Shown: positions 1 to 37,066 of the stretch, in pieces
How the letters are laid out: each line of letters starts with the position of its first letter
How positions within the stretch are numbered: position 1 is the first letter of the stretch
Assembly: GCA_964605345.1 (NCBI GenBank)
Contig: CAZSCD010000102.1
Coordinates: forward strand, 1-37,066
Length of the DNA stretch: 37,066 bases
Source of the DNA: an uncultured Dehalococcoidia bacterium
GTDB lineage: Bacteria > Chloroflexota > Dehalococcoidia > Lucifugimonadales > CAZSCD01
Direction: 5' to 3'
Program-made: the position numbers and the translations under genes
The notes under the pieces: model-generated
The model's database searches: none
What the model saw: only the letters and a program-made list of their open reading frames with translations
What the model was told of the DNA's origin: nothing

Positions 1-27
1 GATTAAAAAGTTATTGACAAGCCAAAT

Positions 28-585
28 TTACTCGACGGTTATCGCTCCTAACATGCCATTACCTTCATGATAAATACATATGATAGGATACACGCCTGGT
101 TTATCAAATGTAATGGTGACGGATTCTTCTTGGCCTGGATCTATATCTAAATCAACTCCCAAATCATCAATCGTAAAAGAATGCAATTCAGTTTCTGCGA
201 TGTTAACGAAGGTCACGGTGTCTCCTACCTTGAAGGAGAACTTGCTTGGTTCATAAGCATAGGCACCACTACCGGCTGGGTCAGTATTTAATACACTAAC
301 CACTGTCGCATCACTGTCAGTTGGTTCGCTTGTACTTGTTGAGGATTGGCCACTCGATTCTGTAGACATCTCCGATTGGTTTGTAGAAGGAGCCTTTGGT
401 ACTGCTGGAGGAGATATTCTATCTATAGAAGTTTCTTCATTAGGTTCTACAGCGCCGTGTTCTGCCTTTCCTACATCACAGGCGACCAATAGAAGTAAAG
501 TTACACTAGCCATTATATATAAGTTGATAAATTGTTTCAGCATACATCTCCTTACTGTAACCCGCACTGGATCTTTAAAGGGCAT
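28..585 (-). CDS. Cupredoxin (type-1 blue copper) lipoprotein, plastocyanin/amicyanin-like
   Basis: 185-aa ORF. N-terminal hydrophobic signal ends in the lipobox-like LLLVAC. A Ser/Thr/Glu-rich linker follows. The C-terminal domain has a T1 copper ligand pattern: His in ELHSF, then C-x2-H-x4-M in PIICIYHEGNGM. Confidence 0.75.
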   Translation of the reverse strand: MPFKDPVRVTVRRCMLKQFINLYIMASVTLLLLVACDVGKAEHGAVEPNEETSIDRISPPAVPKAPSTNQSEMSTESSGQSSTSTSEPTDSDATVVSVLNTDPAGSGAYAYEPSKFSFKVGDTVTFVNIAETELHSFTIDDLGVDLDIDPGQEESVTITFDKPGVYPIICIYHEGNGMLGAITVE

Positions 586-670
586 GGTGTGGATTACAGA
601 CCTAATCTACATCTATGCTAACATCGACTCTTAAATGTGGTCAATCGTGAAATTCAAATCCACCAGAAGG

Positions 671-699
671 TTGACACTGAACAAGTGTTCTGTTAGGCT
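671..699 (+). promoter_or_regulatory. Putative lexA promoter (-35 TTGACA 671-676, 17-nt spacer, weak -10 TAGGCT 694-699)
   Basis: Perfect -35 hexamer with 17-nt spacing to a weak -10. The LexA box lies inside the spacer. The GAGGA ribosome-binding site and ATG at 760 follow downstream. Confidence 0.4.
679..690. promoter_or_regulatory. LexA operator (Cheo-type SOS box GAAC-N4-GTTC)
   Basis: Perfect palindrome GAACAAGTGTTC about 70 nt upstream of the lexA start, within the promoter spacer. It matches the Gram-positive-type consensus CGAAC-N4-GTTCG core, consistent with autoregulation. Confidence 0.7.
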
Positions 700-704
700 A
701 CTTC

Positions 705-716
705 AGAACATTAGTG
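705..716. promoter_or_regulatory. Possible second, degenerate LexA half-conserved site (GAACATTAGTGC)
   Basis: The GAAC-N4-GTGC sequence has one mismatch in the right arm. It lies 14 nt downstream of the first box and abuts a TATAAA hexamer. Confidence 0.3.
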
Positions 717-759
717 CTTATAAAGTCTCCTTTATGTAGTGTTCAAGTGAGGATATTTA

Positions 760-1404
760 ATGAAAAAAACTCTTTCTCCACGCCAACAATCGATGTTGAA
801 TTTTATTTGGGATTTCATGGATGATCACCAATTTCCTCCAACAATACGCGATATTCAGGCGGGTTGTGAAATCAGTTCCACATCGGTGGTAGATTACAAT
901 TTGCAAATTCTGCAACGCGAAGGACATCTACGTCGTTCTCCAGAAGTTTCCAGAGGGATAGAACTTATAGACAGGAAACCTTCAGGAGTGCAATACGATA
1001 CTATTCGAGTCCCCATTCTTGGCAACATTGCAGCAGGAGAACCTTTACCTATTCCATCATCAGATTCCTGGCACACAGAAGAAATGGATAGCATGGATTT
1101 ACCGCCTTTTCTGACTAAAGGAAAAGAGGATGTGTATGCAGTTCGTGTTAAAGGCGAATCTATGATAGATGCATGTGTAGTGGATGGAGATTTAGTATTA
1201 TTAGAACCCATAACTAGCCCAGAAAATGGTGACATGGTGGCGGCGTGGCTAACCGACAGAGATGAAGTAACACTTAAACGATTCTATCTAGAAGGCGATA
1301 TGGTAAGATTGCAACCTGCCAATGCCACTATGAGTCCTATCACTGTTCTTGCAGACAATGTAGCTGTTCGTGGGAAAGTTGTAGGTATGATTAGAACGCT
1401 TTAA
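760..1404 (+). CDS. lexA: LexA repressor (S24 peptidase, SOS regulator)
   Basis: 214 aa. Winged-helix N-domain (PPTIRDIQAGCEISSTSVVDYNLQILQREGHLRR). Ala-Gly cleavage site in NIAAGEP. Ser nucleophile in VKGESM and Lys in TLKRF. Confidence 0.92.
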   Translation: MKKTLSPRQQSMLNFIWDFMDDHQFPPTIRDIQAGCEISSTSVVDYNLQILQREGHLRRSPEVSRGIELIDRKPSGVQYDTIRVPILGNIAAGEPLPIPSSDSWHTEEMDSMDLPPFLTKGKEDVYAVRVKGESMIDACVVDGDLVLLEPITSPENGDMVAAWLTDRDEVTLKRFYLEGDMVRLQPANATMSPITVLADNVAVRGKVVGMIRTL

Positions 1405-1447
1405 ATTTCTTGGTTACAGATAAAATCCCCCCAACTGGTTGGCAATA

Positions 1448-1490
1448 GCCGTTACTTATTACCTAGAATTAATAGATAATAAGTAACGGC
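1448..1490. repeat. Perfect 13-bp inverted repeat GCCGTTACTTATT-N17-AATAAGTAACGGC between lexA and copA
   Basis: Arms at 1448-1460 and 1478-1490 are exact reverse complements. No U-tract follows. A GATAAT hexamer (1475-1480) overlaps the right arm. Function is open: lexA transcript hairpin or copA operator. Confidence 0.5.
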
Positions 1491-1512
1491 ATAAACGCAA
1501 ATTAGGGATTCT

Positions 1513-4023
1513 TTGTTGGGTAGTGTGGGATTCGTAATGATATCTTCCAAGATTATAAACTCCACGACTGTAACATTTCCTATTAACGGTATGACTTGTG
1601 CTGCCTGCGTTTATCATCTGACGCATGCTTTAGAAGGTTTATCTGGTGTAGAAAATGCTGGGGTTAGTCTTGTTACCGAGAAGGCATCTGTTAAATTAAA
1701 CACGCAGGGTGTTACGTTAAACGCTTTGATTAAAGTAGTTAAAGATGCCGGATATGATGTAAGTACTAGAAAAATCTCACTGGCAATTTCTGGCATAAAT
1801 GACAATTTGTCTGCGAACCAAATTCAACGTGCTTTGAATGATGTAGGCATCGTTATTTCTTCTGATATAAATTTAGGTGCCGAACAAGTATCTATAGAAT
1901 ATCTGCAAGGAGCGTCGAGTCTTTCTGAAATAAAGCATTCTTTGGAAAATATTGGGTTATCTGTAGTGTCTATTGTGTCTGACGAAGATGACGGTCAAAT
2001 ATCCGTGAAGGACACTTTTGTATTAAAAGCAAAATTGCTATCGAGTTTGGTCATGGCAGCAATCATTATGTTGGCTATGCCTTTTTCAGATAAGATTGAG
2101 TGGATACCGTTCCGATTGGATTATTTACTGTTCATATTAGCAAGTCCAATTCAGTTTTGGGCAGGAAGTCAATTTTACGTTAGTGCTTGGAAGGCTTTCA
2201 AACGACGAACTTCAAATATGAATACGTTAATAGTCTTGGGGATTTCAGTAGCATATTTCTACAGTGTTATTGTTACTTTTTTCCCAAGGTCTTTCTTGTC
2301 TGAAGGAATTTCAACGGAAACATATTTCGATACGTCCACAGCGATTATTGGACTAGTATTACTAGGAAAATATATTGAAACTCGAGTTAACACTAGAGCT
2401 TCAAATGCCATAAATGCATTGATGGAGTTACAGCCCAATTCGGCACGAATTCTACGCGACGGTAAAGAGTTCGATGTTGCCATAGAAGACGTGAAAGTTA
2501 ATGACATAGTTGTAATACGCCCTGGTGAGCGAATCCCAGCTGATGGAGAGTTGCTAGAAGGATTCTCATCGCTTGATGAATCAATGTTAACTGGTGAAAG
2601 CACGCTGATTGACAAGTCTCCTGGTAGCCCAATCTTTTGTGCTTCTATGAACACAACGGGCAGTTTTACATTCAAGGTTACGAAATTAGGCAGCGAAACC
2701 ATTTTTTCTAATATAGTGAGCTTGGTAGAAGAAACACAATTTTCAAAGGCTCCAATCCAACGACTTGTTGACATAATCTCGAGCTATTTTGTTCCAACAG
2801 TCATAACTATATCTTTAGGAGTACTCGTGTTATGGTCTATCTTGGGCCCCAATTCTGATTACATGATTGCCATTATGGCTGCAGTAGCGGTGTTAATTAT
2901 TGCCTGTCCATGTGCCATGGGACTTGCTACCCCTACTGCTATAATGATTGGAACAGGTAAAGCTGCTGAACATGGTATTCTCATCAGAAATGCCGAAGCA
3001 TTTGAACTAGCACATAAAGCTGAAATCGTCGTGTTCGATAAGACAGGGACTCTCACTTTTGGGAAACCATCTGTAACAGATGTGGTAGCTGTCGGGATTA
3101 GTGAAAGTGAATTACTCACTGTAGTTGCATCTGCAGAACAGGGATCAGAACATCCTCTTTCAACAGCCTTGATTAACTACGCAGAAGAAAAGGCACTGAA
3201 TTTATCTCAACCCAAGGGATTTAAAGCATTTCCCGGTTTAGGCGTAGAGGCTAAAGTAGATGGATCAACAGTGACAATAGGAAACCGAGAGTTCATGAAT
3301 AGAAAAGGATTATCGGTAGAATTACTAAATGCGAGAGCGACAGACTTTTCTAAACAAGGCAAAACCACTCTTTTTGTAGTTGTCGATGAAGATGTGAAGG
3401 GAGTCATAGCAGTAGCGGACATTGTCAGGCCAGAATCTGCATTGATTGTTAACACACTTCGTGCTCACGGATTGGAAGTCGTAATGTTGACAGGTGACAA
3501 CAAGGATACTGCCGAAGCTGTTGCAAATCATATTGGCATAAGTTTGGTGTCCGCTGAGATACTACCCGCAGACAAATCCGATTATATAAAAACCGTCCAG
3601 AAAAATGGCAAAATGGTGATAATGATAGGCGATGGAATCAATGATGCACCTGCCTTGGTACAAGCTGACGTAGGTATTGCAATCGGCACAGGAACAGATA
3701 TTGCGATAGAATCGGCAGACATAACGCTTGTTGGAAGTCATCTCAAAGGAATTACAACCACCATTGAATTGAGCAAAGCGACTATGAAGACCATAAAACA
3801 GAATCTTTTCTGGGCCTTTGCTTATAATGTAGCGTTAATACCAATAGCAGCTGGTGTGCTGTATCCAGTATTTATGAATGAAGGAGTTCCAGATATATTA
3901 AGGCCGGTACTAGGTGATTTTGGGTTTTTAAATCCCGTTCTTGCTGCGAGTGCTATGGCCTTAAGTTCAGTGACAGTAGTAGCTAATTCACTTCGGCTCA
4001 AAGGATTTAGTGTAAAAATCTGA
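1513..4023 (+). CDS. copA: Copper-translocating P1B-type ATPase
   Basis: N-terminal HMA domain with GMTCAACVYH. A second HMA-like repeat lacks the CxxC. CPC transmembrane motif (ACPCAMGLATP), DKTGTLT phosphorylation site, GDGINDAP hinge. The ORF opens at TTG 1513; ATG 1537 (MISSKII) is an equally plausible start. Confidence 0.92.
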   Translation: MLGSVGFVMISSKIINSTTVTFPINGMTCAACVYHLTHALEGLSGVENAGVSLVTEKASVKLNTQGVTLNALIKVVKDAGYDVSTRKISLAISGINDNLSANQIQRALNDVGIVISSDINLGAEQVSIEYLQGASSLSEIKHSLENIGLSVVSIVSDEDDGQISVKDTFVLKAKLLSSLVMAAIIMLAMPFSDKIEWIPFRLDYLLFILASPIQFWAGSQFYVSAWKAFKRRTSNMNTLIVLGISVAYFYSVIVTFFPRSFLSEGISTETYFDTSTAIIGLVLLGKYIETRVNTRASNAINALMELQPNSARILRDGKEFDVAIEDVKVNDIVVIRPGERIPADGELLEGFSSLDESMLTGESTLIDKSPGSPIFCASMNTTGSFTFKVTKLGSETIFSNIVSLVEETQFSKAPIQRLVDIISSYFVPTVITISLGVLVLWSILGPNSDYMIAIMAAVAVLIIACPCAMGLATPTAIMIGTGKAAEHGILIRNAEAFELAHKAEIVVFDKTGTLTFGKPSVTDVVAVGISESELLTVVASAEQGSEHPLSTALINYAEEKALNLSQPKGFKAFPGLGVEAKVDGSTVTIGNREFMNRKGLSVELLNARATDFSKQGKTTLFVVVDEDVKGVIAVADIVRPESALIVNTLRAHGLEVVMLTGDNKDTAEAVANHIGISLVSAEILPADKSDYIKTVQKNGKMVIMIGDGINDAPALVQADVGIAIGTGTDIAIESADITLVGSHLKGITTTIELSKATMKTIKQNLFWAFAYNVALIPIAAGVLYPVFMNEGVPDILRPVLGDFGFLNPVLAASAMALSSVTVVANSLRLKGFSVKI

Positions 4024-4049
4024 TAATCATGTCTATGTAGGAGAAATCT

Positions 4050-4250
4050 ATGAGGATACCTTTTTTCAAACGTAATGTAGGCCTGTCAAAAGATCCGGTT
4101 TGTGACATGGATGTGGTTACTAATAAAACACCTGGTGGAACGTGGAAATACAAAAACACCTCGTATTATTTCTGTGGCCCAGGTTGTAATCGAGCATTTC
4201 AGAAAGATCCTCTTGCATATTTATCTGGGAATAAAAAATTACGTATGTGA
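4050..4250 (+). CDS. YHS/TRASH-domain small metal-binding protein
   Basis: 66 aa with DPVCDMDV...YYFCGPGCNRAFQKDPLAY, the YHS-domain cysteine pattern. It lies immediately downstream of copA. Confidence 0.8.
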   Translation: MRIPFFKRNVGLSKDPVCDMDVVTNKTPGGTWKYKNTSYYFCGPGCNRAFQKDPLAYLSGNKKLRM

Positions 4251-4396
4251 AAGTATAGAAGTCGTCGTCCTGATTGATGCCAATTGACCAAATTAAATTG
4301 ATTCGGGATAATGGAGCCTGTGTGATCTTGGAAATAAAAATTTTGGGTAGTGGTCAAACTCCATAATTTTTCGGCTTGATCAGATTTCATCTTTTA

Positions 4397-4484
4397 GCCC
4401 AGGTGGCGGAATGGTAGACGCAGCAGATTCAAAATCTGCCTTCCTTTATCGGAAGTGGGGGTTCGAGTCCCTCCCTGGGCACCA
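4397..4484 (+). tRNA. tRNA-Leu (anticodon CAA), CCA encoded
   Basis: Acceptor stem GCCCAGG/CCTGGGC. Anticodon arm GCAGA-TTCAAAA-TCTGC. Long variable arm (TTCC..GGAA) typical of class II tRNA. T-loop GTTCGAGT. 3' ACCA. Confidence 0.9.
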
Positions 4485-4569
4485 GTACATACTGAATGCT
4501 AATAGATTTTATACGGATTGGTATGATTTCAGATATGCTCAGGCGAGGGTTTATATAAAATCCGAATTA

Positions 4570-5535
4570 TTATGGAATAACCGGAGCTCCACGCACACCA
4601 ACATCTAGCCTATGGATGCTGTGCCTACCAGATACACATACGTACAGAGATTTATCCCAAAAACACACATTGGACACGCCGTCTCCTCCAGCATCATAAC
4701 TGGCTAATAATTCTCCTTTGTCCACATCTAACACATCTACTGTTGACCTAGGAAACCGTGATGTCCATAATCGACAATATTCATCAAATCTAAATCCAGA
4801 TAAACTTGAGTTAGGGAATTCAAACACGGTTCGTTTGTCCTTTAATGTTCCATCTGGAAGCCTCTTATATTCCAATAATCTATTTGTCTTCATTTCTCCA
4901 ACGAAAAAACGACTTTCATCGCCTGGATAGAATGCCATGCCGTTAGGATAAGCTAGTTTATCAGCCACTCGGGTAACTTTTCTGGGATTATTGTTAGTAT
5001 CCATATCTATCATGTACACGGCGCCTGTCGGATTTTCTATGTCATTGCATGGGCAGTTCTTTTTACCTGAGAGATGTTCGGGTGTTCCACAACGAGGATC
5101 CGCGAAATATATATTGCCACTGGAGTCCAGACAAACATCGTATATGCCTCGATAAGGTACGCCTTCATAATTATCGGTAAGTACTTCCAATTGTCGAGTT
5201 ACGGGATGTATGCGACTAACCCTAGCGTGACCATCCATCCCATTATTCCCACCAACATCAGCAACCAAAATATTCCCGTATCCATCCACTTTTAGTCCAT
5301 TGACCTGTCCACCGACATGTGCCCAGACTTCTACGGTGCCATCCAATGTCATTCTCCCAATCGTGCCGTCCTTGACATAGCCACCAAAGTAAAAGTTACC
5401 CTGTTTGTCAAATATTGGACCTTGACTGAAATCAAGATAGGCTATAATTGGATACGGAATAAGTTCTTCAGGTAAATTGGGTATGTTTGAGTTCATATTT
5501 ATTTTTTCTCCACTATAAAAAGGAAGTGATATCAA
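4570..5535 (-). CDS. SMP-30/gluconolactonase/LRE-like six-bladed beta-propeller protein
   Basis: 321 aa with repeated propeller-blade signatures (GNFYFGG, GNILVADVG, GNIYFADP, PNGMAF, LYVCV). Family-level call only; the start may be an internal Met. Confidence 0.6.
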   Translation of the reverse strand: MISLPFYSGEKINMNSNIPNLPEELIPYPIIAYLDFSQGPIFDKQGNFYFGGYVKDGTIGRMTLDGTVEVWAHVGGQVNGLKVDGYGNILVADVGGNNGMDGHARVSRIHPVTRQLEVLTDNYEGVPYRGIYDVCLDSSGNIYFADPRCGTPEHLSGKKNCPCNDIENPTGAVYMIDMDTNNNPRKVTRVADKLAYPNGMAFYPGDESRFFVGEMKTNRLLEYKRLPDGTLKDKRTVFEFPNSSLSGFRFDEYCRLWTSRFPRSTVDVLDVDKGELLASYDAGGDGVSNVCFWDKSLYVCVSGRHSIHRLDVGVRGAPVIP

Positions 5536-5627
5536 TTTACATGTTACACTAAATTAACACATTATGCCTTCAAGTCATTGCTGAATTAAAAGAGAGTATA
5601 ATGTAATTGATGTTAGGCTAAAAAATT

Positions 5628-5900
5628 GTGTTAAGAGGCGAACCCATGGGAATATTAGGAATGTTTTTAGCGACGGTTTTATTTTTCTTGGGTCTTTTTT
5701 CTGCGCTAGTTGCATTTGAAATGTACAATACTTCTACTTCAGGAGTACAAGAAACCACCATGATGGTTACATGGCTGATAAGTGCGGTGTGTTTTGGATT
5801 TTCAACAGTATGTCTCTGTCTTAGCAGAATTAGTTACCAAATTGTCAAACAATCTCGCTTGCAGAATAAAGGATTCCCTCAAGAAGACGAATCGAACTAA
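5628..5900 (+). CDS. Small hypothetical membrane protein (2 predicted TM helices)
   Basis: 90-aa ORF with two hydrophobic stretches and an acidic C-terminus. No recognisable motif. Confidence 0.4.
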   Translation: MLRGEPMGILGMFLATVLFFLGLFSALVAFEMYNTSTSGVQETTMMVTWLISAVCFGFSTVCLCLSRISYQIVKQSRLQNKGFPQEDESN

Positions 5901-5908
5901 TCCCTACA

Positions 5909-6721
5909 TTAATGCTCCATCACACTGCCGCCGTCTATATTTATAGACTGTCCATGTATCCAAGATGCTGCATTGGTGCACAGATATGCGATAAATCCAC
6001 CAACTTCATCGTCTGTCCCAGGTCTACCAATTGGTATTTCGGCAATTTCTTTCTCCCATGATCCAGTTATCCGAAAGAAATCGGATCTTGATGTATCTAC
6101 AAGTCCCGGGCATACGCAGTTGACATTGATGCCATGAGGGCCAAGTTCGTGTGCCATAGATTGAGTCATACCAACTTGTGCAAAGCATGCGGCGTTATAT
6201 GCCAATGTATTTGCACTGGCTGCCTTACCAAATCCCGAAGATACATTTATTATTTTCCCACCCTGATTTTGACTAATCAGTTGTTTTGCTATAGCTTTTG
6301 AGCATAAGTAAGTTCCGGTAACTTTCACGTTCACAACTTTCTGGAATATATCAGGGTCCAATTCTGTTATGGGAACTCGGTCAGCTCCTATACCAAAGGC
6401 GGCATTATTTACCAGTATATCTACCCTGCCAAACGCCTCAAGTGTTTTTGACATCATCATATTAACATCGTCTGCATTGCTTACGTCGACAACCAAAGGT
6501 AGTCCTCGGCGCCCTTCATTTTCTATCTGCACTGCTGTGCTGTTCACATCGTTCCAATTCGCAACTTTCTCGTCATCTGGAAAGTTTTCTGGTTTGCGGC
6601 CTGTACCAGTTACTACAACATCAGCTCCAAGTTTCGCGAGAGCTACAGCGGCAGATCTGCCCATGCCTCGCAATCTACCTGCTCCTGTTACAATAGCTAC
6701 TTTACCGTCAAGTTCTCCCAT
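5909..6721 (-). CDS. Short-chain dehydrogenase/reductase (SDR) family oxidoreductase
   Basis: TGAGRLRGMG Rossmann motif, NNAA, and a YxxxC/K-type active-site region (AYNAACFA). 270 aa. Confidence 0.85.
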   Translation of the reverse strand: MGELDGKVAIVTGAGRLRGMGRSAAVALAKLGADVVVTGTGRKPENFPDDEKVANWNDVNSTAVQIENEGRRGLPLVVDVSNADDVNMMMSKTLEAFGRVDILVNNAAFGIGADRVPITELDPDIFQKVVNVKVTGTYLCSKAIAKQLISQNQGGKIINVSSGFGKAASANTLAYNAACFAQVGMTQSMAHELGPHGINVNCVCPGLVDTSRSDFFRITGSWEKEIAEIPIGRPGTDDEVGGFIAYLCTNAASWIHGQSINIDGGSVMEH

Positions 6722-6940
6722 CTTGGTTACACTCCTAAACTTTAATTATAGCTAGGTATAATCGTGTTGTGTCTGTCATTTGGTTTGTAATGTTAAGTCT
6801 CAATACCGTTAATCAACCTGACAAAACACTACGTTTGGTTTAACTTTAAGTATCGTAGCATACACCGTTTGCATTTGCTAAGATATATACGAACGTGGAC
6901 TGGTTAGGTGCACGAGTGATGTATAAATGACAAAACTAAA

Positions 6941-7432
6941 ATGATGTTTTTGATTAATAATTACTCTTACTTAATTCTTGGATCAGTATTGATGTTAAGT
7001 ACGACAATACTGACCTGGCGCCTCTTCAGTCCAGGATGGGCCATAGCCATTTCATCGACAATGATGGTGTTTTTAGTGATTGTTCAGTCAATTGCAAGCA
7101 TCGACCGTAATTCCATTGATACCCTGGAAGGATTCGACAATATCCTTGCGTCTGGGGATCCTGTGCTCCTCGAACTCTACTCAAATTTTTGAGTGGCATG
7201 CCTCAAGGCTAAATCTGACGTAGACAGATTAGAATCTAATTTAAAAAACTTTAGAGTCATTAGGGTTAATGTTAGTTCATCTTTGGGCAAATACATCCGG
7301 CAAAAATATCACGCATCTATGGTTCCTACATTTATCGTTTTCGATAAAAACGGACATGAGACCTGGAGAGATAGTGGGGGAGCCCCAAAAATTGAAACTA
7401 TATTGTCCTTGGATTTGCAAAAACTGAAATGA
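6941..7432 (+). CDS. Membrane-anchored thioredoxin-fold protein with in-frame UGA (predicted selenocysteine, U-V-A-C redox motif)
   Basis: ORFs 6941-7192 and 7193-7432 are contiguous in one frame, separated only by TGA 7190-7192. The joined product reads ...DPVLLELYSNF-U-VAC-LKAK...ASMVPTFIVFDKNGHE. That is a beta1 strand, a CxxC-position motif and the cis-Pro loop of a thioredoxin fold. The N-terminus has two TM helices. Confidence 0.75.
7212..7230 (+). promoter_or_regulatory. Candidate bacterial SECIS-like hairpin downstream of UGA 7190
   Basis: AAUCUG (7212-7217) pairs perfectly with CAGAUU (7225-7230), enclosing the 7-nt loop ACGUAGA, which contains G. The stem begins 19 nt after the UGA. 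It is short and AU-rich, so this is only a candidate. Confidence 0.35.
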
Positions 7433-7591
7433 TTTTGATGTTGTTTTTGAGTGATATAATTGTAGTGCTGAATGTATGTGTGTATAAACAATACGTGATA
7501 TCGTTTTAATATTCAGAGATTCCTTTTGGCGACATGGATAAATACACTAGAAATATACGACATCATGAAAATTGGGATTATGGAGGACTAG

Positions 7592-8179
7592 ATGAAACTG
7601 ACTATAGATAAAGCAATTCGTGAAGGGGTTATTGAAGATCTGCCTTATGCAGATAATATTAAAGATGCTGAATTGAGGGAACGTGTATACGATGCCTGGG
7701 CAATGGCTTTGTCTTCTAGTGGGTTTAGACGAATTAACGATATGAAATGTGATCCAACCCCTGGATATGCGGAGTTAAAAAATAGAGGCCAGGCAGCACA
7801 TCTGAATGGAGTTGCTCGCATAGGAGTAGCTATGGCTAATGGACTCAAAGACGAAGTGCCTCAATTTGATGTCGATATGGATGAAATTATTGCTGGAGGC
7901 CTCTGTCATGATTTGGGAAAGCCCTGGGAATATGATCCCAATAACATAGAAAGATGGAAAGATCACAGGATAACTGGCAGGCCGTCTTTACGCCATACTC
8001 TCTTTGGTGTTCATATTGCCTTATCAGCTGGTTTGCCTGAGCAAATTGCTCATATAGCTGGGACACACGCTACTGAAGGAGATATCATAGTAAGAAGTTT
8101 GGCAGGTGAGATCATTGCAATGGCGGACGAAGCCTTCTGGCGTGTTTTAGAAAGTGCGTGCCTTTTGGAAGCTCCTTAA
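7592..8179 (+). CDS. HD-domain metal-dependent phosphohydrolase family protein
   Basis: 195 aa with the H...HD signature (GGLCHDLGKPWEY) and downstream His residues (AGTHATEGD). Confidence 0.75.
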   Translation: MKLTIDKAIREGVIEDLPYADNIKDAELRERVYDAWAMALSSSGFRRINDMKCDPTPGYAELKNRGQAAHLNGVARIGVAMANGLKDEVPQFDVDMDEIIAGGLCHDLGKPWEYDPNNIERWKDHRITGRPSLRHTLFGVHIALSAGLPEQIAHIAGTHATEGDIIVRSLAGEIIAMADEAFWRVLESACLLEAP

Positions 8180-8223
8180 GAATCAATAGAAAAAGAGTAA
8201 CATGCTGAATTAGCCGGTCTAGG

Positions 8224-9321
8224 TTACATTAACTTCAGTACTGGAACTGATAATTCATCACAAATGTATTCAAACCAATTTATCACTTCTTTATGGAGAG
8301 GAATACCATTGGACGATCTATCTAACATAATTTCGTCTTCGGATAGACCAGGATATAAAACTCTATCGTGTTCAGTTGTGGGACTAGTTTCTCTGATTGC
8401 ACGAAGATAACGATCGATATTGTCCTTGTAAGTATCAATATCTGTGAAACATTCAATATTGTATGCAGCGAAGTAATGTCTGTGCCAGCCTTTATGGTCC
8501 TGAGATGTAAGTAAAGCAGGGACAACGCCTGGAAGTAAGGTGGTTAAGATTTCAACTATGAGTCCAAACCCATATCCTTTGTGAGACCCACGTTCTCGTG
8601 TTCCTCCAACTGGGAGATGATAATATTGCCCCGATTCTCTTGCTGAAGTTTCTTCTAATATGGGAGAACCATCTGTTTCTGCAATCCAGCCGGGTAACAG
8701 TGTAGCTCCCACTCTGTTGGCTAATCTGATTTTATTTGATGCAATATTAGTGGTTGCTGCGTCAAATAAAATCGGCGATTCGTTTCTCGTAGGTGCTGCT
8801 ATCGCTATGGGATTAGTTCCCATAATTGGTTCAGATCCAAATGTCGGTACCATAGTGAGCTCTGCTGACGTTGCACACATACCTATCATGTCCTCGTGAG
8901 CTGCAACCATTGCATGGTGACCTACGGCTCCAGAATGACCTGCTTTAAACATAGTGACGATACCAACTCCGACCTTCTTGGCCTTATCAATGGCTATCCT
9001 CATAGCTTTAGGACCTAATATAATTCCTAGGCCTCTATCAGCATTTATGGTGGCTGTTCCAGGAGACTCTCGCACTATGTGCCAGTTAGGTTTAGGATTA
9101 AGTTTTCCGTCATTGAAGTCTTTTAAGTATTTCCTCAGCATGTTAGAGACTCCGTGAGTCTCTACTCCGCGTAAATCACTCATTACCAAAGCATTTGCGC
9201 CTTCGATAGCATCTTCTGGAGTTACGCCCATCTTTTCGAAAATTGCTGTTACTGTGCGCCGCAACGAGTCTTCTGGGACTCTGATTGCATCTTCACTTGG
9301 CACCTTAAATCTATCAAGCAT
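8224..9321 (-). CDS. Ldh_2 family (malate/L-lactate/ureidoglycolate-type) NAD(P)H oxidoreductase
   Basis: 365 aa. N-terminal pattern ...SDLRGVETHGVSNMLRKYL... and GHSGAVGHH are typical of the Ldh_2 family. The start overlaps the stop of the upstream NHL gene (ATGCTTGA). Confidence 0.8.
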   Translation of the reverse strand: MLDRFKVPSEDAIRVPEDSLRRTVTAIFEKMGVTPEDAIEGANALVMSDLRGVETHGVSNMLRKYLKDFNDGKLNPKPNWHIVRESPGTATINADRGLGIILGPKAMRIAIDKAKKVGVGIVTMFKAGHSGAVGHHAMVAAHEDMIGMCATSAELTMVPTFGSEPIMGTNPIAIAAPTRNESPILFDAATTNIASNKIRLANRVGATLLPGWIAETDGSPILEETSARESGQYYHLPVGGTRERGSHKGYGFGLIVEILTTLLPGVVPALLTSQDHKGWHRHYFAAYNIECFTDIDTYKDNIDRYLRAIRETSPTTEHDRVLYPGLSEDEIMLDRSSNGIPLHKEVINWFEYICDELSVPVLKLM

Positions 9322-10351
9322 TTCTCACTTTCACTAATTTTTGCATTGACCGTAGCTCGCGTGGAGGGTTCATTTTACTGCCAAATTCACTCCATGAAAC
9401 CTCTGCAACATAAATATCTCCATGGGAATCTAAAGCAATCCCATGAGGTGAATAAAATCGACCTGCATGGTCTCCATAGCTTTCTCTACTTAAGCGTGAC
9501 AGAACTTGTCCCTTAAGGTTCATGATCGTAACACGCGGTCCTAGATCTGTTCCCATATCGTTACTGGCAATTCCACAAAAATACTCGCCTATATAAGCTA
9601 TATCCTCGCCAGTCCCTTGATCTATGCATATTGCAGCAGCTTTAGAAAGATTCACCCATTGGGTTTCAAATTTCCCAGTATCACTAAAGATCTGTATTCT
9701 GTGATTTTCGCGGTCAGCCACATACACCCAACCTTCACTGTCTATGGCTATATTGTGAACTATATTGAATTGTCCTTCGACGGTACCAGATTCACCCCAC
9801 GAGAACATGTAATCACCATCAGGTGTGTATTTATGAACTCTGGCGTTCGAATAGCCATCAGCGACATAGAACTCGCCGTTTCGCTTATCTACAGCCAAAT
9901 GTGTAGGCACACTAAATGGGTTGCCGCTCATCTGAGGTGTTGGTTGATTCGCAGTACCCAATGTCATGAGCAATTTACCTTCGGAAGTGAATTTCCGTAC
10001 TGTGCTATCTCCGTTATCTACGCAAAACACCGTGTCGTCTGGTCCAATGGTTACTCCATGAGGAGATGTGAATATACCTTCACCCCAAGTGCGAATAATA
10101 TTTCCGTGCCGATCAAATACTATCATTGGGCATGTTCCCCGGTTGAAAACATATACTTGATCTTTAGAATCTACATCTACTGCTGTAGCCTCCTTGTATA
10201 CCCAATCTTTGGGCAAATTGCCCCAACTATCCCCAGAGACTGCATAAACGAAATCACCTTCCCCTAAAATTTTAGCAGTTGCAGTGTTAGGGGTTGCTTC
10301 ATGAGTTTTTGCAGATAAGTCGTGTTCCCAATTTCCTTGATTTTCATCCAT
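9314..10351 (-). CDS. NHL-repeat six-bladed beta-propeller protein (peptidyl-hydroxyglycine lyase-like fold)
   Basis: 345 aa with repeated NHL-type blades (FYVADGYSNARVHKYT, VYVADRENHRIQIFS, IYVAEVS). Function unknown. Confidence 0.7.
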   Translation of the reverse strand: MDENQGNWEHDLSAKTHEATPNTATAKILGEGDFVYAVSGDSWGNLPKDWVYKEATAVDVDSKDQVYVFNRGTCPMIVFDRHGNIIRTWGEGIFTSPHGVTIGPDDTVFCVDNGDSTVRKFTSEGKLLMTLGTANQPTPQMSGNPFSVPTHLAVDKRNGEFYVADGYSNARVHKYTPDGDYMFSWGESGTVEGQFNIVHNIAIDSEGWVYVADRENHRIQIFSDTGKFETQWVNLSKAAAICIDQGTGEDIAYIGEYFCGIASNDMGTDLGPRVTIMNLKGQVLSRLSRESYGDHAGRFYSPHGIALDSHGDIYVAEVSWSEFGSKMNPPRELRSMQKLVKVRNA

Positions 10352-10586
10352 CTAAAATCTCCTAAAAAAATCATTTCTTGTAAGCTGGCAATAAAATATT
10401 TACTCAGGACTCGGATTTTCTATTTTGAAGTCTTTATTTACGCATTCAATATTTTGTAAAATTGTCCATGTGGGAAATATATTAACAAAGTAAAGCTGAC
10501 TTGTCTGGAAGATTTTGGGTGTTTTGAATTATGTTGTTTATTAGATTTCCCGCTTTGAACTATGCCTAAGTTAAGGAGAAGGTAAA

Positions 10587-11651
10587 TTGGAATTATTGGA
10601 ATATATGAAGAATGGTGGATATGAACAAGTCGTAACCTGTTTTGAGCCATCGACAAATTTGAGGGCATTTATAGTAATTCATGATACTACGTTAGGGCCT
10701 GCATGTGGAGGAGTTAGGGTTTGGCCTCATGCAACAGAGGAAATTGGCCTTATGGATGTACTACGACTGGCCAAAGCTATGACATATAAATCTGCTGTGG
10801 CAGGACTGCCGCTTGGTGGAGGGAAGGCCCTCATACTTGCTGATCCTAATGAAGAAAAAGACGAACAACTTCTCCGAGCTTTCGGACAGTATGTTGACAC
10901 GTTGGGAGGTAGATATTTAGCTACTGAAGACGTCGGTATGACTCCACTGGATTTAGAGTATATTGCTAAAGAGACGGATTATGTTGTTGGGTTACCAGAG
11001 TCACTTGGAGGCAGTGGTGATACATCTCCATTGACGGGACTGGGTGTGTACTTAGGCATGAAGGCGTGTGCAAAATCTGTATGGAATTCAGACAATCTAG
11101 AAGGTCGAACAGTTGCTATGCAAGGATTTGGCAAGGTTGGAAAATTCACAGCTGAACATCTGATTGCAGAAGGTGTTAATTTAGTTGTTACTGATATAAA
11201 CGAAAATGTGCTTGCTGAGGCACGCAGTATGGGTGCAAAAACCACGACACTCGAAGAAATTTATGATGTTAAATGCGACATTTTCTCTCCTTGTGCGCTT
11301 GGAGGTGTTCTTAATAGCGATACCATTCCCAGGTTGAATTGTGCAATCGTTGCTGGTGGAGCAAATAACCAACTACTTGCAGGTAAAAATGGAGAAGAGC
11401 TTTCTAAAGCTGGAATTTTATATGCACCTGACTACGTAATAAATGCTGGCGGAATAATAAATGCATCCTGCGAACTCGACGGTGTATATCGCAAAGAACA
11501 GGCCGAACACATGGCACAAGGCATATATGATACTACCAGTAACGTAATAAATATCTCTAAGAAAGATCAGATACCTACACATGTTGCTGCAGATAAATTG
11601 GCTGAGAGTCGTTTAAATAAAATGCGTGCTATGAAGAAGCTATATCGTTAG
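10587..11651 (+). CDS. Leucine (branched-chain amino acid) dehydrogenase, Glu/Leu/Phe/Val dehydrogenase family
   Basis: TTG start preceded by the AAGGAGAAGG ribosome-binding site. The N-terminus MELLEYMKNGGYEQVV...IHDTTLGPACGGVRVW...GLPLGGGKALI closely follows my recollection of Bacillus LeuDH. GFGKVG Rossmann motif. Confidence 0.85.
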   Translation: MELLEYMKNGGYEQVVTCFEPSTNLRAFIVIHDTTLGPACGGVRVWPHATEEIGLMDVLRLAKAMTYKSAVAGLPLGGGKALILADPNEEKDEQLLRAFGQYVDTLGGRYLATEDVGMTPLDLEYIAKETDYVVGLPESLGGSGDTSPLTGLGVYLGMKACAKSVWNSDNLEGRTVAMQGFGKVGKFTAEHLIAEGVNLVVTDINENVLAEARSMGAKTTTLEEIYDVKCDIFSPCALGGVLNSDTIPRLNCAIVAGGANNQLLAGKNGEELSKAGILYAPDYVINAGGIINASCELDGVYRKEQAEHMAQGIYDTTSNVINISKKDQIPTHVAADKLAESRLNKMRAMKKLYR

Positions 11652-11699
11652 ATTTGTTAATATAGGATTGATCTAGGTAATGAATTAAAGGACTTAGTT

Positions 11700-13313
11700 A
11701 TGTCAAAGAAATCATTTAACCCAATCAATATTGGTGTAGATAAACAACTATTCATAGATGATCAAATTATTGAATCTATGAGTTTGGGTGTCCATAAGAT
11801 TTCAAACCAACCAGTTAAACATCCAGATAACCCTGTGATTCGTCTTGGCAGCGAATGGGAACAAAAAGGCGTACTATCACACGGCGGAGATGCTGGGTCA
11901 ATTTTCTTTGATGATGAAAGAGGAATTTTTAGGTTTTATGGCTGGATGGCTAATTGGGATGCTACGGACAGATTCCTGTTCTATGCAGAATCGAAAGATG
12001 GAATAAGGTGGAATAAACCACGTCTAGGACAAGTAGATTATCTTGGATACGACACAAATTTTATTAAAATACCTACTCACAAAAACGACAAAGGGGAATT
12101 GGAAGGTGGCAACAGTAGTGTTTTTAAAGATCCTGTTTCAAATCAACAGGAAAGATATAAAATGATCTTTATGGATAAACGCGGTGGAGGCATTGATTGG
12201 CACCTACCAAATAGGCACTTACATCCAGAAAATAAAGAAAATTGGGATGGGCAAAGGCAAGGCAGGGCGATATATCCAGCTTTTTCGAGTGATGGTATTA
12301 ATTTCACTCGCTACGAAGTAGAAAAACCCAGTGTTCCATTTGATAGTGATACTAATAACAATGTAATTTGGGATGCCAAACGACAGCGATATCTTTTGTA
12401 CCATAGAGTCTGGCCTAATTTAGATAAGCGAACAAACCAATCATCTACCCAGCCTTCAGGGCATCACATAAGGACGGCAGCATGGGCATCGAGCAAGGAT
12501 TTTATTCACTGGGATGGTCCCCAAAATAAATTCTATCCAGAGGATCAATATATATGTTTTTTACCAGATGAATTTGACCGATTAGGCAGTCGTGATTTCT
12601 ATACTTTTGAAGTTCTTCCATATGAAGACGGGTTCGTAGGTTTTACATCTGTTTTTCATACATACTTCAACGAAATTCCTGCAGGAATGGATAGTGGTAA
12701 CGCACAATCTCCTTGGCTGGACAAGGTGGATGTTCAGTTACTTTGGAGTCGGGACGGTGAAAAGTTCGATAGAATAGGAGAAAGAAGAGTTTTCATTCCC
12801 AACGGAACTGAAGGGAGTTGGGACGAAGATCTGATTTATACTGTACAGGCACCAATAGTAAGGAAGGACTTAGGGGAAATTTGGATATATTATGAAGGTG
12901 TATCGGGACACCACTACTTTGGACATCGAGGAGAACATCAAAGAGGCCAAGTTGGATTAGCTATCTTAAGGCTGGATGGATTCATAAGTATTACTGGAAG
13001 TGGCACATTAATTACCAAGCCACTGATTTTCCAAGGCAACCAATTATCAATTAATGCTACGGGTGTTGATAAATACGCTGGTGAATTTTATGGTTCGGTT
13101 GAGGTAGAAATAATAGATGCCCAAACACAGCACCCAATACCTGGATTCACCAGAGATAATTGCGATATTTTTGGCGGAGATGAAATTTCACATACTGTAA
13201 GCTGGAACGGAAGTGCGAATGTAGGTAACCTTCAAGGGACTTCGGTAATGCTTCGGTTTTACCTCAAACGAGCAAAGCTATTCTCATTTCAGTTTACCGA
13301 TGTGAATAGCTAG
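11700..13313 (+). CDS. Uncharacterised protein, probably a beta-propeller glycoside-hydrolase-like fold
   Basis: 537-aa ORF. The N-terminal pattern DKQLFIDDQIIES...NQPVKHPDNPVI and W/D-rich repeats resemble GH32/43-clan-like hypothetical proteins. There is no catalytic motif I can name, so the product call is weak. Coding status is strong. Confidence 0.45.
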   Translation: MSKKSFNPINIGVDKQLFIDDQIIESMSLGVHKISNQPVKHPDNPVIRLGSEWEQKGVLSHGGDAGSIFFDDERGIFRFYGWMANWDATDRFLFYAESKDGIRWNKPRLGQVDYLGYDTNFIKIPTHKNDKGELEGGNSSVFKDPVSNQQERYKMIFMDKRGGGIDWHLPNRHLHPENKENWDGQRQGRAIYPAFSSDGINFTRYEVEKPSVPFDSDTNNNVIWDAKRQRYLLYHRVWPNLDKRTNQSSTQPSGHHIRTAAWASSKDFIHWDGPQNKFYPEDQYICFLPDEFDRLGSRDFYTFEVLPYEDGFVGFTSVFHTYFNEIPAGMDSGNAQSPWLDKVDVQLLWSRDGEKFDRIGERRVFIPNGTEGSWDEDLIYTVQAPIVRKDLGEIWIYYEGVSGHHYFGHRGEHQRGQVGLAILRLDGFISITGSGTLITKPLIFQGNQLSINATGVDKYAGEFYGSVEVEIIDAQTQHPIPGFTRDNCDIFGGDEISHTVSWNGSANVGNLQGTSVMLRFYLKRAKLFSFQFTDVNS

Positions 13314-13384
13314 TTCATTAATTGTCTATTGTCAGTCAGTGTGTTAGGAAATTTGATTGGCGAAATCGAGTAAATTCGAATTGT

Positions 13385-14362
13385 TTATTCCATTCGTCTA
13401 ATGCTGTCTAATCCACTGCGTGATGTCAAAGTTTTTGCTTGTTGCTCAACTTGTCCCTGGATGTCAAATTCTATCATTTCGCTCCATGCTGCTACGAGTT
13501 GTTTTGTCACTGGTCCGGGTATATTTTCGGTTATCTCTCGGTTGTCTGCTTTACCAACAGGTAGGAGGCAATGAGGAGTGCTAGTCAAAAAGGCTTCATC
13601 TGCAGTATATACATCATAAGGTTGTATATCTTCTACACTCGTTGGTATCCCTAATTGTTTTGCTAAGTTTAGTATGTTCATGCGGGATACCCCTGCAAGA
13701 GAACTTTTATCAGTCGGAGTTTTCAGGATTCCATTTGTCACAATGAAGAAATTAGATCCTGTTGATTCACTGATGTTGCCATCCATGTCTGTGAGCAGTG
13801 CATATGCTTCTGGATCAACGTCGTGTGCTTCATGTACAGCCATATTCATGTTAAAGCGACTGTAGTGTTTTAGTTTTGAATCCAACATATGAGGTGAGTA
13901 GCTTCTGGTTTTAGGAATAACTACATGGGCTCCACGATTCCATGCATCAGCATAAAGTATCCAATTCATAGGGTCGGGCCAAATAATTACTGTGGGGCCT
14001 GCAGGAGTTTCTTTCCCATCTGAGGAGAGACGATTTTCCCCTTCGCCTCCCGTAACTATCTGAGATATCATGTAGTCGTCTCCAGGTTCTCTTATCGCAT
14101 CGTTACGCTTGGCAAGTTCTAAAGTAGCCTCTTTCATTTCATCCATAGTGATGTGTGGATTCAGCCTTACGTATTTCATGGATTTCCAAAATCGATTTAA
14201 ATGAATATCCAGCTGGTATACTTTTCCATCAAAAGTTCTCTCAGTGTCATAAATGACATATCCAGCTCTAAATCCGACGTCATTTAGCCCGAATTGTGCT
14301 TCACTACGTCGAACAAAATCACCATTGATATATACAAGAAAGTCATCGTATTCCATATACAA
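13385..14362 (-). CDS. Class IV (branched-chain/D-amino acid) aminotransferase
   Basis: 325 aa. HLNRF motif, a Lys region (DSKLKHYSRFN) and SNFFIVTNGILKTPT...LAGVSRMNILNLA, typical of PLP fold type IV. Confidence 0.8.
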   Translation of the reverse strand: MYMEYDDFLVYINGDFVRRSEAQFGLNDVGFRAGYVIYDTERTFDGKVYQLDIHLNRFWKSMKYVRLNPHITMDEMKEATLELAKRNDAIREPGDDYMISQIVTGGEGENRLSSDGKETPAGPTVIIWPDPMNWILYADAWNRGAHVVIPKTRSYSPHMLDSKLKHYSRFNMNMAVHEAHDVDPEAYALLTDMDGNISESTGSNFFIVTNGILKTPTDKSSLAGVSRMNILNLAKQLGIPTSVEDIQPYDVYTADEAFLTSTPHCLLPVGKADNREITENIPGPVTKQLVAAWSEMIEFDIQGQVEQQAKTLTSRSGLDSIRRME

Positions 14363-14424
14363 TACCTCAAAACGGTGCTAGCTAAACCAAAACTATTTTA
14401 ATGCGTAATGTTTTGTAATAAAGT

Positions 14425-14499
14425 TGGTCGGGGTGACTGGGATCGACCCAGCGACCTCCTGTTCCCAACACAGGCGCGCTACCGCTGCGCCACACCCCG
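14425..14499 (-). tRNA. tRNA-Pro (anticodon UGG), CCA encoded
   Basis: The reverse complement reads CGGGGTG-TG-GCGCAGCGGTAGCGC-G-CCTGT-GTTGGGA-ACAGG-AGGTC-GCTGGGTCGATCCCAGT-CACCCCG-A-CCA. Clean cloverleaf with G37 after the UGG anticodon. Confidence 0.9.
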
Positions 14500-14538
14500 A
14501 GCATGTTATTGTAATTGAAAAACATACATTATTGCTAA

Positions 14539-14904
14539 TTATTTCAATATGATATCGTTTTCATCAGTTAGCATAATATATGGCTCTCCCCACTGATTGG
14601 GGCTATGAATGTCCCAATCTTCTTCAACATCGCAAGGTTTCACGCGAATTCCCCAATCTCCTCCATATACCAGATGTACTACCGATTGCCCTGAATCAGA
14701 GACTGGAACGTACATGGCTTCACAGGGGCTACCATTATCCTTGCTACTCCAACCAGTTACATGATAGACGCCCTGAGGTTTATCAATTTCCTCTAAATTG
14801 AGTTTATTAATCGTAACTGGTGAACTGTGTGCTTCATATACTAGTAATGGCATATACTCACAATTTTGATTCTCTTCGATTTCAAGATAAATGGACTCTT
14901 TCAA
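14539..14904 (-). CDS. Hypothetical acidic protein
   Basis: 121-aa ORF with no recognisable motif. The only long ORF in this interval. Confidence 0.5.
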   Translation of the reverse strand: MKESIYLEIEENQNCEYMPLLVYEAHSSPVTINKLNLEEIDKPQGVYHVTGWSSKDNGSPCEAMYVPVSDSGQSVVHLVYGGDWGIRVKPCDVEEDWDIHSPNQWGEPYIMLTDENDIILK

Positions 14905-15021
14905 CCCCCAGCCTCCTTAGTTAGTTGCGTAACCCATTTTACTATATATACGAGACATCAAATAACAAAAATTGCATTTCTATATGAAATAATGGGATAT
15001 GTATTTGCAATTATAACTACT

Positions 15022-15795
15022 TTAGATCCCCATTATATTGTATCCGGTGTCTACGTGGATAATTTCGCCTGTAACTCCAGTTGACAGGTCGCTACATAGG
15101 TATAATGCAGTTTTCGCCACTTCTTCATGTGTGATGTTGCGTTTCATTGGAGAACGCTCAGCATGCACGCGTTTCATGTCTCTATATTTACTGATAACTC
15201 GAGACGAAAGTGTGTCAAGAGGGCCGGCAGAAATAGCGTTAACTCTTATATTATCTGATCCCAGATCTGAGGCCAATTGTTTCATTTCGTTTTCTAGTGC
15301 TGCTTTCGCTGTTCCCATAATATTATATCCTGGGAACACTCGTTCAGAAGCTTGGAAAGTCATGGTTATAATGCTGCCCCCATTTTTCATTAAAGGCGCA
15401 CCAAACTTTGCTAATGAAATTAAGGAATAGGCACTAATGTCTAAGGCAAGTCTAAATCCTTCTCGATCTGTTTTAATAAAATCACCGCCCAGATCGTCTT
15501 TATTTGCAAAAGCGATACTGTGCACAATTATATCCAAGTGTCCCAAGCTATCTGCCAATTTACCAAAACTAGTTTCTAGGTTGTCATCGGAACTGACATC
15601 ACATTCAATAAGAAGAGTGTCTTCCCATGAAGACACTAGTTTTTCGACACTTCCTCGCAGTCGTTCATTTTGATAGGCTATAGCAATCGTTGCTCCAGCT
15701 TGATGGAGTATTTGAGCAATAGGCCAAGCGATACTTCTTTGATTAGCTATGCCAAAAACAACAGCAGTTTTTCCTGTTAGATCTATTGGATACAT
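15022..15795 (-). CDS. fabI: Enoyl-[acyl-carrier-protein] reductase (NADH), FabI type
   Basis: 257 aa, colinear with my recollection of E. coli FabI: GKTAVVFGIANQRSIAW, VHSIAFA, YNIMGTAKAALE, RVNAISAGP, LCSDLSTGVTGEIIHVD. Confidence 0.9.
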   Translation of the reverse strand: MYPIDLTGKTAVVFGIANQRSIAWPIAQILHQAGATIAIAYQNERLRGSVEKLVSSWEDTLLIECDVSSDDNLETSFGKLADSLGHLDIIVHSIAFANKDDLGGDFIKTDREGFRLALDISAYSLISLAKFGAPLMKNGGSIITMTFQASERVFPGYNIMGTAKAALENEMKQLASDLGSDNIRVNAISAGPLDTLSSRVISKYRDMKRVHAERSPMKRNITHEEVAKTALYLCSDLSTGVTGEIIHVDTGYNIMGI

Positions 15796-15847
15796 TAATT
15801 AAATACACCAGCCCACAAAATCCAGATGGGAATATCAAATAAGACAA

Positions 15848-16738
15848 TTAAGTTACAGAAACCTTACTCAACCCGAGAGAATCAACTCTACTCATGAGGG
15901 CTTTGTTTTGTTCTGAACTAAGTGGAAGAGTTGGTAGGCGAGGCGCCCCACAATCAACTCCCAGCCTCACAGATAGCACGGCCTTGAGGGCCTGATGATA
16001 GCCAAAATCTATCAAATCAACAACTTCAAGGGTTCCTTTCTCGGCCTTCTTTGCCTTGTCCATGTCACCAGATTTGTATGCGTTCCAAGCATCAATCCAA
16101 CGTTCTGGAGCCATCGAAAGTGGTCCATCTACACATCCAGCAGCTCCAGTGGCAATAGCTGGTAACATAAGATGGCCGAATCCATTTAATACGATAAGTC
16201 CCATATCTGCAAATGCACGAATGTTCGAGAAGTTGAGGGCAGAATGTTTTAGGCCTGCCAATCGAGGTACATTATCTTGGATTTTATGTGCAAGATCAGG
16301 AGTAATTTCTATTCCTGTGGAATCAGGTAAGTTATATATAAAAAATGGTAAATCTGAAACAGATGCAACCGCTTTATAGAATTCAACGACTCCATCGTCA
16401 TCTTGTCCATAGAAAAACGGAGGCACACAACATAATGCTTGTACTCCTTGTTTAGCTGCGTGTTCGGCCAATTTTGTGGCTCTAGCAGTAGTTGCAGCTC
16501 CAATGTGCATAATAATATTAGCACGACCTCTAGACTGTTCAGACGCGATCTCTGCAATACGCATGTTCTCGTCATCGTCTAAAAGGATACTTTCTCCAGC
16601 ACCACCGGCGACCCACAGCCCATTCACACCTGCCTGAATATTAAATTCAACTATTGCCCTAAGTGCGGTTTCATTTACTCCACCTTCTGGAGTAAATGGA
16701 GTGGGAATTGCAGGAATAACCCCTTCAATATTTGCCAT
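15848..16738 (-). CDS. Dihydrodipicolinate synthase/N-acetylneuraminate lyase family (class I aldolase)
   Basis: 296 aa. GVNGLWVAGGAGE, FFIYNLP and the GLKHS Schiff-base Lys region. Substrate not assignable. Confidence 0.8.
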   Translation of the reverse strand: MANIEGVIPAIPTPFTPEGGVNETALRAIVEFNIQAGVNGLWVAGGAGESILLDDDENMRIAEIASEQSRGRANIIMHIGAATTARATKLAEHAAKQGVQALCCVPPFFYGQDDDGVVEFYKAVASVSDLPFFIYNLPDSTGIEITPDLAHKIQDNVPRLAGLKHSALNFSNIRAFADMGLIVLNGFGHLMLPAIATGAAGCVDGPLSMAPERWIDAWNAYKSGDMDKAKKAEKGTLEVVDLIDFGYHQALKAVLSVRLGVDCGAPRLPTLPLSSEQNKALMSRVDSLGLSKVSVT

Positions 16739-16764
16739 GTTGCAAGTCTCCTAATTATTTACAA

Positions 16765-18078
16765 TCATGAGTTGTACAGATGACAGACAACTTTGTGGCC
16801 TGGACTTGGCTCGGTAAGTTGCGGTTCGTTATCTGCACATGGCTCAAATACAGATGGGCAACGAGGATGGAAATGGCAACCTGAAGGAGGGTTTACTGGC
16901 GATGGGACTTCGCCCTCTAGTATCAGTTCGTCTCTTTCAATATCTGGATGAGAAGGTAAAGCTGCTGCCATAAGTGCCTGAGTGTATGGATGTAGAGGGT
17001 TTTCAAAAAGCTCCTCAGTTGCAGCTTCTTCAACTATTCTACCCAAATACATCACTCCAACCTTGTCACATAAATATCTGACAGTGGCTAAGTGGTGTGC
17101 TATGAGCAAGAAACTAAGATTATGTTCTTTTTGTAAATCTTGTAGCAAGTTCATAATCTGAGCACGTATTGAAACGTCAAGAGCAGAAACAGGTTCATCA
17201 AGAACGACAAGTTTAGGGTTAAGGGCCAACGCCCTCGCAACTCCAACTCTTTGTCGTTGTCCTCCACTGAATTCATGCGGGAAAAGATTTGCTTGGTATT
17301 GGAATAGTCCTACTTCTTCAAGAAGTTCTCCTACTCTAGTATTAATCTGTCTATTGCTTAAATTACTGTTTACTTCCAATGGTTCGGCGATAATTGATCC
17401 AACACGCATTCTCGGATTAAGAGAGGCCCAGGGATCTTGGAAAACAGCTTGTACGGAACTCTTGTATTCACTTAAGTTAGCTTTGTTTAGGTAGTATACG
17501 TCTTGTTGATTATATAAAACCTGGCCTGAGGTTGGTTCTTCTAACATCAGTATCATTTTGGCTGTGGTGGTTTTACCGCAACCCGACTCACCTACCAACC
17601 CATATGTTTGGCCCTCTTCAATTTCAAGATCTATACCATCTACGGCTTTAAGGGCTACGTTGCTGCTTGAAAATGTACTCTTGCCAACAATGAAATGTTT
17701 CTTAAGGTTTTTTAAAGCAATAAGGCCATTGTGTTTACCGTTGCCACGGTGCTTCATAACATATTTATTTATTGAGGCTTGCATGAAGTAAATACACGCC
17801 AAATTTAGTATCGGTATATGAAGTAACAAGACGGTTATTATAGAGGGAACCATAGTGGATCCAGCACTAGTTTGCTTGACGACACTAAAAAATGCTTCAC
17901 TGTGTTTATAAGCGAAGTAAAGATGCAAACCAGGTAGGATACCCCATTCAACTTTTGGTATTTGTCCTCCAAGTTCATTAAGCTCTGTTTTTGTTAAATA
18001 CCACCAATAAACTTGGTATGCAGCGAGCGTAAATAAAACCGTGGTGACTAATTGTAAAGGATTTCTTAATTTAATCAT
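16765..18078 (-). CDS. Oligopeptide/dipeptide-type ABC ATP-binding protein (OppF/DppF-like) with in-frame N-terminal membrane domain of about 107 aa
   Basis: Walker A GESGCGKTT, signature FSGGQRQR, Walker B LVVLDEP, and the C-terminal oligopeptide-ABC Cys/His region (GCHFHPRCP). The N-terminal 107 aa are hydrophobic, with a YQVYWWY motif resembling DUF4234-like small membrane proteins. Confidence 0.8.
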   Translation of the reverse strand: MIKLRNPLQLVTTVLFTLAAYQVYWWYLTKTELNELGGQIPKVEWGILPGLHLYFAYKHSEAFFSVVKQTSAGSTMVPSIITVLLLHIPILNLACIYFMQASINKYVMKHRGNGKHNGLIALKNLKKHFIVGKSTFSSSNVALKAVDGIDLEIEEGQTYGLVGESGCGKTTTAKMILMLEEPTSGQVLYNQQDVYYLNKANLSEYKSSVQAVFQDPWASLNPRMRVGSIIAEPLEVNSNLSNRQINTRVGELLEEVGLFQYQANLFPHEFSGGQRQRVGVARALALNPKLVVLDEPVSALDVSIRAQIMNLLQDLQKEHNLSFLLIAHHLATVRYLCDKVGVMYLGRIVEEAATEELFENPLHPYTQALMAAALPSHPDIERDELILEGEVPSPVNPPSGCHFHPRCPSVFEPCADNEPQLTEPSPGHKVVCHLYNS

Positions 18079-18129
18079 AAGTCATTCACCCCAGATGGTC
18101 TCGTGGATTTACATAAGTAAAAAAAATAG

Positions 18130-19161
18130 CTAACTCTTTACCGCTTGTTTCTCACTATCTCTCAACCAACAAGCTGCTTTTTGTCCGTCAGCAAGGTCAA
18201 ACAGAGGAGGGTACTCTTGATAACATTTATCGTGTACGTAGGGACAACGAGGCGCGAAAGAACATCCTTGTGGAAGGTCCCAAAGAACGGGAGGTTGTCC
18301 TGGAATGGAGTATAGGCGATCGACTTTTTCTTCCATCTTGGGTACCGATCCAATTAATGCTTCAGTGTATGGATGAGATGGATTGTTGAATATTTGCCTA
18401 ACATCACCCTGTTCCACAATTTTACCACCGTACATAACCGCTACTCTGTCACACATTTTGGCTACTATACCAAAGTCGTGTGTGATGAATATGATGCCAA
18501 CTCCAGTTTCAGCTTGAAGATCTCTCAGTAGTTTAAGATACTGAGCCTGTATTGTGGCATCAAGAGAAGTAGTTGGCTCATCAGCTATCAAAACCAGTGG
18601 GTTGCAAGAAATACCTATAGCCCCTACGACACGTTGCCTCATCCCGCCACTCAATTGGTGTGGATTGTCTTTCATTCTGTCTTGTGCAGCTGCTATACGT
18701 ACTTTGTTCAGCATCTCTAAAACTTTGGCTTTGAGAGAGTCGCCTTTATACCCTTCATGTATAGCTAACGGTTCTGCAACTTGATTCTCAATGGTAAAAA
18801 CTGGATTAAGGGCAGTCATTGGATCTTGGAGTACCATGGCGATTTTGTCGCCTCTTATGCCCTCCATTTGTTTCTCAGAGTACTGTAGAATGTCTTCTCC
18901 ATCTAATATTACTTCTCCTCCAACAATGTGCCCAGGAGGTGATGGAACTAGTCGCATTAGAGATAGTACTGTAACTGATTTCCCTGACCCCGATTCACCT
19001 ACAATCCCCAATGTTTCTCCTCGGCGAACTTGGAAATCTATGCCATCAACGGCCTTCGTAACTCCCCATCGAGTCACGAAATTGGTTTTGAGACCACGAA
19101 CATCTAAGACGACATCATTATCATTTTTGTTGGTAGTAGACATATTTATCCACTCCTTCAT
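18130..19161 (-). CDS. Oligopeptide/dipeptide-type ABC ATP-binding protein (OppD/DppD-like)
   Basis: Walker A GESGSGKS, signature LSGGMRQR, Walker B LIADEPTT, C-terminal GCSFAPRCP motif. 343 aa. Confidence 0.85.
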   Translation of the reverse strand: MKEWINMSTTNKNDNDVVLDVRGLKTNFVTRWGVTKAVDGIDFQVRRGETLGIVGESGSGKSVTVLSLMRLVPSPPGHIVGGEVILDGEDILQYSEKQMEGIRGDKIAMVLQDPMTALNPVFTIENQVAEPLAIHEGYKGDSLKAKVLEMLNKVRIAAAQDRMKDNPHQLSGGMRQRVVGAIGISCNPLVLIADEPTTSLDATIQAQYLKLLRDLQAETGVGIIFITHDFGIVAKMCDRVAVMYGGKIVEQGDVRQIFNNPSHPYTEALIGSVPKMEEKVDRLYSIPGQPPVLWDLPQGCSFAPRCPYVHDKCYQEYPPLFDLADGQKAACWLRDSEKQAVKS

Positions 19162-19365
19162 TCATTTTCGATATAAATTGCCATTTAAATAATTCAATCC
19201 CCTCTTATCAAACAACAAAGGCATGACAATGGTAGTGAAACAAATTGAAAGATCAACTTACTTACCATTAAAGGGGATAAACAACCTGCAAACTATAGCT
19301 AATCTTGTGATAAAACGCAAGCCTTAAACCTAACAAACTTATTGGTGCGGTGCAAATGATGTCAT

Positions 19366-20403
19366 TTATGGCCATTGCAAAGAAGGTGTTTCATGTCCTG
19401 AAGGTTTATAGATCAGTTCGATAAATTTATTTGTGTAAGCTTTACGATAATCAAAATTCTTGGTGAGTGCACCGAATTCTAAAAGTTGTTCATAAGAAGT
19501 GCCCCATTGATTATCCATCATCCAGCCTAATCCATTCTTTGCGGTAGATTCACTTATAGCATCTTCCAATTCTGTTTCCAGCATAAAAAGTTGATGACTT
19601 CTATCCTGGTCTGGTGCATATTTCATCACGATGTCCAACGCATCTTCTTTATTTTCAGATGCGTACAGTAGGCCTTTCATGGTTGCCTTTAAAAATCGTG
19701 TTATCTTCTCTGGATCGTTATTAACAAGTTCTTGTGTTGTGACATAAGTCAATCCCATTCCTGGAACTCCAAAGTCTGCACCTGTCCAGACGTCCACATC
19801 AAAACCTAGAGTTCGTATTGTATCTGGTTCGTTAGAGTTAAAAACGGCTAGGATATCGATTTTGCCTTCGATCAATATCCTAGGATCAAATCCAACTGGG
19901 ATTTCTGTAATCTCTGAACGATCAATTTCGTTTGCTTTTAGGATGGCCAAGTATTCCGGAGGAATAGATACCTTGTATCCAAAGGTTTTCCCCTTCCAAT
20001 CTTTTGGAGTACTCATTCCAGATTTACTAAGTGCTGCGAATGCTTGTTGACTTCTTTGACCGAAGAGTGCAAAAGAAACTATAGGCAAACCGGGATCAGA
20101 TCTGTATTTTAGAACCGAAGTTGCTGATGATGTTGTGAAATCTACGTCACCAGACATTAATAATTTGATATGCTCTCCGCTGGATGCATGGAGTATTTCT
20201 ACATTCAATCCTTGCTCTTGAAAAAATCCTTTCTCCTGAGCTACATATGCAGAGACGAATGGTAGGTTTGCTTGAGCCTTATACCCAGCCATAAAAACTA
20301 CTTTACCAGAATAAGGTTCACCTTCTGAACAAGCTATCACAGTCAGTAAAAATAGTATTATTGTGACTAAGTAAGTATAACTTCTTTTAAAATTGAGTTT
20401 CAT
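19366..20403 (-). CDS. ABC transporter substrate-binding lipoprotein, NMT1/THI5-like (sulfonate/nitrate/taurine/HMP family)
   Basis: The likely start is ATG 20403 (MKLNFKRSYTYLVTIILFLLTVIAC, signal plus lipobox). The ORF-track start at 20544 would overlap the permease. The periplasmic-binding fold is a family-level call only. Confidence 0.7.
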   Translation of the reverse strand: MKLNFKRSYTYLVTIILFLLTVIACSEGEPYSGKVVFMAGYKAQANLPFVSAYVAQEKGFFQEQGLNVEILHASSGEHIKLLMSGDVDFTTSSATSVLKYRSDPGLPIVSFALFGQRSQQAFAALSKSGMSTPKDWKGKTFGYKVSIPPEYLAILKANEIDRSEITEIPVGFDPRILIEGKIDILAVFNSNEPDTIRTLGFDVDVWTGADFGVPGMGLTYVTTQELVNNDPEKITRFLKATMKGLLYASENKEDALDIVMKYAPDQDRSHQLFMLETELEDAISESTAKNGLGWMMDNQWGTSYEQLLEFGALTKNFDYRKAYTNKFIELIYKPSGHETPSLQWP

Positions 20404-20482
20404 GGGAACATCTGTCTTAGTTAAAGTTCTTTTAATAATATATTTGGTAGTAACAACGCTTCCGGTACATCCATAGAAATGT

Positions 20483-21316
20483 TCAACGATTGATATGTGA
20501 AGATTCGTGCCAAAACAACATCCTTCGTTCCACGTGTGAGACAATCATATTCAACACGATACCCATTATGGCTAAGACTAGTACTGCTGATAGTAAAGTG
20601 TCCATGTAAAGATTGTTATGTGCAATTATAATGACGCTTCCCAACCCTTTGTCTCCACTGAACCATTCTCCTACAACTGCACCAATAATTGATAAAGGTA
20701 TAGATATTTTAAATGCAGCAAATAAATAAGGCAAGGAACTAGGAATTCTGAGTCGTAGAAAAACCTCTTTTTTAGAAGCCTGAATTGAATGAAAGAAGTC
20801 CAATGTGTCAAATTGTACAGATCTAAATCCAACAATGGCATTAATTAACGTAGGGAAGAAGGCAATTATTGCAGCTATTAATACCTTAGGGAATGAACCA
20901 AACCCAAACCATATTACGAAGAGTGGAGCTATAGCAATTATAGGTGTTACTTTTATCAAAATTGCCAGCGGGAAAAGACTTCTTTCTAGAATTTTCGAAT
21001 GTATCATTAAGGTTGCCCCAATAAATGCCGTAGCGCTGCCAAGTGCGAATCCAGCCATTGATTCCCACAATGTAATGCTGCCATGATAAGCAAAATAACT
21101 TGGATCACTGAAGAGGCGTTTTATAACTGATAGTGGCCCAGGTAAAATATATGAAGGTACATTGCCGAAATGAACCCACAATTCCCAAGATATTGCCATT
21201 GTTATTAGTACAATTATTGGCGGCAGGAATTCCACCAGAGTTAAACATTTCCGTCTGGCTAAGTTCCAAAATCTCTGTTCAGTTATGATTCTAAGTTTTG
21301 GTATTTGGATATCCAT
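20483..21316 (-). CDS. ABC transporter permease (SsuC/TauC/NrtB-like, BPD_transp_1)
   Basis: 277 aa, about 6 TM helices, with an EAA-like loop (SIQASKKEVFLRLRIPSSLPYLF). Confidence 0.8.
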   Translation of the reverse strand: MDIQIPKLRIITEQRFWNLARRKCLTLVEFLPPIIVLITMAISWELWVHFGNVPSYILPGPLSVIKRLFSDPSYFAYHGSITLWESMAGFALGSATAFIGATLMIHSKILERSLFPLAILIKVTPIIAIAPLFVIWFGFGSFPKVLIAAIIAFFPTLINAIVGFRSVQFDTLDFFHSIQASKKEVFLRLRIPSSLPYLFAAFKISIPLSIIGAVVGEWFSGDKGLGSVIIIAHNNLYMDTLLSAVLVLAIMGIVLNMIVSHVERRMLFWHESSHINR

Positions 21317-22094
21317 CAGAATTTCTAAATGTTTTAAATATGTTCTTTACTTCGCGCGTGTATTCTATAAAACAACTTGATTGCTCTATGGCATCAGTTC
21401 TGGGGCGTGGCAGATCTATAATTAATTCCTTAGTTATAGATCCCGGCTGAGGTGACATAATAAATATGCGGTCTGATAATAGCACTGCTTCTAAAATACT
21501 ATGAGTGATAAAAACAACTGTTTGCCTGGTCGTTTCCCACCAGTGTAGGAGTTCATAGCGCATCGAAATGCGAGTCATCTCGTCAAGCGATCCAAATGGT
21601 TCATCCATAAGCAATAGATTAGGGTTTATTGCCAAAGCTCGTGCGAAGGCAACTCGCTGTTTCATTCCCCCAGATAACTGATATGGGTAATAGTTGCTAA
21701 ATCCTGAAAGCCCAACCATATTCGCTAAATGTTCTGGAGTTCCTGTAATGCCCGCAGGTTCTACAACATTCACTTTTGTAGGTAATCTAATGTTGTCTAA
21801 AACTGTAAGCCAAGGCAGCAAAGAAGGATTTTGGGATACGAAACCAATATCCTTTTTGCGTTGAGCATGAACAGGTAATTCTCCGTCAATCAGTGTGATT
21901 CCTTTTGTTGGACTTAATAATCCTCCAATGATTTTCAATAACGTAGTTTTACCACATCCACTAGGTCCTATTACCGAAACAAAATCACCCTTATTGATTG
22001 CTAAGTGTAAGTTATCTAGGGTTATTAAATCGTGTTTCTTTGTTGTAAATATGTGTGTGAGGCCATTGACTAAAATATGTGGAAGATGTTCCAT
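21291..22094 (-). CDS. ABC transporter ATP-binding protein (SsuB/TauB/NrtD-like)
   Basis: Walker A GPSGCGKTT, signature LSGGMKQRV, Walker B LLLMDEP. Overlaps the permease start by 26 nt. Confidence 0.85.
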   Translation of the reverse strand: MEHLPHILVNGLTHIFTTKKHDLITLDNLHLAINKGDFVSVIGPSGCGKTTLLKIIGGLLSPTKGITLIDGELPVHAQRKKDIGFVSQNPSLLPWLTVLDNIRLPTKVNVVEPAGITGTPEHLANMVGLSGFSNYYPYQLSGGMKQRVAFARALAINPNLLLMDEPFGSLDEMTRISMRYELLHWWETTRQTVVFITHSILEAVLLSDRIFIMSPQPGSITKELIIDLPRPRTDAIEQSSCFIEYTREVKNIFKTFRNSDGYPNTKT

Positions 22095-22412
22095 TTGCCC
22101 ATCCGCATCGACTTTTTTCTCAGCAAAGCCCTAAAAAGTTTCATTGCCAAATCTTAAACTATATTGACAGATTGAAAGATAGATTCAAGCGGTAATAATG
22201 ATAATGAATTTTGCATCCAGTAGCAATCAAATGAGTTATGTCCAGTATGATAAAGAGTAAATCTTTATGTCAGCAATTATGTATCAAAACCTATGAGTGG
22301 GGAATTTAAAAATTTGATGAAATTGTTGTGAGTTTCATTTTTTAGAGTTATGATGCTCTCCAGAATTACAAATAAATCATAAGTACAGCTATGATAAGGG
22401 ATAAAATATAAG

Positions 22413-23825
22413 ATGAAAATGTGGATAAATTCTCAATGGGTTGATAAAGACGAAAAAATCAATGTTATAAATCCATTTGATAATTCTGTTATAGATACAG
22501 TTCCAAAAGGTGATGCCAAAGATGTAGATGCAGCTGTTTCTAGTGCTGAGAGAGGTGCTAAAATTATGGCAAATGTTTCTGCATATGATCGATTTGCGAT
22601 GCTACGTAAAGCAGCTGATTTATTGGAAGAACGCAAAGAGGAATTTGCACAGGTGGTAACAAAAGAAGAAGGCAAAATCATTGCTGAAGGTAGGATAGAA
22701 GTAGATCGAGCTATACAAACAATGAGTTTGTCAGCAGAAGAAGCTAAGCGATTGTACGGAGAATCAGTTCCATTGGATGCATTTCCTGGATGGACTGGCC
22801 AATTAGGGTTTACAATGCGAATACCTTGTGGTGTTGTTCTGGGTATAAGTCCATTCAATTTCCCATTAAATTTGGTTTGTCATAAAGTGGGGCCAGCTTT
22901 AGCAGGAGGTAATTCTGTTATTATTAAGCCAGCTTCAGACACTCCATTGTCTGCTATCAAATTAACAGAAGTTCTACTCGAAGCGGGTGTTCCTTCAGAA
23001 GCAATTCAGTGTATTACTGGTTCGGGCAGTAATGTTGGAGATCCTCTTGTGCACGATTCTAGAGTTCGTAAAGTGACTTTTACTGGTAGTCGAGAAATTG
23101 GACAACATATTTGTCAGGTTGCTGGACTAAAAAAAGTTACAATGGAACTTGGATCAAATGCTCCATTAATTATTATGCCTGACGCAGACATAGATAAAGT
23201 AGTTAAAGGAACCATAAGTAGTGGTTTTATGAACGCTGGCCAATCGTGCATATCTGCACAGAGAGTAATAGCTAATAAGAAGATCTATGTCGATTATTTG
23301 GATGCGTTGACAGAAGGAGTTAAAACCATAAATACAGGCAATCCGTTAGATGAAAATGTACGGATGGGGCCCATGATTCGAGAACAAGATGCTTCTAGAG
23401 TAAACCAGTGGATAAAAGATGCTACAACTGGCGGTGCCAAAACATTGATAGGAGCTGAATATTCTGGAGCGATTCATGCACCTACAATAGTGGCTGACGT
23501 GCGTCCTGAAATGCAAATTTCTCACGACGAATTATTTGGGCCAGCAGTAGCTGTTACGCCATTCTCCGATATAGATGAAGCGATAGCACTGGCTAATGAT
23601 TCAGATTATGGATTGAGTGCGGGTATTTTTACACAAAACATGGATACTGCTATGCGATTCATCAAGGAGGTCCACTCAGGTAACGTTCATATTAATTCGG
23701 GTCCTGCATGGAGGGCTGACATGATGCCATATGGTGGAGTTAAATACAGTGGACTAGGAAACGAAGGGCCAAGATATGCCATTGAGGAAATGACCGAACT
23801 CAAAATGGTAGTGATGCATTCTTAG
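22413..23825 (+). CDS. NAD(P)+-dependent aldehyde dehydrogenase family protein
   Basis: 470 aa. FTGS, catalytic Glu in MELGSNAP, catalytic Cys in NAGQSCISAQR, and the EELFGP-like HDELFGPA. Confidence 0.88.
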   Translation: MKMWINSQWVDKDEKINVINPFDNSVIDTVPKGDAKDVDAAVSSAERGAKIMANVSAYDRFAMLRKAADLLEERKEEFAQVVTKEEGKIIAEGRIEVDRAIQTMSLSAEEAKRLYGESVPLDAFPGWTGQLGFTMRIPCGVVLGISPFNFPLNLVCHKVGPALAGGNSVIIKPASDTPLSAIKLTEVLLEAGVPSEAIQCITGSGSNVGDPLVHDSRVRKVTFTGSREIGQHICQVAGLKKVTMELGSNAPLIIMPDADIDKVVKGTISSGFMNAGQSCISAQRVIANKKIYVDYLDALTEGVKTINTGNPLDENVRMGPMIREQDASRVNQWIKDATTGGAKTLIGAEYSGAIHAPTIVADVRPEMQISHDELFGPAVAVTPFSDIDEAIALANDSDYGLSAGIFTQNMDTAMRFIKEVHSGNVHINSGPAWRADMMPYGGVKYSGLGNEGPRYAIEEMTELKMVVMHS

Positions 23826-23951
23826 GAAAACACAAAAATTTGTTTCGTTGACTAGGGCTTGCTTTACTTATAGAATGTGAGTTAGGTTCAGCAATCTAGA
23901 CTAGCATATTAAGGAAGTCTATACAGTATTTTTGGGGAGCAACAGAATATC

Positions 23952-24302
23952 ATGCAAAAAACTTCACCAGCACCTCTTACTATATCTATATCGAAAGGTG
24001 CAGCGGATCATGTGAAACACATAGCCGGCGTCCAGAATAAACCTCTAAGCAATCTACGTGTAGGAGTGAAAGGAGGAGGGTGTTCTGGAATGACGTACGT
24101 CCTAGACTTAGTAGATGAACCATTGGAAGGCGACAAACTTATTGAAGAACATGGGTTGAAATTGTTTGTGGATCGCAAGTCGTATGTGTTTCTTGCGGGG
24201 ACCATTTTGGAGTATTCTGGAGGTCTTAACGGCAAGGGATTTGTATTTAACAACCCAAACGCTAAAACTACTTGTGGCTGTGGTACTTCTTTCAGCGTTT
24301 AA
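23952..24302 (+). CDS. Iron-sulfur cluster insertion/assembly protein, HesB/IscA/ErpA family
   Basis: 116 aa. GGGCSGM and the C-terminal CGCGTSF cysteine triad. Confidence 0.88.
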   Translation: MQKTSPAPLTISISKGAADHVKHIAGVQNKPLSNLRVGVKGGGCSGMTYVLDLVDEPLEGDKLIEEHGLKLFVDRKSYVFLAGTILEYSGGLNGKGFVFNNPNAKTTCGCGTSFSV

Positions 24303-24473
24303 GTTAATCGTTTGGGTAATCTCGTACTGTCTCCCCATTTATGAGTTTGTTTCACGTGGGAATTTTCGAAGTTTAAACATGAATCCTGAACCCAAGAATC
24401 CCATAAGAAATATTAGTTATCTATACACCCACAATCTTGATGAAGATAAAAGATTACGGAATATAATATAGAC

Positions 24474-25436
24474 ATGGAATCAGTTGGATTATTTGACCGT
24501 TCGTACGTTGGCAGATTGAAAATCACAGGATCTGATGGGATTGATCTCATAGACCGTTTGTCGACCAATAAAATTCGTGATTTAACCAACACACAAGGGA
24601 TGTATACGGTTCTTACATCTAATAAAGGGCGTATATTGGACTTGCTATTTGTTTTGAAACTAGAAAGTCACCTATTATTGTTGACTGGTTATAACAATCA
24701 ATCTGAAGTGATCAATTGGATTAATTATTATACCTTTATGGAAGATGTGGTTATTGTAGATGAAACGAAAGACACTGTATTGTTCACGTTAGTTGGACCT
24801 CATGCAATTAAACTTCTTAATGATCAAGTTAGCCAACGAATAGCACTTCTTGAGCAATATGAGTCTGTGTTTGCGAATATAGATGGTACTGATGTGTTAA
24901 TTTGTAGAACTGATTCAATAAACACTGAATCATACGATATAGTTGCGCCATTTGCTCAAGGCAAACAAATCTGGAACAGATTAGCGATTCGAATCTCAGA
25001 ACTAAAATTGAAACCGATGAGCTTGGAGGCACTTGAGATATTAAGGGTAGAACAAGGAATGCCGATGCATGGAAAAGAGCTTACCGATGAATTCAATCCT
25101 CTAGAAGCCAATCTGAAAAAATTCATTAGTTTCAACAAAGGTTGCTACATAGGACAAGAAGTAATTACTAGACTCGATACTTACAACAAAGTTAAGAAAA
25201 ATTTAGTTGGATTATCCGGTATAAATTCAGAGCCTCCAGATGAGGGAACATTTATATTGTCAGACGATAAAAAAGTCGGACAAATTACCTCCGCTACCAA
25301 GTCAACACAAGCTCATATTTGGATAGGACTCGGATATGTTAGAAAACAATATTCGGAACCAGGTACGTCTCTAGCCATGGTGAATAAAGATGGCGATACA
25401 GCGAAGATATTGATTGAACCATTGCCATTTAAATAG
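24474..25436 (+). CDS. ygfZ: Folate-binding Fe-S cluster repair/tRNA-modification protein YgfZ (GcvT-like fold)
   Basis: 320 aa. Aminomethyltransferase-like N-domain and the YgfZ signature KGCYIGQE. Confidence 0.8.
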   Translation: MESVGLFDRSYVGRLKITGSDGIDLIDRLSTNKIRDLTNTQGMYTVLTSNKGRILDLLFVLKLESHLLLLTGYNNQSEVINWINYYTFMEDVVIVDETKDTVLFTLVGPHAIKLLNDQVSQRIALLEQYESVFANIDGTDVLICRTDSINTESYDIVAPFAQGKQIWNRLAIRISELKLKPMSLEALEILRVEQGMPMHGKELTDEFNPLEANLKKFISFNKGCYIGQEVITRLDTYNKVKKNLVGLSGINSEPPDEGTFILSDDKKVGQITSATKSTQAHIWIGLGYVRKQYSEPGTSLAMVNKDGDTAKILIEPLPFK

Positions 25437-26217
25437 TAAGAGTCATGCCTCCGTCGACTGATATTACCTGTCCACGTATCATGTTGGCATCTTGACTGCA
25501 AAGAAAGGCAACAACTCGCGCAATATCTTCCGCAGTTACCATTTGACCTGTTACTGTTTTTTTTGCATCTGCCAACATTTTGTCCCTGTTAGGAAAATAA
25601 TCGAGTGCCGAGGTATCAACGTAGCCACCTGACACAGCGTTAACTGATATGCCATTGGGAGCCAGTTCGACTGCAAGATAACGAGTTAAAGATTCTAGGG
25701 CTGCTTTAGAGGTTCCAACTGAAAAATAATATGGTAGTACAATGTTGGCTCCTGGACTTGTGATGTTAATTATGTTTCCGCCTTCAGTCATTAAGCGCGA
25801 AGCCTCAATAGAACACATCCAAGGAGCCTTAGCGTTAATATCCATGGTCCAGTCCCAATGTTTTTCATCGAGATCCTCTGCTGGTAGTTGAACACCAGAT
25901 GCAGCATTATTTATGAGAATATCCAACTTACCAAATTCAAGTTTAATCTGACCGAAAAGGTCTCGTATCTTATCTGAGTCTCCCAAATGTGATTTGATGC
26001 GCAAACATTTTACGCCCATTTCCTCAATTTGTTGATGGGTATCGGTCGCGGCTTTATGATTTCGTAGATAATTGAACGCTATATCGGCACCACGGCGGGC
26101 GAATTCAAACGCAATAGCCTTACCTATGCCACGAGACCCACCTGTGACCAACACCTTTTTCCCTTTAAAAGAAATATTCACTGAACACTCTCTAGACTGC
26201 CATTCCTCCATCCACAC
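25429..26217 (-). CDS. fabL: Enoyl-[acyl-carrier-protein] reductase (NADPH), FabL type (SDR)
   Basis: Long colinear matches to my recollection of B. subtilis FabL: VTGGSRGIGKA, NNAASGV, HWDWTMDINAKA, SKAALESLTRYLAVEL, VNAVSGG, MIRGQVISVDGG. The start is uncertain (GTG 26217, ATG 26211, or a GTG just after the fabG stop). Confidence 0.8.
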   Translation of the reverse strand: MWMEEWQSRECSVNISFKGKKVLVTGGSRGIGKAIAFEFARRGADIAFNYLRNHKAATDTHQQIEEMGVKCLRIKSHLGDSDKIRDLFGQIKLEFGKLDILINNAASGVQLPAEDLDEKHWDWTMDINAKAPWMCSIEASRLMTEGGNIINITSPGANIVLPYYFSVGTSKAALESLTRYLAVELAPNGISVNAVSGGYVDTSALDYFPNRDKMLADAKKTVTGQMVTAEDIARVVAFLCSQDANMIRGQVISVDGGMTLTI

Positions 26218-26944
26218 TAATTATCTGTCCAGTTATATAGTTAGCTTGTTGAGTAGCTAGAAAAGCTGTCATATGTGCTACGTCTTCGACTTCTCCAAAA
26301 TGTCCCTGCGGTATCCAGGTGAGAATTTTATCTTTTAAGTCTTGAGATAACACATCGACTGTATCTGTGCTGATATAACCAGGAGCAACCATATTAACTG
26401 TTATATTTCGTGACGCAACTTCCTTGGCTAGTGCCTTAGTAAAGCCAATCAATCCAGCCTTAGAAGCAGCATAGTTGGATTGGCCTATATTTCCTCTTAT
26501 TCCGACAACAGAGCCGATACTGATTATTCTTCCCCATCTTTTTCGAAGCATTTTCCGAACTACTGCTCTTGTACAATAAAACGTGCCGTTAAGATTGGTC
26601 GCAATAACTTTCTCCCAGGCTTCATCTGTCATTCTAACCAACAGGTTGTCGTTTATAATGCCAGCGTTATTAACCAATATGTCAATATTCCCCCAAGTGT
26701 CTTCAATGGATTCAACCATGCGCAACACTTGATTTAGATGGCTTACATCCGCTTTAATGGCAATCGCTTCTCCTCCCTGGTCTATAATAGCGTCTACTAC
26801 ATCTTCTGCAGCTTTATCAGAGGTGTGGTAATTAATGGCAACTCTTACCCCTTTATTAGCTAATTCTAATGCTACAGATCGACCTATGCCTTTAGATGCA
26901 CCTGTAACCAAGGCAATTTTTCCTTCTATATCAGACTTAGTCAA
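26192..26944 (-). CDS. fabG: 3-oxoacyl-[acyl-carrier-protein] reductase
   Basis: 250 aa. ALVTGASKGIGR, NNAG, NYAASKAG, ITGQIISVDGGM. Located between plsX and fabL. Confidence 0.88.
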   Translation of the reverse strand: MTKSDIEGKIALVTGASKGIGRSVALELANKGVRVAINYHTSDKAAEDVVDAIIDQGGEAIAIKADVSHLNQVLRMVESIEDTWGNIDILVNNAGIINDNLLVRMTDEAWEKVIATNLNGTFYCTRAVVRKMLRKRWGRIISIGSVVGIRGNIGQSNYAASKAGLIGFTKALAKEVASRNITVNMVAPGYISTDTVDVLSQDLKDKILTWIPQGHFGEVEDVAHMTAFLATQQANYITGQIISVDGGMAV

Positions 26945-27004
26945 CTTATCTCCTGTATAACTCTGTGATGAACCATTTTAAAAAGTTTTCCTTTGCTGTG
27001 CAAA

Positions 27005-28021
27005 TTATTTGTCTTCACTACGTAATTGAGATAGTTCCTCATTGAGCTTGGCAATAAAGTTGCCTTCAACTACTTTTTTGGCAGTACTTATTGCACGATG
27101 TACGGCTGGCGCCTTACTGCGACCATGTCCGACGACACTGACTCCATTTATCCCATACAATGGGCCTCCTCCTGCTGCTTCTACAACGCTATTAAGCTCA
27201 TAAACTTCCTGAACCAATTTTTCTAGTTCAGAGTTAGGGATTTTACCGTTGAGAGTTGAGGTTAGGTGGTTAGCTATTGACTTACCCAAGCCTTCTGCAA
27301 GTTTCATAATCACATTACCAACAAAGCCGTCACATACTACAACTTCAACTTTATTTTGCATAATGTCATTAGCTTCTACGTTGCCTACAAAATTCAGTTC
27401 ACTATCGCCCAAAAGTTGTGAAGCTTCTCTTACCTGACGGTTACCTTTGCCAGATTCAGCTCCTACACTAAGTATGCCAACACGAGGACGAGTTACATTC
27501 CAGAAAAGACGAGCGAACACATCACCAATAACCGCAAAATTCAGTAATTGATGTGGACGGCAGTCAACATTAGACCCTAGGTCCATAACTATCGTTTTAG
27601 GAGCGAGTCCAAATATGGGGCCACCTAAAGCTGGACGATCAATGCCATCTATCACACCTATAATTACAGTAGCAGCTGCCATTGCAGCTCCAGTAGACCC
27701 CATGGACACACATGCGTCTACGTATCCGTCCTTGACCATTTTAGTGGCAACCAAAATGGAGGCTTTAGGTTTATTTCTGAGAGCTAAGGCAGGTGATTCA
27801 TCTTCTGTGATAACGCCTTCTGAAGGTACTATGTTTATGGGAAGGTTGGAAACGTTGTGGTTAGCTAATTCAAGTTCTATCTTGGTGGCATCTCCAACCA
27901 GTGCTATGTGGACATCAGATTTACGGGCTGCTTCTATGGCGCCAGCTATTACCTCCTGTGGGGCATAGTCGCCGCCCATGGCATCTACAGCCACTTTAAC
28001 CGGTTGCTGTTTGGCAGTCAA
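27005..28021 (-). CDS. plsX: Phosphate:acyl-ACP acyltransferase
   Basis: 338 aa. VAVDAMGGDYAP, SMGSTGA, VGILSVGAESGKGN, VVVCDGFVGNV, colinear with known PlsX proteins. Confidence 0.93.
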   Translation of the reverse strand: MTAKQQPVKVAVDAMGGDYAPQEVIAGAIEAARKSDVHIALVGDATKIELELANHNVSNLPINIVPSEGVITEDESPALALRNKPKASILVATKMVKDGYVDACVSMGSTGAAMAAATVIIGVIDGIDRPALGGPIFGLAPKTIVMDLGSNVDCRPHQLLNFAVIGDVFARLFWNVTRPRVGILSVGAESGKGNRQVREASQLLGDSELNFVGNVEANDIMQNKVEVVVCDGFVGNVIMKLAEGLGKSIANHLTSTLNGKIPNSELEKLVQEVYELNSVVEAAGGGPLYGINGVSVVGHGRSKAPAVHRAISTAKKVVEGNFIAKLNEELSQLRSEDK

Positions 28022-28076
28022 ATTATTCTCTCCATTATTGCAAAATCGTAAGTTTTGACAAAGTGATATTGATCAT

Positions 28077-28505
28077 TTATTTGGATATGGTAACGATCGC
28101 TTCTCCACTTATAGCAGTGTCTCCATCTTGGGTACACACTGTCACTGAACAGATTATTTTTTGAGCCTCGTCTGCATTATTAATTGTTTTTATTTGTCCA
28201 AATGTGGTTATTGTGTCACCAGCTCGCACTGGTGAGTTGAATCGAATCTTGAGACGTCCATTATTTATCCACATCTGCTTGAATGCCAAAGTCATCATTT
28301 CAGATATTGATGATGCTATTAGCATTCCATGAGCTATAATCGACCCAAATTTGGATGTTGCTGCATATTCAGGGTCAATATGAATCGGATTTAAGTCTCC
28401 TGAAGCGTGAGCGTACTCCTTAATTTTGTTCGAAGTTATTATCTTATTTATTTTAGGCAGTGCATCGCCTTCACGCATTTTTAGCTTCATGTTCATATAT
28501 TCCAA
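28077..28505 (-). CDS. MaoC-like hotdog (R)-specific hydratase/dehydratase, catalytic subunit (HadB-like)
   Basis: 142 aa with the hydratase-2 motif YAHASGDLNPIHIDPEYA followed by IAHGML. From memory it is colinear with mycobacterial HadB (VSGDLNPIHWDDEIA...IAHGML). Confidence 0.75.
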   Translation of the reverse strand: MEYMNMKLKMREGDALPKINKIITSNKIKEYAHASGDLNPIHIDPEYAATSKFGSIIAHGMLIASSISEMMTLAFKQMWINNGRLKIRFNSPVRAGDTITTFGQIKTINNADEAQKIICSVTVCTQDGDTAISGEAIVTISK

Positions 28506-28565
28506 GAGTCATATCGCCTCTATTTCATCAATTAAATCGGTTTGGTTGCAAGGCGACATGACAAG

Positions 28566-28961
28566 TTACACAGGGATTAATATAGTGCCTTTACCTTCCA
28601 TAACTCTTCGTTTTTCACAATTATCAACTTCAAGTTTAACCACCACAAACCTCCACTCCTTACGTACTGCATTTTGTAACAATGTTGCCCTGCAATCTAA
28701 TTTGTCTCCAACGAGCACAGCCTTCATAAATTCCAATTCTTGCCCGACGTGAACTGTTCCTCCTGGTATATCCAGATCCATAACTACTCCCCTAAGGCTC
28801 AAAGCTGCTATACACATGGGAGGAACTAATAATTCCTTTAAATATAACTCTGATTTATCTGATACTGCTTCGATATATCTCGATACAAGTTCCTTATTCA
28901 TAGTGTATCTGTAATTGGATATCTGTTGCCCCAGGTCTAATTTTGAGTAATCAATAGGCAT
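28566..28961 (-). CDS. MaoC_dehydrat_N-type hotdog protein lacking the catalytic motif (HadA/HadC-like partner subunit)
   Basis: 131 aa. YRYTMNKELVSRYIEAV and VGQELEFMKAVLVGDKLDC resemble, from memory, HadA (YRYPDHYEVEREKIREYAVAV ... VDQVLKFEKPIVAGDKLYC). There is no GDxNPxH motif. Confidence 0.6.
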   Translation of the reverse strand: MPIDYSKLDLGQQISNYRYTMNKELVSRYIEAVSDKSELYLKELLVPPMCIAALSLRGVVMDLDIPGGTVHVGQELEFMKAVLVGDKLDCRATLLQNAVRKEWRFVVVKLEVDNCEKRRVMEGKGTILIPV

Positions 28962-29058
28962 AATATATATAATGCACTTTTTCCATTTTCTTCAGTTGTT
29001 CAACAGTATCAGATTTAAGAGCCACCATCAACGTGGCATAAAATTATATTCAAATTAA

Positions 29059-29424
29059 TTAAGCGGTGTGGCTCCCTCTACTACGCTGCAATTCGGCTTC
29101 TTCAAGCAGTCTGTCTAGGATAACGATTGATTCTTCTTTGTCAAAATCTAGGCCGCCTATAGCTATTGTACGAAATAAAACGCCTGTAGACACACGTGCT
29201 TCAATTGTTTGCCCTAAGGGTGGTACCTTTACACCAAGTGCCTGTGCCATAAATGTTGCTCCCATCATCCCAGGTCTAGTAAGTTTACATTCTATTAACA
29301 CTTCGCTTTCGTGTAGAAATGATAAGCCTAGTTCATGTTGTTCAAGTGTTATTTTGATATGAGCTTTTGGTACTTTAATTAACTCCTCGGCGTAATTAAA
29401 TATGTTTATATGGTCTTCTGGCAT
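29059..29424 (-). CDS. Hypothetical protein, first gene of the hotdog-plsX-fabG-fabL string
   Basis: 121-aa ORF with no recognisable motif, co-directional with and 97 nt upstream of the HadA-like gene. Confidence 0.45.
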   Translation of the reverse strand: MPEDHINIFNYAEELIKVPKAHIKITLEQHELGLSFLHESEVLIECKLTRPGMMGATFMAQALGVKVPPLGQTIEARVSTGVLFRTIAIGGLDFDKEESIVILDRLLEEAELQRSRGSHTA

Positions 29425-29677
29425 AAAATCCTCTGTGCAAATGTTGGTTATATTTAGAAATATTAATCGTAGAAACTCTCTGGCTTAATTATACTATTTT
29501 TAGCATTATTAGTTTTGGCACTTTCTTAATTAATGAGACAAATTAAATCTGGTAGAAAAAACCTTCACACAAATTCTATGATGAATTGTTCTTCATGATA
29601 TGATGAGTTTGGCTTGCATAGGACAATTCAAGGTCATAGAATATTTCTATAGAGTCCGCTTGCATAAGGAGTTTTGA

Positions 29678-30799
29678 ATGAACATATATCAAGAATTAGG
29701 AGTGAGCCCAGTTCTGAATGCGGCTGGAACTCTTACGATGCTTGGAGGGAATACACCGTCTGACAATGTACGTAGCCTGATGGACGAATCTGAGGAATAT
29801 TATGTGTATATAGGTGATTTAATAACTAGTGTAGGTAATAAAATTGCCAGTATGTTAGATGTGGAGGCTGCAACCGTAACTTCGGGTTGTGCGTCGGCCC
29901 TAACATTAGCTGCGGCTGCTTGTATGACTGGCAACGACCCTGTCAAAATCGAAAAGATACCAGATGTGACGGGAATGCGTCACGAGTTTATTATTCAGAG
30001 ACAACTCAGAGTAAAATATGACAGATGCCTGACCTTGACAGGTGGTAAGTTGGTAGAAGTAGGTGATACTCAACAAACAAAGCCAGAACATATAGAAGCT
30101 GCGATAGGAATTAATACTGCTGCGATTCATTATTTGGCTGTACCACAACCTGAGCAATTACCGGGAGCTTTACCACTAGAAGAAGTAATTGAAATAGGTC
30201 ATTCTCATGGCATTCCAATCATAGTGGATGCGGCATCTAGAGTGTATCCGATCCATGAACTCAGTCAGTACGTGAAAATGGGTGCTGATTTGGTGGCGTA
30301 TGGAGCCAAATATTTTGGATCTGTCAGTTCTAGTGGGATATTGACTGGAAGAAAAGATTTGGTAGACTCCGCAGCGAGTCAAGGTTTTGCTAATTTTGAA
30401 ACATCTACATTAAGAACATTTGGTAGACCAATGAAATTAGATAGGCAAGAGATAATTGCGGTATATGCAGCCCTCAAGGAGTGGTTGAGTATGAATCATG
30501 AAGATCGATTTGCTCTATACGAATCCCGTATTTCAAATCTCAAATCTGATTTGAGAGATATATCTTGTATTGAAATGTCTGATTATCCTGATGTAGGTCC
30601 AAAAGATGGATTGAAGATCACAATTGACCCATCAAAAACAAAAAAGACAAATTTCGAAGTGATAGAAGAGTTACGCTCTGGTAATCCCAGTATATGGGTT
30701 AGAGAATGGGACCAAATTGATGCTTTTGTAATAACAATGCCTCAATTAAAAGAAGGAGGAGAAAAGGTCATTGCTCGAAGACTCAAAGAAATTCTTTAA
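29678..30799 (+). CDS. SelA-family (L-seryl-tRNA(Sec) selenium transferase-related / DgaE-like) PLP-dependent enzyme, lacking the SelA N-terminal tRNA-binding domain
   Basis: 373 aa. The N-terminus PVLNAAGTLTMLGG and the PLP-Lys region GADLVAYGAKYFGSVSSSGILTGRKDLV parallel SelA [23 protein letters not shown]. The length and the TMLGG motif (rather than HTNLGR) fit the SelA-like/DgaE subgroup, not bona fide SelA. Confidence 0.7.
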   Translation: MNIYQELGVSPVLNAAGTLTMLGGNTPSDNVRSLMDESEEYYVYIGDLITSVGNKIASMLDVEAATVTSGCASALTLAAAACMTGNDPVKIEKIPDVTGMRHEFIIQRQLRVKYDRCLTLTGGKLVEVGDTQQTKPEHIEAAIGINTAAIHYLAVPQPEQLPGALPLEEVIEIGHSHGIPIIVDAASRVYPIHELSQYVKMGADLVAYGAKYFGSVSSSGILTGRKDLVDSAASQGFANFETSTLRTFGRPMKLDRQEIIAVYAALKEWLSMNHEDRFALYESRISNLKSDLRDISCIEMSDYPDVGPKDGLKITIDPSKTKKTNFEVIEELRSGNPSIWVREWDQIDAFVITMPQLKEGGEKVIARRLKEIL

Positions 30800-30912
30800 C
30801 AGTTATGATATTTCAGGTAACGTTGAGGTTGTGAATCGCAATTATTTGGTTTGTCATAGTCTTATACATGATAGATTTAAAAACCTTTCAGAACACCAAG
30901 CAATTGAGGTGA

Positions 30913-32175
30913 ATGGTGATTAACATAGAACTTATTCGCAGAGACCCCAGTCTTACAAAGAAACTCTTACAACAAAGAGGCGAAGAGATACCAGTCCAAG
31001 AGATAATTGACATGGATAATCGTCGTAGGGCACTCGTGTCCAAAACGGATGACTTACGAGCACGACGTAATAGCGCTAGCAAAGACATAAGTCAAAAAGT
31101 GAATATGTCAACAGAACTCATTGAAGAAATGAGAAGTGTTGGAAGTGAAATCAAGGCTCTTGACGCGGAAACAAGGATATTGCAAAAAGAGATTAATGAA
31201 CTGCTTTTAACTATTCCCAACATACCTCAAAATGATGTTCCAATTGGTGAAGACGATACAAGTAACGAAATAGTGCGTACTATAGGTTCTCCTCGAGCTT
31301 TTCCCTTTAATCCATTGCCACATTGGACCATTGGAGAAAATCTTGGGATCATAGATTTGGAACGAGGGGCTAAGTTATCAGGTGCGAGGTTTTTCGTGCT
31401 AAAAGGGAAAGGAGCCAAACTTCAACGTGCCCTTATATCTTGGATGCTTGATCTCCATGTGGGTGAACATGATTACGAGGAAATATATCTACCTAATCTG
31501 GTTACTCAAAAAACAGTAACTAGTAGTGGGCATTTCCCAAAATTTGCCGACACAATGTACCATGACAATGACGATGACCTATGGATGATACCAACGGCTG
31601 AAGTTCCTATAACCAACCTTTTGAGAGACGAGATTTTACCTCCTGATGTGTTGCCAATTTACTATGCTGCACACACGCCTTGTTTTCGTAGAGAAAAAAC
31701 TGCAGCTGGTAGAGATACGAGAGGAATAAAGCGAGTACACCAATTTGAAAAAGTTGAGATGTATAAGTTTGTTGAGCCCGATGAATCTGAAACCGAATTA
31801 CAACGATTGGTATCTGATGCAGAAGAAATCTGCATTCGCCTGGGAATCACTCATAGAGTCTTACAGCTATGTACAGGTGATCTAGGATTCTCTGCGGTTA
31901 AGGGATACGATATAGAAATATGGGCTCCTGGGTCTAATGAATGGCTAGAAGTTAGTTCGTGTTCAAACTGCACGGATTTTCAGGCTAGGCGTGCTTCTAT
32001 AAGATATCGACCAAAACTAGGCGCACGTCCTAAGTTTGTTAACACTCTTAATGGGTCAGGACTTGCTTTGCCTAGGGTTATCATTGCAATTTTGGAGAAT
32101 TACCAAGAATCTGATGGATCTGTCACTATACCGGAAGTGTTGCGCCCATATACTGGTTTTGATCACATAGGGTGA
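30913..32175 (+). CDS. serS: Serine--tRNA ligase
   Basis: 420 aa. N-terminal coiled-coil arm and class II motifs (GARFFVLKG, TAEVP, FRREKTAAGRDTRGIKRVHQFEKVE, NGSGLALPR). Confidence 0.95.
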   Translation: MVINIELIRRDPSLTKKLLQQRGEEIPVQEIIDMDNRRRALVSKTDDLRARRNSASKDISQKVNMSTELIEEMRSVGSEIKALDAETRILQKEINELLLTIPNIPQNDVPIGEDDTSNEIVRTIGSPRAFPFNPLPHWTIGENLGIIDLERGAKLSGARFFVLKGKGAKLQRALISWMLDLHVGEHDYEEIYLPNLVTQKTVTSSGHFPKFADTMYHDNDDDLWMIPTAEVPITNLLRDEILPPDVLPIYYAAHTPCFRREKTAAGRDTRGIKRVHQFEKVEMYKFVEPDESETELQRLVSDAEEICIRLGITHRVLQLCTGDLGFSAVKGYDIEIWAPGSNEWLEVSSCSNCTDFQARRASIRYRPKLGARPKFVNTLNGSGLALPRVIIAILENYQESDGSVTIPEVLRPYTGFDHIG

Positions 32176-32233
32176 TCAATTTATTTGCAATGCTACTAAG
32201 TTAGGTTCAATCTGGATAATTTTGAGATACGGT

Positions 32234-32872
32234 CTATTTAAGCCGAATTTCTACACGCCTATTTTTTCCAGTGTCCGTACTTTCAGTAGTTATTCTAGAA
32301 TGTTCTGACAATGCTAAATGAATTATTCTGCGTTCGTTAGATGGCATAGGTTCCAGTATGACGGAACGTTTCGAACGTAAAACTCGTTGTGCAACACGAT
32401 GAGCCAGATTTGTTAACGAGCTATATCTTCTTTCCATATAGCCTTCTACATCGATAATTAAATTGATTCTGGTACCTATGCGGTTACTTACCATCGACTT
32501 AACCAGAAATTGCAGAGATCGGAGAGTTTCTCCTTTGCGTCCAATGAGAAGGCCCGAATCATCTCCTTCAATGTCTAAGACAGGCCCGCCAATTTCTTCC
32601 TGAGCAACGTGTCTAATACTGATTGTTACGTCAACACCAAGTTTTAAAATCAGCTGGTTAAGAACTTCAGTGGCAACTTCCATGACTTCAGTTGGTGAAT
32701 CAATGATCTTGACACGAACACGTGCCGTTTCGTTACCAATAATGCCTAGGATGCCTGTCTTACCTTTACTGACGACGTTTATTTCTACCTCGTTGCGGGT
32801 TACGTCGAGTTCCCTTAGGGCGATTTCTACGGCCTCTTCCACCGTTCTGGCTGTCGTCTCTATCTCGTTCAT
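32234..32872 (-). CDS. jag: Jag/KhpB (Jag_N + KH + R3H) RNA-binding protein
   Basis: The N-domain begins MNEIETTARTVEEAVEIALRELDV. KH-like region (LIGRKGETLRSLQFL) and R3H (EPMPSNERRIIHLAL). The ORF is open up to ATG 32911. ATG 32872 is preferred because the Jag_N domain starts there. Confidence 0.85.
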   Translation of the reverse strand: MNEIETTARTVEEAVEIALRELDVTRNEVEINVVSKGKTGILGIIGNETARVRVKIIDSPTEVMEVATEVLNQLILKLGVDVTISIRHVAQEEIGGPVLDIEGDDSGLLIGRKGETLRSLQFLVKSMVSNRIGTRINLIIDVEGYMERRYSSLTNLAHRVAQRVLRSKRSVILEPMPSNERRIIHLALSEHSRITTESTDTGKNRRVEIRLK

Positions 32873-33680
32873 TGTTTGCGCTCTCTTCTTCTGTTGACGC
32901 CATCGGTTCATCTTCTATATCAGCTTCCTCATGGCGTTTATTAAATGAAATCATGTTTATTAGTGGGTCCCATCCTGTCACTCCACCTTGTATTACTATA
33001 CCAATTATGTTGGATACAACCCAATACAATGCTAGTCCTGTAGGAAAAGTTAAAGTAAAGAACCCGAACATTATTGGCATCATCCACAACATCATTCTAT
33101 TTGTTGATGCCTGTTTAGGGTCTACAGAAGGCAGTGTGGTCATCTTTTGCATAAGAAACATAGACGCTCCAACTAATATTGGAAGTAGTGGGGTATTGTC
33201 GGGCATTGAAAGATCAAACCACAGGAAGGAACTATTCAGAGGGATAACTTCGTGTACCACAGGTAGCCATGAGTAGAGAGTCCTGGATAAATCCAACAAA
33301 CTTTCTGGTTGAGATGGAAGAGTTTGAAGAAGGGCTTGATATAGCCCAATCCAAATAGGAAACTGAATAAACATCGGGCCTAAACATCCCAACGGATTCA
33401 CTCCATTCTCCCGATACAATTTCATTGTTTCCTGGGACATACGTTGCCGATCCTTAGAAAATTTAGATTGAAGTTCCTTGAGTTTCGGTTGTAGCGCAGT
33501 CATGGCCTTTAATTGACGGCTTTGTTTTATTGTCAGAGGTATCATTAAAATACGAACCAAAACGGTGAAAATAATTATGCTTAGACCAAAGCTATTGAAG
33601 AAAATGCCATAAAGCAATACAAGGCTGTTGATCATCGGCCATACAATGACAGTGTTCCATATGGAACCGATCATTTCCAT
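32766..33680 (-). CDS. yidC: Membrane protein insertase YidC (short, monoderm type) with highly basic C-terminal tail
   Basis: 304 aa. RILMIPLTIKQSRQ, KMQALQPK-like MTALQPKLKELQ, GVNPLGCLP-like GVNPLGCLGPMFIQFPIWIGLY, LALYWVVSN. The tail reads GGRGRRNRPKGTRRNPQRGRNKRRQ. Confidence 0.9.
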   Translation of the reverse strand: MEMIGSIWNTVIVWPMINSLVLLYGIFFNSFGLSIIIFTVLVRILMIPLTIKQSRQLKAMTALQPKLKELQSKFSKDRQRMSQETMKLYRENGVNPLGCLGPMFIQFPIWIGLYQALLQTLPSQPESLLDLSRTLYSWLPVVHEVIPLNSSFLWFDLSMPDNTPLLPILVGASMFLMQKMTTLPSVDPKQASTNRMMLWMMPIMFGFFTLTFPTGLALYWVVSNIIGIVIQGGVTGWDPLINMISFNKRHEEADIEDEPMASTEEESANNERDRDDSQNGGRGRRNRPKGTRRNPQRGRNKRRQ

Positions 33681-33698
33681 AACTCAGTCACCATTCCC

Positions 33699-34871
33699 CT
33701 AACAAGACAAGACCCGATTTTCTGGTTCTGGATTATTCTCGTCTGTGAATCGGACCCACAATTCGTCAGGATTTCCACTAGGTTTGATTTTCAAAGCTCT
33801 AATCGAACCATCCCTGACTCCAAAATAAATTACCCCTTCGTTTTCAACTAAGGGAGTAATGATTGATTCCCCAATATTACAGTCACCTACAGCATCGCCA
33901 TCCTGCAAGGTTGCTAATCTAATTTTCTTATCTGAGGATGGGATAGCAATCATATCAAATACTACAGCTGGTGAACCTACAATGGGGCCGTTAGTGTTTA
34001 AAGTCCAGAGTAAGTCACCCGTTTCAATATCCAAGGCGTAAAGATTGCCATCTAGTGATGGTGCGAACACTTGCGTGCCAGAAATTATTGCTTGACCCCA
34101 GAACCAATTATTTGCTTCTGTAAATCTCCAAACTTCTTCGCCAGTTTCAGTATCTATAGTGTAAAAGTTTCGGTCAAACGAACCTACAAACAAGCTATCT
34201 TTAAAAATTATTGGGCTAGCGACTATTGCTCCGTTTGTCTCAAACTTCCATACAAGATCACCAGTTTCTAGTGTTAGTGCGTAAATATTATGGTCCATAG
34301 ACCCGAAGTAGATAATATCCTCGGACACTACTGGATGTGACCAAATCTTATGTCCAGTTTGGAAAAGCCATTTTTGATTGAATGTTACCCTTCCTTCAAT
34401 TTCTTCAGTTACATCAAATGCATACAAATTACCGTCAGATGAACCAACTATCACCACATTGCCAATGACAGAAGGGCCTCCTACAATCGAACCGGCTAGT
34501 CGTTCAGTTCCTTTAATATCATTCAGGTCTAATGAGAGAGCATATAATATTCCGTCATATCCTCCAACAAACAGTGTATTGTTTGAAATTGCTGGTGTTC
34601 CGTAGATGCTGCGACTTCTCTCTTCGCTCTCTCTATCCGGCATTGAGAATTTCCACAATGCCCCTCCTTCCTTTCTAACGGTTTCTCCAGTATCAGGATT
34701 CAAGGCTAAAACCTCTCCTGCATCTGTGCCAATGTATAAGGTGTCGTTTGCTATTAATCCGCCAGACCACCCTTCAGGTGGGGCGATTCTTGCACAAGCC
34801 AAACCTAGGAATAAGAACAAAGCTATCAACGCTATGGAGAATTTAATAGAATGTGTAGTGTGAAATATCAT
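33699..34871 (-). CDS. PQQ-like (BamB-type) eight-bladed beta-propeller lipoprotein
   Basis: The preferred start is ATG 34871 (MIFHTTHSIKFSIALIALFLFLGLAC, signal with lipobox-like Cys), forming an ATGA overlap with the yidD stop. Repeated G-LYA(L/F)D....G...W blades (NLYAFDV, NIYALTLETGDLVWKF, NFYTIDTETGEEVWRF, NLYALDIETGDLLWT). Confidence 0.7.
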   Translation of the reverse strand: MIFHTTHSIKFSIALIALFLFLGLACARIAPPEGWSGGLIANDTLYIGTDAGEVLALNPDTGETVRKEGGALWKFSMPDRESEERSRSIYGTPAISNNTLFVGGYDGILYALSLDLNDIKGTERLAGSIVGGPSVIGNVVIVGSSDGNLYAFDVTEEIEGRVTFNQKWLFQTGHKIWSHPVVSEDIIYFGSMDHNIYALTLETGDLVWKFETNGAIVASPIIFKDSLFVGSFDRNFYTIDTETGEEVWRFTEANNWFWGQAIISGTQVFAPSLDGNLYALDIETGDLLWTLNTNGPIVGSPAVVFDMIAIPSSDKKIRLATLQDGDAVGDCNIGESIITPLVENEGVIYFGVRDGSIRALKIKPSGNPDELWVRFTDENNPEPENRVLSC

Positions 34872-35077
34872 GGAACAGGGTCGTATCCTGACGCACTTAA
34901 TGGCCGACAGCGCATTAACCTTTTTGCAGAAATCCAAACACCCCTTGCAACTCCAAATTTTGATATCGCATCGTAGGTATAATTTGAGCAACTAGGCATG
35001 TATCTACATCGTCCATTCCAATATGGAGACATGCTCGATTGATAAAATCGTATCATCACGAGTAATAAAGGCTTCAT
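34868..35077 (-). CDS. yidD: Membrane protein insertion efficiency factor YidD
   Basis: 69 aa. YQSSMSP...CRYMPSCSNYTYDAISKFG...RLMRCRP signature. Confidence 0.9.
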   Translation of the reverse strand: MKPLLLVMIRFYQSSMSPYWNGRCRYMPSCSNYTYDAISKFGVARGVWISAKRLMRCRPLSASGYDPVP

Positions 35078-35083
35078 TAGATA

Positions 35084-35449
35084 TTATTCCGTAGAAGGAC
35101 GTACTTCTGGAAGTGTGTCTTTCAACACTCCAGATATTTTGAGTAGACTAGTCATTGAATTCCTTAAATTTGCATAGTCAGATGAATTGGCGTATTTACG
35201 TGCTATTAAAACTAAGTCCCACCCACTTTCTACTTGAGTGGAACTAGCGATTGCTCTGAGTCTTCGTTTAATCTTATTTCTCTCCACGGCAACGCCAACT
35301 CTCTTGCTTACAGAAAAGCCGAAACGAGAAACATCTCGATTGTTCGACCTCACAACTAACACGAGAGACCTGTTTGACCAACTTCTCCCGTAACATCGTA
35401 CTGATGCGAAGTCTTTCGTTTTAGTCAGACGTTCGGTTTTGTGCATCAA
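35084..35449 (-). CDS. rnpA: Ribonuclease P protein component
   Basis: 121 aa. ERLTKTKDF, a basic RNR-like motif (VERNKIKRRLR), and its position directly downstream of rpmH. Confidence 0.88.
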   Translation of the reverse strand: MMHKTERLTKTKDFASVRCYGRSWSNRSLVLVVRSNNRDVSRFGFSVSKRVGVAVERNKIKRRLRAIASSTQVESGWDLVLIARKYANSSDYANLRNSMTSLLKISGVLKDTLPEVRPSTE

Positions 35450-35479
35450 CTGCCGGCCAGAACCGCAAGAACGTGAGGA

Positions 35480-35617
35480 TTAGACAGTGATTCTTTGTCT
35501 CCCTTTGAACAGCCGTCTCTTTATAACCTTGCGGCCTGCATGGCTACTCATTCGGGCTCTGAAACCGTGTACCCGAAGACGACGCCGTCTTCGAGGTTGA
35601 TAAGTTCTTTTGGTCAT
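35480..35617 (-). CDS. rpmH: 50S ribosomal protein L34
   Basis: Not in the ORF track because it is under 60 aa. The reverse-strand translation is [45 protein letters not shown] (45 aa, TAA stop), a canonical L34 sequence. Confidence 0.93.
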
Positions 35618-35639
35618 AAAATTTACTCGCTATAAGACG

Positions 35640-35669
35640 ATTATACTCACTATCAAAAACTGGTGTCAA
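35640..35669 (-). promoter_or_regulatory. Putative sigma70-type promoter of rpmH-rnpA operon
   Basis: On the minus strand: TTGACA (35669-35664), 18-nt spacer, TATAAT (35645-35640). This lies 22 nt upstream of the rpmH ATG. Both hexamers match consensus perfectly. Confidence 0.5.
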
Positions 35670-35693
35670 TTATGCTTAACTATAAGCTTAATG

Positions 35694-35861
35694 TTAATTC
35701 TCTTTTTGTAAAGTAGTTAGTATGCCGATTATAAGGGTAGTTAAAAACATCCCCAACCAACCTAGCATTGCAAAAATTTCAGTAGTTGGCTGCGCTAGCA
35801 TGTCAATAAAAGCGGAGCCTGACGCAATAACGAATAGAGCGCCAATAATTCCTTTATATTT
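35694..35861 (-). other. In-frame open continuation (55 sense codons + TAA) after the TGA of the upstream membrane-protein ORF
   Basis: My own translation of the same frame after TGA 35864-35862 is KYKGIIGALFVIASGSAFIDMLAQPTTEIFAMLGWLGMFLTTLIIGILTTLQKEN*. That is a basic loop plus two further hydrophobic helices. Confidence 0.5.
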
Positions 35862-36326
35862 TCATAGCAGAATTAGTGATATACCTAATAGTAACAGTCC
35901 AACTACTAGCAATAGTGCAGACATTTGAAACGCTTTAGTAGCTGCTATTATTGTTGTGCCAAATTCATTTCCGTGTTCTTCGGCCATTTCTATTGCTGAT
36001 ATATCTGAACCTACTAGAATTACCCATACTGGAACACATAATAAAAGGAGCAATCCACCTATTTCAGATAAAGCGTTACTCACGGTATTATCACTTTTCA
36101 ACGTACGAGTTAAGAAGTAAAGTCCAGTGAACATGGACATTACGCCAAATACATTGAGGATTGAAATAGTTTCAACTTTGGTTGATTCTGCTATGAGTGC
36201 GGTCATTTTTGCAGAAGGGTCCATATCCTCTGTATCAATTCCAAGGACCATCCATACTCCCATTGTCAAAATTGGACCGAGAATTAACATAGCTCCAATA
36301 ACTTTAGAATTCACATTGCCCTCCAT
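35862..36326 (-). CDS. Hypothetical polytopic membrane protein (4 TM as annotated; 6 TM if UGA 35862-35864 is read through)
   Basis: 154-aa ORF with four hydrophobic helices and no recognisable family motif. Confidence 0.6.
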   Translation of the reverse strand: MEGNVNSKVIGAMLILGPILTMGVWMVLGIDTEDMDPSAKMTALIAESTKVETISILNVFGVMSMFTGLYFLTRTLKSDNTVSNALSEIGGLLLLLCVPVWVILVGSDISAIEMAEEHGNEFGTTIIAATKAFQMSALLLVVGLLLLGISLILL

Positions 36327-36423
36327 ATCTATTATTGATTAATTGCCTGACAGTATTGCAAAACGATTTAATTATAGCAACTTGAATATTTAAAAAACAT
36401 AGGATTTATATCTAAATGATTGT

Positions 36424-36499
36424 TGGTGGAGCTGACAGGGGTCGAACCTGCGACCTCCTCCGTGCAAGGGAGGCGCTCTCCCAGCTGAGCTACAGCCCC
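36424..36499 (-). tRNA. tRNA-Ala (anticodon UGC), CCA encoded
   Basis: The reverse complement is GGGGCTG-TA-GCTCAGCTGGGAGAGC-G-CCTCC-CTTGCAC-GGAGG-AGGTC-GCAGGTTCGACCCCTGT-CAGCTCC-A-CCA. The G3:U70 identity pair is present. Confidence 0.92.
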
Positions 36500-36606
36500 A
36501 CTGTGTGACTACATAAATGACTGTATTGTGTCATGAAATAGACGATTTTAGACAGATTGCAATTTCATTATTTTAATACATTGTACCCTGAATGTTCTAT
36601 AAAGCC

Positions 36607-36638
36607 AAAGGGCCGATTTTTATAAAAATCGGCCCTTT
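36607..36638. terminator. Perfect 32-nt palindrome (GC-cored hairpin flanked by A/T runs); possible bidirectional intrinsic terminator or rRNA/tRNA processing stem
   Basis: AAAGGGCCGATTTTTATAAAAATCGGCCCTTT is fully self-complementary. A T-run follows on the plus strand (TTTT), and TTTGGCTTT follows on the minus strand. It lies between the 16S 3' end and tRNA-Ala. Confidence 0.4.
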
Positions 36639-36859
36639 TAAAAGCGTTTTAACATCTGAGTAGCAGAAGGAAACAAAGACATAACATTTCGTTGTTTGTG
36701 CATTTGTGTGTAATTGAACGGTGGGAGTTTTGGGATAACCAGTACATTTACAGCGAACTCCCCCCGGCAAGCCGAGGTCATGCTCAAGCTATAAATTCAT
36801 AGTTTCCACCCACCGACCGACCTAGGAATGATTCAATTATCCGAATCAGTCCATCTCCC

Positions 36860-37066
<207 letters not shown>

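What the first reader, a model, noticed from the sequence alone, without database searches (positions are those of the whole stretch)
6941..7432. Predicted selenoprotein: UGA occupies the first Cys position of the CxxC motif in a membrane-anchored thioredoxin-fold protein
Two track ORFs (6941-7192 and 7193-7432) are in the same frame and are separated only by TGA 7190-7192. Read through, the product is ...GDPVLLELYSNF-[UGA]-VAC-LKAKSDVDRL...KYHASMVPTFIVFDKNGHETW.... That gives a thioredoxin beta1 strand, a redox motif U-V-A-C where W/F-C-x-x-C normally sits, and the conserved cis-Pro loop (VPTF) at the expected distance.

Neither half is a viable domain alone. The first half would stop one residue before the active site. 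The second would begin at a GTG with no Shine-Dalgarno sequence and would lack beta1. TGA is used as a genuine stop elsewhere in the window (copA, YHS gene, yidD), so genome-wide UGA reassignment is not the explanation.

Sec replacing the attacking Cys of thiol-disulfide oxidoreductases is a well-established pattern. This particular two-TM-anchored form would still need comparison with known selenoprotein families.
Basis: partly seen in the sequence, partly recalled or inferred. Interest (0 to 1): 0.75.

Follow-up and report, generated by a model that had tools for sequence, protein, structure and literature searches.

The report
Membrane-anchored thioredoxin-like selenoprotein gene
The two short ORFs are one gene for a membrane-anchored thioredoxin-like enzyme whose attacking cysteine is replaced by selenocysteine (encoded by UGA), a correct call on an unannotated gene but a member of a class of marine selenoproteins known since 2005-2008.

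Summary
TGA 7190-7192 joins ORFs 6941-7192 and 7193-7432 in one frame. Only the joined product passes Pfam Thioredoxin.

The selenocysteine reading is strongly supported by comparison:
- The protein belongs to a large ~160-aa family (two TM helices plus a Trx fold), mostly from Chloroflexota.
- The first position of the C-x-x-C motif is either Cys (TGY) or TGA.
- TGA holds that column in homologues down to 34% identity, and in 107 of 113 family loci from a scan that also accepted TGC and TGT.
- A hairpin 20 nt downstream of the UGA shows compensatory covariation through synonymous sites. It is the only helix RNAalifold finds, fits the published bSECIS model in most members, and is absent from all 8 Cys forms examined.
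- The window uses the standard code: 0 in-frame TGA in 9,647 other codons.

Caveats:
- The window's own hairpin is weak (-4.6 kcal/mol, loop G at position 3).
- selA/B/C/D could not be searched.
- No selenium incorporation has been shown.

Sec-containing UxxC Trx-like proteins are well catalogued in marine metagenomes, and this is probably the GOS 'Trx-like 3' type. It is a new member of a known kind with no curated model. Function is inferred: an outward-facing thiol-disulfide oxidoreductase.

The parts
6941..7432 (+). Complete selenoprotein CDS: 163 codons including Sec84, plus stop TGA 7430-7432
   Evidence: Full-length homologues of 157-173 aa align end to end.
6965..7024 (+). Transmembrane helix 1 (residues 9-28), preceded by the conserved N-terminal N-x-Y-S motif (N6, S9 nearly invariant)
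   Evidence: AlphaFold helix 9-28. N6/S9 conservation.
7037..7099 (+). Transmembrane helix 2 (residues 33-53). The short TM1-TM2 loop is K/R-rich across the family, so it is predicted to be cytoplasmic.
   Evidence: AlphaFold helix 33-53. Loop K/R 94 vs D/E 16; post-TM2 segment K/R 55 vs D/E 95 in 34 sequences.
7124..7429 (+). Thioredoxin-fold domain (residues 62-163)
   Evidence: Pfam PF00085 31.8 bits. PDB profile hits to thioredoxins at E 1e-15. AF2 plus Foldseek target-normalised TM 0.77-0.81 to classical thioredoxins.
7190..7192 (+). In-frame UGA = predicted selenocysteine codon (residue 84), first position of the U-V-A-C redox motif
   Evidence: The column holds only TGY or TGA across the family. 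It aligns with Cys32 of WCGPC and lies at the N-cap of helix 85-100.
7199..7201 (+). TGC, resolving Cys87 of the U-x-x-C motif (family-invariant)
   Evidence: Invariant column C87 in alignments A2 and A5.
7212..7230 (+). Predicted bSECIS hairpin: 5' arm 7212-7217 (AAUCUG), loop 7218-7224 (ACGUAGA, with the family-invariant G-U at 7220-7221), 3' arm 7225-7230 (CAGAUU). An alternative 8-bp form with a bulged A spans 7209-7232.
   Evidence: Relative to the family consensus this copy carries a compensated double change (C25U with G39A).
7325..7327 (+). CCT, cis-Pro129 of the thioredoxin fold (V-P-T-F), family-invariant
   Evidence: Invariant P129. Aligns to the I-P-T cis-Pro loop of thioredoxin.

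Best explanation
Window 6941-7432 is a single gene for a 163-residue selenoprotein. It has two N-terminal transmembrane helices that form a hairpin anchor, followed by a thioredoxin-fold domain. The redox motif is U84-V-A-C87, with selenocysteine (UGA 7190-7192) in place of the nucleophilic first cysteine.

Decoding (inferred mechanism): a short hairpin inside the coding sequence begins 20 nt after the UGA (7212-7230) and presents a conserved G-U in its apical loop. It acts as a bacterial SECIS that recruits SelB-GTP-Sec-tRNA(Sec), so the ribosome inserts Sec instead of terminating.

Protein function (inferred): by the positive-inside rule the TM1-TM2 loop is cytoplasmic and the Trx domain faces outward. 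The product is most likely a membrane-tethered extracytoplasmic thiol-disulfide oxidoreductase, in which the selenolate attacks substrate disulfides (or sulfenates/persulfides) and Cys87 resolves the selenenyl-sulfide.

The host is a marine, 40% G+C bacterium, most likely Chloroflexota, a phylum in which Sec decoding is documented.

Shown: the one-frame architecture, the fold, the Sec/Cys alternation, the covarying hairpin specific to TGA forms, and use of the standard code.
Inferred: SelB dependence, selenium incorporation, topology, substrate, and the direction of electron flow.
For: Architecture and fold:
- One frame; only the joined product is a Trx domain.
- AF2 pLDDT 84.3 with TM helices at 9-28 and 33-53, a Trx fold, and residue 84 at the N-cap of the active-site helix.
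- Foldseek and PDB profile hits to thioredoxins, with the Sec column on the first Cys of WCGPC.

Sec/Cys alternation:
- Exhaustive phmmer found 257 cluster representatives. Of the best 150, 61 are full-length CxxC forms, 14 are 'WxxC' forms, 14 are fragments ending exactly before the column, and 6 are fragments starting right after it.
- DNA shows the 'W' is TGA while true Trp is TGG, in homologues of 41% and 34% identity.
- The closest Cys forms use TGC and TGT.
- A metagenome scan accepting TGA, TGC or TGT returned 113 family loci: 107 TGA, 3 TGC, 3 TGT.

SECIS:
- An unbiased mutual-information scan ranks pairs 27-37 and 28-36 first. These link the third positions of the Pro and Asp codons to their stem partners.
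- 89.9% of cells are paired vs 20-44% when the partner is slid; 94 double-sided changes vs 2-6; 0/500 shuffles reach the observed values.
- RNAalifold de novo finds only this helix.
- Synonymous-codon shuffles give 5.00+-0.08 bp vs 6.30 observed, and MFE -5.5 vs -10.0.
- Spacing is 25-26 nt; 80/105 have G in the first two loop positions; 63/73 five-nt loops fit N1-G-U-N-N2, matching the published model (PMC13188914).
- None of the 8 Cys forms forms the full stem: <=3 of the 5 core pairs in six, and 1/7 and 4/7 pairs in two.

Not an error, not a split gene:
- Identical TGA in independent assemblies.
- Both halves are under purifying selection: nonsyn/syn 6/12 upstream and 11/12 downstream vs L002, P=0.0002 and 0.005 against a rough 75% neutral nonsynonymous expectation.
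- Start codon after the TGA in only 6/105, and an SD-like motif in 0/105.
- Standard code.

Lineage:
- Named Cys forms are all Chloroflexota. SerRS is 66% identical to a Chloroflexi MAG.
- Chloroflexi have selenoproteins and tRNA-Sec (PMC1794560, PMC5389517), and Dehalococcoidia MAGs carry 46-49 selenoproteins (PMC13326102).
Against: - The window's own hairpin is at the weak end of the family: -4.6 kcal/mol for positions 19-45 (family median -9.5; model threshold -7.5). Its strict apical loop ACGUAGA has G at position 3 rather than 1-2, and it is not significant when tested alone against synonymous shuffles (145/2000 for bp, 604/2000 for MFE).
- No Rfam SECIS family matches.
- No tRNA-Sec, selA, selB or selD is in the 37-kb contig or in 47 related loci. 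The one SelA-like ORF is a DgaE-family paralogue.
- The loop nucleotides G31, U32, G34, A35 were fixed by my search pattern and also encode conserved Val-Asp, so loop conservation in the 101 pattern-selected sequences is not independent evidence. Only L003 and L004, which were found by protein search, show the same G-U without that ascertainment.
- Only 8 Cys-form controls were examined.
- Taxonomy rests on one named 66% hit and on family distribution.
- Topology and function are predictions. Gene neighbourhood is not conserved enough to name a partner.
Confidence: 0.86

Rival explanations
1. This copy is a decaying or inefficiently decoded selenoprotein gene. The family is genuinely Sec-encoding, but in this AT-rich lineage the SECIS has weakened, so translation mostly terminates at UGA 7190 and yields a truncated 83-residue membrane peptide.
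For: The window hairpin is only -4.6 kcal/mol. It has an A.A mismatch at the loop-closing position where 70% of the family have U-A. It fails the G-in-first-two-loop-positions and MFE criteria of the published model.
Against: The stem is kept by a double compensatory change (C25U/G39A) shared with L002. The downstream half is intact and under purifying selection between the window and L002 (11 nonsyn vs 12 syn, P=0.005). The sequence is identical in several samples. Weak A-U stems are expected at 40% G+C.
Confidence: 0.07
2. UGA at this site is decoded as something other than Sec (Trp, Cys or Gly), by near-cognate read-through, a suppressor tRNA, or a reassigned genetic code, as the public gene calls that print 'W' would imply.
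For: Several database entries translate the codon as W (P0001, P0002, P0004, P0005, P0008). Sec machinery was not observed directly.
Against: Those calls also read through the true stop into junk tails (KLKWFWCCFWVI), so they are code-4/25 artefacts on short contigs. The window has 0 in-frame TGA in 9,647 codons of 32 genes, and 6 genes stop at TGA. The only sense alternative seen at this column is Cys, the classic Sec/Cys pair. A TGA-specific covarying hairpin with an apical G-U is what SelB-dependent decoding requires.
Confidence: 0.04
3. The ORFs are two separate genes (an 83-aa membrane peptide and a 79-aa truncated Trx fragment started at GTG 7193), or a pseudogene created by a nonsense mutation or sequencing error.
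For: GTG follows the TGA in the window, and some gene callers emit the C-terminal piece as a gene (for example the 66-aa call in L006).
Against: Only 6/105 Sec-type relatives have a start codon at that position and 0/105 an SD-like motif. Neither half is a domain on its own. TGA is conserved at the same column in 107 loci down to 34% protein identity. Independent assemblies agree.
Confidence: 0.02

Closest known systems
Sec-containing thioredoxin / 'Trx-like' UxxC selenoproteins of marine metagenomes (Zhang, Fomenko & Gladyshev 2005, PMC1088965; Zhang & Gladyshev 2008, PMC2398784: Trx-like 1, 2, 3). The closest candidate is 'Trx-like 3' (weak cd02950/TxlA similarity, 212 Sec vs 183 Cys sequences, enriched in marine samples).
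   Same: Trx fold; Sec replaces the first Cys of CxxC (UxxC); Cys homologues exist; open-ocean origin. The near-parity or excess of Sec over Cys forms, the only-weak match to standard Trx models, and the resemblance to a membrane-anchored Trx-like family all fit the Trx-like 3 description.
   Different: Identity with Trx-like 3 could not be tested. No sequences are held in the paper or its supplements and CDD is not available here. The papers do not describe the two-TM anchor, the Chloroflexota affiliation or the SECIS of this family.
Treponema denticola-type selenoprotein thioredoxin (listed as 'Thioredoxin (Trx), PF00085, UxxC', experimentally verified, in PMC13188914 Table 1)
   Same: PF00085 domain with a UxxC motif; Sec at the attacking position.
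   Different: That protein is a soluble cytoplasmic Trx with the W-U-G-P-C type context. This one has a two-helix membrane anchor, a Y-S-[ND]-[FY]-U-x-[AG]-C motif without Pro, and a predicted outward-facing domain. The best NCBIfam thioredoxin score is 28.5 bits vs a cutoff of 96.8.
Membrane-anchored extracytoplasmic Trx-like reductases (DsbD gamma domain, TlpA/ResA/CcmG, cyanobacterial TxlA/plant HCF164)
   Same: A membrane-tethered Trx fold facing the extracytoplasmic side. DsbD-gamma is among the best sequence hits (NF001419, 27.5 bits) and structural hits (target-normalised TM 0.65-0.69).
   Different: All scores are far below the family cutoffs. The anchor is a two-TM hairpin rather than a single N-terminal TM or lipobox. 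No CcdA/DsbD or cytochrome c maturation genes are nearby. These families are Cys enzymes.
E. coli fdhF-type bacterial SECIS and the bSECISearch consensus model (summarised in PMC13188914, Fig. 2)
   Same: A stem-loop inside the coding region just after the UGA. It has a small apical loop carrying G-U (family loop C-G-U-N-G fits N1-G-[G|U]-N-N2), spacing of 25-26 nt (allowed 16-37), and a 5-7 bp stem.
   Different: No primary-sequence similarity to fdhF SECIS and no Rfam hit. The window's copy is weaker than the model's energy threshold. SelB binding is untested.

Membership tests
Bacterial selenoprotein gene (Sec-UGA + bSECIS) | In-frame UGA aligned with a conserved (catalytic) Cys in homologues, with TGA-containing homologues in other organisms | tested here: met
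   Column = C or TGA only. 107 TGA / 6 TGY among 113 family loci. TGA retained at 34-41% protein identity.
Bacterial selenoprotein gene (Sec-UGA + bSECIS) | bSECIS criterion (i): 3-9 nt apical loop on a 4-16 bp upper stem (PMC13188914 Fig. 2) | tested here: met
   Window: 7-nt loop, 6-bp stem. Family: 5- or 7-nt loops; 96/105 have >=4 contiguous bp (95 have >=5). Helix supported by covariation.
Bacterial selenoprotein gene (Sec-UGA + bSECIS) | bSECIS criterion (ii): G in one of the first two apical-loop positions, usually followed by G/U | tested here: inconclusive
   Family: met in 80/105, and G31-U32 is invariant (partly forced by the search pattern). Window: with the strict loop ACGUAGA the G-U is at positions 3-4; it is met only if the A29.A35 mismatch is treated as closing the loop.
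Bacterial selenoprotein gene (Sec-UGA + bSECIS) | bSECIS criterion (iii): 16-37 nt between the UGA and the apical loop | tested here: met
   25 nt in the window; 25-26 nt in all 105.
Bacterial selenoprotein gene (Sec-UGA + bSECIS) | bSECIS criterion (iv): MFE <= -7.5 kcal/mol | tested here: inconclusive
   Window hairpin alone -4.6. The 60 nt after the UGA give -7.5 only with an extra small hairpin. Family median -9.5; 78% are <= -7.5.
Bacterial selenoprotein gene (Sec-UGA + bSECIS) | Host genome encodes selA, selB, selC (tRNA-Sec) and selD | not testable with these tools
   None in the 37-kb contig or in 47 related loci. ORF 29678-30799 is DgaE-like, not SelA. Indirect support only: Sec trait documented in Chloroflexi/Dehalococcoidia.
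Bacterial selenoprotein gene (Sec-UGA + bSECIS) | Selenium actually incorporated at the UGA position | not testable with these tools
   Requires 75Se labelling or mass spectrometry.
Thioredoxin fold / Pfam PF00085 | Score above the Pfam gathering threshold | tested here: met
   31.8 bits vs 23.5, residues 63-149, only for the joined product.
Thioredoxin fold / Pfam PF00085 | CxxC-type motif at the N-terminus of helix alpha1, plus a cis-Pro loop and the beta-alpha-beta-alpha-beta-beta-alpha topology | tested here: met
   U84/C87 align with WCGPC and P129 with the cis-Pro. AF2 secondary structure, with target-normalised TM 0.77-0.81 to thioredoxins.
Canonical thioredoxin TrxA (NCBIfam TIGR01068) | Equivalog score above cutoff; W-C-G-P-C motif; soluble ~105 aa | tested here: not met
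   28.5 bits vs cutoff 96.8. Motif is F-U-V-A-C. Length 163 aa with two TM helices.
DsbD gamma / TlpA-ResA-CcmG type periplasmic reductases | Family model above cutoff; association with CcdA/DsbD or cytochrome c maturation genes | tested here: not met
   NF001419 27.5 bits vs 330. Thioredoxin_8 and Redoxin are below cutoffs. No such neighbours in the window or in 113 loci.
GOS 'Trx-like 3' selenoprotein subfamily (PMC2398784) | Sequence membership in that cluster (weak cd02950 match, UxxC) | not testable with these tools
   UxxC motif, marine origin and Sec:Cys ratio agree. No sequences are available in the paper or supplements, and there is no CDD search here.
Curated NCBIfam selenoprotein models (e.g. 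GOS_C NF045500, SaoT NF040730, HUIPC NF047660, TsoB NF045694) | Hit above the model cutoff | tested here: not met
   Only a 15.8-bit partial hit to TsoB (cutoff 805). No other selenoprotein model at E<=0.01.

The most novel reading that the evidence does not exclude
This may be a distinct, so far uncurated selenoprotein family that is largely specific to Chloroflexota. It would be a thioredoxin domain held on the outer face of the membrane by a two-helix hairpin, in which Sec rather than Cys is the predominant state across marine, sediment and freshwater lineages. Its in-frame SECIS would have visibly shaped the protein, imposing K-P-x-V-D-[G/R]-L on helix alpha1. If it is not the GOS 'Trx-like 3' cluster, it would be a new major family of extracytoplasmic selenoenzymes in a phylum now known to be very selenoprotein-rich. 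It could also be tied to thiol, persulfide or copper stress, given the TrxA, CsoR-like, MerR and OsmC neighbours in some lineages and the CopA, YHS and cupredoxin genes in this window.
Probability: 0.2. Interest if true: 0.55.

Novelty: new member of a known kind. Interest (0 to 1): 0.4.

Why it matters
- **Annotation.** Neither half is a called gene in the source record. Public databases hold this family as 83-aa and ~76-aa fragments, or as 'W'-containing mistranslations. Merging them restores an active-site-bearing enzyme. The Sec/Cys column and the K-P-x-V-D-[GR]-L / CCN...NGG hairpin signature give a simple rule for re-annotating hundreds of loci and for building a curated model.
- **Biology.** It adds a membrane-anchored, probably outward-facing selenoenzyme to marine Chloroflexota, a clade recently listed among the most selenoprotein-rich bacteria. 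It also offers a clean natural data set (more than 100 Sec forms with matched Cys forms) for studying how a coding-region SECIS constrains protein sequence.
- **Limits.** It does not change the understanding of Sec decoding or of thioredoxin chemistry.

Tried and rejected
- **Rfam.** Gathering and permissive searches found no SECIS family, only chance snoRNA/lncRNA hits.
- **Single-sequence folding.** Folding 7181-7270 was uninformative (z = -0.15). The structure emerged only from comparison.
- **Genome scan.** The search for related loci with family alignments A2 and A3 failed because no stretch was conserved enough. The single-protein genome-contig scan returned only an unrelated Oscillospiraceae thioredoxin (L009, 27%), so the one genome scan gave no taxonomy and no Sec machinery.
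- **SelA lead.** ORF 29678-30799, next to SerRS, passes Pfam SelA weakly but is a DgaE-family paralogue (TIGR01437 194 bits; SelA model 34.7 vs cutoff 267.9). Rejected as Sec machinery.
- **Second selenoprotein.** The YHS gene after copA belongs to a family with known Sec forms, but here it is an ordinary Cys form with a true TGA stop.
- **tRNA-Sec.** A search in the window and 47 loci found none.
- **Trx-like 3 equivalence.** The GOS supplements hold no sequences, so equivalence could not be verified.
- **Taxonomy.** The listing of cluster members gave no taxon names for the window's proteins. Taxonomy rests on one named SerRS hit and on the named Cys forms.
- **Gene neighbourhood.** There is no universally conserved partner. 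TrxA is upstream in 15 loci and a CsoR-like gene downstream in 10, out of ~113.
- **Promoter/terminator scan.** Around the gene it was at background.
Full report
**1. The observation**

Window 6941-7192 (83 codons, ATG start) and 7193-7432 (79 codons) are in the same frame and are separated only by TGA 7190-7192. Read through, the product is 163 residues and contains ...LLELYSNF-[UGA]-VAC-LKAKSDVDRLE...SMVPTFIVFDKNGHETW....

With Cys substituted for the UGA, it scores 31.8 bits on Pfam Thioredoxin (gathering cutoff 23.5) across residues 63-149, spanning the TGA. The N-terminal half alone hits nothing and the C-terminal half scores 13.5 bits.

**2. Not an error, not a different code**

- Three contigs assembled independently from other samples (L005, L006, L008) are 100% identical over the gene, TGA included.
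- Two diverged relatives (L001 at 97% and L002 at 89% protein identity) also keep the TGA.
- In 32 Pfam-supported genes of the window (9,647 codons) there is no in-frame TGA. Trp is TGG 117 times. Stops are TAA 18, TAG 8, TGA 6.
- The database proteins P0001 and P0002 print 'W' at the site. They also read through the real stop into a junk tail (KLKWFWCCFWVI), so they are code-4/25 gene-calling artefacts on short contigs.
- Between the window and L002, changed codons are 12 synonymous vs 6 nonsynonymous upstream of the TGA, and 12 vs 11 downstream. Both depart from a rough neutral expectation of about 75% nonsynonymous (P = 0.0002 and 0.005), so the part after the TGA is translated and under selection.

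**3. A family with Sec/Cys alternation**

An exhaustive phmmer search of 1.84 billion cluster representatives found 257 relatives. Among the best 150:

| Class | Count | Examples |
|---|---|---|
| Full-length ~160-aa proteins with C-x-x-C | 61 | P0003, P0006, P0007 |
| Full-length with 'W-x-x-C' | 14 | P0004, P0005, P0008 |
| Fragments ending exactly at ...YS[ND][FY], one residue before the column | 14 | typically 83 aa |
| Fragments starting right after the column | 6 | M[AVES]CL... |

DNA for two 'W' forms (41% and 34% identical to the window protein) shows TGA at the column, while every true Trp is TGG. The two closest Cys forms use TGC and TGT.

In a 35-sequence alignment the invariant residues are S81, C87 (the second Cys) and P129 (the cis-Pro). 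The column of residue 84 holds only C or TGA.

I used the one metagenome scan with a degenerate DNA pattern that accepted TGA, TGC or TGT at the key codon. Of 120 matches, 113 are family members at E < 1e-10 by HMM: 107 TGA, 3 TGC and 3 TGT. They come from marine, sediment, hypersaline and freshwater samples. This is the standard comparative signature of a genuine selenoprotein family.

**4. The SECIS**

I extracted 105 non-redundant TGA-type sequences in fixed register, with the U of UGA as position 1. A blind mutual-information scan over all position pairs in the first 70 nt ranked 27-37 and 28-36 first. They belong to a hairpin with stem 23-41 through 28-36 (often also 29-35) and a 5-7 nt loop.

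The covariation runs through synonymous sites:
- The third base of the Pro codon (position 27) pairs with the first base of the Gly/Arg codon (position 37): C-G 59, U-A 37.
- The first base of the next codon (position 28) pairs with the third base of the Asp codon (position 36): G-C 60, A-U 33.

Supporting tests:

| Test | Observed | Control |
|---|---|---|
| Cells forming a standard pair | 89.9% | 20-44% with the 3' partner slid |
| Cells changed on both sides | 94 | 2-6 (slid) |
| Shuffles reaching the observed values | 0 of 500 | n/a |
| Mean stem bp vs synonymous-codon shuffles | 6.30 | 5.00 +- 0.08 |
| Mean MFE vs synonymous-codon shuffles | -10.0 kcal/mol | -5.5 kcal/mol (0 of 200 as good) |

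RNAalifold, given no structure, predicts only this helix.

Measured against the published bSECIS consensus (PMC13188914, Fig. 2 legend):
- Spacing from the UGA to the loop is 25-26 nt in every sequence (allowed 16-37).
- 80 of 105 have G within the first two loop positions.
- 63 of 73 five-nt loops fit N1-G-U-N-N2 with N1 and N2 pairable.
- 78% fold at or below -7.5 kcal/mol.

The Cys forms are the natural negative control. Six from the same scan form at most 3 of the 5 core pairs, against 4-5 in 100 of 105 Sec forms. The two closest Cys homologues form 1/7 and 4/7 pairs. The hairpin also shapes the peptide: the codon at positions 37-39 is Gly or Arg (NGG) in 101 of 105 Sec forms but varies in Cys forms.

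**5. Caveats on the window's own copy**

In the window the hairpin is AAUCUG / ACGUAGA / CAGAUU (7212-7230). Compared with the family consensus it carries a compensated double change: C25U, which makes Ser instead of Pro, together with G39A, which makes AGA instead of AGG for Arg. L002 shares this change.

The hairpin is nevertheless weak:
- MFE is -4.6 kcal/mol.
- An A.A mismatch sits where most relatives have a closing U-A, so the G-U falls at loop positions 3-4.
- Alone, it is not distinguishable from synonymous shuffles.

The case for Sec therefore rests on the family, not on this single hairpin.

The loop bases G31, U32, G34 and A35 were fixed by my search pattern, and they also encode a conserved Val-Asp. 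Loop invariance in the pattern-selected set is therefore not independent evidence. L003 and L004 were found by protein search and do show the same G-U.

No Rfam SECIS model matches.

**6. Sec machinery and host**

- No tRNA-Sec is in the window or in 47 related loci.
- The ORF at 29678-30799 passes Pfam SelA weakly and lies next to SerRS. It is a DgaE-family SelA relative, not SelA.
- The YHS gene after copA belongs to a family with known Sec forms, but here it is a Cys form with a true TGA stop.
- The single genome-collection scan found no close species representative, so selA, selB, selC and selD could not be checked.

Indirect evidence:
- Named Cys-form family members are all Chloroflexota: Anaerolineae, Aggregatilineales, Phototrophicales.
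- The window's SerRS is 66% identical to a Chloroflexi MAG protein, the only taxon-named hit.
- The 16S gene is not followed by a 23S gene.
- Chloroflexi are documented Sec users with an unusual tRNA-Sec (PMC1794560, PMC5389517).
- Dehalococcoidia MAGs are among the most selenoprotein-rich bacteria in BSepDB (PMC13326102).
- The samples are open-ocean water columns.

**7. The protein and how it probably works**

An AlphaFold2 model built on 109 family sequences is confident (pLDDT 84.3, pTM 0.74). It shows helices at 9-28 and 33-53, then a beta-alpha-beta-alpha-beta-beta-alpha Trx fold, with residue 84 at the N-cap of helix 85-100. Foldseek's best PDB matches are classical thioredoxins (target-normalised TM 0.77-0.81), followed by DsbD-gamma.

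A family profile aligns U84 and C87 with the two Cys of WCGPC, and P129 with the cis-Pro, in solved thioredoxins.

Across 34 sequences the TM1-TM2 loop has 94 K/R vs 16 D/E, and the 15 residues after TM2 have 55 K/R vs 95 D/E. By the positive-inside rule the loop is cytoplasmic, and both termini, including the Trx domain, face outward.

The most likely function is a membrane-tethered extracytoplasmic thiol-disulfide oxidoreductase, in which the selenolate of U84 is the attacking nucleophile and C87 resolves the selenenyl-sulfide. The electron donor or acceptor and the substrates are unknown.

Gene neighbourhood is poorly conserved. There are two recurrent partners: a canonical thioredoxin immediately upstream on the same strand in 15 loci, and a CsoR/RcnR-family repressor downstream in 10. 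MerR and OsmC also recur. The window itself has a cupredoxin, copA and a YHS gene 3-7 kb upstream. These hint at thiol, persulfide or copper stress but prove nothing.

**8. Comparison with what is known, and novelty**

Sec replacing the first Cys of CxxC in Trx-fold proteins is well established. Thioredoxin (PF00085, UxxC) is an experimentally verified selenoprotein. 'Trx-like 1, 2, 3', 'thiol-disulfide isomerase-like' and similar UxxC families were catalogued from the Sargasso Sea and GOS data (PMC1088965, PMC2398784, PMC13188914).

The GOS 'Trx-like 3' subfamily is the likeliest equivalent. It has only weak similarity to cd02950/TxlA, 212 Sec vs 183 Cys sequences, and is marine-enriched. The papers hold no sequences, so I could not test this.

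No Pfam or NCBIfam model is specific for the family. The best NCBIfam hits are far below cutoff (DsbD 27.5/330, thioredoxin 28.5/96.8), and no curated selenoprotein model matches. Sources name the Cys forms only 'thioredoxin domain-containing protein' or 'thiol-disulfide isomerase/thioredoxin'. In the source record neither half is a called gene.

I therefore rate it a new member of a known kind: a correct, well-supported selenoprotein call in an unannotated gene, in a family that deserves a curated model, but not a new principle.

**9. Verdict**

Confidence that this is a genuine Sec-encoding gene is about 0.86. The main residual doubts are the unverified Sec machinery in this genome and the weakness of this copy's hairpin. 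Interest is 0.4.

Noticed in passing
window 29678-30799 (+), next to SerRS 30913-32175 (+): A 373-aa PLP enzyme that passes the Pfam SelA cutoff weakly (30.3 bits) but is a DgaE-family 'SelA-related' protein (TIGR01437 194 bits, below its 385 cutoff; SelA equivalog only 34.7 vs 267.9). Its position directly upstream of seryl-tRNA synthetase is curious, but it is not evidence of Sec machinery.
   Followed up: partly
window 36424-37066 (-): The 3' end of a 16S rRNA gene is followed by tRNA-Ala and then by protein-coding genes (a 154-aa ORF, rnpA, a PQQ-type propeller, yidC, jag) with no 23S gene. The rRNA genes appear to be unlinked, as is common in Chloroflexota among others.
   Followed up: no
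L007 (ENA ERZ767019 NODE_19309), 606-2163: An identical 195-aa HD-domain protein (window 7592-8179) occurs on a 3.1-kb contig with different upstream genes (86-aa and 191-aa ORFs) and no Trx-like gene. This is either a strain-level rearrangement or a chimeric assembly.
   Followed up: partly
window 11700-13313 (+): A 537-aa ORF with no Pfam or NCBIfam match. It is conserved at full length in several independent assemblies of this lineage.
   Followed up: no
P0001, P0002, P0004, P0005, P0008 and the 83-aa / ~76-aa fragment clusters (e.g. P0040, P0017): Public protein collections hold this family in three wrong forms: the Sec codon translated as Trp with read-through tails (code 4/25 models chosen on short contigs), N-terminal fragments ending one residue before the active site, and C-terminal fragments started at an arbitrary codon after it.
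   Followed up: yes
A4 alignment columns 46-48 (positions 37-39 after the UGA); window 7226-7228: The SECIS visibly constrains the protein. The residue encoded opposite the Pro codon is Gly or Arg (NGG) in 101 of 105 Sec forms but E/R/N/Q in Cys forms, giving a K-P-x-V-D-[GR]-L signature that by itself predicts Sec forms.
   Followed up: yes
L096, L024, L126 and other family loci; window 28-4250: In subsets of family loci the gene is flanked by a canonical thioredoxin (15 loci, immediately upstream on the same strand), a CsoR/RcnR-type repressor (10 loci), MerR and OsmC. In the window a cupredoxin, LexA, CopA and a YHS protein lie 3-7 kb upstream. A link to thiol or copper stress is possible but not established.
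   Followed up: partly
window 4050-4250 (+): The YHS-domain gene after copA belongs to a family that has known Sec-containing members (GxU). This copy is a Cys form (YYFCGPGC), and its TGA is a true stop followed by a short out-of-family tail.
   Followed up: yes
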